Of a stretch of 64,000 bases of DNA, positions 1-64,000 are shown piece by piece. A program made the position numbers and the translations under genes. This DNA comes from Nitrospinaceae bacterium. GTDB taxonomy: Bacteria > Nitrospinota > Nitrospinia > Nitrospinales > Nitrospinaceae. The stretch's first letter is position 1; the number at the start of each line of letters is the position of its first letter. The DNA is taken from positions 1,600,001 to 1,664,000 of the forward strand of contig OZ250172.1 of assembly GCA_965237905.1 (NCBI GenBank), read 5' to 3'. Under the pieces are notes generated by a model. It ran no database searches. It was not told the origin of the DNA and saw only the letters and a program-made list of their open reading frames with translations.

Positions 1-136
1 ATTGTTGGGAAATCTCATCGAGAGTGAGGAACTGTGCCGGAGGTTCGACCGGTCTGGGAGGCGGAAGGGTTTCACAGGCTGTCAGAACACCTGCCAAAAG
101 ACACAGGAAGACCGGGAGTTTAAGTTTTCGTCTCAT
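1..136 (-). CDS. Lipoprotein, 5' part only (runs off the window edge)
   Basis: Manual translation from ATG 136: MRRKLKLPVFLCLLAGVLTAC-ETLPPP, with lipobox LTAC; lies just downstream of the TPR gene. Confidence 0.7.
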   Translation of the reverse strand, partial: MRRKLKLPVFLCLLAGVLTACETLPPPRPVEPPAQFLTLDEISQQ

Positions 137-163
137 CAAAGTGATTGGCAGGAGGGAAAGAAA

Positions 164-2461
164 TCAAAAACTTTGTAACATCAATTGGTCCGCCTTACGG
201 ATTTTCTCACGGAGTTTGTCCGGATCGGGTATTTCTCCGGCCGGGTCCTCCAGCTTCTTCAGAGTCAACGCCAGGCTGGTTTTCCAGGCTTTACGGGCTT
301 GCGTGACATCATCCATGGAAAAATACACGTCTCCCAAATGGTCATAGAGCACGGGATCGGGCTGGGCGTACACCATGGCTTTTTTAATGTGCACCAAGGC
401 CTGCTTCGGCTCGCCCTTTTTGTGATAAATCCATCCCAGGCTGTCCAAAAAATATCCGTTTCGGGGCTGAATATTCAACGCCTGCTTCAAGTGACTCAAA
501 GCCTTGTCGAGGTCTTCTCCCTTCGTCGCGTAAATATACCCGATGAAGTTGTGCGCATTGGAATGGTGCGGATTGATTTCCAAAGTCTGTTTCATGCTGG
601 CAATGGCCTTGTCGTATTGCCCCAACCGTTCAAGGAGGGCTCCCTGCTCAAAATAATACGTATCTTTTTTGTCATTCAGTTTGATGGCCTTGTTGATATT
701 CTGGTAGGCCTCTTCATTTTCATTCAGAGACATGTGGGCCAGTGCCAGCGCATGATAAAACCGGTCATTAGCAGGGTCTATGATCACCGCCTTTTTCAAG
801 AGCTCGATCGATTTTTTCATCTCCTTGTTGAGTCCGTAAAGCCGGGCCAGGTTCAACAGGATATCAACCGATTCTTCACCGGTGTCGTCCTTTCGATAGG
901 CTTCCACTTCGGTGATGGCTTTATCCATTCTTCCGAACAACTCATAAATTTTGGCGATGACGAGGCGCAATTCCTTGTCTTCTTCATTGGCGAGCGCCAA
1001 GCGAAACTCGTCTACCGCTTCGAGATAAATCGCCTGCTCATAAAAAATGATGCCGATCTGGGTATGGATGTTGGCCTCATCCGGTTCGAAAGGAGGCATT
1101 TTTGCTACTTCCACGTTGTCGGTCGATTGGGCATCAGCGGCAAAGTTGAACCGTTTTAAATGTTCGTTGATTTTTTTATCGCCGGGTTTCAGTTTCAAAA
1201 TAATTTTGTACTGCTCCATGGCCTCCGGATATTTTTTCTGAAGCTCCAGCACACTGGCCAGGTTTTCCCGGGCTTCGATGAAACTGGGGCGAAGGGTCAG
1301 GGACTTCTTGAACTTCTCTTCCGCGCTTTGCATTTCACCGGTACGCGCCAGGGCCGATCCCAAGTAGTGATACCCCAGAGGGTTGGCCGGTGCGACCACG
1401 GTGGCCTGATGGAACAGTTCGCGCGCACCCTTGTATTGCTTTAACGCCCGCAGGTTGTACCCGGCGAGCAAATAAGTGCGGGCGTTGGAAGGTTCAACTT
1501 CCATGACTTTTTTATAGTGATCCAAGGCCTCCTGATATTTGCCCTGACTGGATAAAATGTCACCCATGGCCATATGGACCCGCACATTATTTGGAAAACG
1601 GCTGATCGCGTCCTTTCCGGCTTCCAGCGCCTGCTGAAATTGACCGGTGCGCAAATACAGGCTGACCAGATGGGTGTGTAGACTTTCACGGTTCGGATCG
1701 AACTGAACAACCAGCGCATAGCGCCGGGCGGCTTCGTCAAAATCTCCTTCCCGCTCGTACTGGTACGCTCTTAAATAATGATAATACGCGCGCGGATCAC
1801 GGTAATTTCTGTCGGGATATTTTTTGTTGAGCGCCTGAACCTGCCGGACAGCATAGGATGATTTGGATGAACCGAGGGTCATCGAAGGCATCTCAGTACG
1901 CGCATCCACTTGTATCGCTTTGGAATGGCTGGAGGGTTGCAACGAAGCACAATTGGCAAGGATAAACACACTCACCAACGCCAGGGCGACAAAGCGGAGT
2001 TTTGTACTGAGGCGGGCAAGACGCTCCCGTAACTCGGGGTCCGTGATCGGCTTCAAGTGTTCCTCTCGGGCAACAGTATTCTTATCCATAGGTTGATTAT
2101 AACTCGGGGATGCCGAGATTTTTAAGGGTTTGTTGGAGTGAATGGGGACACCTTCGACTTGTTTAACTATTATCTCCTTAAAGCCTTTAGAATCAAACAT
2201 TTTATTCAATTTAGCCAGGATTTTCCGCTCGTAGGTGTGCAATACAGGCACCCATTCCTGCCCTTTAACCTCCACAAAAAGAGTGCTTTTGGCCACTTTA
2301 ACGACCCGCGACCAGCTCCCGATTTCCTCTCCGACCACCAGGCTCCAGAGCAGGTTGATCTGGTTTAACTCCGAGTCGGGAGTTGCGGGCAGCGATTTGA
2401 TCGATTCGGCTAGAACTTCACCCATCGAACTCCAGCCGAAGGATTTTTTCTGTTGCGCCAA
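164..2461 (-). CDS. DciA/DUF721-like N-terminal domain fused through a hydrophobic segment to a multi-TPR protein
   Basis: N-terminal W..VVG..I...SRVV...TL.VEV...W...L......IL.KLN pattern; hydrophobic FVALALVSVFILANC at aa 157-171; many TPRs ending in LDSLGWIY...HLGDVY. Confidence 0.75.
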   Translation of the reverse strand: MAQQKKSFGWSSMGEVLAESIKSLPATPDSELNQINLLWSLVVGEEIGSWSRVVKVAKSTLFVEVKGQEWVPVLHTYERKILAKLNKMFDSKGFKEIIVKQVEGVPIHSNKPLKISASPSYNQPMDKNTVAREEHLKPITDPELRERLARLSTKLRFVALALVSVFILANCASLQPSSHSKAIQVDARTEMPSMTLGSSKSSYAVRQVQALNKKYPDRNYRDPRAYYHYLRAYQYEREGDFDEAARRYALVVQFDPNRESLHTHLVSLYLRTGQFQQALEAGKDAISRFPNNVRVHMAMGDILSSQGKYQEALDHYKKVMEVEPSNARTYLLAGYNLRALKQYKGARELFHQATVVAPANPLGYHYLGSALARTGEMQSAEEKFKKSLTLRPSFIEARENLASVLELQKKYPEAMEQYKIILKLKPGDKKINEHLKRFNFAADAQSTDNVEVAKMPPFEPDEANIHTQIGIIFYEQAIYLEAVDEFRLALANEEDKELRLVIAKIYELFGRMDKAITEVEAYRKDDTGEESVDILLNLARLYGLNKEMKKSIELLKKAVIIDPANDRFYHALALAHMSLNENEEAYQNINKAIKLNDKKDTYYFEQGALLERLGQYDKAIASMKQTLEINPHHSNAHNFIGYIYATKGEDLDKALSHLKQALNIQPRNGYFLDSLGWIYHKKGEPKQALVHIKKAMVYAQPDPVLYDHLGDVYFSMDDVTQARKAWKTSLALTLKKLEDPAGEIPDPDKLREKIRKADQLMLQSF

Positions 2462-2664
2462 GTGGATAACCCCGCTTCAATCACATAGAGTGTTAATAAT
2501 AGTAGTTTAGATAGAATTGCGCGCTTTTCATAGTTTAAATTAGTCTAAATTTCTCTTGCCGGTTCACGGTATCGAATAAGTACTTGTTTTTGTATTTATA
2601 ACTCCAATTGAGTGGGCTCCGATATTACAATGGAAGAGAACCTTTAGAGTACTCTTTGACTTAT

Positions 2665-4155
2665 ATGCGACCACGAATCCTCCTGATCCTCCTCGGCATC
2701 CTCAGCACAGTCCTCTACCTTGCGATGTGGCATATTTCTTACCAGTTCAACTGGGGAGAAGGTTACCGCGACCGCCCCATCCTGATTTACCTGGCGATCT
2801 ATTTCAGCTTGTTCGCCAGTTACGCGGGGGCCGTCTGGATCATCTGGCAACGGACGAAGGAGGACTCACGACTGTTGTGGACCCTGATCGTGCTCGGCCT
2901 CTTGTTCCGCGCCGCCCTCCTGCCCGCGCAACAGATTCAGGAAGACGACGTGTATCGCTATTTGTGGGACGGCAAGGTGTTCGCCCACGAGGTCAACCCC
3001 TATAAGTTCTCGCCGATGGAAGTGACACGCTTCAAGCAGTTCCTCATCCAGGACCCGGAGACGTTTGAACAAACGTACGACACCCGGAGCATAGCCGAGT
3101 TGTCCCAACTCTACGATCTGAAATGGGCAAGTCCGGAAAGTATGGTGTATCAGGAGCGCATCAACCACCCCCAGGTGGCGACGATCTATCCGCCGCTGGC
3201 GCAAATGGTGTTCCGGCTGGCACACCATATCCAACCCGACAGCATCATCACCCTGCGGCTTTTATTTCTGGTGTTCGACCTCGTGGCACTGATGTTCATC
3301 GTGTTGACGTTGCAGGCGCTAGGCATCAACCGGCTTTGGGCGATGGTGTATTTCTGGTGCCCGCTGGTGATTAAGGAGACGTTCAACTCGACGCACCTCG
3401 ACATCATCGGGATCGCCATGTTGTGCGGCATGTTGTACTGTCTGGTGCAGAAACGATTCTTTTCCGCCAACGCGTTTCTGGCGCTCAGTGTGGTGGGAAA
3501 ACTCTACCCCGCCATCCTGCTTCCTCTCATCCTCAAACAACAGTGGGCGGGCAAGGCCCGCAGCAAAAATTCCCTACTGGAATGCAGTCTTAGTGTTTTG
3601 TTCTTCGGTGGGATCGTTGCGCTGTTTTACCTGCCATTTATCGAGATCGGCGCGCAAAATTTTTCCGGCCTGGCGACATACGCTACGCGCTGGCAACAGA
3701 ACGACAGCATCTTCGCGCTTCTCGTCGGATTCTTCGGCCTGTTTGTGGAGTCGAACGGACCCGTCCCCTTCTCCTACGACCTGCCGTCCTTGCTGGCAAA
3801 GATTGCCGTGGCGTTGATGCTTGGCGCAGTGATGCTGTATCTGCTGTTCTGGAGAAAGGAAACGGAGAACCCGGAACCCAAGGCGGTACTAGAACCGCTC
3901 TTCATTATAATGGTGCTCGTGTTCCTGCTGAGCCCGGTGCAGAATCCCTGGTACCTGTGCTGGGTGGTGCCTTTCCTGTGCGTCTTCCCCTGGCGCGCGG
4001 GGATTCTATTGACCGGCCTCGTCGGCCTCTACTACCTCGACTTCTACTTCGACTACCAGGATATCAACCAATACGCCCCCTGGATCCCCTGGTTCGAATA
4101 CATCCCGTTTTATCTTTTCCTGGGATTGGAATTAAAATCTAAAAAACTCTCATAA
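2665..4155 (+). CDS. Polytopic GT-C-type glycosyltransferase-like membrane protein (GT87/DUF2029-like)
   Basis: DDVYRYLWDG, TIYPP and NPWY motifs with many TM segments; ATG 2665 preferred over TTG 2608. Confidence 0.65.
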   Translation: MRPRILLILLGILSTVLYLAMWHISYQFNWGEGYRDRPILIYLAIYFSLFASYAGAVWIIWQRTKEDSRLLWTLIVLGLLFRAALLPAQQIQEDDVYRYLWDGKVFAHEVNPYKFSPMEVTRFKQFLIQDPETFEQTYDTRSIAELSQLYDLKWASPESMVYQERINHPQVATIYPPLAQMVFRLAHHIQPDSIITLRLLFLVFDLVALMFIVLTLQALGINRLWAMVYFWCPLVIKETFNSTHLDIIGIAMLCGMLYCLVQKRFFSANAFLALSVVGKLYPAILLPLILKQQWAGKARSKNSLLECSLSVLFFGGIVALFYLPFIEIGAQNFSGLATYATRWQQNDSIFALLVGFFGLFVESNGPVPFSYDLPSLLAKIAVALMLGAVMLYLLFWRKETENPEPKAVLEPLFIIMVLVFLLSPVQNPWYLCWVVPFLCVFPWRAGILLTGLVGLYYLDFYFDYQDINQYAPWIPWFEYIPFYLFLGLELKSKKLS

Positions 4156-4179
4156 TCGAACTCAGCCCTACGGATCCAG

Positions 4180-5670
4180 CTAATCCGGTTTTTTGAGGCC
4201 GAGTTTTTTGATCTTGGAGTGCAGGGTGGTGGGTTTCATTCCGAGGATTTCTGCCGCGCCATCGGGTCCGGTGATTTTCCAGCCGCATTGATTGAGGGCG
4301 TTCAATAGATTCTCCCGGTCCCGCTGTTTCATTTCCTCTTCCGTCAAGACAGGCTTTTCAGCATCGGACGCTCGCCGTCTATCCTCTTTTCCGCGTCTGC
4401 CATTGCCCTTTATTCCCTGGGTCAGGTGAAACGCAAGTTTGCCGGAACGTGCGGTGATGATGGCGCGTTCGATCACGTTTTGCAATTCCCGCACATTGCC
4501 GGGCCAGTCGTAACCCTGAAGCTCAAGCATATTGGCCTTTGTGAATTGAGGAAGCGGGAGGTTTAACTTGCTGGCCGCCTGATTAAGAAAACGGTTCGCC
4601 AAGCTGGGGATATCTTCTTTCCGATCGCGCAGGGGCGGCACCTCTATGGGAAATACGTTCAGACGGTAAAACAGGTCTTCGCGGAAACGTTTCGCCAGCA
4701 CCTCCTCTTTCAAATTGCGGTTGGTGGCGGTAATGATGCGCACATCCGTCTTGCGGGTTTGTTCATCGCCGATACGTTCATAAGTACCTTCCTGCAAAAC
4801 GCGCAGTAATTTGCTCTGGAGATCCAAAGGCACCTCTCCAATCTCATCCAGGAACAATGTCCCGCCATCGGCCAGTTGAAAACGGCCCGCCCGGTCTTTG
4901 ATGGCTCCCGTGAACGCGCCTTTGACATGCCCGAAGAATTCGCTTTCATACAGTTCTTTGGGGATGGAAGCGCAATTGACTTTGATCATGGTGCGTTTCC
5001 GGCGGGCGCTGCGATTGTGAATCTCCCGCGCCACCAGCTCCTTGCCGGTGCCCGACTCGCCGGTAATCAGCACACTGGCGTCGGTCGGTCCCACCATCTC
5101 GATTTGTCGCAGGATGCTTTCCAAGGCCGGACTGCTGCCGACAATTTCCCCATAAGCCTTGGCTTCCAGGACCTCTTCATTGAGATAGGCGTTTTCCAAT
5201 TCCAATTGACGCCGCAGGCGCTGGATTTCCTCTTCCGCCTGTTTGCGCGCGCTGATGTCCCGGAACACGACCACGGCTCCCCGCAATTTCAGATTTTCCC
5301 AAATGGGAGTGCTGACATACTCCACCGGGAAGGAGGTGCCGTCTTTCCGCCAGAACACCTCATTGGAAACCGTATGGACTTTGCCATCTTTGAAAGCCGC
5401 ATAAATAGGACATTCCAAATTGGAATAGGCTGTTCGGTCGGATTTCGAATGGTGAATCAGTTTATGTTGGCAAACTCCAATCATTTCCTTGGCGGTGTAT
5501 CCGGTCATTTTCTGCGCGGCGGGATTCACAAAGGTGGTCTTACCTTCTGTATCAATACCGTAAATTCCCTCACCCGCCGACTCCAGAACCAGCTTGTTCA
5601 GGTGGCGGACACCTTTTAATGCTTGATCGGTAAGTTCTACCTGCGCTTTGTTTTCGGGACGCATTTTCAT
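4180..5670 (-). CDS. Sigma-54 enhancer-binding protein (PAS-AAA+-Fis HTH)
   Basis: PAS domain; Walker A GESGTGKE; ESEFFGH; GAFTGA; LFLDEIGE; WPGNVREL; C-terminal HTH. ATG 5670 matches the start of the remnant copy at 8907. Confidence 0.95.
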   Translation of the reverse strand: MKMRPENKAQVELTDQALKGVRHLNKLVLESAGEGIYGIDTEGKTTFVNPAAQKMTGYTAKEMIGVCQHKLIHHSKSDRTAYSNLECPIYAAFKDGKVHTVSNEVFWRKDGTSFPVEYVSTPIWENLKLRGAVVVFRDISARKQAEEEIQRLRRQLELENAYLNEEVLEAKAYGEIVGSSPALESILRQIEMVGPTDASVLITGESGTGKELVAREIHNRSARRKRTMIKVNCASIPKELYESEFFGHVKGAFTGAIKDRAGRFQLADGGTLFLDEIGEVPLDLQSKLLRVLQEGTYERIGDEQTRKTDVRIITATNRNLKEEVLAKRFREDLFYRLNVFPIEVPPLRDRKEDIPSLANRFLNQAASKLNLPLPQFTKANMLELQGYDWPGNVRELQNVIERAIITARSGKLAFHLTQGIKGNGRRGKEDRRRASDAEKPVLTEEEMKQRDRENLLNALNQCGWKITGPDGAAEILGMKPTTLHSKIKKLGLKKPD

Positions 5671-5707
5671 GCCAGCAATATATCCCAATCTTCGTAACTT
5701 GCCCACT

Positions 5708-5730
5708 AAATCTCGCTATTAACGAAATTT
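5708..5730. promoter_or_regulatory. Putative activator binding site (UAS), copy 1
   Basis: AAATCTCG-N7-CGAAATTT, starting 96 bp upstream of the -24 GG. Confidence 0.7.
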
Positions 5731-5802
5731 CGCTACTTCCTCAACCTCCCCTATAACCCAATAATCCGTTTAGAAATAGCAGTTTACAAGATATCTCCAT
5801 TT

Positions 5803-5818
5803 TGGCACGGGACCTGCT
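5803..5818 (+). promoter_or_regulatory. Sigma-54 -24/-12 promoter, copy 1
   Basis: TGGCACGGGACCTGCT, GG-N10-GC, divergent from the activator gene. Confidence 0.85.
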
Positions 5819-5829
5819 CTATACCAGTC

Positions 5830-5893
5830 AATGCTGCAAAGAAAATAAGAAACCGTTTCGATCTACTTCCCTTAGGCGAAACCTTTAAAACTT
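5830..5893 (+). repeat. 64-bp imperfect direct repeat, copy A
   Basis: aatgctgcaaagaaaataagaaaccgtttcgatctacttcccttaggcgaaacctttaaaactt; aligns without gaps to 7108-7171. Confidence 0.8.
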
Positions 5894-5909
5894 TCAAAAG
5901 GAGAACAAC

Positions 5910-6326
5910 ATGCCTCTTACACTCACACTTACCGAAGGTGTTCTTCCACGCAGTTCAGAAAAACAAGCAGTCGAGCAACTCACTGACGCCATGCTGGAAC
6001 GACACGGCCTCACCGGCAATAAAGTCATGACACCCAACATCACCGCGAATGTTCATGTGGTGCCCAAAGGATCCTCGTTTTCTGGCGGCAAAGAATTCGC
6101 CGGCGCCTGGGTTGAATGGAAAGTCCCTTCGTTTGCGTTTAACACCCGAGAGCTCCACCAGGGCTATTTCAAGGACGCCACCGACATCATTCAAAAACTG
6201 TCAGGCGGCAAACAACCTCGAGACAACATCTACGTGAACGTCGTCCACACGGTCGATGGCGCCTGGAATCTCGATGGCAAAGCGATGACCAACGAAGAGC
6301 TGGGTCAGGCAATTTCAGAAGGCTAA
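5910..6326 (+). CDS. Tautomerase-superfamily protein
   Basis: N-terminal Pro after Met, beta-alpha-beta pattern, C-terminal GAW; strong RBS. Confidence 0.7.
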   Translation: MPLTLTLTEGVLPRSSEKQAVEQLTDAMLERHGLTGNKVMTPNITANVHVVPKGSSFSGGKEFAGAWVEWKVPSFAFNTRELHQGYFKDATDIIQKLSGGKQPRDNIYVNVVHTVDGAWNLDGKAMTNEELGQAISEG

Positions 6327-6406
6327 CCGCCTGAGTTCCTGTGGCCCTCATTTGGGGCCACTTATAAACAGATTAGGGCCGAAGGGTCCATAAGGAGGAT
6401 AAACAA

Positions 6407-7138
6407 ATGAGCCACTACATCCTAATTCACGGAGCCTGGGAAGAATCACGAGCCTGGGACGACGTTTTACCGGTTCTGCAGCAAAACGGTCATACGGTAA
6501 CGGCCATTGATCTGCCTGGTAATGGCAAGAATAAGCAACCGATCCCGCAAGTGACGATGGCAAGTTACATACAAACCGTTGTCAATGTGATCAAGCAGCT
6601 TGACCATCAGATTATTTTGGTGGGTCACAGCATGACCGGTGCGGTTATCTCGCAGGTGGCTGAACAGATACCTGAGAAAATCGAAAGACTGATCTACGTT
6701 GCCGCATTCTTGTTGAAAAACGGTGGATCTGTTTTGGAAGCAATGCAAAGCGACGCCGAGGGCGAGTTCCTTCCGGAAATAGTGTTTTCAGATGATCAAA
6801 CCTACGCCACGGTTCCAGAGCAGGCACTGCGGAGTATCGGTTTTCATGACGTCGAAGAAACGGTCATTCAACGCGTTCTGCCGCTAATGACTGAACAACA
6901 AGCGACTGAGCCATTTATGGCCAAGGTCGTGGTGAGTGAGGAAAATTTTGGTTCTGTGCCAAAAACTTACATTCGCACCACCATCGATAAAGTCACTTCC
7001 CCTGCATTACAAGACACGATGATTGCCAACTGGGGAGTCGAAACCGTTCATGATTTAGAGTCTGGACATTTCCCAGCGTTTTCAGTACCGGAAAAATTAG
7101 CAGGGTTAATGCTTCAAAGAAAGTTAGAAACGGTTTAG
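6407..7138 (+). CDS. Alpha/beta hydrolase (esterase, methylesterase-like)
   Basis: LIHGAW, GHSMTG nucleophile elbow, Asp, SGHFP. Confidence 0.9.
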   Translation: MSHYILIHGAWEESRAWDDVLPVLQQNGHTVTAIDLPGNGKNKQPIPQVTMASYIQTVVNVIKQLDHQIILVGHSMTGAVISQVAEQIPEKIERLIYVAAFLLKNGGSVLEAMQSDAEGEFLPEIVFSDDQTYATVPEQALRSIGFHDVEETVIQRVLPLMTEQQATEPFMAKVVVSEENFGSVPKTYIRTTIDKVTSPALQDTMIANWGVETVHDLESGHFPAFSVPEKLAGLMLQRKLETV

Positions 7139-7171
7139 TCCGACTTCCCTTAGGTGAAACTTTTAAAACTT
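7108..7171 (+). repeat. 64-bp imperfect direct repeat, copy B (overlaps the hydrolase 3' end)
   Basis: aatgcttcaaagaaagttagaaacggtttagtccgacttcccttaggtgaaacttttaaaactt. Confidence 0.8.
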
Positions 7172-7176
7172 AACCG

Positions 7177-7207
7177 ATCCGTCCCCTGCTTTTCGCAGGG
7201 GGCGGAT
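7177..7207. terminator. GC-rich hairpin after the hydrolase gene
   Basis: atccgtcccctgc-tttt-cgcagggggcggat; no clear U-tract. Confidence 0.5.
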
Positions 7208-7277
7208 GAAAGGAAATGACCCTGAACCCGACTGAGTAGGAGAAGGTCATTAAAAAGAGAAAAAAGAGGAAAAAATC

Positions 7278-7706
7278 ATGAACAGAATTCAAATCCACTC
7301 AAAAAAATTTAGTGACAACAGAGCGATATTGTTGACTTCAAAGATACTTTTTGCTTTGACTCTGTTCATTATCCTGGGCTTGCCTAATTCAGGCCGGGCT
7401 TATGAATGGGATAGGAAAGCTTTGGAGGAAGCGGGCAATATGGATTTCCCCAAACAAAAGGCATTCACTCCGTTCTCTTACAATCAGCTCCAAAAGAAAG
7501 GTTATATTTTCGGTATCAAAATGGATTTCGAGGTCAATACCATTTGGTCCACGTCTAAGAATAAACTTAAATCAGAACAACTGAGCCATAAATTTATCGG
7601 CGAGGATTATTTCTCTGACGGGAATGATTTCTCGAATGAGTTGCCTCTTGCATCGGAGATGTCGATCGGCGCAAAACCGGCAAAATTACTTGAAGTTCGA
7701 TTTTAG
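7278..7706 (+). CDS. Hypothetical exported protein
   Basis: RBS gagga, signal-peptide-like segment ending GRA-Y, C-terminal Phe. Confidence 0.55.
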   Translation: MNRIQIHSKKFSDNRAILLTSKILFALTLFIILGLPNSGRAYEWDRKALEEAGNMDFPKQKAFTPFSYNQLQKKGYIFGIKMDFEVNTIWSTSKNKLKSEQLSHKFIGEDYFSDGNDFSNELPLASEMSIGAKPAKLLEVRF

Positions 7707-7757
7707 AAAACTTCACATTACCGTGTGTTTTTAAATAGAGTGCACTAATCCAATACG

Positions 7758-8423
7758 ATGATAAATATTAAAAAACATTTAGCTTTGATCCTGGTGTTTT
7801 TGACTCTGCCTCTTTTGTATTCTTTGTCGAGTCATTCCTTTTACCTGCCGGGGCTGACTTCCCTCTCTTCGGCACCGCCGGAGTTGAGCAAAAGGGTAAT
7901 TTCAAGACCGAAACAAATGCCCAGCAACGAGATACTGGAGGAACAGCGGGTTAAAAGTAAGATTTGGAAGGTAATTGCCAAGTACCAAACCGGATTGGGA
8001 ATGAAATCGCTCAAACAAGTTTCCCATCAGAGCTATCAGGAAAGCAAAAAGTATGACTACGATCCGCTGTTTTTAACGGCGTTGATTGTAACGGAGAGTT
8101 CGTTTAATAATCGGGCCAAGTCCCACAAAGGGGCACTGGGCTTGATGCAGATCAAACTCGCTACGGGTCAGGCCATGGCATCCGAAATGGGCGCCACCTG
8201 GGCCGGCCAATCGACGCTTTTTGATCCTGCCACGAATATTGCTTTGGGGGCTTTTTATCTCAACAAGCTCAAGAGACGGTTCAAGGATATGAAAATTGCA
8301 CTGGAAGCCTACAACCACGGGCCCTCCCGAATCTCGCGTTATCTGCGCAAAGGCAAGCTTCCGGAGGATTATTCCAAAAAGGTTTTTCACATTTACGATT
8401 TGATCCGGTCGCAATCGATTTAG
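7758..8423 (+). CDS. Lytic transglycosylase (SLT domain) with N-terminal anchor
   Basis: LIVTESSFN, GLMQI and AYNHG motifs. Confidence 0.9.
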   Translation: MINIKKHLALILVFLTLPLLYSLSSHSFYLPGLTSLSSAPPELSKRVISRPKQMPSNEILEEQRVKSKIWKVIAKYQTGLGMKSLKQVSHQSYQESKKYDYDPLFLTALIVTESSFNNRAKSHKGALGLMQIKLATGQAMASEMGATWAGQSTLFDPATNIALGAFYLNKLKRRFKDMKIALEAYNHGPSRISRYLRKGKLPEDYSKKVFHIYDLIRSQSI

Positions 8424-8449
8424 AAAGCTCTACACGAAGGAGAATAAGA

Positions 8450-8707
8450 ATGAATCAAGCGCAACTAACTATTGAAAATAAAGTGACAGCTCTATCGGAT
8501 TCCGATCTTGAGGCATCATGGATCCCCCTGGGGAAATCGTTCCAAGCACCTGATTGGGATACGACATCCCACCTGGTCAACATCGAAAATTTTCATATCG
8601 AGGGCCCGTCCGTCTTGTTGTTTTTCTGGGACGGTAAAAAGGTCCACCGGGTCACGGATGAACGGCTCAAGGAGGAAATGACCCGCATGATCGATTATAG
8701 TCTTTAA
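8450..8707 (+). CDS. Hypothetical protein, 85 aa
   Basis: AAGGAG RBS; co-oriented with the SLT gene. Confidence 0.55.
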   Translation: MNQAQLTIENKVTALSDSDLEASWIPLGKSFQAPDWDTTSHLVNIENFHIEGPSVLLFFWDGKKVHRVTDERLKEEMTRMIDYSL

Positions 8708-8729
8708 TTATTTTGGACTATTTTCCAGA

Positions 8730-8907
8730 CTCTCTTGAGGTAAATCCAGTCATTCTCTCCGAGACAGAATCCACAAACCGATTTTCCCTTCCATATCAAG
8801 ACCCTACCACTCACCCCCCAACTCAATATCAGCCTGTTACGTGACGACACCCCTTAATACCTGATCCTTGGTTCCACCTGCGTGCTGTTTTCAAGATGCG
8901 TTTTCAT
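8730..8907 (-). pseudogene. Decayed 5' remnant of a paralogue of the PAS sigma-54 activator
   Basis: Colinear similarity to about 5485-5670; reads MKTHLENSTQVE versus MKMRPENKAQVE, then indels and a stop. Confidence 0.75.
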
Positions 8908-8944
8908 ATCTCCAATACATTCCAAATCTCGTATTAGGCTCACT

Positions 8945-8967
8945 AAATTTCGCTATTAACGAAATTT
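8945..8967. promoter_or_regulatory. Putative UAS, copy 2
   Basis: Perfect inverted repeat AAATTTCG-N7-CGAAATTT, 96 bp upstream of the -24 GG. Confidence 0.75.
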
Positions 8968-9039
8968 CGCCATAAATTTCAAACGCCCTCTAGCCCAATA
9001 ACTGCTTTAAAAATAAGGTGTTATTGGATATCTCCATTT

Positions 9040-9055
9040 TGGCACGGGACCTGCT
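9040..9055 (+). promoter_or_regulatory. Sigma-54 -24/-12 promoter, copy 2
   Basis: TGGCACGGGACCTGCT, identical to copy 1 including flanks gatatctccattt and ctataccagt. Confidence 0.85.
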
Positions 9056-9131
9056 CTATACCAGTTAATGATTCAAGGAAAACAGGAAACAGCTTATCTC
9101 TACTTCTAAAACTTAAACAAGGAGAAACATC

Positions 9132-9824
9132 ATGGCACTTCCAAATCCCGGTATGCAAATCGACACAACCAACACGGCACTCGTGATCACCGATCCGCAA
9201 AACGATTTTTTAAGTCCGCAAGGCGTGACCTGGGGTGTGGTCGGCGAGAGCGTTACGGAAAACAACACGGTCGCCAATATTGAAACGTTACTCAAGGCCG
9301 CCCAAGACAACGGCATCCCGCTTTTCATTTCCCCTCATTACTACTACCCCACCGACCACCAGTGGAAGTTCGAGGGAGCACTCGAGAAGCTGATGCACGA
9401 CATCAATATGTTCGACCGCAAGGGTCCTTTGAATCTTGAAAACTTCCAAGGGTCAGGTCCCGACTGGCTGGAGCAGTACAAACCTTATATCGAGAACGAA
9501 AACACCGTGGTGGTGAGTCCTCATAAAGTGTACGGACCGGAAACCAATGATCTCGTTCTTCAATTAAGAAAACGCGGAATTGACAAGGTGGTTCTCGCAG
9601 GAATGTCGGCCAACCTCTGTGTCGAAAGCCATATGCGGGAACTTTTAGAGCAAGGTTTTGAAGTGGCTGTGGTGAAGGATGCCACCGCCGCCGCCATAGT
9701 TCCGGAAGGCAACGGCTACGACGCCGCCCTGACCAATTTTCGTTTTCTGGCCAATACCGTTTGGTCCACCGAGGAAGCTGTTGCAGCGCTTTCCCAACAG
9801 GAAACCGTAACCGCACTTTCTTAA
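9132..9824 (+). CDS. Isochorismatase-family cysteine hydrolase
   Basis: DPQNDF, K, and ANLCVE (Asp-Lys-Cys triad); DATA motif. Confidence 0.9.
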   Translation: MALPNPGMQIDTTNTALVITDPQNDFLSPQGVTWGVVGESVTENNTVANIETLLKAAQDNGIPLFISPHYYYPTDHQWKFEGALEKLMHDINMFDRKGPLNLENFQGSGPDWLEQYKPYIENENTVVVSPHKVYGPETNDLVLQLRKRGIDKVVLAGMSANLCVESHMRELLEQGFEVAVVKDATAAAIVPEGNGYDAALTNFRFLANTVWSTEEAVAALSQQETVTALS

Positions 9825-9863
9825 TAAAAAAACTTTAACCAACTTAAAAAAGGAACCACTCAA

Positions 9864-10226
9864 ATGAAAACGGCAATCATCATTTTATCCGATCCCAAAG
9901 GAGACTCTGAGGAATCTTTAGGGCGCCTATTTAACGGTCTGGCGGCGGCTTACGATTATAAAAGCGCCGGCCAGGAAGTATCGATTCTCTTTCAAGGCGC
10001 CGGCACACGATGGCCGGAAGTTCTGCAAAAAGAAAACCATCCGGCTCATGAATTGTTTGAAGCGGTGGCGGATAAAATCCAGGGCATTTCCTGCGCGTGT
10101 GCCGACGTGTTCGGCGCGGATACTACAGGATACGACCTGATCAAGGACAATTCCGTTCCCAAAACCACCGGACTGCCCAGCCTGAGCAAGCTTCAGGAGC
10201 AGGGTTTTAATGTCCTTACTTTTTAA
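9864..10226 (+). CDS. DsrE-like protein, paralogue 1
   Basis: V.ILFQGAG and SCACA motifs, C-terminal G..VLTF. Confidence 0.75.
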   Translation: MKTAIIILSDPKGDSEESLGRLFNGLAAAYDYKSAGQEVSILFQGAGTRWPEVLQKENHPAHELFEAVADKIQGISCACADVFGADTTGYDLIKDNSVPKTTGLPSLSKLQEQGFNVLTF

Positions 10227-10303
10227 ACGCTGATACGCCCCCTGCTAATGAGGGGGCTTTCACAATTTATTCCATATTGGAAAAACATTAAAGGAGAAAC
10301 ACA

Positions 10304-10651
10304 ATGAATCAAGAAAACACAGTCGTAAACAATGCAGTGATTCATCTGGACGACGATGATTTTGAAGCATCGGTGATCCAATCCAAAAAACTGGCCTTGG
10401 TCGACTTCTGGGCCGACTGGTGTCAACCCTGCCATGTGATGGCTCCAACCGTGGAAGCACTGGCTGAGGAATACGGCGATCGCATTCTGGTGGCCAAACT
10501 GGATGTGGATGCCAACCCGATGGCCACTCATAAATATGGGATCCGTGGCATTCCCGCTCTTCTGCTGTTCAAAGACGGGCAATTGGTGCAACAAATCGTG
10601 GGCGTAAGGCCTAAGGAAGAAATCGCCCGCATCATCGAAAACCATCTTTAA
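10304..10651 (+). CDS. trxA: Thioredoxin
   Basis: VDFWADWCQPC and GIP motifs. Confidence 0.9.
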   Translation: MNQENTVVNNAVIHLDDDDFEASVIQSKKLALVDFWADWCQPCHVMAPTVEALAEEYGDRILVAKLDVDANPMATHKYGIRGIPALLLFKDGQLVQQIVGVRPKEEIARIIENHL

Positions 10652-10668
10652 TTGGAAAGGAAAATATC

Positions 10669-11406
10669 ATGTCCAACACAACTCAAACCGTATTGATCAC
10701 TGGAGCGTCGAGCGGTATCGGCCTCGACGTCGCCAAGGGATTCCTGGAAAGGGGATCCAATGTCGTTCTGAATTCCCGTCACGGTGAAAAACTTGCCGCC
10801 GCCGCACAGGCATTAGGTGGCGGAGAAAAAATCGCGCTGGTGCCGGGAGATATCAGCAACAAAGAGACCGGTGAAAAAATGGTCCGCACGGCGGTCGAGC
10901 GCTTCGGCAGTGTCGATGTGCTTGTCAATAATGCCGGGATCTTCGGACTCAAACCCTTCCTGGAAACCAGCGAAGAAGATATCGACAACTACATCCGCAT
11001 CAACCTGAAGGGGACTTACTTCGTCACTCAGGCGGTGGTGCGGCAGATGAAACAACAGGGTGGCGGCAGTATTGTCAACATCGGCACCGCCCTCATCATG
11101 CATTCGATGGCCGGGGCACCCGCCAGCGCAGCGCTGATCACCAAAGGCGGCGTGCACGCCCTGACCACCAGTTTGGCCAGCGAACTGGCGGCGGATAACA
11201 TCCGCGTCAACGCGGTGGCCCCGGGTGTCATCCGGACGCCGATTCACGGGGAAGCGGATGTCGATGCGTTCGGCGGCGTCGCCCTCATGAATCGGGTCGG
11301 GGAAGTGCGGGAAACCACCGAAGCGGTGATTCATTTAGCAACGGCTGGTTTCACTACCGGCGTCATCCTTCCCGTAGACGGAGGCTTTGTCCACGGCCGA
11401 GCTTAA
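10669..11406 (+). CDS. SDR oxidoreductase lacking the canonical catalytic Tyr
   Basis: TGASSGIG, NNAG, ALITKGG in place of YxxxK, VDGG. Confidence 0.9.
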   Translation: MSNTTQTVLITGASSGIGLDVAKGFLERGSNVVLNSRHGEKLAAAAQALGGGEKIALVPGDISNKETGEKMVRTAVERFGSVDVLVNNAGIFGLKPFLETSEEDIDNYIRINLKGTYFVTQAVVRQMKQQGGGSIVNIGTALIMHSMAGAPASAALITKGGVHALTTSLASELAADNIRVNAVAPGVIRTPIHGEADVDAFGGVALMNRVGEVRETTEAVIHLATAGFTTGVILPVDGGFVHGRA

Positions 11407-11431
11407 GGGGTGAAAGCATTACAGAAAAATC

Positions 11432-11459
11432 AGAGCCATCGTCACTGGGCGATGGCTCT
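11432..11459 (+). terminator. Hairpin after the SDR gene
   Basis: agagccatcgtc-actg-ggcgatggctct. Confidence 0.5.
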
Positions 11460-11504
11460 CATTCTAAAATACAAACAATTGAATATTGATCGGAGGAAAC
11501 TCAA

Positions 11505-12161
11505 ATGAAAAATAAAAACTTTACTCTTTTGGCAATCGTATTTGCTTTCACACTGATGTTGGCAGGTTGTAAGGATCCGACCTATTCCAGTCATAGTCCG
11601 CAATTATCTGGGGGTTGGATATTTGACCCAGTGGTAGCGGAAAAGATCCATAAAAACCCGGCCCGTGGAGAAGTGGCAGTCGGACTTTCCCGGCTCGAAC
11701 AGCGAATGCTCGAAAAATATGGCATTGGATTCGGCAAAACTTTTATCACTCAAGTTCAGGCTGAGCTGTGGACGGTAACGCGGACCAGCACCGGCTTGCG
11801 GTTTGAGAGGCCGATAGGACCCTTGGCGGCTGTAAATCTGCAATCGCTTCCCATGATTCGGACTCATTACAGGATCGCTCCCGCTTCAGTTGGGGGACCG
11901 AATAGGGCACCGAACCTGGCCTGGGTATTTGACGAAGCCCTTCAGGACAAAATTCAAAATCGAATTTTTTTAAAGGGTATCCCCAGCGCAATTGGCCTGA
12001 GCCGTTTCCAACAAAAAGTCCTGCAACGCTATGGGGTTCAAGTAGGCCAATCCTTCCGGACGACCGTGGGTGGGAGAGTACTGACAGTTAAAAGGGTGAG
12101 CCTCGGCCTGCAGATCCAGAGCTTCGCTAAAGACAAGATGGCCTCCTACTTTACCAGCTAA
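11505..12161 (+). CDS. Hypothetical lipoprotein with an internal two-fold repeat
   Basis: Lipobox LAGC; duplicated W.FD...KI...GLSR..Q..L..YG...G..F unit; GGAGG RBS. Confidence 0.7.
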   Translation: MKNKNFTLLAIVFAFTLMLAGCKDPTYSSHSPQLSGGWIFDPVVAEKIHKNPARGEVAVGLSRLEQRMLEKYGIGFGKTFITQVQAELWTVTRTSTGLRFERPIGPLAAVNLQSLPMIRTHYRIAPASVGGPNRAPNLAWVFDEALQDKIQNRIFLKGIPSAIGLSRFQQKVLQRYGVQVGQSFRTTVGGRVLTVKRVSLGLQIQSFAKDKMASYFTS

Positions 12162-12292
12162 CCGGGGAAAGCCATATGATAGTCAAACTCCTAAAAGATC
12201 AATAGTTTATGAATCAAGTCGGTGTTCCTGGCTCGGTCCCGGTGACTCGGGAGGGGGGCGCGAAATTTTTTAAAAAAAACCCAAAAAAAACC

Positions 12293-12321
12293 TTGACTGT
12301 TTACCGAACGTTCGGTAAAGT
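12293..12321 (+). promoter_or_regulatory. Sigma-70 promoter with an overlapping perfect 20-bp operator
   Basis: TTGACT-17-TAAAGT; palindrome TTTACCGAACGTTCGGTAAA at 12300-12319. Confidence 0.8.
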
Positions 12322-12360
12322 AGACACCGAGTTCTAAAACCGAGTGAAGGAGGATCATAT

Positions 12361-12963
12361 ATGCCTGTTAGAAAAATCGATGAAGACCATCTACTGGATC
12401 GGCTGACCGAGGTATTCCGTCTGCACGGCTATCAAGGCGCAAGCCTCAGCCTTATTGCGGAAGCAACCGGACTCAAGCGCGCCAGTCTTTACCACCGCTT
12501 TCCGGGTGGTAAGAAGGAAATGGCCGAGGCCGTACTCCAGCGTGCCGACACCTGGTTCGTATCCCACATCCTCGCGCCCCTGACCGAGCCCGGGGAACCC
12601 TCGGCCCGCATTCGGGAGATGGCTAATCGCCTCAGTGATTTCTATGGCGGGGGTCACCACTCTTGTCTGCTCGATTCGCTATCGCTGGGTGACGAGGACG
12701 TCGCTATTCGCAGGCATATCGAGCGGTCGTTCACGGCCTGGCTTGGCGCATTGGTTGGTATCGCCCGTGAATCGGGTTTGAGCCCGGCCACTGCCAAACT
12801 TCGTGCCGAGGAGGCACTGGTCCATATCCAGGGCGCCCTCGTCATGGCGCGAGCCACCGGCGAAACCCAACCGTTTGCACGGGTCCTCCAGAACTTACCG
12901 GAACTTTTAACGTTTGATTCAAAAAAACCTAAACCTAAAACAAAGGGGAGTAGCAAATCATGA
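12361..12963 (+). CDS. TetR/AcrR-family regulator
   Basis: F...GYQGASLSLIAEATGLKRASLYHRFPGGK HTH. Confidence 0.95.
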   Translation: MPVRKIDEDHLLDRLTEVFRLHGYQGASLSLIAEATGLKRASLYHRFPGGKKEMAEAVLQRADTWFVSHILAPLTEPGEPSARIREMANRLSDFYGGGHHSCLLDSLSLGDEDVAIRRHIERSFTAWLGALVGIARESGLSPATAKLRAEEALVHIQGALVMARATGETQPFARVLQNLPELLTFDSKKPKPKTKGSSKS

Positions 12964-13334
12964 AAACTGCAATCATTATTCTTTCCGATCCAAAAAATGG
13001 TGGCGAGGAAGCATTCGGTCGTGCGTTCAATGGATTGGCCTCGGCCTACGACTTCAAGCAGAAGGGCGACGACGTGACGATCCTGTTTCAAGGAACCGGC
13101 ACACGCTGGCCTGCTGAACTTTCCAGGTCTAAAAACCCCGCCCATGAACTGTTCGAAGCGGTGAAGGACAAGATTGCCGGAGTTTCGTGCGGCTGTGCAG
13201 ACGCATTCGGCGCCACTGAAGACGCCGAGAAGTCGGGCTGTGACCTTGTCAAGGACAATCCAGTTCCCAACACCGGTGGCATGGCCAGTCTGCAAAGACT
13301 GCGATCCGAAGGCTACACCGTCATGACTTTTTAA
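12960..13334 (+). CDS. DsrE-like protein, paralogue 2
   Basis: Highly similar to 9864-10226; SCGCA motif; ATGA overlap with the TetR stop. Confidence 0.75.
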   Translation: MKTAIIILSDPKNGGEEAFGRAFNGLASAYDFKQKGDDVTILFQGTGTRWPAELSRSKNPAHELFEAVKDKIAGVSCGCADAFGATEDAEKSGCDLVKDNPVPNTGGMASLQRLRSEGYTVMTF

Positions 13335-13460
13335 AATGTCATTTGAAGCAGTGCAGGCAGTACCAAAGGCAGGATTCAGCGAGGGCGCAATCGTCGAGAT
13401 TGTTGGTCATGCAGGCCTCAATGTCTTCGCGAATTATTTTTACAAAGTTTATAAAACAAT

Positions 13461-13584
13461 AATTAATTTTTGCTTCGTTTGTAAGGAATCAACTTTTAAC
13501 GTGACATAAGTTTCTAACCAAATTGATTTTTGCTTAATTCGTATGAATCAATTTCTAACGCAACATAACTTTTAAATCTAACCA
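13461..13584 (+). repeat. Imperfect tandem repeat, two units of about 60 bp
   Basis: aatt(a/g)atttttgctt...gta.gaatcaa.tt.taacg..acataa...tctaacca at 13461-13520 and 13521-13584. Confidence 0.75.
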
Positions 13585-13597
13585 AAAGGAGTCAACC

Positions 13598-14173
13598 ATG
13601 AAGTCCATGTTTAAAAGCAACGCTCGTTTCTTTACCATCTTTTCTTTATTAGTCATTTTGACGACAGGTGTTGCCTGTGCAGGGCAAGACAAAATGATGA
13701 AAAAAGAAGGCAGTATGAGTAATCAAGAACATAGCAAAATGATGAAAAAAGACCACATGATGAAAAAAGAAGGAAGTATGCATACCACTGGGATTGCCAA
13801 CAGTATTGTCGGTGTCCAGGGGTATGACCTCGTGTCCTATCGCACCAACGAAAAGCCTCTGCGAGGGAACGGCAACCACATTGTTGATCATCACGGCATC
13901 ACCTATTTGTTTGTAAATAAAGAAAATCAGGAGAAATTTGCACAAGATCCTCACAAATATCTGCCTGAATTTGGCGGTTACTGCGCCTATGGAGCGGCAG
14001 TGGGCAAGAAGTTTGTGGGCGATCCTGATGTTTGGAAAATCGTAGACGGCAAACTTTACCTCAATCTTGACAACAAGATTCAGGGAATCTGGAATAAAGA
14101 CATTTCCGGAAACATCGTGAAAGCAGAAAACAATTGGACGAAGATCAAGGACAAAAATCCGGAGGATTTGTAA
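13598..14173 (+). CDS. Exported YHS-domain protein with a Met/His-rich N-terminus
   Basis: GYDLVSY, YLF...N..KF..DP.KYLP.FGGYCAYG, WKIVDGKLYLN; MMKK repeats. Confidence 0.85.
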   Translation: MKSMFKSNARFFTIFSLLVILTTGVACAGQDKMMKKEGSMSNQEHSKMMKKDHMMKKEGSMHTTGIANSIVGVQGYDLVSYRTNEKPLRGNGNHIVDHHGITYLFVNKENQEKFAQDPHKYLPEFGGYCAYGAAVGKKFVGDPDVWKIVDGKLYLNLDNKIQGIWNKDISGNIVKAENNWTKIKDKNPEDL

Positions 14174-14277
14174 TCCAGCGGAGAATTCTATAGAGCGGCC
14201 TTGCAGGATGCAGGGCCGCTGTTCTTGCAAAACTCAATTAAACCTACTTATAAACTTTAAGCAAAAGGAAATTCCCA

Positions 14278-14655
14278 ATGAATATTCGTAATGTATGTTT
14301 TGTTTTAGGATGGACGTTTGTTGCCGTCGGCATCCTTGGATTTATCCCCAATCCTTTGGTTTCTTCCGACGGATTCTTTGTTGTCAACGCGCTACACAAT
14401 CTTGTCCACCTCCTCACCGGGGCCGCATTTATTTTTGGCGCGATCCGGTTTGAAGGCAAAGAAGCGCTGGTCGTAACGAGTATTGGTGTCGCGTATTTGG
14501 CGGTGGCGGGCCTGGGGTTTGTCACTTCCGGAAATATGATGCTCGGAATGATCCACATCAATGAAGCGGACCGTTGGCTGCATCTGGGGTTGGCATTCGC
14601 CATATTGTTGCCCGGAGTACTGCTTCGGCCCACTCAGCGGAGTATCAATGCCTGA
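14278..14655 (+). CDS. Small 4-TM protein (DUF4383-like)
   Basis: VGILGF, N.LHNLVHL..G and AD.WLHL motifs. Confidence 0.75.
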   Translation: MNIRNVCFVLGWTFVAVGILGFIPNPLVSSDGFFVVNALHNLVHLLTGAAFIFGAIRFEGKEALVVTSIGVAYLAVAGLGFVTSGNMMLGMIHINEADRWLHLGLAFAILLPGVLLRPTQRSINA

Positions 14656-14814
14656 CGATGGAATGACTACTAGAGAAGGAGAGGGACTATCCCATTACGG
14701 ATTCCCCTCTCCCCTCTTTCTTAAAATTATTAACTGAACAGGAAAGAATTACTGGGTGGATACCATGACAGAAAATAGCATTGAATACATTCCAATTTTC
14801 GTATTCTACCCACT

Positions 14815-14837
14815 AAATGTCGCTAATCACGATATTT
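14815..14837. promoter_or_regulatory. Putative UAS, copy 3
   Basis: AAATGTCG-N7-CGATATTT preceded by the shared cact, 95 bp upstream of the -24 GG. Confidence 0.7.
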
Positions 14838-14908
14838 CGTCAGCCACCAGAATCCTTTATAACCCCATAAATCATTAAAATTTAAAGGATTAATAGCTCG
14901 CTTAACTT

Positions 14909-14924
14909 TGGCATGGAACCTGCT
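14909..14924 (+). promoter_or_regulatory. Sigma-54 -24/-12 promoter, copy 3
   Basis: TGGCATGGAACCTGCT followed by ctatac; GG-N10-GC. Confidence 0.8.
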
Positions 14925-14989
14925 CTATACATATTAAGAAATACTGATCACAAGCCAAATTATGAGGACCGATCAAAATGGAGGATGTC

Positions 14990-15631
14990 ATGACCGAGAA
15001 TTTTACTGAACTCGCTTTTACTGAAAGTGTCAAGGCACAGCAGGAAAAGTACGGGACGCGAACCGCCTATTCGAGAATGGAACGGGGCGGGAAATTTCGC
15101 AACCAAATCACCTGGCAGGAGCAAAGGCATATTGAAGACCGGGACGGTTTTTATCTTTCCTCGGTGGGTGAAAACGGCTGGCCTTACATGCAGTTCCGGG
15201 GCGGTCCCAAAGGTTTCCTGAAGGTGATCGACGACAACACCCTGGCTTTCGCCGATTTTCGCGGCAACGGACAATACATCAGCACCGGTAACTTTAATGA
15301 CAATAAGAGGACGATGCTGTTTCTAATGGATTACCCCAATAAAACGCGGCTTAAAATCTGGGCGGACGCCGAAGTGCTGGACCCGGCGGAACATCCGGAG
15401 TTAGCGAAACAATTGATCATGCCGGATTACAAAGCCACGGTGGAACGGATCATCGTATTCAAAGTTCATGCGTTCGACTGGAACTGTCCGCAACACATCA
15501 CTCCCCGGTACACGCAGGAGGAGATCAAGGAATCCCAGCAAGTGCTCACGGCTCGTATCGCAGAGCTGGAAACCGAAAACAAGAGTCTGCGGCAACAGAT
15601 CGAATCATCCGGAAAACCGCAGATTTCTTAA
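14990..15631 (+). CDS. Pyridoxamine 5'-phosphate oxidase-like FMN-binding protein
   Basis: GWPY.QFRGGPKGFL, ADFRGN.QYIS.GN, DWNCPQHITPRY; GGAGG RBS precedes ATG 14990. Confidence 0.9.
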   Translation: MTENFTELAFTESVKAQQEKYGTRTAYSRMERGGKFRNQITWQEQRHIEDRDGFYLSSVGENGWPYMQFRGGPKGFLKVIDDNTLAFADFRGNGQYISTGNFNDNKRTMLFLMDYPNKTRLKIWADAEVLDPAEHPELAKQLIMPDYKATVERIIVFKVHAFDWNCPQHITPRYTQEEIKESQQVLTARIAELETENKSLRQQIESSGKPQIS

Positions 15632-15650
15632 AAAATGAGGGAGGCAGATC

Positions 15651-16067
15651 ATGTTCAAGGCAATGATTGGATTTAACAAAGCGATTCTCGCCATGCCAAA
15701 ACCCTGGCAGGTATGGATGATTCTTCTTGTGTCAGCAAATATAGTTTCACCATTTTTCTTTCTGGGAAAACCGGAAGCAATAGTAGTGCTTGTCGCTGCA
15801 ACAGCCAGTGGGTTCATCATGACGGCCTTATTTGCAAGATTTGGATTTGTGAGGCTTCTGGGTCTTGGCCATATACCCTGGCTGTTCACCGTCCCCTGGC
15901 TTGGCTTGCAATTGGGTCAGACGATAGAAAGCGGCTCCTTTTATTATTGGCTACTTTCCGTAATTGTACTCGATAGCATTTCACTGGTAATTGATGCGGT
16001 GGATGTCGCCCGATATTGGATGGGTGAACGGCAACCCACTATCACGACGGACATAAACGCATTTTAA
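15651..16067 (+). CDS. Hypothetical membrane protein
   Basis: Four hydrophobic segments, RLLGLGHIPW; RBS. Confidence 0.75.
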   Translation: MFKAMIGFNKAILAMPKPWQVWMILLVSANIVSPFFFLGKPEAIVVLVAATASGFIMTALFARFGFVRLLGLGHIPWLFTVPWLGLQLGQTIESGSFYYWLLSVIVLDSISLVIDAVDVARYWMGERQPTITTDINAF

Positions 16068-16121
16068 AATTAAACCAACGAGAACATTCACTCAACTCAA
16101 AAATTAAAAAGGAGAAATACC

Positions 16122-16529
16122 ATGAACCTCACCGATAACGTCATACAGGACACGACAGTGTCCAAGTTTGCAGACAACCAAAGGAATATTGAGGCCATTT
16201 CATCCGTCATCCAGATTTATAGCGAAGGCGGACGCCGGGGCGATGCGGCGATCATGAAACGCGCGTTTCGTAAAAACGCGACGATCCACGGGTACATTGG
16301 CGGCGGCCTGCTTGCCGGACCGATCCAGATGCTGTTCGACTGGGTCACCGAAAATCCGCCTGCCCCGAATCTGGAGGCCGAAATCGTCGACATTGATCTC
16401 GCGGAAACCGTTGCCACTGCGCGGGTCGAGATCGCCGACTGGCTTGGATTCCGCTTCACGGATCAGTTCACGCTGTTGAAGGAAAACGGCGCATGGACAA
16501 TCACGTCCAAAGTGTTTCACGCTTATTAA
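16122..16529 (+). CDS. NTF2-like (lumazine-binding-like) protein
   Basis: Y..G...GD...M..AF...A and FTD.F.LLK..G.W.I.SKVFH patterns. Confidence 0.8.
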   Translation: MNLTDNVIQDTTVSKFADNQRNIEAISSVIQIYSEGGRRGDAAIMKRAFRKNATIHGYIGGGLLAGPIQMLFDWVTENPPAPNLEAEIVDIDLAETVATARVEIADWLGFRFTDQFTLLKENGAWTITSKVFHAY

Positions 16530-16578
16530 TTAATGATTGCTATTAACAAAACAAAAACCAATTTAAAGGAGATCAGCC

Positions 16579-17460
16579 ATGACTAAAACCATCCTCATCA
16601 CCGGCGCATCTACCGGTTTTGGTCGCGACACCGCCGAGACTTTGGCGCGCGCCGGCCACCAGATATTTGCTTCGATGCGCGATCCGGAAACGAAAAACCG
16701 AACTCACGCAGAAGCCCTCAGAAATCAAAACATCGAAGTAGTCGAGCTCGATGTCACCAACTCTGAATCGGTCGATCGCGCTGTCGCCACAGTTATTGCA
16801 AAGGCAGATCATATCGATGTCCTAATTAACAATGCTGGAGTTTTAATGGCCGGTGTTTCGGAAGCATTCACACCCGAGCAAGTGAACGCGCTGTTCGATG
16901 TCAACGTCATCGGGCTCCATCGGGTAACCCGTGCGGTACTGCCGCACCTCCGTCGCCACAATGACGGCTTGATCATCAACATTGGCTCCGTTCTCGGTCG
17001 CGTTACTTTCCCATTTTTCGGGCTTTATGGTGCCAGCAAGTTCGCGGTGGAGGCTCTGACCGACAGCTACCGCTACGAGGTCTCACAGCTGGGAATCGAC
17101 GTTACTCTGGTGCAACCCAGCGCCTATCCCTCACAGTTGTTTGACAGTGCAACACTGCCAGCAGATACGGAGCGAACCACGGAATACGGTACCGTGGGAG
17201 AGATCCCTGACGCCATGTTCCAAAATTTCAACACGATATTGTCAGCGCCTGGCGCACCCGACCTTCACGATATCGCCGAAGCGGTCGCCAAGCTGATCGA
17301 CACTCCCAAAGGTGACCGGCCCGCGCGAACCGTAGTGGGCGCCAGCTATGGTGCCGATACCGTGAACGATGCGACAGAACCTGTTCAGGCGGCCACTGTC
17401 GAGGCACTCGGACTCGGCCATCTTGCGACGGTACCGGGCGTGCTTGCGAAAAGCGCATGA
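16579..17460 (+). CDS. SDR oxidoreductase
   Basis: TGASTGFG, NNAG, YGASK. Confidence 0.95.
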   Translation: MTKTILITGASTGFGRDTAETLARAGHQIFASMRDPETKNRTHAEALRNQNIEVVELDVTNSESVDRAVATVIAKADHIDVLINNAGVLMAGVSEAFTPEQVNALFDVNVIGLHRVTRAVLPHLRRHNDGLIINIGSVLGRVTFPFFGLYGASKFAVEALTDSYRYEVSQLGIDVTLVQPSAYPSQLFDSATLPADTERTTEYGTVGEIPDAMFQNFNTILSAPGAPDLHDIAEAVAKLIDTPKGDRPARTVVGASYGADTVNDATEPVQAATVEALGLGHLATVPGVLAKSA

Positions 17461-17494
17461 TCACACGTTTTTAATTTAACAAAGGAGATGAACC

Positions 17495-17932
17495 ATGACG
17501 ATTACAAAAAAAGTTAAAGCTTTGGATTTAAATGTTGCCGTGCCGCGAAGTTCGAAAGACACACTGGCGGGTATTGTTCATCTGCCGCGCATGATCGATA
17601 AAGCGCGCGCTCTCAGGAATAACACCCTGGGGGAATACATTTATCCCTGCCCGCTCGACCGGCACGTTTTGAACTTTCTGGCAACAAACGCGGAGGATTT
17701 CGCGGATTTGGCAGAAGTGAACGACAATGGGCAAATAGCCGAGTGGGCCGAAGAAACCGGCTGTTTCCGAAACGCGAAGGAACGGGATCTTTTGAACGGC
17801 AAAATCCTGGATAGAAAACCGGACGCCGAAACCATGGCTGAATTCCTGGGCCAGAGAAACCAGATCGATCTCACCCGCACGGATGTAATCACCTGGGCCG
17901 ATCTTAGGGACCTGGAGGAAGGCCATATTTAA
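17495..17932 (+). CDS. DUF5069-like protein
   Basis: PRS....LAG...LPRMIDKARA....LGEY.Y.CPLD...L.FL and D.EEG. Confidence 0.75.
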   Translation: MTITKKVKALDLNVAVPRSSKDTLAGIVHLPRMIDKARALRNNTLGEYIYPCPLDRHVLNFLATNAEDFADLAEVNDNGQIAEWAEETGCFRNAKERDLLNGKILDRKPDAETMAEFLGQRNQIDLTRTDVITWADLRDLEEGHI

Positions 17933-17961
17933 TGACGTGCGAGTGAACTTAGGAGGGGATT

Positions 17962-18357
17962 ATGTCATCGATTAATATCATTGAAACTTTTTACCGTGCA
18001 TTTCAAAACCAGGATTACGATTCATTCCGCGGCATCTGTTCCGATGATGTGGAATGGATACAAAACAAGGGTTTTCCAAATGGCAGCCACAATCATGGAG
18101 CCGACGCCGTCATTAACAACGTTTGGAAACAATTTGGAAAAGACTGGAGTTATTTTAAATTTCAGGTTGAGGAAATATTTGAATCCCAGGACGGATCCAA
18201 GGTAACCGCCATCGGCGCCTATCTCGGGGAGCATAAACAAACCCTGAAAACAGTAGAGGCCGCGGCGGCGCATATTTTCGATATCGATCATACAAAAATT
18301 AAACGATTTCGGCAGTTTACCGACACGGTGTTGATCAAGTCCGCCACGGAAAGATGA
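17962..18357 (+). CDS. SnoaL/NTF2-family protein
   Basis: FY.AF...D, DVEW, AH.F, KI.RF.QFTDT. Confidence 0.85.
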   Translation: MSSINIIETFYRAFQNQDYDSFRGICSDDVEWIQNKGFPNGSHNHGADAVINNVWKQFGKDWSYFKFQVEEIFESQDGSKVTAIGAYLGEHKQTLKTVEAAAAHIFDIDHTKIKRFRQFTDTVLIKSATER

Positions 18358-18450
18358 CTTATTGATTTAAATGGGCAACCTTGACTGGTATGTTGATGGG
18401 AAACATCATTATGTCCGTCGTTTGAACAACTGCTCGAAAGGAACACAGTC

Positions 18451-19161
18451 ATGAAATTTTCCATGTTGCCGCTACTGTACCTGATTCAAATCGTGGCGAT
18501 TTACAGAGTGACCAAAAATACATATGATTCGGGGCAAATCAGCGCAAACCAAAACAAGCAGATTATTCTCATTCTGGCTGCTCTCACTTTATGGGGAGGT
18601 TTGAGCACCTACTTAGGGTTGAGTGGTTACTATCAAAGCGAAGGCTTCCTAAGCTCGCTCCCTGGGTTGTGGATTACACAACCTGCTGTCTTGATCGTTA
18701 TCATTCCCTGGCTGGCTTCAAAAAATTTGCGCCAGGGAATCAATAGCATCATTGATCACACTCCACTTTATCTAATCATGGGCTTCGAAGGATTAAGGAT
18801 CTTGGCCATAGGCGGTATTCTCAAGGGTTACAAGGGTGAATTTTCTTTATTTTATGCCCAGTTTATTGGAATTCCAGATTTTCTTTATGGAGTGACAACT
18901 TTGATCGCGGCGGTTTTAATTTATAAAAGAGTTTGGAAAGAGAAGTCGGCGATTATTATTAATTTAATTGGTTTTATAATTATTGTTCCGTTTGGGACGG
19001 TATTAATAAATGTAGGGTTACCGGGGGCGATGTATATGATTGAAGAGACCCCCAGCTTGAAAACTATTTTTGAATTTCCTATGGCTTTAGCGCCCACTCT
19101 GGTCGTTCCTATATTTGTAATGATCAATTTGTTTGTGGCCCTGCGATTGATCAAACGTTAG
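18451..19161 (+). CDS. Hypothetical polytopic membrane protein
   Basis: Six to seven TM segments, FPMALAPT.VVP; AT-rich codons. Confidence 0.75.
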   Translation: MKFSMLPLLYLIQIVAIYRVTKNTYDSGQISANQNKQIILILAALTLWGGLSTYLGLSGYYQSEGFLSSLPGLWITQPAVLIVIIPWLASKNLRQGINSIIDHTPLYLIMGFEGLRILAIGGILKGYKGEFSLFYAQFIGIPDFLYGVTTLIAAVLIYKRVWKEKSAIIINLIGFIIIVPFGTVLINVGLPGAMYMIEETPSLKTIFEFPMALAPTLVVPIFVMINLFVALRLIKR

Positions 19162-19208
19162 CGCAGGGAACCTACGCGAACTTAAATTGCTCTGAAAAGG
19201 AGAACACA

Positions 19209-20207
19209 ATGAATAAAGTAGCAGTTAAATGGTTGGTTATTGCAATAGCAATTTTAATCGCGGGATACGCTTGCGACTCGAACACCGGTACGGTCGCTAA
19301 TAAGAATGCCTCATCGGTTAACAATGAGGAACCCCTTGGGAACCATGCCACGCTTCACAAAACGATTGAAGTGAATGGATTGAAAATATTTTATCGTGAA
19401 GCCGGTCCCAAAAATGCCCCGACCCTCTTGTTGCTGCATGGGTACCCCACTTCATCGCACATGTTTCGCAATCTCATAGAAGATTTGTCCCATCATTATC
19501 ACTTGCTTGCTCCCGATTATCCCGGATATGGCAGAAGTGAACAGCCGCCGATGGCCGATTTTGCGTATACGTTCGATAATATGTCAAAGATTGTGGAAGG
19601 CTTTTTAAAAGCTTTGAACGTAGAGAAATTCAGTATTTACCTGATGGACTACGGCGCTCCCATTGGTTATCGAATTGCGGCAAAATATCCGGAACGGGTG
19701 GAGTCCCTGATCGTGCAAAATGGTGGCGCTTACGAGGAAGGTCTCAGGAAATTTTGGGACCCTATCAAAAAATACTGGAATGAATACACGGTTGAAAATG
19801 GCAAGGCCCTGGAAGGATTCCATTCTCCTGACGGATTGAAATGGCAGTATACGCATGGCGTGCAGAATGTTGAAAAAATCAGTCCTGATAACTGGACTAT
19901 TGATTTACAACATTTGACCCGGCCTGAGAACAACGCCATCCAGTTAGCCATGTTCTATGATTATCGCACTAATGTTGCTCTTTACCCGAAATGGCAGGCC
20001 TATCTCCGCAAACATCAGCCGCCAACTTTGATTGTCTGGGGAAAAAATGACCACATCTTTCCACCGGAAGGAGCACATGCTTACAAGAAGGATTTAAAAA
20101 CCATCGATTTTCATTTGCTCAATACAGGCCATTTTGCTTTAGAGGAAGAGGGAGATGCCATTGCGGAACATATTCTCCGGTTCTTGGCCAAGCACAATAT
20201 CAAATAA
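19209..20207 (+). CDS. Alpha/beta hydrolase (epoxide hydrolase/dehalogenase-like), probable lipoprotein
   Basis: LLHGYP, nucleophile Asp in MDYGAP, WGKND, GHFALE; signal peptide ending GYAC. Confidence 0.9.
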   Translation: MNKVAVKWLVIAIAILIAGYACDSNTGTVANKNASSVNNEEPLGNHATLHKTIEVNGLKIFYREAGPKNAPTLLLLHGYPTSSHMFRNLIEDLSHHYHLLAPDYPGYGRSEQPPMADFAYTFDNMSKIVEGFLKALNVEKFSIYLMDYGAPIGYRIAAKYPERVESLIVQNGGAYEEGLRKFWDPIKKYWNEYTVENGKALEGFHSPDGLKWQYTHGVQNVEKISPDNWTIDLQHLTRPENNAIQLAMFYDYRTNVALYPKWQAYLRKHQPPTLIVWGKNDHIFPPEGAHAYKKDLKTIDFHLLNTGHFALEEEGDAIAEHILRFLAKHNIK

Positions 20208-20423
20208 GAAAAAATAATCTGATGGATTTTAGGTATTAATCATTAACCGTACCAAGGAGTAGCAATAACATAAAATTCAAATAATTAGACCTGATCTGTT
20301 GCTAAATAGGGAATCGGGACCATATTAAGGAAATAGTAATTCTATAAGACCCGGGAGCCGGGCGAATTCTTGATTTCTGATCTGCCTTCCGGGCCCAACC
20401 ATGCCGCAATTGGAGGCAGTATT

Positions 20424-20846
20424 ATGAATATAAAATTTTCTATTCTATATATTCTTATTGTAATAATGGTTGTTGGAGCGCCCACAAGCCTTTGGGCGGG
20501 GGATATGGGCACCAAGGTGGAAAAAGTCCGCATCATCGAACCGGGAGAAGCCGAACGGTGCGCTAATGACTTTTTCATAGATAATATCGGCAAGGAGGAT
20601 GCCGATCTCAAAGTGGTTCTCGGCAACAAGGTGTATGTGAGTGAGATCCTGCAACCGGGAGAGAAAAGGGCATTTGATCTGCCCGCGACCATTAACGTAG
20701 CCCGACTCCGGGGAAGAGAGAATGTGTCGTTCGACGACATCGCCGTCATCATCAATCTCGGTCCGAAAGCTCATATGCGCGTGCGTTGTATGGATCTGAA
20801 GGAAAATCCTTTAAAGAGAAAAGACCCGTTGGCCGTTTTTAAATAA
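20424..20846 (+). CDS. Hypothetical exported protein
   Basis: GGAGG RBS before ATG 20424; signal peptide ending LWA. Confidence 0.65.
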   Translation: MNIKFSILYILIVIMVVGAPTSLWAGDMGTKVEKVRIIEPGEAERCANDFFIDNIGKEDADLKVVLGNKVYVSEILQPGEKRAFDLPATINVARLRGRENVSFDDIAVIINLGPKAHMRVRCMDLKENPLKRKDPLAVFK

Positions 20847-20925
20847 GCGGACCGGGTAATACCGGAGCTTAATTTTAAACCTTGGCATGCAGAAGCTAAC
20901 GGTTCTATTTGTTATGGTGCCTCAG

Positions 20926-21633
20926 CTAAGCTGGCCCTGCGCCTAGTAGCTCGTGGAAAGATTGCACCCGGGTGACGGCTTCGCCATTGTGGTGGCCTTT
21001 GCGGTCGATCAGGATGGAATGCATTCCGACATTGCGCGCGCCTTCAATATCGGTTGCCGGTTCGTCGCCGATGTGACAGGCCTGCTCCGGCGGCACTCCC
21101 GCACGTTGCAACGCTTCTTTGAAAATTGCGGCGTCCGGTTTGGCGGAACCGACCACGGTGGAGGCCAGGATAAAGTCGAAGTAAGGTGCGAGGCCCGTGT
21201 TCTTAAGAATTTCCGGCAGGCGGGAATCCCAGTTGGAAACCACTCCCAATACGATCCCATTATTTTTCAATTGATCGAGCAGGCCCGATTCGGTGACGTC
21301 CTCAAACACCCGCCAGCTTTCCTTACTACGGAATACGTCATAAATGTGATCGAAGTAGCGGTCGAAATCATCAAGACCGCCATGCGACTCGAACACCCGG
21401 CGCACCAGCTCCTTCCAGAACGCCCGCTCCACTTCCAGGCCCTTTTGTGTGCCCAGGGATTCCATGCCTCCCATGTTGGACCACTCCTGACGGAACTCAC
21501 GGTTAAGATCGTCCGCACTGCCAATAAAGCCAAAGTCCCGTGCGTGGGTGGCATACACGTCACCTACAGAGGGATGAACGCGGAGCAGGGTGCCCCCGAC
21601 ATCAAAGAACACGGCTTTATAATTTTTCAGCAT
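20926..21633 (-). CDS. HAD-superfamily hydrolase (subfamily IA)
   Basis: FDVGGTL, VSNWD, KPD, HIGD...DI.GA. Confidence 0.9.
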   Translation of the reverse strand: MLKNYKAVFFDVGGTLLRVHPSVGDVYATHARDFGFIGSADDLNREFRQEWSNMGGMESLGTQKGLEVERAFWKELVRRVFESHGGLDDFDRYFDHIYDVFRSKESWRVFEDVTESGLLDQLKNNGIVLGVVSNWDSRLPEILKNTGLAPYFDFILASTVVGSAKPDAAIFKEALQRAGVPPEQACHIGDEPATDIEGARNVGMHSILIDRKGHHNGEAVTRVQSFHELLGAGPA

Positions 21634-21707
21634 GAGACGGTATTTTTAAAAATAGAATAACCCGAACACACGATAGCAACGTGCGCATTTGGACGGCGAA
21701 GTGCCGA

Positions 21708-21731
21708 CACCGGGGTCGTAAGACCCCGGTG
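21708..21731. terminator. Perfect 10-bp-stem hairpin
   Basis: caccggggtc-gtaa-gaccccggtg, downstream of the small membrane genes. Confidence 0.5.
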
Positions 21732-21775
21732 CCTCTGATTATAGCACTTGGAGAAGAGGAGGTAATTCCGGAAAG

Positions 21776-22039
21776 TTAGCGCCTTTCCGGCATCAGGTTA
21801 ATGATGGCCAGCAGGATACTGCCGAGTCCAACTGCGGCGGCTCCCGACCAGTAGAAGGCGTTCTGACCAATCATTTGGAGAAGGTCCGTTTGGTACAGGG
21901 TGTATACCCAGTACATTGAAGACAAATAAACAAGAAACAAAGCCGTTTTATAATGCGACCAGAGAATGCTTAGCCCCAGCAAACCGAGCACGAGAACGAT
22001 CATGTCAAGGGTGACGGCGCAATTCGTAACGTCAAACAC
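21776..22039 (-). CDS. Small 3-TM membrane protein
   Basis: Hydrophobic; GTG start with GGGGAG RBS. Confidence 0.65.
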   Translation of the reverse strand: MFDVTNCAVTLDMIVLVLGLLGLSILWSHYKTALFLVYLSSMYWVYTLYQTDLLQMIGQNAFYWSGAAAVGLGSILLAIINLMPERR

Positions 22040-22074
22040 GGTAGTTTAATCTCCCCGAAAATAAACCGTCCGTT

Positions 22075-22362
22075 TTACCTGTTGGAAGAAGGTAAACCCC
22101 AAGCATAAAGCAACAGAAATCCCAAAAACAGACCGAGAAACAGGGTCCAAAAAATACCGTAGACGTTGGTCATGGCCATCTGAAACAATACCGTTTTATT
22201 AGCGGCATATTCCCAGTAGGCAAAGGTGCCCAGCGAAAGAAGCATTCCTATTTTCATACGGCCCCAGATAGCCCCCAAGGCCAGAATGCCAAAGCTAATA
22301 ATCATTTGACTCATGGTCAGAGAAAAATGAAGTTGACCTGCCAGTGCCTGCAACGCTTCCAT
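22075..22362 (-). CDS. Small 3-TM membrane protein
   Basis: Hydrophobic; GGAG RBS; same layout as its neighbour. Confidence 0.7.
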   Translation of the reverse strand: MEALQALAGQLHFSLTMSQMIISFGILALGAIWGRMKIGMLLSLGTFAYWEYAANKTVLFQMAMTNVYGIFWTLFLGLFLGFLLLYAWGLPSSNR

Positions 22363-22423
22363 TTTCTTTCACTCCATACATTTCAAGAGGTTATAGAAAA
22401 AATTCGGAAATCTTTTATAACAA

Positions 22424-22439
22424 AGCAAACACCGTGCCA
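22424..22439 (-). promoter_or_regulatory. Consensus sigma-54 promoter
   Basis: Minus strand TGGCACGGTGTTTGCT, about 60 bp upstream of ATG 22362; IHF-like AATCAATAAGTTA at 22570-22582. Confidence 0.85.
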
Positions 22440-22720
22440 AAAATATTACACCAAACTAAAAAGATGCAATTTTCAGTTACCCACTGTAAATCGCTTATTA
22501 GAAAGGATTCATATTGATGTAAAAATGTATAAAATATTAGCTATATGTATTTATTGTATTATTTTTTTTAATCAATAAGTTATAACGTATATTTTTTTAC
22601 AATTTTTACGAGGATCAGATCAGAAATGCGCAAAATTGAGGAGATTTATCCTGCTAATAGCATATTTATCAGATAATTAAAAAACTAGCGGAAACCGAAA
22701 TAAAGCTAATGAGTGGATTT

Positions 22721-23467
22721 TCAATATTTTTCGGGTTGGGATTGGTATAGACGGAGCGCTTCTTCGTAGTCTTGCTGTGTATCTATTTCTATGCATCCCC
22801 CGCTTGGGATAGGGTAGGGAAGGATTTCATTATGGGGAGTGATTTCATTGAAGATGATTTCCCAGAGTGCCTGAATGAAACGGGCTTCCTCTCTGTCATA
22901 AAGAGCCACTATGTTGCGCGCCACGGTCTGGGTCAGCATGAAAAATCCGATTGCCTCACCTGCCATCTGAAACTTCGATTTTTCTTCCTTCGTTAAATCC
23001 CGCTTGGTCACGAACGATTCAATGGTTTGATCGTCCCGCAATAGCACCTTGGTGGCCTCGGTATCATCGATGTCCACGGGAGTGACTGCAAAGGAGGAGG
23101 GTTGAGATTGCCGAACATATTCTTCCAAGGCCGCCCGCGGATACAGCACGTCCCCGTCCATCACCAGGATTTCACCTTCCCGGTTTTTCAGCCCCATCAC
23201 CAGTGACAACGTATTGCCGGTGGTTTCGTACCGGTCATTATCCACGAACTCGACCGGCATATTGAGATTCAGGCTTTGGGCATAGCTTTTAACCGCCTCT
23301 TTATTATACCCCACGACCAATACCGTCTGCTCCATCCCAAGCGACTCCAAAACGCTGAGGTGGCGGGACAACAGGGTTTCATCCCCAAAGGGCAAAAGAC
23401 ATTTATGCGGAATATCGTCGCGCTTCAGACGCGACCCATAGCCGGCCAGTAGGATCACTGCTTGCAT
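22721..23467 (-). CDS. Nucleotidyltransferase (phosphocholine cytidylyltransferase-like)
   Basis: ILLAGYGSRL....K, DGDVL, EIDT..DY. Confidence 0.8.
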   Translation of the reverse strand: MQAVILLAGYGSRLKRDDIPHKCLLPFGDETLLSRHLSVLESLGMEQTVLVVGYNKEAVKSYAQSLNLNMPVEFVDNDRYETTGNTLSLVMGLKNREGEILVMDGDVLYPRAALEEYVRQSQPSSFAVTPVDIDDTEATKVLLRDDQTIESFVTKRDLTKEEKSKFQMAGEAIGFFMLTQTVARNIVALYDREEARFIQALWEIIFNEITPHNEILPYPIPSGGCIEIDTQQDYEEALRLYQSQPEKY

Positions 23468-23594
23468 CGGGCATTCCTTCAAAAAACGCGGAAATCCTGA
23501 TGTTGTATCAGATTTTAAATTTTAAAAGGGAAATTTTTAAAAGACAGGAAGGGGGTTTATCCGTAGCAACACAATCAGACCACCGAACAGATTT

Positions 23595-26012
23595 CTAAGG
23601 ATCTTGAAGGAAGGACGATTCCAAATTCATCTTGCCGGAAAATTTTTGGCTGACCCAGCCGGATTGACCATCCTGAAGTTCAACTTGATACCACTCGTCC
23701 GTTTCTTCCAGCAGGGGCCGCATATCCCCACTTTTCAAACTACCCATCACTGTGCCCTGCGAAGACGGCACGGAACGTACATTCAAGGAAGATCCTTCCG
23801 GAACCTTGATCAGGACCACCGTAGTTACCATCTCATTCGATTGTCGAGCCGAAGTCTTAGAGCTCGTCTTTTTTGCTTCCGGCACAGGCAAGGAAGCTTT
23901 TGTAGTCCCCCCTTCCAGAACGGAGAACTTTTTACTGATCCAGCCGGTGGTTTCGTCTTCAAATTGAACCTGATACCATTCGCCCTCTTCCTTCACCAAA
24001 GGCAGTTTATCTCCCCCGAACAGCATGTCCACTATGGCGCCACTGGCAGACGGAAGGGAGCGCACATTCAGAGTCGAGTCTTCCCCCACAGTGACAAGGA
24101 CCATAGCATCTGCAGACGGCTGTTGATCCGATTGATCAGGTTCAAGGGGAGCCAATTCGCTCGTCATATCTTCTTCCGGCCCGGGCAAAGAAGCCTCCGA
24201 AGAAACACTACGGGTGGTTGAAAACTGTTTGCTGACCCAGCCGGACAATTCTTCTTCAATTTTAATCCTATACCAATCCCCTGATTGACCCATGAAAGGC
24301 ATCATGTCGCCATTTTCCAGATAACCCAGAATTTCACCTTGCGTTGAGGGCTGTGCCCGTACATTCAGCTTCCCCCCTTCACCCATCTGGACCACCACCA
24401 TCGTGTTCGAGGCATCCATGGAGACCGCGGGGGTTTCCAATGCTTTAGCAGGAGGAGGCGAAGGGATGAGGGCCGCCACGGTTTCGGATATGGTCTCCTG
24501 GCTTATTTTTTTCTGTTCTTCCGGCTCCGGTGTAGAGGGAGCCTCCTCTACCGGAGCGCTTTCAGCCGGGGCTGTTTCCTGTTTCGCATCTTGATCCCCT
24601 GGGTCGACGCTGGCGACCTCCATAGGCTGTTCTTGAGAACTTTCCTTATCCTCTTGCATCTCCTCGGCAGGCTCAGGCGGTGCCTGTTCTGCGCTTTCGG
24701 CATTGGCGATTTCTTCCCTTACGATGCGCGCAATTCTTTCGCTTTCGGACTCACCGGTTTCCGGTTTAGCGTTTTCTGCCTGGGCCATTTCCGTTTCAGG
24801 TTCTTCCTGCTTCGTTTCTTCTTTGTTGGCTGGCTCGACAGTTTCTTCAGCGGCGGCAGTTTCGGCCTTCGCTTTTTCCTGCTCGGCCGCTTGCATTTTG
24901 ATATCTCCCGCCAAAGTATCGTCTGATTGGGGAACATCCATTTCCGCTGGAAGGACCGCAACTTCAGATGGTTTTAAATCGGGGAGGGTATCCAGACCCA
25001 TAGCCACCTCATCCGGTTCGCCACGGATGGGGTTGAATGCGCCCGCGACCGTGCGACTTTCCTTACCATCAGCCGGTTCCTTCGCGGTAGCCTGCTCTCC
25101 GCTGGACCTTTCGGGTTTTTCAAAATCCTCAAACGGGATAGCGGCCACTGGATCGATTTCCTGCGCCGCGGTTACATTTTCATCAGGGGTCTCCTCCACA
25201 GCGGCGGAATCCGTACCAAAAAAATCGCCCGCTTTTTTCATTTTAGCGCCTGCCGGAGGAGGCGTATAGACCGCTGTGGGACGGGAAGAACTGTATTGAG
25301 GAGGCTTTCCCGAATCACCGCTCGGATTGGTGACTGCCTTACCGGAGGAAATCCAACTTTTAGTTTGCGAAGTTGACTTGGAAACCTTATGGGGATGCTC
25401 GCCGAGATATCCCCGGGCTCGTACGGCGTTTAATCCGTCTGGAAAACGGTTGATAAAATCCCGGTAGGCGGCTGAGTTATCCGCCTTGATCACCTGCAGA
25501 AAAATCTGGTCCTCCACCTGTTCCTGCTTGAAAAGGATCGCCTGTTTTTCCTCGGGTTCGACAATCTTCTCCAACCGGGCCAGGATTCCCAGCGTCTTAA
25601 AATACTCCCGGTTTTCGTGGAGCATGCTGACCTTGAACCGTAGCGCACGGGCCAGGTTTTGTCGGATTCTCTCGTCGACCGGTTCCAACCGATAGGCGGT
25701 CTCGAACTCCTGCAGAGCTTGTGACAGCATATCCTGGGTGTAATAAATCAATCCCAGGTTGTTGTGCCCCTCAAAAGAGTCGGGGTGTTTGGCTAGGAAT
25801 GCCTTCCACAACTTGGTCGCGGATTCAAACTGTCCTTCGTTCTGAGCCTTTAAGGCCTGCGAAAACAAATTCTTGTCAGGTCCGGGTGCAACGGTTTGGG
25901 GGGCTGCAAACTGCTGATCCGTCGGCTTGCTTCCGTCGGAGGCACAACCTGAAAAAGCCAGCACCAGTACCCCCAATAAGGCGATAAGGTGTTTACTCTC
26001 AAATAGTTTCAT
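23595..26012 (-). CDS. Lipoprotein: TPR region, acidic linker, three SH3b domains
   Basis: Lipobox FSGC; TPR HNNLG..Y; three copies of LNVR..PS..G......GW.S..FS. Confidence 0.85.
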   Translation of the reverse strand: MKLFESKHLIALLGVLVLAFSGCASDGSKPTDQQFAAPQTVAPGPDKNLFSQALKAQNEGQFESATKLWKAFLAKHPDSFEGHNNLGLIYYTQDMLSQALQEFETAYRLEPVDERIRQNLARALRFKVSMLHENREYFKTLGILARLEKIVEPEEKQAILFKQEQVEDQIFLQVIKADNSAAYRDFINRFPDGLNAVRARGYLGEHPHKVSKSTSQTKSWISSGKAVTNPSGDSGKPPQYSSSRPTAVYTPPPAGAKMKKAGDFFGTDSAAVEETPDENVTAAQEIDPVAAIPFEDFEKPERSSGEQATAKEPADGKESRTVAGAFNPIRGEPDEVAMGLDTLPDLKPSEVAVLPAEMDVPQSDDTLAGDIKMQAAEQEKAKAETAAAEETVEPANKEETKQEEPETEMAQAENAKPETGESESERIARIVREEIANAESAEQAPPEPAEEMQEDKESSQEQPMEVASVDPGDQDAKQETAPAESAPVEEAPSTPEPEEQKKISQETISETVAALIPSPPPAKALETPAVSMDASNTMVVVQMGEGGKLNVRAQPSTQGEILGYLENGDMMPFMGQSGDWYRIKIEEELSGWVSKQFSTTRSVSSEASLPGPEEDMTSELAPLEPDQSDQQPSADAMVLVTVGEDSTLNVRSLPSASGAIVDMLFGGDKLPLVKEEGEWYQVQFEDETTGWISKKFSVLEGGTTKASLPVPEAKKTSSKTSARQSNEMVTTVVLIKVPEGSSLNVRSVPSSQGTVMGSLKSGDMRPLLEETDEWYQVELQDGQSGWVSQKFSGKMNLESSFLQDP

Positions 26013-26101
26013 ATCAGTAGAATAACTGATTTTAGTTCAAGGTCAATATCTCTTGACTTGTTTTTTAATTCAAGTAACCTGACCCCTGAAAATTGAGTGG
26101 G

Positions 26102-26183
26102 AACTAGGGGTGTTATTTCGAACTGAGAGTCCATCAGGACAACCCTTTGAACCTGATCTGGTTAATACCAGCGAAGGGAAGTT
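26102..26183 (+). ncRNA. TPP riboswitch
   Basis: AGGGGTG...CTGAGA...ACCCTTTGAACCTGATCTGGTTAATACCAGCGAAGGGAAG, upstream of the thi genes. Confidence 0.95.
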
Positions 26184-26208
26184 AATTTATAATGTTTCAT
26201 TATAAATC

Positions 26209-26242
26209 GGCTGTAGTCCTTTCCTGGATTACGGCTTTTTTT
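26209..26242 (+). terminator. Riboswitch expression-platform terminator
   Basis: ggctgtagtcc-tttcct-ggattacggct followed by a T-tract. Confidence 0.8.
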
Positions 26243-26264
26243 ATTTAAGCCCCCTTCGGTGATT

Positions 26265-26465
26265 ATGCAACTTGTCATCAACGGTCAAGAGAAGGCTCTG
26301 CAATCCAGCGCAACCATCACTCAAATGCTCAAGGAACTGGATATCACAGGCTCCCATATTGCCGTGGCGCTCAACTTCCAAGTGGTGCCCCGTTCCAATT
26401 ACGACCAGACTCCGCTCCACGAGGGAGACAAGGTGGAAATCGTGCATGCCGTCGGGGGCGGCTGA
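26265..26465 (+). CDS. thiS: Sulfur carrier protein ThiS
   Basis: 66 aa, C-terminal VGGG. Confidence 0.95.
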   Translation: MQLVINGQEKALQSSATITQMLKELDITGSHIAVALNFQVVPRSNYDQTPLHEGDKVEIVHAVGGG

Positions 26466-26532
26466 TCCTTTTAATACATAACGCCCCTCTCCTGCGGGTG
26501 GAGAACCGTTTAATCATTATTTGAGACAGAAT

Positions 26533-27324
26533 ATGGAAACCGTCGTAGAAACTGAAAATACACTTAAGATCGCCGATAAGGTGTTCCATTCCCGGCTGAT
26601 TGTCGGCACGGGTAAATACGCTTCGTTCGAACAAAACCGCCAGGCCCTGGAAATTTCCGGCGCGGAAATGATCACCGTGGCCGTCCGCCGGATCGAACTC
26701 GACAAAACCAAAGAATCGATCCTCAACTATATCGATCCCGAAAAATACACGCTACTGCCCAACACCGCCGGGTGCTACAGCGTCAAGGAAACGGTGATGA
26801 CCGCCGAATTGGCACGCGAAGCGGGCCTTGGCAATTTCGTCAAGGTCGAAGTGATCGGCGATGAAAAAACGCTGTTCCCGGATAACGAAGCCACACTGGA
26901 AGCTTCCAAACTGCTCGTCAAAGACGGTTTTCACGTTCTTCCGTATTGTTCCGACGACGTGGTGCTGTGCAAAAAGCTGGAGGACATTGGCTGTGCCGCC
27001 GTCATGCCTCTGGCCGCGCCCATCGGGTCCGGGCTCGGCATCCGCAACCCATACAACCTCAAACTGATTTTGGAAGCGGTCAATGTCCCGGTCATCGTCG
27101 ATGCCGGGGTAGGTACCGCCTCCGACGCAAGCCGCGCCATGGAATTAGGAGTCGCCGGCCTGCTGATGAATACCGCCATCGCCGGAGCGAAGGATCCTCT
27201 GAAAATGGCGCAGGCCATGAAACTGGCAGTGCAAAGTGGACGGCTGGCTTATGAAGCGGGACGGATTCCAAAAAAACTGTACGCCACCGCCAGCAGTCCC
27301 ATCGACGGCCTCATCGATATTTAA
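26533..27324 (+). CDS. thiG: Thiazole synthase
   Basis: [34 protein letters not shown]. Confidence 0.97.
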
Positions 27325-27349
27325 ACCGCAAACGGGCAGGGTTCGCACC

Positions 27350-29946
<2,597 letters not shown>

Positions 29947-29963
29947 CCAGCGTGACGCTGGAC
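29947..29963 (+). repeat. Post-stop palindrome CCAGCGTGACGCTGGAC, copy 1 of 4
   Basis: Begins immediately after the thiC TAA. Confidence 0.7.
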
Positions 29964-29969
29964 TCAATG

Positions 29970-30003
29970 AACCCCTCTTCTTCCGAAGGAGAGGGGTTTT
30001 TTA
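29970..30003 (+). terminator. Intrinsic terminator after thiC
   Basis: aacccctcttctt-ccg-aaggagaggggtt followed by tttt. Confidence 0.8.
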
Positions 30004-30259
30004 TTTCCAGCAATTCACCCGTTATCCTGAGCCTCTCGAAAGATAACAGTTCTCCCTTTATTTACTGCAGGATTGCATTCTGTAGCTCTGTAAAAAAGTC
30101 TTCCATTCAACCTCCAATTTTTCAAAGATTTTCCAAAATAATGCCCCAAGTGGGGTTGAATTTATGTGCGGAATGGACTTCACCCTTTATACTGAAACAG
30201 TCAGAACGAGATGAAAAAAGAGTTTTCGGAATGGATATCCAAGGCAAGAGGAGGAGGCT

Positions 30260-30925
30260 ATGAAACAGTTATTGATCGTGTCCCTGCTGGCGTTCGGCCT
30301 GGTCGGAGCCACCAGCGGATTTGAGGAAAGCCGCCAAAGTAACAAGTTTTTCAACCGGGATGTCGGGTTTGCCCTCACCAAGCACCCCGATTGGCATTTT
30401 CTGAACCTGGATAATGCGGAAATCTGGATGACGAGCCCCGATAACAGCGAAGAGGGAAAACTGAAACTCAAACAGCATATTCAGAGCTTGAGGGAGCAGG
30501 AAGCCACAACGGGTATGGCACCGCTGTTCATTGCAAAACACGAGGAACCTTATCCTGATCTCAATCCCACGATCAAGGTGTCTTTGCACTATATCGACGA
30601 TCTACCGAAGGACGTCTCCCCGCTGGCGATCGCGGCGGTCATGGCCAAAAGCGTCTCAGAGAACAATGAAGGCTTCAAGATGATGGACCGAATCCGGTTG
30701 GTCCGGGTTTCCAATTTTAAAGCGGGTTATCTGAGCTTCACCCTTGATGGAGAACTCAACTCGGGAGAAAAAAAGGCCGCCATGAACCAGGTGTATTTGA
30801 TCCCGCGGGGAAAATACGTCTTTGAGATCACCATCTCCACTCCTTTGAAATGCGATGTCAACACGGATGCGGACCTGGAGGAAATGATGGAATCGATTTT
30901 TATCTTAAAACCTTTCGAAATATAA
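30260..30925 (+). CDS. Hypothetical exported protein
   Basis: GAGGAGG RBS; signal peptide. Confidence 0.7.
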   Translation: MKQLLIVSLLAFGLVGATSGFEESRQSNKFFNRDVGFALTKHPDWHFLNLDNAEIWMTSPDNSEEGKLKLKQHIQSLREQEATTGMAPLFIAKHEEPYPDLNPTIKVSLHYIDDLPKDVSPLAIAAVMAKSVSENNEGFKMMDRIRLVRVSNFKAGYLSFTLDGELNSGEKKAAMNQVYLIPRGKYVFEITISTPLKCDVNTDADLEEMMESIFILKPFEI

Positions 30926-31164
30926 ACAGCAGGACACAAACGCGCCCCGCCTTGGTAAGGTAAGGAGGGGATACAGGGGAGGTGGATAAAACCCTCCTCT
31001 TGCCTTTTTTGGTGTGTCCGATCGGATGCATCCCAAAGAATATCTTTGAAAATCAGCACTTTAAGGGCATCCCACCCAAAATTTATTAAATTATCCTATT
31101 ATTACCTTTACAATAAATGGGTTCGGTTCGAACCCATTTTCTACTCACCAGACAGAGGAATTCC

Positions 31165-31728
31165 ATGACCGGAAAAAAGAAAAATAAAACCATTTTAATC
31201 ATTGTTGCCGCGCTGGTTCTGGCGGGAGCGGGCGTGTACGGTTTCATGAACATGGAAACACTGGAAATCCTGGTCAAAAAAACGACGGGGAGTGATTCCC
31301 AGGACCTTCTGGCACTGGCTAAGGAAGCGGAACAGGACGGCGACAACGATAAGGCTCTGGGCTATTATCAGGGATTTCTCGACGTTCATTCGGATACCGA
31401 TCCCGCTACGGGCTTCGCCTATGCTGGCATAGGGAACATCTACTTGAAACAGTTGAAATACAACAAGGCCATCGAATATTTAAAGAAGGGACTCGACCAT
31501 TCCGCCCAATTCGCAGGTAAGCAGAGCCAGCAGGCGGCGGACCAGTGGTTCATCCTGGGTTCGGTATACGACAAACAGGGAGAGATCCAAACGGCCCTCG
31601 ATCATTACAAAAACAGCCGTGAGATCCAGGTCAAGCTGGATGGGGATACTGAAAAAGTGGACAAAATGATTGATGCGCTGGAAGACTACATGGTCAACGC
31701 CAACCTGCATACCAGTTCTTCGTCATAA
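31165..31728 (+). CDS. Membrane-anchored TPR protein
   Basis: Basic N-terminus plus TM helix; three TPR-like units. Confidence 0.8.
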   Translation: MTGKKKNKTILIIVAALVLAGAGVYGFMNMETLEILVKKTTGSDSQDLLALAKEAEQDGDNDKALGYYQGFLDVHSDTDPATGFAYAGIGNIYLKQLKYNKAIEYLKKGLDHSAQFAGKQSQQAADQWFILGSVYDKQGEIQTALDHYKNSREIQVKLDGDTEKVDKMIDALEDYMVNANLHTSSSS

Positions 31729-31750
31729 CCCCTGATTATCACCTATGAGT

Positions 31751-31803
31751 TGTCACCCTGAGCCCTTCGACAAGCTCAGGACGGGCTCTATTGAAGGGCG
31801 ACA
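31751..31803. repeat. REP-like element (GTCACCCTGAGC...CTTCGACAAGCTCAGG)
   Basis: Related sequences at 30021-30047 and 44224-44247. Confidence 0.65.
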
Positions 31804-31984
31804 TTAATCTACCCTTCCACCCAACTTCTCCACTGGGTGGAGAAGAGATATTCCTCGCTCCGTGTTCCGGTTTTCTCCATGTTTCTCTGCATTCAGTAGC
31901 AGTTCATATTGACTTTTCCCACCAAATAGTTCAACATGCTGTTTTTTAAGGGTTTTTAGACCTTTCGCCCGCGGGAATTCGCCC

Positions 31985-32012
31985 TTGACAAAATGGCGGC
32001 AGGTCTTAGAAT
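31985..32012 (+). promoter_or_regulatory. Sigma-70 promoter for tRNA-Val/thrS
   Basis: TTGACA-16-TAGAAT. Confidence 0.7.
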
Positions 32013-32045
32013 GTCGTTTCATCCGCATCCAAATTTTGGATTTAC

Positions 32046-32117
32046 AGGCGCGTAGCTCAGGGGTAGAGTACTTGCTTGACATGCAAGGGGTCGGCGGTTC
32101 GAAACCGCCCGCGCCTA
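32046..32117 (+). tRNA. tRNA-Val(GAC), CCA not encoded
   Basis: Acceptor AGGCGCG/CGCGCCT; anticodon arm CTTGC-TTGACAT-GCAAG; T-arm GGCGG-TTCGAAA-CCGCC. Confidence 0.97.
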
Positions 32118-32214
32118 TGGTTTCTCCGCTGTCCTTCACGGATCAATCCCAAATCCATTAAACAATTTCATCAGACCGTTCATTCGGTGCAGGTTCACAG
32201 GTGTTTTTTATTAG

Positions 32215-33969
32215 ATGAGCAATCCGAATCAAAAGCAGTACGATCTCGATACCCTGCGTCACAGTTGCGCCCATTTGATGGCACAGGCGGTGAAACAACT
32301 GTATCCGGAAACCAAGATCACCATCGGTCCGGTCATTGAAGACGGGTTTTTCTACGACTTCCAACGCGAGGAACCGTTCAAACCGGAAGACCTGGAAAAG
32401 ATCGAACACCGGATGCACCAGATCGCCAAAAAGGGTCTGGATATCCAACGCGTTGAACTGTCACCCGAATCCGCCAAGAACATATTCAGCGCGATGGGTG
32501 AAAATTTCAAGGTGGAGATCATCGAGGATTTCGCGGAAGGGGAAATCGTTTCCGCTTACACGCAGGGGGAATTCACCGATCTGTGCCGCGGTCCGCATGT
32601 GGAAAATACCAAGGACCTCAAGGTATTCAAACTGCTTCACGCATCCGCCTCCTACTGGCGCGGGGACGAGCGCAACCCTGTGCTCCAGCGTATCTACGGT
32701 ACAGCCTGGCACGACAAGAAGGAACTCAAGGCCTACCTCAACCGCCTGGAGGAGGCCAAGAAGCGCGATCACCGCAAGCTCGGCAAGGAGTTGGACCTGT
32801 ACTCGATGTCAGAGGAAGTCGGACCGGGCCTGATCTTATGGCACCCCAAGGGCGCGCGCATCCGCTACCTGATGGAAGAGTTCTGGAAGCAGGAGCATTA
32901 CAACAACGGCTATGAACTGGTGTACACGCCGCATGCCGCCAAGATCGATCTCTGGAAAACCAGCGGGCACATGGAGTTTTACAAAGAGAATATTTTTTCG
33001 CCGATGGAGATCGAGGACAAAGAATACATCATGAAGCCGATGAACTGCCCGTTCCATATTCAGATTTACAAAACCGGGCTTCGAAGCTACCGCGACCTGC
33101 CACTGCGTTGGGCGGAATTGGGCACGGTGTATCGCTACGAGCGATCGGGAGTCATGCACGGACTGTTGCGCGTGCGTGGCTTTACGCAGGACGACGCTCA
33201 TCTGTTCTGCCGCCAGGACCAGTTGGAGGACGAAGTCGCCAAGGTTCTCAAATTCGTGTTGTTTGTTTTGCGGTCGTTCGGGTTCTGGGAATACAAGGTG
33301 TTCCTGAGCACCCGGCCGGAGAAATCCGTGGGTTCCGATGCGGATTGGGAGACCGCTACGGTGGCTCTGGAAGCGGCGCTCAAGCGGTCTGAACTGCCTT
33401 ATGAGGAAGATCCCGGCGAAGGCGTGTTTTACGGTCCCAAAATCGATATCAAGATCAAGGACAGCCTCAACCGGTACTGGCAGGTGTCCACCATCCAAGT
33501 CGATTTCAACCTGCCGGAACGGTTCGAAATGACGTATATCGGAGAAGACGGCAACAAGCACCGACCCATCATGATTCACCGTGCATTGATGGGATCGCTG
33601 GAGCGGTTTTTCGGGTGCCTGATCGAGCATTACGCCGGGGCGTTCCCGGTGTGGCTGGCTCCGGTACAGGTGATTCTGCTTCCCATTACCGACAGCCAAA
33701 ACCCCTATGCCGAGCAAGTGGCCTCGCGCCTCAAGGAGGAGGGCATTCGCGTTGAAAAAGACTTGCGAAATGAAAAAATTGGGTTCAAGATAAGGGAAGC
33801 GCAACTCCAGAAAATCCCTTACATGCTGGTTCTGGGCGACCAGGAAATTCAGGCCAAAACCGTGGCAGTAAGGAAACGAAAATCCAAGGAAACCCGGGTT
33901 ATGCCGGTGGAGGATTTCCTTAAAGAACTTAATGAATTGATCGAAACCAAAGCGGTGGATTCCGAATAA
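32215..33969 (+). CDS. thrS: Threonine--tRNA ligase (no N-terminal TGS domain)
   Basis: [33 protein letters not shown]. Confidence 0.98.
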
Positions 33970-33991
33970 CTTTTAACAAGGAGAAGACTGT

Positions 33992-34528
33992 ATCAAGAAA
34001 CAAAGAGTGAACACTATGATTCGTGTCAAGGAAGTATCCGTTATTGGCACGGACGGGGAGCAAATGGGAACCTTCCCCACCCGCGAAGCCATTGAATTAG
34101 CCCAGGATCAGGATTTAGACCTGGTCGAAGTATCACCCAATGCCAACCCACCGGTTTGCCGGGTCATGGACTGGGGCAAGCACAAATACAAGGCAAACAA
34201 ACGAGCCCACGAAGCCAAGAAAAATCAAAAGATTATCCACCTCAAGGAAGTCAAATTCCGGCCCAATACCGACCAGCACGACTTTGATTTCAAGGTCAAA
34301 CATGTGCAAAGGTTCCTGGAAGCCGGGGACAAAGCCAAAGTGGTGATCTTTTTCAAGGGCCGTGAAATTGTCCACCGGGATGGTGGCGAACGAGTATTGA
34401 AGCGTGTTGCGGAGGCCATGGAAGATTATGGCATCATCGAACAAAACGCTAAGCAGGAAGGTAGAACCCTGACCATGATCCTGGTCCCCAAGGGTAGTAC
34501 CAATAAAAAGGAAAGCAAAAGTTCCTGA
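33992..34528 (+). CDS. infC: Translation initiation factor IF-3, probable ATC start
   Basis: LDLVEVSPNA.PPVC, KEVKFRP; AAGGAG 8 nt upstream of in-frame ATC 33992. Confidence 0.95.
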   Translation: MKKQRVNTMIRVKEVSVIGTDGEQMGTFPTREAIELAQDQDLDLVEVSPNANPPVCRVMDWGKHKYKANKRAHEAKKNQKIIHLKEVKFRPNTDQHDFDFKVKHVQRFLEAGDKAKVVIFFKGREIVHRDGGERVLKRVAEAMEDYGIIEQNAKQEGRTLTMILVPKGSTNKKESKSS

Positions 34529-34539
34529 GAATCTGAGAG

Positions 34540-34568
34540 TTGACTCCGGGCCGATCTTGGGGTAGGAT
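34540..34568 (+). promoter_or_regulatory. Possible internal sigma-70 promoter for rpmI-rplT
   Basis: TTGACT-17-TAGGAT. Confidence 0.45.
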
Positions 34569-34593
34569 AGCCGGTCCCGATGGAGATTAAACA

Positions 34594-34788
34594 ATGCCAA
34601 AAATGAAAACTAACAGAGGTGCGGCCAAACGTTTCCGTAAAACGGCCACAGGTAAGATCAAGCGGAACTCCGCTTTTACCAGCCACATCCTAACCAGTAA
34701 AACGACTAAACGCAAACGGAATTTAAGGCAAGGCAGCATGCTCAAACCCGGGGATGCCAAGCGTATCCACGCGCTGTTGCCGTACTGA
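34594..34788 (+). CDS. rpmI: 50S ribosomal protein L35
   Basis: MPKMKT..GAAKRF. Confidence 0.98.
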
Positions 34789-34800
34789 TAGGAGAAAGTA

Positions 34801-35160
34801 ATGTCCAGAGCAATTAACGGGACCGTATCGAGAAACAGAAGGAAAAAAGTTCTCCGTATGGCCAAGGGGTTCCGGAGTGTCCGAAGCCGCGCATTCCGCA
34901 AAGCACGGGAATCGGTAGAAAAAGCCCTTTGTTATGCCTATCGAGATCGGCGTGCCCGCAAAAGAGATTTTCGGCGATTGTGGATTGCCCGCATCAACGC
35001 CGCCGTCCGGGCGGACGGGATGACCTACAGCCAGTTCATGCACGGCCTGAAAAAAGCCAATGTCGAACTCGACCGGAAAGTACTTTCCGATATGGCCATT
35101 CACAATGACCAATCCTTCAAAACTTTGATGGATACGGCCCGGGCGCAGTTGAGCAGTTAA
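34801..35160 (+). CDS. rplT: 50S ribosomal protein L20
   Basis: YAYRDRR..KR.FR.LWI.RINAA. Confidence 0.98.
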
Positions 35161-35216
35161 CCATGGGGACTCTCCGGCCAGTGCGCCGCCCCAAAATCTT
35201 TCCGGAAAATTTAATC

Positions 35217-35249
35217 AGCTTGATTCCCACCGGGGATCAGGCTTTTTTT
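35217..35249 (+). terminator. Intrinsic terminator after rplT
   Basis: agcttgattccc-acc-ggggatcaggct followed by a T-tract. Confidence 0.8.
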
Positions 35250-35279
35250 GTTTAAACCTCATTTTCCTTTTCCCTGCAT

Positions 35280-36290
35280 ATGATCGAAAAAATTAAGCAA
35301 TATAAAGATGACTTCAAAAACCGAATCTCCGAGATCGGAATCGGGGATGAACTGCGGCAGTTGCGCACGGACTTTCTGGGGAAAAAAGGTCTGGTGACGC
35401 AGGTGATGAAGGACATGCGCGAGCTTTCTTCCGAACAAAAAAGGGAAGTGGGCCGGCACGTCAATGAGCTTAAAAACTGGATTGAAAATGAGATTAAAGA
35501 AAAAACCGACAAACTGAAAGGCGACTCCCCGGAAGGGAGCGACCGCACCTTCGATATCACCCTGCCCGGCCGCAAGGAAGCCCGCGGCTCGCTCCACCCG
35601 ATCACCCAGGTCATGGAGGAACTCATCGCCATCTTCGTCAGCCTTGGTTTTCAGGTAGCGGAGGGGCCTGAGGTGGAATCCGATTACTACAATTTTGAGG
35701 CTCTCAACATTCCCAAAGACCATCCGGCGCGGGACATGCAGGACACGTTTTATATCGGCGGCGAAAAAGTACTGCGCACCCATACCTCTCCGGTGCAAAT
35801 CCATGTCATGGAAAAACAGCAACCGCCGCTACGCATCATCGCGCCGGGCAAAGTGTACCGCTGTGATTCGGATATTTCCCACACCCCCATGTTCCACCAG
35901 ATTGAAGGATTGATGGTGGACGAAAATGTGGCGTTCAGCGATCTCAAAGGAGTGATGAACATCTTCGTGCACCAGATCTTCGGCGAAAAAACGAAAGTCC
36001 GGTTCCGTCCCAGTTTTTTCCCGTTCACCTGCCCCAGTGCGGAAGTGGATATCCAATGTGTCATGTGCTCAGGGAAAGGATGCCGGGTCTGTTCGCAAAC
36101 CGGTTGGCTGGAAATCCTCGGTGCCGGCATGGTGGATCCGGCGGTGTTCGGAGCCGTCGATTACGATCCGGAAAAATGGACGGGGTTCGCCTTCGGGATG
36201 GGAATCGAACGCATCGCGATGCTCAAGTATGGAATCAACGATATCCGCCCGTTCTTCGAGAACGACCTGCGCTTCCTCCAGCAGTTTTAA
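35280..36290 (+). CDS. pheS: Phenylalanine--tRNA ligase alpha subunit
   Basis: HPARDMQDTF, LRTHTSPVQ, FPFT.PS.E, GFAFGMG.ER. Confidence 0.98.
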   Translation: MIEKIKQYKDDFKNRISEIGIGDELRQLRTDFLGKKGLVTQVMKDMRELSSEQKREVGRHVNELKNWIENEIKEKTDKLKGDSPEGSDRTFDITLPGRKEARGSLHPITQVMEELIAIFVSLGFQVAEGPEVESDYYNFEALNIPKDHPARDMQDTFYIGGEKVLRTHTSPVQIHVMEKQQPPLRIIAPGKVYRCDSDISHTPMFHQIEGLMVDENVAFSDLKGVMNIFVHQIFGEKTKVRFRPSFFPFTCPSAEVDIQCVMCSGKGCRVCSQTGWLEILGAGMVDPAVFGAVDYDPEKWTGFAFGMGIERIAMLKYGINDIRPFFENDLRFLQQF

Positions 36291-36297
36291 TCCAAAC

Positions 36298-36407
36298 AAG
36301 AAAACCTATTCTGACAGGATAACAGGATAAAGTCTGAATAACCCGGAACAGGGAGTAGGGAACAAGGGAAATCTCCTCATTCCCTCTCTGTGTCCTCTGT
36401 GGTGAAA
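36298..36407. repeat. Composite intergenic repeat between convergent genes
   Basis: aagaaaacc...gacaggataacaggat (inverted at 56846-56878) and cctctg(t/c)ggtgaaa (also at 56884-56897). Confidence 0.55.
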
Positions 36408-36435
36408 TTATTCTTGGGTTTCAGTATCGTGCCGG

Positions 36436-37236
36436 TCAGGGCCGTTGGGATTTTTTGACGATGTCTTTGTCGAAGTAGTTGACGGACATGCCGGCGTCGA
36501 GGACGATGCCCTGGGCGTTGATACCGCTGGCGCGTTCGCTCAGCAGAAACACCGCCGTATCGGCCACCTCCTGGGTGGTCAGCGCCTGTTTGCGCAGGGT
36601 CGACTGTTCGGCGTGCAGGTAGGAATCGATATAACCGGGAATTCCCGCCGAGGCGGAAGATTTGAGCAATCCCGCATTAACGGAATTGAACCGCACCTTT
36701 GAAAAGGCGCTGAACGATTTGGCGAGAAAGCAGAGTGAAGAATCGAGCGCGGCCTTGGCCGGTCCCATATACCCGTAGTTCTCCGCCGCCATGCGCGTCG
36801 TGGAAATGGAGATGGTCACCACCGATGCGTTGGGATCGAACCGGTCCTTGAACGCATTGGCCAGGTTGATGAGCGAGTAACAGGAAATATCCACGCACTG
36901 CAGGAAATCTTTTTTCGACGTTTCGTGAAACGGCTTCAACCCTTCGGAAAAATTGGCGAAGGCGATGGAATGCACCAGACCGTGCAGAACATCGGTCTTT
37001 GCGGATACTTCCTTTTTCAGGCGGGCGATATCTTCGTCCCGTTCCACATCGCAGACAAACGTCCGGGCGGGGTCGATGAGTTTGGCGACACTGACTTTGC
37101 GTTCCTCGGAGCGAACGCTGTATAAGACGTTGGCGTTTTCTGCCTCGAGGGTTTTGCCGATATGATAAGCGACGCTTTTTTTATTGGCGACGCCCGTCAC
37201 CAGAATGGTTTTATTTTCCAGCCCGAGGAAACTCAT
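36436..37236 (-). CDS. fabI: Enoyl-ACP reductase, divergent FabI-like
   Basis: [33 protein letters not shown]. Confidence 0.85.
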
Positions 37237-37661
37237 AGCTTCTCCTCCATGAGAATGACGGTGAACTCCACCGTCACCGCCGTCTGGCCGTCCACCTGCA
37301 CTTTGCCTTTCATATAATGTGCCGGACCGATGTTTTCCACATAGTCCGCCCTAATTTCTAAAACACTGCCGGGATATACGGGATTTTTAAACTTAACGTT
37401 TTGAATCCGCGACATGACGGGAACCTGGCCGTTGGGGGTGGGGAATTTTTCCGACATCAAAATCGCGCCGGTCTGGAACACGCATTCACAGACAAGAACT
37501 CCGGGCATGATCGGGAAATCGGGATAGTGGCCCTTGAAAAACGGTTCCTCCGGATCAATGCGCTTGCGGGTGACGATGTGGTCATCGGCTTGCTCGACAA
37601 TTTCGTCGACAAACAGAAAAGGAGGACGATGGGGTATGGCGTTCAGGATTTTTTCCTGCAT
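37233..37661 (-). CDS. fabZ: 3-hydroxyacyl-ACP dehydratase
   Basis: [26 protein letters not shown]. Confidence 0.9.
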
Positions 37662-38404
37662 TATAATCCGCCTGTGATTTCCAAAACGGTGCCGTTGACA
37701 TAGGCGGAGTCGCGATCCGCCAGAAACAACACAGCCCGTGCCACTTCATCCACAGTACCGAAGCGTTTCATGGGCACCTGACTTAGGTATTTTTTCTTCT
37801 GATCCTCGGGAAGATCGGCAATGAAATCGGTATCGATAAATCCGGGCGACACACAATTCACCGTGATATTCCGGCTGGCCACTTCCTTGGACAGGGACCG
37901 GGTAAACGCCTCCTGTCCCGCCTTGCTGGCGGCATAATTGGCCTGCCCCGCGAACCCGTACCGGCCGATGGGGGAAGTGATATTAACGATCCTTCCGTAC
38001 TTATGCCGCATCAGATGTTGCACCGCTAACTTGCTCATATGGTACGTTCCCGTCAGGTTGGTGTGGATGACATCATCCCAATCCTCAACCGACATCATCC
38101 CGACCACGGAGTCGCGCCGTATCCCGGAGTTATTCACGAGAATCTCAAACTGTTTAAAATTTTCATCCACATACTTAAAAAACTCAACGACATCGTTATG
38201 CTCGGAAACATCAAATTGCCTGAGGTGGATGCGGTCCTTGTATTTTTCGTTGACTTTTTGAAACTTTTGCGCGGCCGAGGTATCGGAACGGTAAGTGGCG
38301 ATCACTTGAGCGCCGGTGGCGAGAAATGCTTCGGCTACGCCCCGACCGATTCCGCGCGTGCCACCGGTCACAATAACAGTTTGATCTTTGAAATCGAAAT
38401 TCAC
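37661..38404 (-). CDS. fabG: 3-oxoacyl-ACP reductase
   Basis: TGGTRGIG, GQANYAASKAG, PGFIDTD; GTG start. Confidence 0.9.
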   Translation of the reverse strand: MNFDFKDQTVIVTGGTRGIGRGVAEAFLATGAQVIATYRSDTSAAQKFQKVNEKYKDRIHLRQFDVSEHNDVVEFFKYVDENFKQFEILVNNSGIRRDSVVGMMSVEDWDDVIHTNLTGTYHMSKLAVQHLMRHKYGRIVNITSPIGRYGFAGQANYAASKAGQEAFTRSLSKEVASRNITVNCVSPGFIDTDFIADLPEDQKKKYLSQVPMKRFGTVDEVARAVLFLADRDSAYVNGTVLEITGGL

Positions 38405-38480
38405 GATAAATGGATGGGAAAGAAGAAGGAAAGAGACAACAAAAACTTAACTTGTTGGATGGATTTTCCGTTCGCGCAAT

Positions 38481-39929
38481 TTATACGCTGACGGTTTCCA
38501 GTTCCGGTTTGGGTTCGCACACCGCGTGTAAGAATTTATCCACCTCATTGGCCGCAATCACTCCGTAATTGGCCGCACCCAACCAACCGGACATGATAAT
38601 CCCCACCGAACCGGCGTGGAACAACCCCGCAACCTGCTTGGGAAGATCCTTACTGATCGCGAGCCCTTCAAACTTGGTCCCGAAAGACACGCCACCCGGA
38701 TGCGCGGTGTAGCGTTTGAAGGTCATCGGGGTGGAAGCTTCCAGGTGACCTATTTTTTTGCGTACATCAGGGACGTATTTTTCCAAAGCGTCCAGCGTCC
38801 GGTCGATCAAATGTTTCTTTTTCTTATCGTATTCCTGACGGGTCAAATGAGCCCAGTCCTTGAACCGCGCATTGGTCGACGCCACAATGGAGTACATGTT
38901 CAAACCCGGCCGGGTTTCCGGATAATAAAAACTGAACGTCCGGCTGGTGGTCTCCGGTTCCAAGAGAGATGCCGAACTGAATTCCTTTTCCTGGGAGGTG
39001 AACAGCAGGTCTCCAACATTATCGATCTTCTCGCCTCTTTTAATGCCCATATACACTTGGCAACTGCTGTCATTCAACCGGACTTTTTTAACTTCATCAA
39101 GAAAATCCGGGGAAAAATGTTCGTCACTGGTCAATTTGTGTATGGTGCTTAATATATTGGAATTGGACAAAACCGTTTTGGCTGGGATCATACGCCCCTG
39201 AACTTCCACCCCTTGCACAGTTTTATCATCCACCACTACGCGATCGACCATGCAATGGGTACGGATGTCTACTCCATTTTTCAACAATTCCTTTTTCATC
39301 TTTTTGATCAATTCGCTCGTGCCGCCTTTAAAGGTGTACACCCCTTTGTCCATGAAGTTGGCAAACACGATCCCGTAAGTGATCGCCGGATCGTCCAAAG
39401 TAGAACCGTTGGCGTAAGTGATCGGTTCCATCAACAGGCGGTGAACATCGGTCCGGCCGGGAAAAAACTTTTCGAACAATTCGCGGGTGGTCATCGACAG
39501 GTCGTCGTAAAAATTCATCGCCCGCACGGTTTGGAAAAAGTCGTCGATGGTTTCTTTAACAATCCCGAACCGGTCCTTCATCAGACGGGTAAAATCGTTT
39601 TTATCAAAATTGGTCCAGAAGGAGAATTGAGGGTTGTCGAAGCGGATATTCTTGAGGCGAACGATGGAGTCGGCGATTTCCTGGGTCCAGTATTTTCGGC
39701 AGGTTTTGATCATACCGGTGGGAAAGCCGTGCAGAGAAATATCCAGAATATGGCCGCCTTTACGTTTGAACCACGTGGCCAGTCCACCCAGATTATAGTG
39801 ATGTTCGAGGATGAGGACCTTGTGTCCCAATTTGGCCAGCTTGTTGGCGGCGGTCAAACCCGCCAAGCCACTGCCAATTACAATCGTATCGTAAGCCGAC
39901 TTGATTCCCTTCAGCCAGTCTTTAGCCAT
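38481..39929 (-). CDS. Phytoene-desaturase (CrtI)-like FAD oxidoreductase B
   Basis: IGSGLAGL...LEHH..LGG, KGG...L, ASTP.TF.RYT....G...G. Confidence 0.85.
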
Positions 39930-41341
39930 TAAATTCTCCCGTATTCCGATTTGGCTTCTGCTTGCAAAATATGCAGGTTAGCCATTGAAATTCCGCTCAA
40001 TGTCGCACCAATGATACCCAAAAATCCCTGATCTGTCCCACAAATAAATAAGTTTTTTACAGGTGTCCGCCCACTCTTTATTTTGGTGGGAGAACCGTAC
40101 ACGGCACCATTGAGATGGCCGGTATATTTGAATATGGTCTTAGGCGTAAAAGAGTCAATGTATATAATATGATCGCTGAAATCGGGGAAATAAGTCAACA
40201 ACGCATTCACCCCCCGGTCCCGATACTCCTTTTTGGCCGCTCGGTAATCGGAGCGGGCCATGTCGTCCCAAAGCTTGAAATTCGCCTGGTTGGTGAGGCG
40301 GATCACCCCCTCGGACGGGGCCTCCGGGTACTGAAAGTTGCTGGGACAGCACAAAACACCACTGGTAACATCGGTCAAACCCTTGGGAACGCGGTACTTA
40401 AAGCGTGATTCGGTGCTGTAAAACACGATGCTCTTATCATATCCAACATCTTTCGGCATGCGATCCAGCACGAATATCGACTCGATAAACGACATTTGGC
40501 CGATTTCCAGGTCGGATTCTTCGACAATTCGCGGATGACACAGGCGTAAGGTCTCGACAATCCCGGCAGAAGAGAGGACCTTGTCCGCCACCAGCGTTTC
40601 GCCATTTTCCAGCTGGATGGATTGCAACTCGCCGTCTTTATGCGCGATGCTTTGCACTCCCGCGCCCATGCGTAATTCGCCGCCGAGACTCTTGTATTTA
40701 TCAACCAGCAGTTTCAGGATATAAGGCATCCCGCCGATGGGCTTGGCGAATCCTTCCATGAAAAGGCTCTTGAACATGATCACGAACTGGTAGAAATCCA
40801 TGTCGCCTTCCGCCGCGTTCCCGTAGTACATGATGGGACAATACAGCATGTCGATCAGCACCGGGTCGGTCAGGCAGGATTCCAGCACCTTGCGAGAGGA
40901 AATCCGTTGGCTGTCGTCCAGATCCAGCTCATTGAATTCGCGGATATGAGTGAGCAGTTTCTGAAACCCGTCAATTTGCTTGGGAAACTGCTCCGCGATT
41001 TCCTGTTCCATGAACTCGAATTGATTGGTGAACCGGATCGATTTGTCAGGGAAGCGGATTCCCGACATCTCCTGCGGACACAGGCGGAACTCGTCGTGCT
41101 TGAACCGCAGTTGCTTGAGAAGTTTGCCCAGCGGAGAACTACGCACACCCTTCGGCGTGTAATTGGTCATCGCGTGCAGGCCCACGTCGAACGTACGATG
41201 CTTGCGGGTATAAAAAGAATTGAGTCCACCAACCTCGACATGCTTTTCGACGATCAAAACTTTCTTCTCGAACATCGCCAGACGAATGCCCGCGGCTAAT
41301 CCGGACAGACCGGAGCCTATTATGATGGCGTCATAGTTCAT
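39929..41341 (-). CDS. Phytoene-desaturase (CrtI)-like FAD oxidoreductase A
   Basis: IGSGLSGL...EKH...GG, FDVGLH, FTP.T...[19 protein letters not shown]. Confidence 0.85.
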
Positions 41342-41431
41342 GGTCTTGATTGTAAATGAGGCTGGGGATCAAGTAAACCGCATGAGCGGCAGGGGATCAC
41401 AAAGGAAGGCCGGGGAAATCCTGAAACGGCT

Positions 41432-41695
41432 TCAACGGACCAGTTCGTCGTCTTTCAGGCGCGGAAACAGGTACTCGACACTGCTCGCCATCGACACCAG
41501 TTCCTGGTAGTCCTTTTCAGGTACTTCCAGGTTGAAGCGTTTACGCAATTCCATCACGATATCGAGGAAATCCATCGAGTCCAGATCGAACTGGTCCCGC
41601 AGTTTCTCTTCGTCTTTGATGGTGCTTAAATCTTCGTCCGGAGCAATGTCGGAGATGATATTGAGGATGGCTTGTCGAACTTGTTCCCTGGTCAT
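41432..41695 (-). CDS. Acyl carrier protein
   Basis: LDSMDFLDIVMEL...F phosphopantetheine site; AGGAG RBS. Confidence 0.92.
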   Translation of the reverse strand: MTREQVRQAILNIISDIAPDEDLSTIKDEEKLRDQFDLDSMDFLDIVMELRKRFNLEVPEKDYQELVSMASSVEYLFPRLKDDELVR

Positions 41696-41749
41696 TCGGC
41701 GCGTTCTCCTAAAGTTTGATGGTAGGTCAAAACTACCTGAATTTCAATA

Positions 41750-42988
41750 CTATTTTTGATATTTGCGAACGATCAAAACGGAATTAATGCCGAACATTCC
41801 GAACGAATTGTTCATGATAATACTCACGTTGTCCAGCAGTTCCGGCGTATTCGCCACCAGATTATTGAGCTGGCATTCCGGGTCGATGGTGTCGAGGTTG
41901 ATGGTCGGGTGGACATAGCCATCCTCAAAGGCGGGCAGATTGCCGGTGAGCTCCAACGCCCCCGCCGCGCCCATGGTGTGCCCCATGTAACTCTTTGTAT
42001 TATTGATCCGTGTGCGGCCCTCCATGCCGAACACCTGGCGTACTGCCTTGCACTCCTGGATATCGCCCAGCTGAGTGGCGGTGGCATGGGTGTTGAGGAT
42101 GTCGATATCCTCCGGTTTCAATCCGGCCCGGTCCAGCGCCAGCCGCATGCATTCGGCCTGCCGCCCCGGCTCCGGTAGGATATAATCGTAAGCATCTGAA
42201 TTACTGGCGTATCCGATAATCTCTCCATAGATTTGAGCGCCCCTTGCCTCCGCATCCGGCAGGCGTTCGAGAGTGTAGACACACCCGCCTTCTGAACAGA
42301 CGATGCCGTTGCGGTTCTTGTCAAACGGACGGCTCGCCTTGGTCGGGTCTGCGTGCTCGGCCAGTGCGCCCTCGCTCTTGAAGCTGGCAAAAATGCCGAA
42401 GGTGTGAATGCTTTCGGAGACGCCGCCCGCCAGAGCCATATCGACCTCATTCAGCCGCAACATCTGGGCTCCCTGGATGATGCCCAGGTTGCCCGCCGCA
42501 CAGGCCGCGCCAATGGCGTAATGCGGCCCGGTGATGCCCATGTTCAATGTCACCTCGCCCGCCGGGTTGTTGGCCACCGTCCGTGGGTTGTGGTGGTGCG
42601 ACCAGTACTTGGTGTCGTAACCGTACTGGCTGATGGCGTAGACCTCGTTCTCCGTCTCCACGTTGCCGTGCTCGGTGGTGCCTAGATAGACGCCGACGCG
42701 CGATTTGTCGACCGTATCGAACGCGATGCCGGAATCTGCCACCGCCTCCTGCGCACAATAGATGGCAATCGATCCTGCCCGTGTGCCGCGTCGCAGGCTC
42801 TTCTTTTTTTGATACTTGAGCTCGTCGAAATCGCACACCCCGGCCAGCACCGCGCCCATAAAACGGGTCTCAAAGTGGGTGACGCCAGACCGGCCCTCCA
42901 GCAGACTCTTGCGGAATTCCTTCAGCGAGTTGCCGTTGGGGGCCGTCAGGCCGATCCCTGTAATGACAATACGGTCCTCAAGCGGCAT
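41750..42988 (-). CDS. fabF: Beta-ketoacyl-ACP synthase (FabF/FabB family)
   Basis: VITGIG; AACAAG (Cys); THATAT (His); TKS.MGH (His); NNSFG.FG. Confidence 0.9.
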   Translation of the reverse strand: MPLEDRIVITGIGLTAPNGNSLKEFRKSLLEGRSGVTHFETRFMGAVLAGVCDFDELKYQKKKSLRRGTRAGSIAIYCAQEAVADSGIAFDTVDKSRVGVYLGTTEHGNVETENEVYAISQYGYDTKYWSHHHNPRTVANNPAGEVTLNMGITGPHYAIGAACAAGNLGIIQGAQMLRLNEVDMALAGGVSESIHTFGIFASFKSEGALAEHADPTKASRPFDKNRNGIVCSEGGCVYTLERLPDAEARGAQIYGEIIGYASNSDAYDYILPEPGRQAECMRLALDRAGLKPEDIDILNTHATATQLGDIQECKAVRQVFGMEGRTRINNTKSYMGHTMGAAGALELTGNLPAFEDGYVHPTINLDTIDPECQLNNLVANTPELLDNVSIIMNNSFGMFGINSVLIVRKYQK

Positions 42989-43361
42989 AGATAAGATCCA
43001 TAGGGTGCAAGTGTCGGGGATGGTTTGGATTCAAGCCCTGGACGGGTTGGCGTTGAACAACCAAGCGAAGCCAAAACTTCGGAATTAAGGAATTTAGCAT
43101 AAAAAGGGAGGGTTTGGAAGAGGGCCGGGGTCGTTCAAAAATATCGGATGAGATTATTTTTACACAGCAATGGCTTCTACCGAATGCTATTGATATAGGC
43201 AGGCTTGGAGGGCTTGTCGCCAAAAGTGTCAAAAGAAACAGGTATTTCCGGCGTTTCAGACGTATATTATTAGAATACAGGATGGTTGGGGGGCATTGCT
43301 TTAAGGACCTTTGAGCCGAAACCCTGCCGGGTTTGCCAGGCCGTTTCAATGGAGGTGTCCC

Positions 43362-43553
43362 ATGGGACTGACTTATGATGTTTTGAAGACCAAGGTAAAA
43401 TCTGAAGGCAAGTTCACGCTGGAAGAGTTGACGTGGATGCTGGACAAAATGAAGGAAATGGACCGCACACTCGACTCCCTCAAAACCACTATGGAGGAGC
43501 GATTGAGCCGGATTGAAAGCAAGGACGACGATCACATTCCGGGTGGTATTTAA
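43362..43553 (+). CDS. Small hypothetical coiled-coil protein, 63 aa
   Basis: GGAGGT RBS 6 nt before ATG 43362; heptad-like pattern. Confidence 0.6.
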   Translation: MGLTYDVLKTKVKSEGKFTLEELTWMLDKMKEMDRTLDSLKTTMEERLSRIESKDDDHIPGGI

Positions 43554-43680
43554 GCCTCTCCTCCCCGGAGGGGGAACTGGCTGACCCTCTAACGAGGGAG
43601 GAAACTTGCTGATGGTTGACGGCAAAAATGGCTCGTGGAGCGCAATTCACGGTTTTAAATTACCAGCGGAGGTACCCCGC

Positions 43681-43698
43681 CCAGCGTCGTCACGCTGG
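43681..43698 (-). repeat. Post-stop palindrome, copy 2
   Basis: Minus strand CCAGCGTGACGACGCTGG, 5 nt after the ispF stop. Confidence 0.6.
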
Positions 43699-43703
43699 CC
43701 AGG

Positions 43704-44186
43704 CTAAGCTTTTTCCACCAACGCCACGGCGTCGACGGCGATGCCTTCTTCGCGGCCGGGGAAGCCGAGTTTCTCGGTCGTCGTGGCTTTGACGTTGACC
43801 TGAGCGGGACCGATGGCGAGAGCCTTGGCAATGTTCTGTTTCATCTTGTCGACGTACGGAGCGAGCTTCGGATTCTGCGCGACTATGGTGGCGTCTGTAT
43901 TACTGATTTTATACCCCTCCTTCTTAACCACCTGCCCGACCTTTTCCAACAACAGAAGACTGGAAATACCTTTCCATTGCGGGTCGGTATCGGGAAAATA
44001 ATGACCGATATCCCCGGCGCCCACCGCACCCAACAGCGCGTCGCATACCGCATGGCATAGCGCGTCCGCATCGCTATGGCCGTCGAGGCCCTTGTCGTGC
44101 GGGATGACCACCCCGCCGAGGATCAGTTTGCGTCCTGCGACCAGGCGGTGCACATCGTATCCGTTCCCGATTCTGAATGCCGTCAT
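43704..44186 (-). CDS. ispF: 2-C-methyl-D-erythritol 2,4-cyclodiphosphate synthase
   Basis: RIG.GYDVH, GHSDAD, KATT.EKLGF.GR.EG. Confidence 0.97.
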
Positions 44187-44283
44187 AGAATGAAAGTGTT
44201 TAGGGCTGAACCATTGTTATGCCCCCTTAGACAAGTTCAGGGTGACAGGGGAGTTTAATGTTTGGAGTAGAACCGTATCCCGT

Positions 44284-45435
44284 CTACAAAGTGACGGTGA
44301 TGAGTTTGCGGGCTTCTTCGCGGGCCCACCGGTCCGCTTCCAACACATCTTCGATGCAGATGATCGGCCGGGTGTCGTGATTGTGCATGGCCGTGCGGAT
44401 GATCTCGGGGATATCCTTGTAGGGGATCTGCTCGTCCAGAAAGGCCTGCACGGCGATCTCATTAGCGCCGTTGAGCACGGCGGGCATGGTCTGGCCGATA
44501 TCCATCGCATCCTTCGCCAACTGCAGACAGGGGAAGCGCGTGTAATCCGGCGGCTCAAACGTGAGTTTCGATAACGCCGACAAATCCAGCGAAGCCAGGG
44601 TGCAGTCGATCCGATCCGGGTACGACAACGCGTAAGCGATGGGCACGCGCATGTCGGGAATTCCCAGTTGCGCAATGATTGAGGTATCCACAAACTCGAT
44701 CATCGAATGCACGATGCTTTGCGCGTGCACGATGATGTCCACCTGCGTCTCCAGGCCGAACAACCATTTGGCTTCGATATACTCCAGCCCCTTGTTCATC
44801 ATGGTGGCGGAGTCGATCGTGATCTTGTTGCCCATGTCCCAGTTGGGATGGTTGAGCGCGTCCTTAACCGTCACATGCTCCATCTGTTCCAGCGTGTAGG
44901 TGCGGAACGGTCCGCCCGAAGCGGTCAGGATAATGCGCTTGATGCGGTCCCGGTTTTCGCCGTTCAATGCCTGCAAAATCGCGCTGTGTTCGCTGTCCAC
45001 GGGAATGATTTCGCATTTGCCTTGTGCCGCCTTGAGGACCAGCTCTCCGGCAACGACCAGAGTTTCCTTATTGGCCAGCGCCAGGGTTTTTCCGGCGTTC
45101 ACTGCGGCGTAGGCAGGGACCAGTCCGGCACACCCGACCACGCCCGAAACAACGAGATCGACTTCCGGAAGGGTCGCGACCTGTGTCGTCCCCGCTTCAC
45201 CGGTGACGATTTCCACTTTCTGACCACCGAGCAGGGCGCGCAGTTCTCCCACGCGCGACGCGTTGTGCAGGGAAATTATTTGGGGTTTGAATTTTCGGGT
45301 TTGTTGCGCGAGAACTTCGATGTTGTTGCCGGCCGCGAGGCCCCAGACTTCAAATTTGCCGGGGTTGCGGTCAATGACATCCAGCGTATTAACGCCGATG
45401 GATCCGGTCGAGCCGAGGATGGAAATTTTTTTCAT
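44284..45435 (-). CDS. dxr: 1-deoxy-D-xylulose-5-phosphate reductoisomerase
   Basis: LGSTGSIG, LANKE, PVDSEH, HPNW.MG.KITIDSA. Confidence 0.98.
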   Translation of the reverse strand: MKKISILGSTGSIGVNTLDVIDRNPGKFEVWGLAAGNNIEVLAQQTRKFKPQIISLHNASRVGELRALLGGQKVEIVTGEAGTTQVATLPEVDLVVSGVVGCAGLVPAYAAVNAGKTLALANKETLVVAGELVLKAAQGKCEIIPVDSEHSAILQALNGENRDRIKRIILTASGGPFRTYTLEQMEHVTVKDALNHPNWDMGNKITIDSATMMNKGLEYIEAKWLFGLETQVDIIVHAQSIVHSMIEFVDTSIIAQLGIPDMRVPIAYALSYPDRIDCTLASLDLSALSKLTFEPPDYTRFPCLQLAKDAMDIGQTMPAVLNGANEIAVQAFLDEQIPYKDIPEIIRTAMHNHDTRPIICIEDVLEADRWAREEARKLITVTL

Positions 45436-45523
45436 AAGTGCCCGCGGTCAGTAGGTTCGGTAGTATCAGGTAACAGGATAAGCCACAATCTTACAAAAAT
45501 CTTAAAAAAATCTCACTTCTGGC

Positions 45524-46309
45524 TCATAAAAATAATGCGTGGTAGATGTAAAATGCGGGTCCGGCAAACATCAGGCTGTCCAACCGGTCCAGAACACCAC
45601 CGTGACCCGGGACCAATGATCCGGAATCCTTAACCCCGGCCCGGCGCTTGAAGAGGGACTCGGCTAAATCTCCTATTTGACCCATGATACCGCACAATAA
45701 GGCCATAATCAAACAATGGTTTAACGGAAGAATCTCGAAAAATAGGAAGTGGGCCGCGACCCCTCCGGCCACACTGCCGACCAATCCCGCACCTGAACCC
45801 TCGAGGGTTTTTCCGGGACTGATCCTGGGTGCAAGTGGGGTTTTCCCAATAGTTTTGCCGACATAGTAGGCGGCAATGTCGCCCGACCAGATCACCATAA
45901 AAAGATAAAAAAGAATATGGTTGCCCTGTTCCATTCCACGTAGAAGAATAAAATAACTCATCAGCCCGGACACATAAACCACACCCAAAAACGAATAGGC
46001 CACTTGGTTGAGAGCATCCTCCAGCGCGGACCCGGAAGCGTACCAGGTGATGAACAACGACATGAGACACACCGCAAGCCAAACCAGATAAAAATCGTTG
46101 CGGTAAAAACAAAAAACGAGGAACAGACACATAATCCCGCCGACAATGGGATTGATTTTAATTCCCATGTGGCGCAGTAACTTGACGTATTCCATCCATC
46201 CCACCAACACGGCGGCAGTTACGAGAGCCAAAAACAACAAAGGCGAACCGTATTGAACAACCCCCAGGACAACGAGAATGAGTACCAGCCCACTGAGCAC
46301 GCGCTTCAC
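45524..46309 (-). CDS. cdsA: Phosphatidate cytidylyltransferase
   Basis: ISPGKT.EG, GDLAES..KR..GVKDSG...PGHGG.LDR.DS. Confidence 0.96.
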   Translation of the reverse strand: MKRVLSGLVLILVVLGVVQYGSPLLFLALVTAAVLVGWMEYVKLLRHMGIKINPIVGGIMCLFLVFCFYRNDFYLVWLAVCLMSLFITWYASGSALEDALNQVAYSFLGVVYVSGLMSYFILLRGMEQGNHILFYLFMVIWSGDIAAYYVGKTIGKTPLAPRISPGKTLEGSGAGLVGSVAGGVAAHFLFFEILPLNHCLIMALLCGIMGQIGDLAESLFKRRAGVKDSGSLVPGHGGVLDRLDSLMFAGPAFYIYHALFL

Positions 46310-46406
46310 TCGGCGTTCTCCTGTTTCAATTCATACGATGACCTGTGGAGGAGCGTCATAGAGTTCATCTCGGGAATGCATTTTGGGTATGCGTTTGGGG
46401 CAACGG

Positions 46407-47162
46407 TTAAGCTTTGACGATCTGGTCGCCGATCATGCCGAACCGCCGTTCCCGGCTCTGAAAATCAATGATAGCCTTGAGCAGATCGTCCTCTGTGAAC
46501 TGCGGCCACAGCACTTGGGTGTAATGCAATTCGGTGTAGGCCATTTGGTACAGAAGAAAATTGCTGATTCGTTTTTCGCCACTGGTGCGGATTAACAAGT
46601 CCAGTTCGGGAAGGTCATGGGTATACAAACTACTTTCCAGAACCGGAAAGTCGATATCCTCAATAGGGAGGCTCCCCTCCTGCACCTGCTTAGCAATTTT
46701 TTTGACCGCATCGACGATCTCCTGCCGCCCCCCGTAACTCAGCGCCAGGGTCAGAGTCAAACCATCATTGCTACGGGTAAAGTCTTCCGCATGACGGATG
46801 AGTTTTTGAATGGCCGGTGGCAGTTCGTGAATACGGCCAATGGTATTGAACCGGATGTTCTCCCGTTTCATACGCTCCAGTTCCTTGTTCAGATACTGGT
46901 CCAGAATTTTCATGAGTGCGTCGATTTCGGGACGGGGACGGTTCCAGTTTTCGTCGGAGAAGGAATACAGGGTCAGGGCCTCGATGTGCATCCCGGCGCA
47001 TAAAGTGACGATTTTATCGACGGTTTTGACGCCGCGGCGGTGGCCCTCCACACGCGGGAGCATTTTCTTTTTGGCCCAGCGTCCGTTGCCGTCCATGATG
47101 ATGGCGATATGGCGTGGCAGGCGCTTGAGATCAATTTGATTCATTAAGGCGGGATCAGACAA
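46407..47162 (-). CDS. uppS: Undecaprenyl diphosphate synthase
   Basis: HIAIIMDGNGRWA, FS.ENW.RP, RTSGE.R.SNFLL. Confidence 0.97.
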   Translation of the reverse strand: MSDPALMNQIDLKRLPRHIAIIMDGNGRWAKKKMLPRVEGHRRGVKTVDKIVTLCAGMHIEALTLYSFSDENWNRPRPEIDALMKILDQYLNKELERMKRENIRFNTIGRIHELPPAIQKLIRHAEDFTRSNDGLTLTLALSYGGRQEIVDAVKKIAKQVQEGSLPIEDIDFPVLESSLYTHDLPELDLLIRTSGEKRISNFLLYQMAYTELHYTQVLWPQFTEDDLLKAIIDFQSRERRFGMIGDQIVKA

Positions 47163-47258
47163 AGGGGGATCTCCAGGGTCTCAGATTGATTCGGCAAAAC
47201 AGGGTCCGGCCAGCGGGACGGGCCTTTAGCTCAGCTTATCAATATTATAAGGCATCCA

Positions 47259-47813
47259 TCAACCTTCCAGGACATCTTTTTCCTTGCCCTGAACGATCTT
47301 ATCCACCTCCGCGACATACTTGTCGGTGGCTTTCTGAACCTCGTCATGACCCTTGCGCTCCTCGTCCTTGGAAATGGAGTGGTCCTTTTCCATGGTCTTG
47401 AGCTTGTCATTGAATTCACGCCGGACGTTGCGGATGGCGACTTTGCAATCCTCGCCATACTTCTTAACCACCTTGGTGAGCTGTTGCCGCCGTTCGGTGG
47501 TCAGAGGGGGAATGGTCAGCCGGATGACTTTGCCATCGTTGGAAGGGGTCAGCCCCAGGTCCGACCCCTGAATGGCCTTTTCGATCAACGGCAACATGGA
47601 AGTATCCCAGGGAGCGATGGTAATGGTTTTGCTGTCAGGTACCCCGAGCGTCGCGGTTTGTGCCAACGGGGAGGGGTTGCCGTAATAATCGATCTTGATA
47701 TCTTCCACCAAAGCAACCGAAGCACGGCCGGTCCTTACCTTGCCCAGATCGGTGTGCAGGTGATCGATGGAGGCTTTCATTTTGTGTTCCGAATCTTTAA
47801 TCAAATTATCCAT
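47259..47813 (-). CDS. frr: Ribosome recycling factor
   Basis: RTGRA, PPLT.ERR, AIRNVRR. Confidence 0.97.
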   Translation of the reverse strand: MDNLIKDSEHKMKASIDHLHTDLGKVRTGRASVALVEDIKIDYYGNPSPLAQTATLGVPDSKTITIAPWDTSMLPLIEKAIQGSDLGLTPSNDGKVIRLTIPPLTTERRQQLTKVVKKYGEDCKVAIRNVRREFNDKLKTMEKDHSISKDEERKGHDEVQKATDKYVAEVDKIVQGKEKDVLEG

Positions 47814-47814
47814 A

Positions 47815-48537
47815 TCAATTGGCCCCAACGGTGGTTCCTATTTTTTCTCCTAAAAGGACCCGCTTGATACTGTCTTTCTGCCCCACGTTGAAAATGACCA
47901 TCGGCAGTTTGTTATCCATGCACAAGGACACGGAGGTGGAGTCCATCACTTTGAGTCCTTTGTTCAGCAAATCGATGTAGGATAATTCGGCGAACTTGGT
48001 CGCTTTGGAATCTTTCATGGGATCGGCGGAGTACACGCCATCCACTTTGGTGGCCTTGAAGATAACCTGAGCTTCGATTTCAATGGCACGCAGGGAAGCC
48101 GCGGTGTCCGTCGTGAAATAAGGGTTTCCGGTGCCCGCGGCAAAAATCACCACCCGGCCCTTTTCCAGATGCCGGATCGCACGCCGCCTGACATACGGTT
48201 CGGCCACCTGCCGAATTTCCAGAGCGGTCAGCACCCGTGTCGGGACGCCGTTACTCTCTAAAGCGTTTTGCAGGGCCAGGCTGTTGATCACCGTGGCCAG
48301 CATACCCATATAGTCCGCGGTGACCCGCTCCATTCCCAGACTGCTGGCGGTGGCCCCACGCAGTATGTTGCCGCCACCGATGACGATGGCGATCTCCACT
48401 CCCATGTTCTTGGCTTCCGCCACTTCCGACGCAATACTATTGAGTGCCACCTGGTCGATCCCAAACCCGCCGTTTTCAGCGGCCAGGCTTTCGCCCCCCA
48501 GCTTTAAAAGAACGCGATCGTAAATGGGCTTGTCCAA
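47815..48537 (-). CDS. pyrH: UMP kinase
   Basis: [25 protein letters not shown] start after an AGGGGG RBS. Confidence 0.97.
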
Positions 48538-48553
48538 AGAAACCCCCTGTGGT

Positions 48554-49147
48554 TTACCTGCTGATTTCAAAACGCGTAAAATCCCCGACTGTGATGTTTT
48601 CTCCCAGCTTGGCAATCTTCTGCTTGATCAATTCCTGAATGGTCATGTCGCCATCTTTGATGAACGTCTGATCCAACAGACAATTCTCTTCATAGAACTT
48701 TGACATTTTGCCGTCGACAATCTTGTCGATGATGTTATCAGGCTTGCCGGATTCGCGCGCCTGATGGGCGAAAATTTCCCGTTCCTTGTCCAGCACATCC
48801 TGCGTCACATCGTCACGCGTGGTGAACCGCGGTTTGGCGGCGGCAATGTGCATGGCGATATCTTTCAACAAATCCTTGAACTCATCGGTATTGGCAACAA
48901 AGTCGGTTTCGCATTGCAGATTCACCAGCACGCCGATTTTGTTCCCGGCGTGAATATAGGAACCGATCGCGCCGTCACCAGTACTCCGGTCGCCCTTTTT
49001 ATCGGCTTTCGCCATGCCTTTTTTACGCAGGTGAGTGATCGCCTCTTCAATATCGCCCTGGGTTTCCTTCAGCGCGTTTTTACATTCCATGATTCCCGCT
49101 CCGGATTGCTGGCGAAGCGTTTTTACCATATCTGCTGTTACTTCCAT
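48554..49147 (-). CDS. tsf: Elongation factor Ts (short 197-aa type)
   Basis: LR...GAG.M.CK.AL, CETDFVA. Confidence 0.97.
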
Positions 49148-49367
49148 TCTCTCAATTCTCCTATGTCTATATACTTTACAAAAGATTGATTCAATCGGCG
49201 GCGGGCAAGTGGCCTGTCTCGCATCCATCCGTGGAGCGGTGAATTCAGGACGCGATGGATCAGGGTGACCGGTGACTCTGTTACCGGAATTCGCTGCCGT
49301 TCAATACCATTAATTGTGAAATAAGGATTTCCCCGGGCCCGAACCTGGGAATGATCCCGCCGTTTCC

Positions 49368-50411
49368 TCAGGCGGAAACGGGTTTTTCCTCAGCGCTTTC
49401 ACTGGAATCCGAATCCGAGTCGGCCTTGGCTGTTTCCTCAACGGCAGTCGGGATTTTGGCTTCCTCGACAGCAGGTGGGTTATCAGCCTTCTTCGTAGCA
49501 GTTTCCTCAACGGCCTTCGGGTTTTTGGCTTCCTTGACAGCGGGTGGGCTAGCAGCCTTCTTCGCAGCGGCTTTTTTCGGATCCGGCTTAGGAGGCTTTT
49601 TTGCAGCTGCGGCGGCTTTCTTGGCCGCGGCTTCTTTTTCTTTGGCCGCGGCTTCCTTCGCAGCGGCAGCTTCTTTGATGGCTGCTTCCTTGGCGGCCGC
49701 TTCCTGCTTTTCCTTTTGGACGGCTTTGTATATTTCCTGACCTTCGAGGCAAATGTCCGCAATGCGGCTGGCAAACAGGTCTATCGAACGAATCGCATCG
49801 TCGTTCCCGGGAATCACGTAATCAATCCCATCCGGATCACAGTTGGTGTCCACGATCGCCACCACCTTGATACCCAGCTTGATCGCTTCGGCCATAGCAA
49901 TGCGTTCCTTGCGGGTATCCACGACAAACATGATGTCCGGAAGGTCCTTCATGTGCTTGATGCCTCTTAGGAATTTGTTGAGCTTGGCGATTTCCTTGCG
50001 CTTTGACTGGGCTTCCTTTTTATGCAACTGTTCGAACTGGGTTTCCTCCTCCAACCGCTCCAATTCGAGGAGGCGCTGGATACTTTTTCGAATAGTGGCA
50101 AAGTTGGTGAGCGTGCCGCCCAGCCAGCGTTGATTGATGTAATACATCCCGGCCCGTTCAGACTGCTCGGCAATCAATTCCTGGGCCTGCTTTTTAGTCG
50201 CGACAAACAGAATTTTTTTGCCCTGTTGCGATGCGTTCTTTAAATACTTCTCCGCTTCCTTGAAAAGAGTCAACGTTTTCTGAAGGTTGACAATATGGAT
50301 TCCGTTGCGGGCCCCATAAATGTACTTCTTCATTTTGGGGTTCCAGCGCGTGGTCTGATGACCAAAGTGCACCCCGGCCTCCAGTAATTGACTCATGGTA
50401 ATGTCTGACAT
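49368..50411 (-). CDS. rpsB: 30S ribosomal protein S2 with a long Ala/Lys/Glu-rich tail
   Basis: [30 protein letters not shown]. Confidence 0.98.
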
Positions 50412-50426
50412 ACATTCTCCTTAAGA

Positions 50427-50507
50427 ATGGGTTGGATCCACCGCCACCTTCGTTCCGGAACAGAAACCTTGCGGTCACCCCTGTTCCAGTCCAGCGGCGT
50501 GTGAGTT
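50427..50507 (-). promoter_or_regulatory. rpsB (S2) autoregulatory leader, t44-like
   Basis: Minus strand ACTCACACGCCGC...GGGGTG...GTGGCGGTGGATCCAACCC with a paired stem, directly upstream of the rpsB RBS. Confidence 0.7.
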
Positions 50508-50777
50508 AAATGCTTGTAAAATAGTGCTTTATAGTGATTTTAGTAAAATATAGAGCTGTGGCGATAGCTTACCACAACCCCAAAGGGGAGGCAAGTGCGG
50601 AGTACCTCCGCTGGTGGCATATAAACTCCGGCTGGCGAGAACCATTGATCGTCAGTACCATTCCGCTCCCGCGAAATTTGCACCGGGCCTTGCCCGGGTG
50701 GAGTGTCTCCACAGACAACAGGTAAAGTTTTCCCTAGTTATAATTCCCCCGGTAAAGCTAAAAGATAAATAATTTGG

Positions 50778-50794
50778 GTCCAGCGTCATGCTGG
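50778..50794 (-). repeat. Post-stop palindrome, copy 3
   Basis: Minus strand CCAGCATGACGCTGGAC, immediately after the pfk TAG. Confidence 0.7.
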
Positions 50795-51991
50795 CTAGTC
50801 GTCGCAGGACATGATGAAGAGGGGTTTGTTTTCGAAGCTTTTGTAGTCGGGGCGGAGACGGTCGGTCTGGTAATGCTTCTTTAAATTCACGCGTTTTTTG
50901 CTGGCGGTGACTTCCTTTAATTCGACATCTTTATATTTGCCGTCGCGCACAGCGACCAGCCGTCCGCTTTGGCCTTCCAACAACAGGTTGAGCGCCATGT
51001 TGCCGTAGGCTACGGGCACGATGGAGTCGATCGCATCCGGTTGACCCGACCGCACCAGGTATCCCAGCTTCTGGCTGATGATGCCCACCCGTTCGCCGTC
51101 GTTGTGCTTCGGCGACAGTTCCTTGAGACGCGCCGCCACCTGATCGCCGATACCGCCGAGCTTTTTATGTCCGTACGCATCGGCCTCCTCGCCTTCGAAC
51201 ACCATACCGCTGTCGGCGAACATGGCGCCTTCGGAAACGATGACGATGGAATAGTTGCTGGGGTTCCTCCGCCGATCTTCGGACAACAGTTCCGCCAGAT
51301 GTTCAATATCGAAAGGGTGTTCGGGAATGAGACACCGGTTGCTGGCTCCGGCCATGGCGGGCAAAAGCGCGCTGAATCCGGCATAACGCCCGAACACTTC
51401 GACCACCAGGAACCGTTCGTGCGATCCCGCCGAGGTCCGTAATTGATTGGCCAGCTCAATCGTACGCGTCACGCAGGTGCTGAAACCGAGGCAGTAATCG
51501 GTACCGGCCACGTCGTTGTCCATCGTTTTAGGGATCGCCACCACGGGGCACCCTTCCTGATGAAGGCGCAAGGCATAATTCAAAGTATCGTCGCCGCCGA
51601 TGGGAATGAGGTGATCGATGCCCAGGTGATCCAGATTCTGTATCACTTCTGGCGTCAGGTCGTTGGTCTCCTGCGCATACGTCTTTTGGAGAGGAACCGG
51701 CACTGCTTTCTTTTTCACCTTGGAAGGATTGGTACGTGAAGTATGAAGAAACGTGCCGCCGGTGCGGCCCACCTTGTTGACGATCTGCCCGGTCAACACC
51801 TGGCAATACTCCTGCTCTTCCACTGGGCGGTCGCGGTCAATGCGGATCATCCCTTCCCAGCCCTTGCGGATGCCCAACACGCGATAGCCTTCGCGCAGGG
51901 CGCGCACGGTAATGGCACGGATCGCCGGGTTGAGTCCCGGCACATCTCCCCCGCCGGTCAATATTCCAATTGTGCCTTTGATGGGGGCCAT
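50795..51991 (-). CDS. Phosphofructokinase, PPi-dependent signature
   Basis: LTGGGD.PGLN, GGDD, PKTMDND, EVFGR.AG. Confidence 0.9.
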   Translation of the reverse strand: MAPIKGTIGILTGGGDVPGLNPAIRAITVRALREGYRVLGIRKGWEGMIRIDRDRPVEEQEYCQVLTGQIVNKVGRTGGTFLHTSRTNPSKVKKKAVPVPLQKTYAQETNDLTPEVIQNLDHLGIDHLIPIGGDDTLNYALRLHQEGCPVVAIPKTMDNDVAGTDYCLGFSTCVTRTIELANQLRTSAGSHERFLVVEVFGRYAGFSALLPAMAGASNRCLIPEHPFDIEHLAELLSEDRRRNPSNYSIVIVSEGAMFADSGMVFEGEEADAYGHKKLGGIGDQVAARLKELSPKHNDGERVGIISQKLGYLVRSGQPDAIDSIVPVAYGNMALNLLLEGQSGRLVAVRDGKYKDVELKEVTASKKRVNLKKHYQTDRLRPDYKSFENKPLFIMSCDD

Positions 51992-52016
51992 ATCTTTTAT
52001 CTGTGGTTATCGAGGG

Positions 52017-53363
52017 TTAGTCTTGATTTTCAGGAGTGGCCACCAAATCGTAATCCAGTGCGGCAGTGATGCGCACGGGAACGATATCTCCGGGTTCGGC
52101 CTCGCATTGCTCCAGAATCACCTGGCCGTCCACGTCTGGTCCTTGAAACGGCAAGCGCCCCAGCATGAGGAAGCCGTCGTCGGAATCCAGCCCTTCCACC
52201 AGCGCCGAATGGGTTTGCCCGACGCGTTCCCTGTTTTTGCGGAGGACGATCTCTCTCTGCGCGGCCATCAATTGATCGCGCCGCGCCGAGCCCAGCGCCA
52301 GGTCTATCTTATCGGGATAATCGAATGCCGTCGTGCCCGGTTCGTCCGAATAAGCGAACACGCCAACGTGATCGAACTGAACCTCGTTTACGAAATCGAG
52401 CATGTGTTCAAAGTATTCTTCCGTCTCGCCAGGAAATCCGGTAATGAACGTGGTGCGCAACGCGACGCCGGGGATACGTTGGCGCAGTTCGTCGATCATC
52501 TTTCGCACGCCGGCTTCCGTCTCCTGCCGTTTCATGTGTTTCAACATGAAATCGTGCGTATGTTGCAGAGGCACGTCGATGTACTTGCAGACCTGATCGA
52601 TGCGTTGCACGGCGTCCATCAAATCCGTAGTCAGCACCGTTGGATAGTTGTAGAACAGGCGTATCCAGTCGACTCCTTGCACCTCTGCCATCACTTCCAA
52701 TAATTGAATGAGACCGCGTTTCATGCCCAGGTCGTAACCGTAAAGCGTGGTGTCCTGCGACACGAGATTGAATTCCCGCACGCCGCCTGCGGCCAGTTGT
52801 TTGACCTCATCGACGATGGACTCTACCGGACGGCTCTGTATCGGACCGCGCAGTTTGGGGATGATGCAGAACGCGCATTTGTTGGAGCATCCTTCGGCAA
52901 TTTTGACATATGCGGAATAAAACGGCGTGGTCAGGACACGGTTGCCGGGCGTATCAAAATACTGCGCCGGTTCATGCACATGGTTGCGCTGTTGGGAACG
53001 ACCGGAGCCGTTCAAGAGATGCTTCAGCAAGGGGTACTGTTTGGTGCCGAGCAGGTGATCGATTTCCGGAATCTCTTGCAGCAGTTCTTCGGGATGGCGT
53101 TCCGCCAGGCATCCGGTGACGACCAACCGTTCGCACCGGCCTTTTGTTTTGTGCCCGGCCATTTCCAGAATGGTGTCGATCGATTCCTTGACTGACGATT
53201 GCAGAAACCCGCAGGTGTTAACGATAATGACGTCCGCTTGCGACTCATCCGGCGTCATCTCATAGCCGGACATCCCCAGGTCACCGAGCAGAGCTTCGGA
53301 GTCGACCAGATTTTTGGGACAGCCGAGGCTGACCATTCCTATTTTTTTAGGCATTTGATCCAT
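52017..53363 (-). CDS. rimO: Ribosomal protein S12 methylthiotransferase
   Basis: SLGCPKNLVDSE, NTCGF, CSNKCAFC.IP, C-terminal TRAM with P.VDG. Confidence 0.95.
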   Translation of the reverse strand: MDQMPKKIGMVSLGCPKNLVDSEALLGDLGMSGYEMTPDESQADVIIVNTCGFLQSSVKESIDTILEMAGHKTKGRCERLVVTGCLAERHPEELLQEIPEIDHLLGTKQYPLLKHLLNGSGRSQQRNHVHEPAQYFDTPGNRVLTTPFYSAYVKIAEGCSNKCAFCIIPKLRGPIQSRPVESIVDEVKQLAAGGVREFNLVSQDTTLYGYDLGMKRGLIQLLEVMAEVQGVDWIRLFYNYPTVLTTDLMDAVQRIDQVCKYIDVPLQHTHDFMLKHMKRQETEAGVRKMIDELRQRIPGVALRTTFITGFPGETEEYFEHMLDFVNEVQFDHVGVFAYSDEPGTTAFDYPDKIDLALGSARRDQLMAAQREIVLRKNRERVGQTHSALVEGLDSDDGFLMLGRLPFQGPDVDGQVILEQCEAEPGDIVPVRITAALDYDLVATPENQD

Positions 53364-53487
53364 AATATTCTTAAAAAAGAGTTAATCCGGCATCATACAG
53401 TATACGAGGAAATATGGAAATGAAATGCCGGAGGAAAGGGGAGCAACATTACTGTATCCCCTTCTTCCAGGGGGAGGAATATTTTAG

Positions 53488-53504
53488 GTCCAGCGTTACG
53501 CTGG
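53488..53504 (-). repeat. Post-stop palindrome, copy 4
   Basis: Minus strand CCAGCGTAACGCTGGAC, 15 nt after the mlaC stop. Confidence 0.7.
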
Positions 53505-53519
53505 CCGGGCTAGGCCCGG

Positions 53520-54134
53520 TCATTTTCGGGCGGCACTGAGTTTCTTTTGCATACGCCGGAGGAGTTCGGAATAATCGTTTTTCTTGATTGTCTTGTAAAA
53601 CTGCGTGCGCAGGTTGTTGCGCATACTCACCCCGTCGAGGATGACGTCCACCACCCGCCAGCGGGCGGAATTTTGCTCCAGCACAAAATCGAGGCCGACT
53701 TCCCCCTCCTCCTTGTGAACCACGGTGATGGGAACGGTGGCAGTTTTCCCATCCATCTGGGTGGAGGCATATTTGATATTCATCTCGCCAAAGAATTTGG
53801 AGGAATTGGGGAAGGCCACATACCGGAAAATGTCCCCCAACAATTGTACAAACTCATCCTGCTCTTTTTTACTCCGCTCTTTCCAATACTTTCCCAGAGT
53901 TGTTTGGCTGACCTGACGGACATCCATAAGAACCACCGCCTGACGGGAAATCTTATCATTCGCCTGTTGTTGTTCCGGCGTCAGAGGCTTCTTGTGATGC
54001 AACTGAGTGATGGACTGTAATAGTTGCTGCACGGTATCTTTCGGGGCGTCCGCAAGGGCGGCATCCGGGGCGGGTCCGGTCAGCCCAATCAGAATAAAAA
54101 CGACGAACAGGTGTAAGGTTTTGAGAAGTTTCAT
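53520..54134 (-). CDS. mlaC: MlaC/Ttg2D-family periplasmic lipid-binding protein
   Basis: Signal peptide; LGKYW...S.....EF; WRVVDV..DGVS.....R.QF. Confidence 0.85.
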   Translation of the reverse strand: MKLLKTLHLFVVFILIGLTGPAPDAALADAPKDTVQQLLQSITQLHHKKPLTPEQQQANDKISRQAVVLMDVRQVSQTTLGKYWKERSKKEQDEFVQLLGDIFRYVAFPNSSKFFGEMNIKYASTQMDGKTATVPITVVHKEEGEVGLDFVLEQNSARWRVVDVILDGVSMRNNLRTQFYKTIKKNDYSELLRRMQKKLSAARK

Positions 54135-54222
54135 GACTGGAGATATGATACATTAACGAGTTAAAGATAGCTGATCCGCCAGCTCCCTCCGGCGTTGCAG
54201 GTCCTCCAGTATAACTTAAATC

Positions 54223-55003
54223 ATGAGCCGAACGACTCCAAAACTTGGATGCAGACTTCTATGGATTGTCGGGATTGCCGGAGCGGCGATTCTGATGCTG
54301 GGCTTTGCCGTGCCTACCGGGGCCATGGAAAACATCCCCCCCCTCGTGCAAAGTGTATACGGGTGAGGCCTCCCTGGAATCTCTAAAACAAAGGGAAAGC
54401 CATTTGAAAGATGAGTTTCTTCTTTCTTCATCGGCAGCCATCGGCGATCACTGTGAAATGGCGCATGTCCATTACAAGCTGGCTCGAATATTGCCCGACC
54501 AGCGGGTTCAATATCTGAATTCCTGTATCGATCATTCACAGAGAGCCGTTCTCCGGGACTCCCGTGCCGGGGGCGGTTATTTTTTCAAAGGACTGTGCCT
54601 CGGGCGGTTGGGGGAGTTGAAAGGTATGTGGAATAGTCTGAAAATCATCGGGCCATTCCGCGAAAGCATGGAAGCCGCGGTTAAAATAGATCCTGCAATC
54701 GACCATGGCGGACCGCACCGCGCGCTGGGCCGGCTTTATTTCAAGTTACCGGGGGTCCTCGGCGGCGACATCAAAAAATCCATTGACCATTTGTTGAAAG
54801 CCGTGGATTATGGACCCCAGTATTGGGAAAATCACTATTTTCTTGCCGAGTCGTATTTTGAAAATCGTCAATACCTGTTGGCCCGGACCGAACTTCAAAG
54901 AACAATAGAAATTGCGTCGCAACCGAACGACGATCCAGACAGCAAGACCCACGCGGTCGAGTTTCAGGCATTGATGAAATCCATCGAACGCAACCTGCAC
55001 TGA
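54223..55003 (+). CDS. Exported TPR (TatT-like) protein, frameshifted at the C8 tract 54336-54343
   Basis: Signal peptide MSRTTPKLGCRLLWIVGIAGAAILMLGFAVPTGA is one frame off the body (GGPHRALGRLYFKLPG..GGD); C7 gives a 259-aa ORF. Confidence 0.75.
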
Positions 55004-55009
55004 GGCCCC

Positions 55010-56701
55010 ATGCTTCAGGAAATCCGCATTACAAATTTCGCTATCATCGAAAACCTTGCCATTGAGTTTCATGCCGGCCTCAACGTATTGACCGGTGAAA
55101 CCGGCGCGGGCAAATCCATTATCATCGATGCGCTTAACTTGATTCTGGGCGGCCGCGCGGATACCGATACCATCCGTTCCGGCGCTTCTACCGCCACCGT
55201 TGAAGCTTGCCTCACCCTCGACGATCCCAAAACCCTGGCGATGATCGCCGATCTCGGTATCGAAGTGGAAAACGGGCAGGTGATCATCAAACGCATCATT
55301 TCCAACAGTGACAAAAACCGGACGTACCTCAACAACAGCAATCTCACCGTTGCCGCCCTGTCCAAAATCGGCGACCGGTTGATCGATATCCACGGCCAAC
55401 ACGATCATCAATCCCTGCTTCATCCGGAAACGCATGTCGATCTTCTGGATCATTACGGGAAACTGCTGGCCGACCGCGACGCGTTCCAAGAACACTACGC
55501 CGCTTACCAGAAAAAAATTCAAACCCTCAAGCAGATGCAGACGAATCAGGGCGAACGCCTGCAGAGGCAGGACCTGCTCAATTTCCAGATTGGCGAAATC
55601 GACAAGGCCGGATTATCTGTCGGCGAAGACGATGCATTGAAAAACGAAAAAAACAAATTGAACCACGCCGAAAAACTGCACCAGTCGGTACAAAACGCGT
55701 TGGACCTGCTGGCAGATGCGGAAGGGTCGGCGCTGGAGTTGTTGGGCCGGGTGGACCGCGAACTGCAAAGCCTTCCGGAAATCGATCCGGCTCTGGAAAT
55801 CCAGGCCCAGCGCGGGCAAACCGCTTATCTCGAGGCGCAGGAGCTTGCCGAGGAATTGCGCGATTACCAGAGGACGATCGAATTCAACCCGGCGCGCCTG
55901 GAAGAAATCGAGGACCGTCTCGCGGAAATCAACGGGCTGAAACGCAAGTATGGCAACGACATTACCACCATCCTCGAATACCGGGCGACCATCGGCAGTG
56001 AGTTGGAAGCGCTGTCCATGGGTGAAGAGTCCATGGACACGTTGAAGGCGGAGATACAAACTCAGCAGAAGGAATTAGCTGGACTCGCCGTCGAGCTGGC
56101 GAAGCAACGGGAACAGGCCGCAGACACACTGAAGAAAGATGTGGAGAAGGAGCTTCGTGACTTGAGTATGAAGCACGTGCAATTCGGCGTGCGCTTTCTG
56201 TACGAGCCGGACGCGGAAGGCTTCACCACTTATAAAAACAAGAAGACGCGGACCCATGCCAACGGCATCGGCGAAATCGAGTTTTTATTCTCGCCCAATC
56301 CAGGAGAAGAACTGCGCCCGCTGGCGAAGATCGCATCCGGCGGTGAAATCTCGCGGGTAATGTTGTCGCTCAAATCCATTCTGAACGAGCAGGACCCGGT
56401 ACCCGTTATGGTGTTCGATGAAGTGGACAGCGGCATCAGCGGTGGCGTGGCGGAAAAGGTCGGCGCCAAGTTGAAAAAAATTTCCAAGCAGAAACAGATT
56501 TTATCCATCACCCACCTGCCGCAAATCGCGGGCATGGCGGACTCGCACTACCGGGTTCACAAAACGGTTTCCGGAAAGCGCACCCGTTCCACCATCATCG
56601 AGTTGGATTACGAACACCGCGTGGAAGAAATCGCCCGCATGTCCGGTGGCGAAACCATCACCGAAACCACCCTCAAGTACGCGCGGGAAATGATCAAGTA
56701 A
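55010..56701 (+). CDS. recN: DNA repair protein RecN
   Basis: LTGETGAGKSI, IHGQH, ASGGE.SR, FDEVD.GISG, ITHLPQ. Confidence 0.98.
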   Translation: MLQEIRITNFAIIENLAIEFHAGLNVLTGETGAGKSIIIDALNLILGGRADTDTIRSGASTATVEACLTLDDPKTLAMIADLGIEVENGQVIIKRIISNSDKNRTYLNNSNLTVAALSKIGDRLIDIHGQHDHQSLLHPETHVDLLDHYGKLLADRDAFQEHYAAYQKKIQTLKQMQTNQGERLQRQDLLNFQIGEIDKAGLSVGEDDALKNEKNKLNHAEKLHQSVQNALDLLADAEGSALELLGRVDRELQSLPEIDPALEIQAQRGQTAYLEAQELAEELRDYQRTIEFNPARLEEIEDRLAEINGLKRKYGNDITTILEYRATIGSELEALSMGEESMDTLKAEIQTQQKELAGLAVELAKQREQAADTLKKDVEKELRDLSMKHVQFGVRFLYEPDAEGFTTYKNKKTRTHANGIGEIEFLFSPNPGEELRPLAKIASGGEISRVMLSLKSILNEQDPVPVMVFDEVDSGISGGVAEKVGAKLKKISKQKQILSITHLPQIAGMADSHYRVHKTVSGKRTRSTIIELDYEHRVEEIARMSGGETITETTLKYAREMIK

Positions 56702-56781
56702 CAATCTTTTTGATTATCAAATAATGAAAATATATGTGGATGTTAATGTTGAGTGGCTGGGGCCAAAAGCCAAGGAATGAG

Positions 56782-56897
56782 CCCCCTCACCTTAATCCTC
56801 TCCCCTTGGGGGAGAGGAGATTTTTTGAATCCTGTTCATCCTGCTAATCCCGTTATCCTGTCTTCTTAGGGTTTTCTTCGCCTCCTCTGCGGTGAAA
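56782..56897. repeat. Cluster of REP-like intergenic modules between convergent recN and gpmA
   Basis: cccctcaccttaatcctctcccc-ttg-ggggagagg; atcctg repeats; cctctgcggtgaaa. Confidence 0.55.
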
Positions 56898-56919
56898 CTT
56901 TTACTTTCTCTTAAAAGAA

Positions 56920-57666
56920 TTATTTACCCTGGGCCTGTTGGGCAACGGCTTGCGCGGCTTTTTTCGCCGCTTCGGGGTCGCCCAGATAATAATGCTTTGT
57001 GGACTTCAGGTTTTCATCCAATTCGTAGACAAGTGGAATGCCGGTGGGGATGTTGAGTTCGGTGATGTCCTGTTCGCTGATGTTGTCGAGATGCATGACC
57101 AGTGCACGCAGGCTGTTGCCGTGGGCGCAGATCAAAACCTTTTTACCGGACTTGATGGCGGGTACAATCTCGTCGGACCAATAAGGCAGAAACCGCGCGA
57201 CGGTTTCCTTGAGTGACTCCGTCTGCGGCAGTTCTTTCGGGTCAACGTCCGCGTAACGCGGATCGTTGTGGGGCAGGCGGTCATCGTCATCGGGCAGGGG
57301 AGGCGGGGGAATATCGTAACTACGCCGCCAGATCTTTACTTGATCCGCGCCATGCTGTTCCGCGGTTTCCGTTTTGTTCAATCCCTGCAGATTGCCGTAA
57401 TGCCGCTCGTTCAACCGCCACGAGCGGTGCACCGGTATCCACATCAAATCCATCGCGTCGAGAGTGATCCATAACGTCCTAATGGCACGTTTGAGCACCG
57501 AAGTGTAAGCCACGTCAAAGGTCAACCCGGCATCCAGGATCGCTTTTGCGCCCTCCTGCGCTTCACTGCGGCCCTGATCGGTGAGATCAACATCCGTCCA
57601 ACCGGTAAAACGGTTTTCAAGATTCCAGATACTTTGTCCATGCCGCATCAGCACCACTTTGTACAT
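56920..57666 (-). CDS. gpmA: 2,3-bisphosphoglycerate-dependent phosphoglycerate mutase
   Basis: RHGQS.WN.ENRFTGW, LNERHYG, AHGNSLR. Confidence 0.98.
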
Positions 57667-57902
57667 GCCATTGACCCTTCAAAAATTGAATATTCGAACC
57701 ACGGGCGGTGGCTCCGCAAGGAATCCGAATTGTAACCCATCCCCAATAAAAACGCGATTGGGAGTGCAAAAATTTTCCTGGTTTGAGTGGATAACCGCCT
57801 GTCGTCTAAAATTTAAGGCTCGCAAATCAGTCTATTGTGTACAGAGTGCCCATAAAGGTTTAAAATTTAATTATTGCTCGGAAAACGAAACAGGGACAGT
57901 TT

Positions 57903-58871
57903 ATGGCCGATTCCGAAAAAACGGAATTCAGACAGATTACGCATACTTTTTTCGAAAAAGAATGGCGGGAAGGCTTTGACATCTTCTATCAAGTCTCCAA
58001 CGATGGAGAGCAGAAATTTGTCAAATTCGCTGAATTCGATCCCCAGGATTACTCCCGCCTGGATGCCATTTTTAAAGAAAAGCAAAGTGAAGTTTTTTAT
58101 ATCAAGGAAACCGATCTTTACAAATATTATCAGTTCAATATTTTAAAACACCTGCTTTTGGAACTCGCGCAGGAAAACCTTTCCGCGTGGGAAGTCTTTC
58201 GAAAGGTGTATCCCGTTGCGATGCGCATTCTCCAGGATTATCTGGAAATCTCCGCCTCGGATGCATTTTTGGAACTGTTGGATGAAATTCCCGAGGTACT
58301 GGCGGGATCTCTGGGCCCGGAGAACCTGCCATTTTACGAATTGTACGGCATCACCTTGAAGGAAAATACGATCCATGCGCATTGCGTTAACGTGGGATTG
58401 TACTGCCTGTGTCTGGCCCGGGAACTGGAAATGGACTGTAAAGACCGTGAAGAAATCTGCCGGGGTGGCCTGCTGGCGGATATCGGCAAACAATTCATTC
58501 CCAGGGAAGTACTGCTCAAGGAAGGTGAGTTGACGGAAGAAGACCGGCAGACCATCCGGCGGCATCCCGCCTTCGGCAAAAAAGCGTTGAATGAATTGAA
58601 GCGTTATTCCAGCACCGTGCTCCGCATGACAGCGGAACACCACGAGAACTTTGACGGAACCGGTTACCCACTGAAGATCGCGGGAAACAATATCGACACC
58701 GCCGCGCGGATTTGCAAAATCGCAGATGTCTTCAACGCGCTGACCAGCCGACGGTCCTACGGCGAGGTGATGACACCCGAACAAGCCCTGACGTTTATGA
58801 AAGAAGATTTGAGGGGGCAGTTCGACCCTGAACTATTGACCGCTTTTTTTATATACGTGGACCGGCAATAA
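57903..58871 (+). CDS. HD-GYP domain protein, degenerate active site
   Basis: LLADIGK (HD replaced by AD), HHENFDGTGYP, ADVFNAL. Confidence 0.85.
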   Translation: MADSEKTEFRQITHTFFEKEWREGFDIFYQVSNDGEQKFVKFAEFDPQDYSRLDAIFKEKQSEVFYIKETDLYKYYQFNILKHLLLELAQENLSAWEVFRKVYPVAMRILQDYLEISASDAFLELLDEIPEVLAGSLGPENLPFYELYGITLKENTIHAHCVNVGLYCLCLARELEMDCKDREEICRGGLLADIGKQFIPREVLLKEGELTEEDRQTIRRHPAFGKKALNELKRYSSTVLRMTAEHHENFDGTGYPLKIAGNNIDTAARICKIADVFNALTSRRSYGEVMTPEQALTFMKEDLRGQFDPELLTAFFIYVDRQ

Positions 58872-58878
58872 CTCCGGG

Positions 58879-59451
58879 TTATCCCTGCGCGTCTTCCTGC
58901 CGAATAAAATTCCTGCCGGTGCGTTCCTCGGGTTCGCGGGACACTTCTTCCAACAGTAACTGACAGATGCGCGTTTTGCCGGGCGTCACTTCGATCGCAA
59001 AGGGACCATGATTAAACATTTCGAGGGTGATGATGCCGAGCCCGGTGCCACAATGGATCATCGGCGCCGTCATGTGCACCGAAAATCCCAGCCGTGCCAG
59101 ACTGCTTTTACCCTCGACTCGCCCCGCGAGCTTCGACCCGGCGGGGAAGCGGACTTTCCCCAAGGTGGAGCCGAGATAAACCCGGTTGGGTTGCAAAAGA
59201 TATTTGCCCGACGGCTCCTTATCCACCTCCACCTGATGGAGCTTGGAAAATCCCCGGTAGTTGTATTCGTCCAGATTGATTTTGAGCGTCTCGTTATCCG
59301 GCCGAGTCAGTTCGGGATCCCAGATCCACAAAGGCTCGCCCATATGCAGGTCGATAGAGGTGGTGTCGATTTGCTCCTTACCGGGGGCGGGCTCGATCAT
59401 CATCCGCCCTTCTGCCAACGCTTTATGAATATCGTCGCCGCTTAAAATCAT
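58879..59451 (-). CDS. dcd: dCTP deaminase family protein
   Basis: MILS..DI, SIDL, EGKSSLARLG, ITLE..N, RICQL; ATG overlaps the tlyA stop. Confidence 0.85.
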   Translation of the reverse strand: MILSGDDIHKALAEGRMMIEPAPGKEQIDTTSIDLHMGEPLWIWDPELTRPDNETLKINLDEYNYRGFSKLHQVEVDKEPSGKYLLQPNRVYLGSTLGKVRFPAGSKLAGRVEGKSSLARLGFSVHMTAPMIHCGTGLGIITLEMFNHGPFAIEVTPGKTRICQLLLEEVSREPEERTGRNFIRQEDAQG

Positions 59452-60244
59452 ACGCCCACCGTTTCCCGGATGAGGGTGTCGTCCACACCGCTCTCCGTAT
59501 TCTGTTGCATCCCATGAATGAGATACTCCTGGTTGCCCTTCTGCCCCTTGATGGGCGAACGGCACACCTGCGCCAGACACCAGCCCGATGCCTCAATGAA
59601 TTGTTTCAGCTCCAGCAATACCTTCATATGTTTGTTCAGGTCGGTGATGACGCCCTGGTTTTCGACTTCATCCTTACCGACTTCAAACTGCGGTTTGACC
59701 AGCGCGATCCACTGACCGCCCGGTTTTAATATTGGGAACACGGCGGGCAGGATCAGCTTGAGAGAAATGAACGCGACATCGATCACCGCCAGGTCCAACG
59801 GTTCACCGCCTACCTCGTCCAATGACAATTGGCGGGCATTCTTACGGTCGATCATCACCACCCGGTCGTCCGATTGCAGTTTCCAATCGAGCTGGCCGTA
59901 CCCGACATCGACGGCAAATACTTTTGCCGCTCCATTCTGTAAAAGGCAATCGGTAAACCCGCCGGTCGACGCGCCAACGTCCACCGCCGTCTGCCCCGAT
60001 GGATCGATTTTGAATTCCTTGAGCGCCTGTGCCAGTTTCAATCCGCCGCGGCTGACGTAGGGGTTGGGATCTTCCGCGACCGAAACGTCGGCATCCTCCG
60101 CTACCATGCGGCCCGGCTTGTCCGCCGGGGCGTCGCCGAGTCGCACCTTGCCCGCGAGAATCAGGCTTTGGGCGCGTTCCCGCGACGACACCAGTTTTTT
60201 TTTACCAGCAATTGGTCGAGGCGGATTTTTTTAGTCGTCGTCAT
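59448..60244 (-). CDS. tlyA: TlyA-family rRNA methyltransferase, frameshifted at the A9 tract 60195-60203
   Basis: YVSRGGLKL, DVGASTGGFTD, LVKPQFE; the N-terminal MTTTKKIRLDQLLV from ATG 60244 is out of frame with VSSRERA. Confidence 0.9.
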
Positions 60245-60485
60245 CCGCGTCATCCTCATCCGCATCGGCGGGAAACAGTTCCGCGACCAGTTCGCCCTTC
60301 TGGTTTTTGGTGAGCTTTTCAATTTTCTGTTCCGCTTCGTTCAGTTTCTTGGAACAAACGCGCGACATCTTGATCCCTTCCTCAAAAATTTCCAGGGACT
60401 TATCGATGTCCAGCTCGCCCTTTTCCAATTCCTCGACGATTTGTTCGATACGGTTCATCGCCTTTTCAAATTTGATTTCAGCCAT
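60231..60485 (-). CDS. xseB: Exodeoxyribonuclease VII small subunit
   Basis: FE.AM..IE.IV..LE.G....SL..FEEG. Confidence 0.96.
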   Translation of the reverse strand: MAEIKFEKAMNRIEQIVEELEKGELDIDKSLEIFEEGIKMSRVCSKKLNEAEQKIEKLTKNQKGELVAELFPADADEDDADDDD

Positions 60486-60502
60486 AGAGATTCTCCTGAT
60501 CC

Positions 60503-61879
60503 TTATTCTATCGTTTCATCGACCGTGGCGTCCAGTTGGCCTTTGGCCAAACGAATGCGCACGGTATCGCCTTTGTTAATCTGTTTGCTGGAGGTCACTG
60601 CCTTGCCGGTCTTTTTCGAGGTGGCGATGCTGTAGCCCCGTTGCAGTACGTTCAACGGGTTGAGCGCTTCCAGATTTTTGGCGGCACCCGCCAGTTTTTG
60701 CTTTTTAAGATCAATCTGCGATTCCAGACGCCGCACCAGGCGCGCCATCAAATCGTTTTGCCGCTCCGACAGGGTTTGTATTTTTTTACCGGGTGAAGCC
60801 TGGAATAAACGATGCACTATCTGCGTCAGGTTGCCGCGTTTGACCAGCACCCATTGGTCGAGGCCGCGCAGAAGACGCTGAACCATTTCGTCGAGGCGTT
60901 GCGTGGGGGCTTCCAGAATCTGGCGCGGTTCCCGGAAAAACCGGCGGTCGATCAGATAACGCAACCGCTCGCGGTAATCTTCGATGTCCTCCTCCATCCG
61001 TTCGATCATCTGATTGGTGAGGTATTGCAGGTCCTGCACGATGTCGTTCAGTTTCGGCACCACCAGTTCTGCCGCGGCGGAGGGCGTGGGAGCGCGCAGG
61101 TCGGCAACAAAATCGGCGACTGTGAAATCGATTTCGTGACCGACAGCGGATACCACGGGAATTCCCGATTGCGCGATGGCGCGGGCGACGACTTCTTCGT
61201 TGAAGGCCCACAAGTCTTCGATGGACCCGCCGCCGCGTCCGACAATGAGTACGTCAATATCCTTTCGTTTATTCAATTCCCTGATGCCCTGGGCGATTTC
61301 TTCCGCTGACCCCTCGCCCTGCACTTTGGCGGGATACAATAATATCGATGTCTTCGGGTTACGCCGTTGAATGACGTGGATCATGTCGCGGATCGCCGCG
61401 CCGGTGGGGGAGGTGACGATGCCGATCTTCCACGGAATTTCAGGGAGCTCTTTTTTACGCGACTCGTCGAACAGGCCTTCTTTCGCCAGTTTTTCTTTGA
61501 GCTGTTCAAACGCTTTCTGCAGGGCGCCCAGGCCTTTGGGCTCCATGGCCTCGACAATAACCTGGTAATCTCCACGCGCTTCGTACACCGTAACGCGTCC
61601 CAGCAGAAGTATCTGGTCGCCGTCCTCCGGTGTGAACTTCATACCCACGCGTTGTCCGCGGAACAGCACGCATTTGATCTGCGCTTTATCATCTTTCAAA
61701 ACGAAATAGGCATGGCCCGAGGCGGCCGTTCGGAAATTGGAAATCTCGCCTTCGATCCACGCCGTTTCAAACGCGGCTTCGAGGATAGCCCGCACGTCGC
61801 GCGTGATTTCGCTAACGGTGTAGACGTGCGGTTGTTCGACCGGGATGTGTCCCGCGGATTGTGGTTGCGCTTGAGTCAT
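60503..61879 (-). CDS. xseA: Exodeoxyribonuclease VII large subunit
   Basis: GEISN, SGH.YF.LKD, RGGGSIEDLW.FN, GHE.D, APTPSAAAE. Confidence 0.98.
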   Translation of the reverse strand: MTQAQPQSAGHIPVEQPHVYTVSEITRDVRAILEAAFETAWIEGEISNFRTAASGHAYFVLKDDKAQIKCVLFRGQRVGMKFTPEDGDQILLLGRVTVYEARGDYQVIVEAMEPKGLGALQKAFEQLKEKLAKEGLFDESRKKELPEIPWKIGIVTSPTGAAIRDMIHVIQRRNPKTSILLYPAKVQGEGSAEEIAQGIRELNKRKDIDVLIVGRGGGSIEDLWAFNEEVVARAIAQSGIPVVSAVGHEIDFTVADFVADLRAPTPSAAAELVVPKLNDIVQDLQYLTNQMIERMEEDIEDYRERLRYLIDRRFFREPRQILEAPTQRLDEMVQRLLRGLDQWVLVKRGNLTQIVHRLFQASPGKKIQTLSERQNDLMARLVRRLESQIDLKKQKLAGAAKNLEALNPLNVLQRGYSIATSKKTGKAVTSSKQINKGDTVRIRLAKGQLDATVDETIE

Positions 61880-61897
61880 AAGTTGTGAGGGATACGC

Positions 61898-62755
61898 TTA
61901 AAGATTATTGGCTTTTTTAAATGCGCTCAAGGTATTTTTCATCAGCATGGCGATGGTCATGGGTCCGACCCCGCCGGGTACGGGTGTGATGAACGCCGCC
62001 TTCTCTGCTACCGCATCGAAATCGACGTCTCCGACCAGTTTGCCGTCGACCCGGTTAATGCCGACGTCAATGACCGTTGCGCCTTCCCCCACCATGTCCG
62101 CTGTTACAAATTTGGGTTTGCCGATGGCCGCGACTAAAATATCAGCCGACCGCGCCACGGCGGAAAGATCGCGCGTGCGCGAGTGGCAAATGGTGACGGT
62201 GGCGTGGCGCTTCAACAATAGAGAGGCCATGGGCTTGCCGACGATGTTGCTCCGGCCGAGGATCACCGCGTGCTTGCCTTCGATACCGATCTTGTAAAAA
62301 TCCAGCATTTCAATAATGCCCACCGGGGTGCAGGGCGCCAGCGCATCGCCGCCGCTGGTCAGGTAACCGACATTGACCGGATGAAAGCCGTCGACGTCCT
62401 TTTTCGGATCAATCGCTTCCAGCACCTTTTGTTCGTTGATATGACCCGGTAGCGGCAGTTGCACGAGGATGCCGTTGACTTCCGGGTTGGCGTTCAATTC
62501 GGCGATCAATTTCAACAGTTTGGTTTCTTCGGTATCAGCGGCAAGAGTGTGCGAGAAATTCTGAAATCCCATCTTGTCGCAGGTTTTGTTTTTGTTTTTA
62601 ACGTACACCGCGGAAGCGGGGTCTTCGCCCACCAGCACCACCGCCAATCCGGGGACTTTCCCCATCTGTTGTTTCAATTTTTCGACTTCGTCGGCCACCT
62701 GTTCCTTGATATCCGCCGAAACTTTTTTACCGTCGATCAGGGTCATCACATCCAT
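61898..62755 (-). CDS. folD: Methylene-THF dehydrogenase/cyclohydrolase
   Basis: [36 protein letters not shown]. Confidence 0.98.
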
Positions 62756-62952
62756 CGCTCCACCGTTCTTATAATGAAGGTCAACAAGGTTTGCTCTAGC
62801 GGCCCCATCTTACCAGAACCGGGATTAAATGTGACGGGGGAAGTCGGAAGGGATTGTTTTTTCAGGATAAGGAAATCTGAAAACTTTGTATCAGGGATGA
62901 GATACGGCTCACAAGGTTTTGAAATACGGGAGGGAAGAACGACAGGGGACTA

Positions 62953-63810
62953 TTAAGAACCATCAAAAAACAGGCCGACAATTCCTTGGTACTGTTGGAT
63001 CACCTTGTCCTTCATGAATTCAAAATCGTCTGAATTGAGTCCGATGATCTCCCAACTTTTGGGATACAGTTGCGGCTCGCTGAACTCGGCATCGCTGGTC
63101 GCATGCAGAACGTGAACAATATAATCGGAGGTGTGGATAATAGCCGCATCGACGGGAAACTCTTTAGCAGTTTGAGGTTGATGGTGACAGCCCACCGCCT
63201 CGACCAGGCGCGGCGGCAGTTTCCAGGCCTTCAACAATTCCCGGCCGACATCCGCATGATCGAAACCCATCAATTCCCGCTCAGACAGGTATATGTTTTC
63301 CTGATGTTCTTTGCTCCGGTAAAAGGCGTCCCGCGCCAGAGCCGGCTCCTGTTTGAAAATCACCAACCGGCCGATGTCGTGCAGGATACCGGCCAGGTAG
63401 AACCGTTCGATATTTTTCTCGCTCCGAAACTCGGCAATAGACCGGGCCACCACGCCGCACGCTATACTGTGCCGCCAGAATTTTCCCATGTTGAACAGGC
63501 TGTTGGGAATACCCCGGAATTGATGAGTCACCAGGGTGGCCAAAGCCAGATCGGTGAGTTGATCCATGCCGATGATCGAAGTCGCATGGGAAATGGTTTC
63601 GATAGTTGATGGGAATCCGTAAAATGGACTGTTGACGATTTTGAGCAGACGCGCGGAGAGGGCAGGATCGAAACTGATGATATCGCCCAGGTCCTGGAAG
63701 GTTTTGTCGGGATTGCTCAGAGCTGACTGAAGTTCGAAATAGATCTTTGGCAATGAAAAGATGACTTCATCTTCTTCGCCGATCAAGTCTTGTGGGTGGC
63801 TCAAGCTCAT
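62953..63810 (-). CDS. HDOD domain protein
   Basis: SLP, DPALSARLLKIVNS.FYG, FW.HS, GILHDIG, W.LP. Confidence 0.92.
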   Translation of the reverse strand: MSLSHPQDLIGEEDEVIFSLPKIYFELQSALSNPDKTFQDLGDIISFDPALSARLLKIVNSPFYGFPSTIETISHATSIIGMDQLTDLALATLVTHQFRGIPNSLFNMGKFWRHSIACGVVARSIAEFRSEKNIERFYLAGILHDIGRLVIFKQEPALARDAFYRSKEHQENIYLSERELMGFDHADVGRELLKAWKLPPRLVEAVGCHHQPQTAKEFPVDAAIIHTSDYIVHVLHATSDAEFSEPQLYPKSWEIIGLNSDDFEFMKDKVIQQYQGIVGLFFDGS

Positions 63811-63869
63811 ACCGGTTCTCTATTCCAATTAAAGTCAGTGAAACACGTTGGGTAAAAGGGAGACGCGGA

Positions 63870-64000
63870 TCAGCTGATTCCCAGCTCCTTGATCAACCGG
63901 GAAAGGTAAGATCGCTGGACCTCCAGGATTTTTGCGGCCTGGGTCCGATTCCCCTTGGTCGATTGGAGAGTATTGAAAATGAACGATTTTCTGAAGGAGT
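63870..64000 (-). CDS. C-terminal Fis-type HTH of a probable sigma-54 activator (5' end outside the window)
   Basis: Manual translation: SFRKSFIFNTLQSTKGNRTQAAKILEVQRSYLSRLIKELGIS-stop. Confidence 0.8.
   Translation of the reverse strand, partial: SFRKSFIFNTLQSTKGNRTQAAKILEVQRSYLSRLIKELGIS

Follow-up and report, generated by a model that had tools for sequence, protein, structure and literature searches.

A seven-gene fatty acid synthase cassette with two CrtI-fold flavoenzymes: a candidate source of polyunsaturated chains for OleABCD in place of Pfa

Introduction

Among described systems, the closest to the gene cassette reported here is the pairing of the Pfa synthase (pfaABCDE) with OleABCD in Shewanella, together with the type I pfa-like clusters of Geobacter bemidjiensis and planctomycetes (PMC6463001, PMC3098273, PMC4882568). 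The hydrocarbon C31:9 is predicted to arise from two 16:4n-3 chains, and polyunsaturated fatty acid (PUFA) synthesis is described as requiring both trans-2-to-cis-2 and trans-2-to-cis-3 isomerizations (PMC4882568, PMC6463001).

According to one genomic report, Desulfotalea psychrophila makes C31:8 and C31:9 and has no PKS-type PUFA genes (PMC2649909). That report describes extended FASII clusters in D. psychrophila and Kuenenia stuttgartiensis that, like the cassette, have PF01593 "phytoene dehydrogenase-like" genes inside, including the consecutively numbered DP2405 and DP2406 of D. psychrophila, and a novel anaerobic PUFA route is already proposed there. The available portion of the text does not single out a seven-gene set or mention Ole, and it expects desaturation aided by radical SAM enzymes, which the cassette lacks (PMC2649909). 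A second relevant precedent is anammox ladderane cluster I, defined by a radical SAM enzyme and a catalytically inactive FabF paralogue (PMC10139942, bioRxiv 10.64898/2026.05.19.726425). When anammox homologues of the flavoenzyme family were expressed in E. coli, no new fatty acids were reported, and several of the proteins went undetected (PMC4790861).

The flavoenzymes in question resemble CrtI, a membrane-peripheral protein whose substrate is a hydrocarbon and which is able to use quinones when O2 is absent. Known members of this family are described as acting on membrane hydrocarbons rather than ACP thioesters and as isomerizing from cis to trans, and both CrtI and CrtISO isomerize under anoxia using reduced FAD (PMC3382138).

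Composition of the cassette

The window analyzed here is a 64,000-nucleotide stretch of a Nitrospinaceae-like genome (G000) from a marine, nitrite-oxidizing bacterium. A first-pass annotation, prepared from the sequence of the window, had described seven same-strand open reading frames (ORFs) as a fatty acid synthase (FAS) operon, and all seven are indeed found on the minus strand, in the order KS-ACP-A-B-FabG-FabZ-FabI:

36436..42988, minus strand: the entire cassette of seven ORFs
41750..42988, minus strand: KS, a divergent FabF-like ketosynthase of 412 amino acids, with an intact Cys-His-His triad and the polar acyl-pocket segments TEHG (105-108) and WSHHHNPRT (129-137)
41432..41695, minus strand: ACP, a dedicated acyl carrier protein of 87 amino acids, with a DSM motif and a basic RKR after helix II
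39929..41341, minus strand: flavoenzyme A, of CrtI/CrtISO fold, 470 amino acids, predicted to be one cis-bond-installing enzyme
38481..39929, minus strand: flavoenzyme B, a paralogue of A with CrtI/CrtISO fold, 482 amino acids, predicted to be a second cis-bond-installing enzyme
37661..38404, minus strand: FabG-like 3-ketoacyl-ACP reductase of 247 amino acids, with YxxxK (Y157/K161)
37233..37661, minus strand: dehydratase of the FabZ rather than the FabA type, 142 amino acids, with His45/Glu59
36436..37236, minus strand: divergent FabI enoyl-ACP reductase of 266 amino acids, with active-site Y154/K161

The stop/start overlaps noted earlier are 1 base long at 39929 and 37661 and 4 bases long at 37233-37236. 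Catalytic residues previously said to be intact are all in place, including C163, H301, and H337 of KS and S40 of the ACP, in addition to the FabG and FabZ residues given above. In alignments that include the query, catalytic residues are invariant for KS (n = 51), FabZ (n = 67), FabI (n = 56), and ACP (n = 62). The KS, KR, DH, ER, and ACP residues of type II FAS elongation reside on separate single-domain proteins. No fabD, fabH, plsX, second KS, ligase, or radical SAM gene is located between pheS and ispF, which agrees with the absences listed in the first-pass annotation.

Several components have diverged from their FAS II counterparts. Scores fall below the equivalog cut-offs for FabF (329 versus 493.75 bits), FabI (at most 173 versus 362 bits), and ACP (41.5 bits at best versus 66-71), and the only curated cut-offs passed are those for FabZ (NF000582) and one FabG subfamily. 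The ACP is 30% identical to the AcpP of the same genome and has R51-K52-R53 in 62 of 62 aligned ACPs, at a site where the housekeeping ACP is acidic. In FabI, the conserved Tyr of the substrate loop region is replaced (ISISTT), and I144 is found in 56 of 56 sequences. FabG was not found in several planctomycete copies of the cassette. The best PDB match of the cassette FabZ is 7QV0/8AYB-C (E 1e-24), presumably the anammox FabZ.

The KS segment singled out earlier as unusual is WSHHHNPRTVANNP, at KS positions 129-142. Residues T105, E106, H107, H131, H132, and N134 occur in all 51 aligned KS proteins, and invariant Glu, His, Asn, and Arg residues of these segments stand where hydrophobic residues line the acyl tunnel of FabF. 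So strongly polar a pocket is unexplained by a plain hydrocarbon chain, a point against the main reading given below. In KS-CLF polyene type II PKSs of the aryl polyene and ishigamide type, a chain length factor pairs with the KS, whereas the cassette has a single KS and includes an enoyl reductase. The FabF tunnel residues with which the polar KS segments were compared are 110-112 and 135-139 (bioRxiv 10.64898/2026.05.19.726425).

Flavoenzymes A and B both match PF01593 and are 25% identical to each other. The predicted model of A (pLDDT 90.3) is closest to 4REP and 4DGK, with TM scores of 0.74 and 0.57 at 17-18% identity, and that of B (pLDDT 84.9) is closest to 4REP, with a TM score of 0.69. 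Both models have the CrtI fold. Thus, A and B share with CrtI, CrtD, and CrtISO the fold and the FAD-binding GxGxxG motif, and the ability of CrtI types to isomerize with reduced FAD might also be held in common. Their family-level scores are nonetheless low. For both, the best NCBIfam match is carotenoid isomerase (90.5 and 97.7 bits, respectively, versus a cut-off of 586.9), and against the HMMs for CrtI, CrtD, and CrtISO neither exceeds 98 bits, with cut-offs of 238-640. Furthermore, unlike the carotenoid enzymes, A and B have no carotenoid synthase nearby, as the sole squalene/phytoene synthase gene of the genome is located ~0.9 Mb from the cassette, and their substrate would be an acyl-ACP.

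Host genome and distribution

The cassette had been called a stand-alone, dedicated elongation set, and this description holds only in part. The genome also carries, apart from the cassette, a plsX-fabH-fabD-fabG-acpP-fabF locus and another fabZ; together with cross-phylum synteny, these support a dedicated, non-housekeeping set with its own ACP. The set does not stand alone, since FabD and FabH are both missing from it and G000 has no FabI-like gene besides the one in the cassette. Three of the four remaining complete Nitrospinales genomes are likewise limited to the cassette FabI, and the fourth, G013, shows an additional weak match of 70 bits. Because FabK was also found in none of the five complete genomes (G000 included), the cassette FabI is probably shared with housekeeping fatty-acid synthesis.

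Searches for other sources of unsaturation gave no fabA match over the cut-off in G000. A membrane desaturase (PF00487) was detected in 35 of 41 Nitrospinales genomes, including all 28 with a completeness of 90% or more. Nothing exceeded the PfaA cut-off in G000 (best score 126 bits) or in three relatives tested.

Flavoenzyme B, used as the marker gene of the cassette, is present in 40 of 41 Nitrospinales genomes. Identity of B across other phyla is 54-68%, and 236 of 251 Desulfobacterota genomes contain no match to it. Among cultured organisms, Nitrospina gracilis has a homologue 82-83% identical to the cassette KS, and Desulforhopalus singaporensis and Desulfopila aestuarii have homologues of B. 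The flavoenzymes are syntenic elsewhere, with cassette neighbors kept in several phyla. Of 80 loci, 60 keep the order ACP-A-B and 29 keep that of all seven genes, as read by a script that skips unrelated intervening genes and from contigs many of which end within the cassette. Given this recurrence, the arrangement is not a product of chance.

Association with OleABCD and near-exclusion of Pfa

G000 carries oleA (C1:35478-36520), oleB, oleC, and oleD away from the cassette, at three other loci. Its oleA has a one-base break. Neither the three aligned relatives nor contigs from two public runs share it; these runs represent no more than one sample, which might be the source of the G000 DNA. Among 40 relatives, 38 have an intact oleA, and the two without it are 72% complete genomes. 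An earlier report recorded oleC in a Nitrospinaceae MAG; its available portion names no precursor route (PMC10176705).

Among 201 Planctomycetota and 251 Desulfobacterota genomes, OleA occurs in 51 of the 53 that have the cassette, an association that is genomic only. The distance from oleA to flavoenzyme B is at most 12 kb in 19 of 38 Planctomycetota and 7 of 13 Desulfobacterota genomes. Several genomes have the cassette and ole genes in one operon, as at loci L228 and L230, and at one locus (L229) all four ole genes lie between A and B. At some Dehalococcoidia loci, oleA is the only ole gene seen adjoining the cassette. Two cassette genomes (G054 and G095) have neither OleA nor OleC, and a glycosyltransferase adjoins their fabI; Ole is therefore not the sole outlet.

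Occurrence of the cassette and Pfa is almost mutually exclusive. In Planctomycetota, all 38 cassette genomes have OleA, and the 70 OleA genomes comprise 38 with the cassette only, 30 with Pfa only, none with both, and 2 with neither. In Desulfobacterota, OleA is present in 13 of the 15 cassette genomes, and the 26 OleA genomes comprise 12 with the cassette only, 13 with a PfaA-like match only, and 1 with both; PfaA scoring covered two or three candidates per genome. Two genomes have both systems, one (G507) with full pfaABCD and the other (G270) with a PKS of 2728 amino acids that scores above the PfaA cut-off. In the OleA genomes where neither marker is strong, a cassette KS (70% identity) accompanies OleC in G491; OleC is missing from G300 and G211, and their "OleA" sits on a long branch. 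In a quick tree, 34 of the 36 Pfa-linked OleAs of both phyla form one clade, and cassette-linked OleAs fall outside it. The label switches only about twice, so the exclusion reflects few independent events and Fisher values overstate it. The near-exclusion suggests that the cassette and Pfa do the same job.

The lipid-analyzed D. psychrophila is placed by NCBI in the same family as Desulforhopalus. Among 81 genomes of this family, B is present in 79, OleA in 77, and PfaA over the cut-off in 1. DP2405 and DP2406 of D. psychrophila are probably A and B, although no protein labeled with this species occurs among the 120 entries of the homologue listing.

Proposed function and alternatives

The dedicated elongation cycle of the first-pass annotation is retained here, and its broadly defined modified chain is narrowed, by inference, to a polyunsaturated chain for OleABCD. 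In this preferred reading, which is held with moderate confidence, the cassette is a second, dissociated FAS that uses its own ACP to build a C16:4n-3-like chain in place of Pfa. Its individual parts differ in strength. It is very probable that the cassette feeds Ole, it is likely that A and B act on the ACP-bound chain, and there is a reasonable case that the chain is polyunsaturated. Whether A and B act by isomerization rather than by redox chemistry is closer to an even call, leaning slightly against.

Malonyl units would be supplied by the housekeeping FabD, and each cycle of KS, FabG, and FabZ would yield a trans-2-enoyl-ACP. In a three-cycle repeat, one flavoenzyme would convert trans-2 to cis-3 and the other would convert trans-2 to cis-2, with reduction by FabI in the remaining cycle. 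Both flavoenzymes would run on reduced FAD without O2, like CrtISO, and the altered KS would draw kinked chains forward. Two such chains would next be condensed by OleA, with OleD, OleC, and OleB completing C31:9 or C31:8. Counting against this scheme are the membrane-hydrocarbon substrates of known CrtI-family enzymes and their cis-to-trans isomerization, which runs the other way (PMC3382138), as well as the E. coli result with the anammox homologues (PMC4790861).

Like Pfa, the cassette would occupy the slot upstream of OleA and is found in the same phyla, with OleABCD as a partner in the genome; it would likewise build without O2 on a private ACP, and the product class is inferred to be alike. 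Unlike Pfa, it consists of dissociated single-domain enzymes with one ACP rather than multidomain PfaA/PfaC with tandem ACPs, uses a FabZ-type dehydratase, and has FabI where Pfa has PfaD. In place of the FabA-like dehydratase/isomerase domains are the two flavoproteins of CrtI fold, and there is no PfaA-level similarity. The ladderane context mentioned earlier is less apt than that of Ole and Pfa. Ladderane cluster I (kuste3603-3608) similarly has a special ACP, FabZ, FabF, and a phytoene-dehydrogenase homologue, but the cassette has two flavoenzymes, FabG, and FabI, with neither a B12 radical SAM enzyme nor an inactive FabF partner between pheS and ispF.

It is possible, though unlikely, that OleA receives some other special chain from the cassette (a conjugated polyene or a mono- or di-unsaturated, oxygenated, or polar-tailed chain), with A and B serving as dehydrogenases, RetSat-like reductases, or hydratases and the outcome being another olefin, ketone, or beta-lactone instead of C31:9. 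The invariant polar residues in the KS tunnel segments, the separation of cassette-linked OleAs from the Pfa-linked clade, the glycosyltransferase found in the place of ole in two genomes, and the Dehalococcoidia loci with oleA alone would all be accommodated. However, the near-exclusion with Pfa points to the same job, and the one lipid-analyzed member of a family with a near-universal cassette makes C31:8/9 without Pfa.

It seems improbable that A and B act after condensation, desaturating or isomerizing a membrane C31 olefin stepwise in the manner of CrtI on phytoene to give a conjugated polyene, with the cassette feeding OleABCD. This would suit the peripheral, quinone-using habit of CrtI on hydrocarbons (PMC3382138), the carotenoid desaturases that are the closest structural matches of A and B, and the C31:8/C31:9 mixture of D. 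psychrophila. Yet the position of A and B between ACP and FabG/FabZ is conserved, whereas ole genes commonly lie at a distance, G095 and G054 retain both flavoenzymes without OleA/OleC, and Pfa-Ole genomes manage without them. Also, a private FAS would be needless if plain chains sufficed.

An O2-independent route to ordinary membrane monounsaturates, replacing FabA/FabB or FabX and linked to ole only secondarily, is very improbable. The lack of fabA in G000, the absence of any other FabI from this genome, and the near-universal marker in Nitrospinales are as expected for such a route, but these organisms commonly carry the PF00487 desaturase, most Desulfobacterota do without B, and OleA accompanies the cassette almost everywhere. 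Finally, a chance landing of carotenoid or hopanoid genes in a fab operon is the least probable reading, for the "phytoene desaturase" family labels and the one squalene/phytoene synthase gene are outweighed by the distance of that gene, carotenoid HMM scores far under cut-off, and the stop/start coupling and cross-phylum order that bind A and B to ACP.

If the polyunsaturated-chain reading is correct, a C31 polyene source would be assigned in planctomycetes, sulfate reducers, and Nitrospinota. It bears on a question from 2009, the origin of C31:8/9 in a Pfa-less anaerobe, with 11 genes involved, and on the role of "phytoene dehydrogenase-like" genes in FAS II clusters, a family also found in the ladderane candidate cluster. 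Such a system would be a small, modular, O2-independent PUFA synthase with new flavin chemistry on acyl-ACP. A more tentative proposal is that the cassette represents a third route to methylene-interrupted PUFAs beside aerobic desaturases and Pfa, in which A and B might be enoyl-ACP isomerases (trans-2 to cis-3 and to cis-2) and the remodeled KS might provide the programming; the ocean's main nitrite oxidizers would then be a source of C31 polyene hydrocarbons. In the OleA tree, whose root is uncertain, the Pfa-linked clade sits among cassette-linked OleAs, and on this basis the cassette may have partnered OleA before Pfa did.

Association with olefin and PUFA synthesis genes

We tentatively read the cassette of seven minus-strand genes (window 36436..42988: KS, ACP, flavoenzymes A and B, FabG, FabZ and FabI) as a two-isomerase type II PUFA synthase, an assignment that is plausible rather than probable. 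It would feed the OleABCD head-to-head olefin pathway (Ole) in place of the pfaABCD(E) PUFA megasynthase (Pfa). OleA-, OleB-, OleC- and OleD-like genes occur in cassette flanks outside Nitrospinota; in several loci the cassette and ole genes form a single run, and in one (L229) oleABCD is placed between A and B. In the genome studied here (G000), the ole genes are located on contig C1 as follows.

Positions of ole genes in G000
C1:35478-37407, oleAB
C1:85717, oleD
C1:541126, oleC

One missing base splits G000 oleA (C1:35478-36520; L231:5479-6524). This split is probably an assembly error, because all three relatives aligned have the base, as do contigs from two public runs, which represent no more than one sample, perhaps the one from which this DNA came. 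Of 40 relatives, 38 have an intact OleA.

With B as the marker for the cassette, OleA was found in all 38 cassette-bearing genomes among 201 from Planctomycetota and in 13 of 15 among 251 from Desulfobacterota, and oleA lies within 12 kb of B in 19/38 and 7/13 of these, respectively. Among the 70 Planctomycetota genomes with OleA, 38 have only the cassette, 30 only PfaA, none both and two neither; the 26 Desulfobacterota genomes with OleA comprise 12 with only the cassette, 13 with only a PfaA-like protein (12 above 850 bits) and one with both. In all these counts, PfaA scoring covered 2-3 candidates per genome. Three OleA genomes have neither strong marker: G491 carries the cassette KS and OleC, and G300 and G211 are without OleC and have a long-branch 'OleA'. 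In the family of Desulforhopalus (81 genomes), B is present in 79, OleA in 77 and PfaA above the cut-off in one. Against exclusion, the PfaA cut-off is also exceeded by a 2728-aa PKS in the cassette genome G270.

This exclusion pattern is that of two modules, each travelling as a unit. In a quick tree of 87 OleA sequences, 34 of 36 Pfa-linked OleAs, from both phyla, fall in one clade (SH-aLRT 100) and the cassette/Pfa label switches twice; thus, the Fisher values for exclusion (2.7e-6 and 9e-18) overstate independence. The Desulfocapsaceae-family genome G507 has an entire, canonical pfaABCD alongside the cassette and OleA (L236, L237). It too runs counter to exclusion, and is a natural setting in which to ask if cassette and Pfa make different products.

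Excerpts of one report (PMC2649909) give C31:8 (4%) and C31:9 (1%) for D. psychrophila lipids, describe PKS-type PUFA genes as absent, place the PF01593 genes DP1860, DP2405 and DP2406 in FASII clusters, and propose a new anaerobic PUFA route. D. psychrophila and Desulforhopalus belong to one family in NCBI taxonomy, and DP2405/DP2406 probably correspond to A and B. According to portions of other reports, C31:9 in Shewanella requires Pfa, with two 16:4n-3 chains as predicted precursors (PMC6463001, PMC4882568), and the same hydrocarbon is made in Geobacter bemidjiensis via a type I pfa-like cluster (PMC3098273, in part). In the genomes sampled here, the cassette probably alternates with a cluster of this type. 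An anaerobic PUFA route built on FASII was already suggested in 2009; no characterisation of the cassette was found in the literature searched.

Proposed mechanism and alternatives

To make a methylene-interrupted chain, the trans-2 intermediate must be isomerised in two different ways, yielding cis-2 or cis-3 (passages of PMC4882568), and the family to which A and B belong isomerises under anoxia with reduced FAD (passages of PMC3382138). The cassette always has two flavoenzymes and lacks a FabA-type dehydratase. Each flavoenzyme might therefore perform one isomerisation, one of them giving cis-2 and the other cis-3. Both gave confident structure models (pLDDT 90.3 and 84.9), whose folds resemble those of CrtD and CrtI (17-18% identity). 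A and B are paralogous (profile E 2e-40), and each has separate invariant motifs. Although the cassette would work like Pfa upstream of Ole, membership tests place it outside the Pfa family, and also outside ladderane cluster I and KS-CLF systems.

Some sequence changes suit unusual intermediates without specifying which. The KS has invariant TEHG and HHxNP in place of hydrophobic segments aligned to 1E5M 111-115 and ~132-142, a region whose equivalent in anammox FabF lines the acyl tunnel (bioRxiv 10.64898/2026.05.19.726425, in part); a plain hydrocarbon chain would not account for the resulting polar pocket. FabI carries Ile at the position of Tyr in S. aureus FabI. In the ACP, an invariant RKR takes the position at which AcpP is acidic, as would suit a carrier kept apart from the housekeeping enzymes. 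It is conceivable, if unlikely, that the cassette builds some other special chain. Against Ole as the sole outlet, two genomes with the cassette, G095 and G054, yielded neither OleA nor OleC and have a GT-B glycosyltransferase adjoining fabI (L139:3197-4501 and L142:5415-6722), possibly a glycolipid outlet. G095 also holds two extra orphan B copies (L140:7335-8789 and L141:7324-8796; 53% identity) with no cassette gene near. That the flavoenzymes act on the finished olefin is doubtful.

It is quite improbable that the cassette makes membrane monounsaturates. The search for fabA or desaturases called for by the first-pass annotation showed G000 to be without fabA and to have one membrane desaturase. 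Membership tests do not assign the cassette to carotenoid enzymes, and we can virtually dismiss A and B as carotenoid genes.

Relationship to housekeeping fatty acid synthesis

A separate housekeeping locus, plsX-fabH-fabD-fabG-acpP-fabF, is present in G000 (C1:195.7-201 kb). Its genes and a second fabZ all score above curated cut-offs; the cassette KS, ACP and FabI all score below theirs. PfaA was not found in G000 (best score 126 bits). In four of the five complete Nitrospinales genomes examined, the cassette FabI is the sole FabI-like match; the exception, G013, has one further weak match. A search for FabK gave nothing in any of the five. The dedicated elongation set proposed in the first pass is therefore upheld as distinct from the housekeeping locus, but not as self-sufficient: this gene inventory suggests that the cassette would rely on FabD encoded elsewhere, and that its FabI probably serves housekeeping synthesis too. 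Some Dehalococcoidia copies are accompanied by their own PPTase and FabD. A third FabF-like KS in G000 (L002:5908-9341; C1:1543907-1547340; 467 bits, slightly below the cut-off) lies upstream of a 537-aa ORF without a Pfam match.

Gene organization and distribution

ORF, domain and residue checks bore out the initial description of seven frames with their catalytic residues and of stop/start overlaps at three junctions, and the gene order recurs beyond Nitrospinota. Among the best 80 loci of 256 confirmed relatives, A adjoins B in 71, ACP-A-B is kept in 60 and the complete seven-gene order in 29. Homologue searches at E <= 1e-100 returned at least 7989 KS and at least 7991 B candidates, and the family is therefore large. 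B occurs in 40 of 41 Nitrospinales genomes, the single miss being an assembly gap; its closest named records (93-96% identity) are Nitrospinaceae MAGs. Other named records with relatives include Dehalococcoidia, Phycisphaerae, Opitutales and Desulforhopalus.

Certain loci depart from this arrangement. FabG is often not seen in planctomycete cassettes (L221-L226), where a housekeeping reductase probably substitutes. Opitutales have a split cassette with B on a separate contig (L125:413-1146 and L039), and two small ORFs between ACP and A that by eye resemble toxin-antitoxin genes. Three singleton fusions, two A-B and one B-FabI (P0241, P0243, P0244), could be sequencing read-throughs. Two entries carry doubtful labels (L090, L091): a cassette-bearing 6.7-kb contig assigned to an Asgard archaeon, and a MAG labelled 'Myxococcota' but put by a genome search in the family of Desulforhopalus.

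In G000, the GC content of the cassette genes (0.49-0.59) is close to that of the genome (0.50), and ispF and pheS flank the cassette. Its end runs head-on into pheS (window 35280-36290), which is not followed by pheT. An 80-aa ORF (window 43311-43553, plus strand) without Pfam or NCBIfam matches occupies the KS-ispF spacer, and tRNA-Val(GAC) (window 32046-32117) lies upstream of thrS. Both cassette flanks (window 36299-36370 and 43557-43687) match short repeats that are dispersed in many copies through the genome G002, which may account for the assembly break there.
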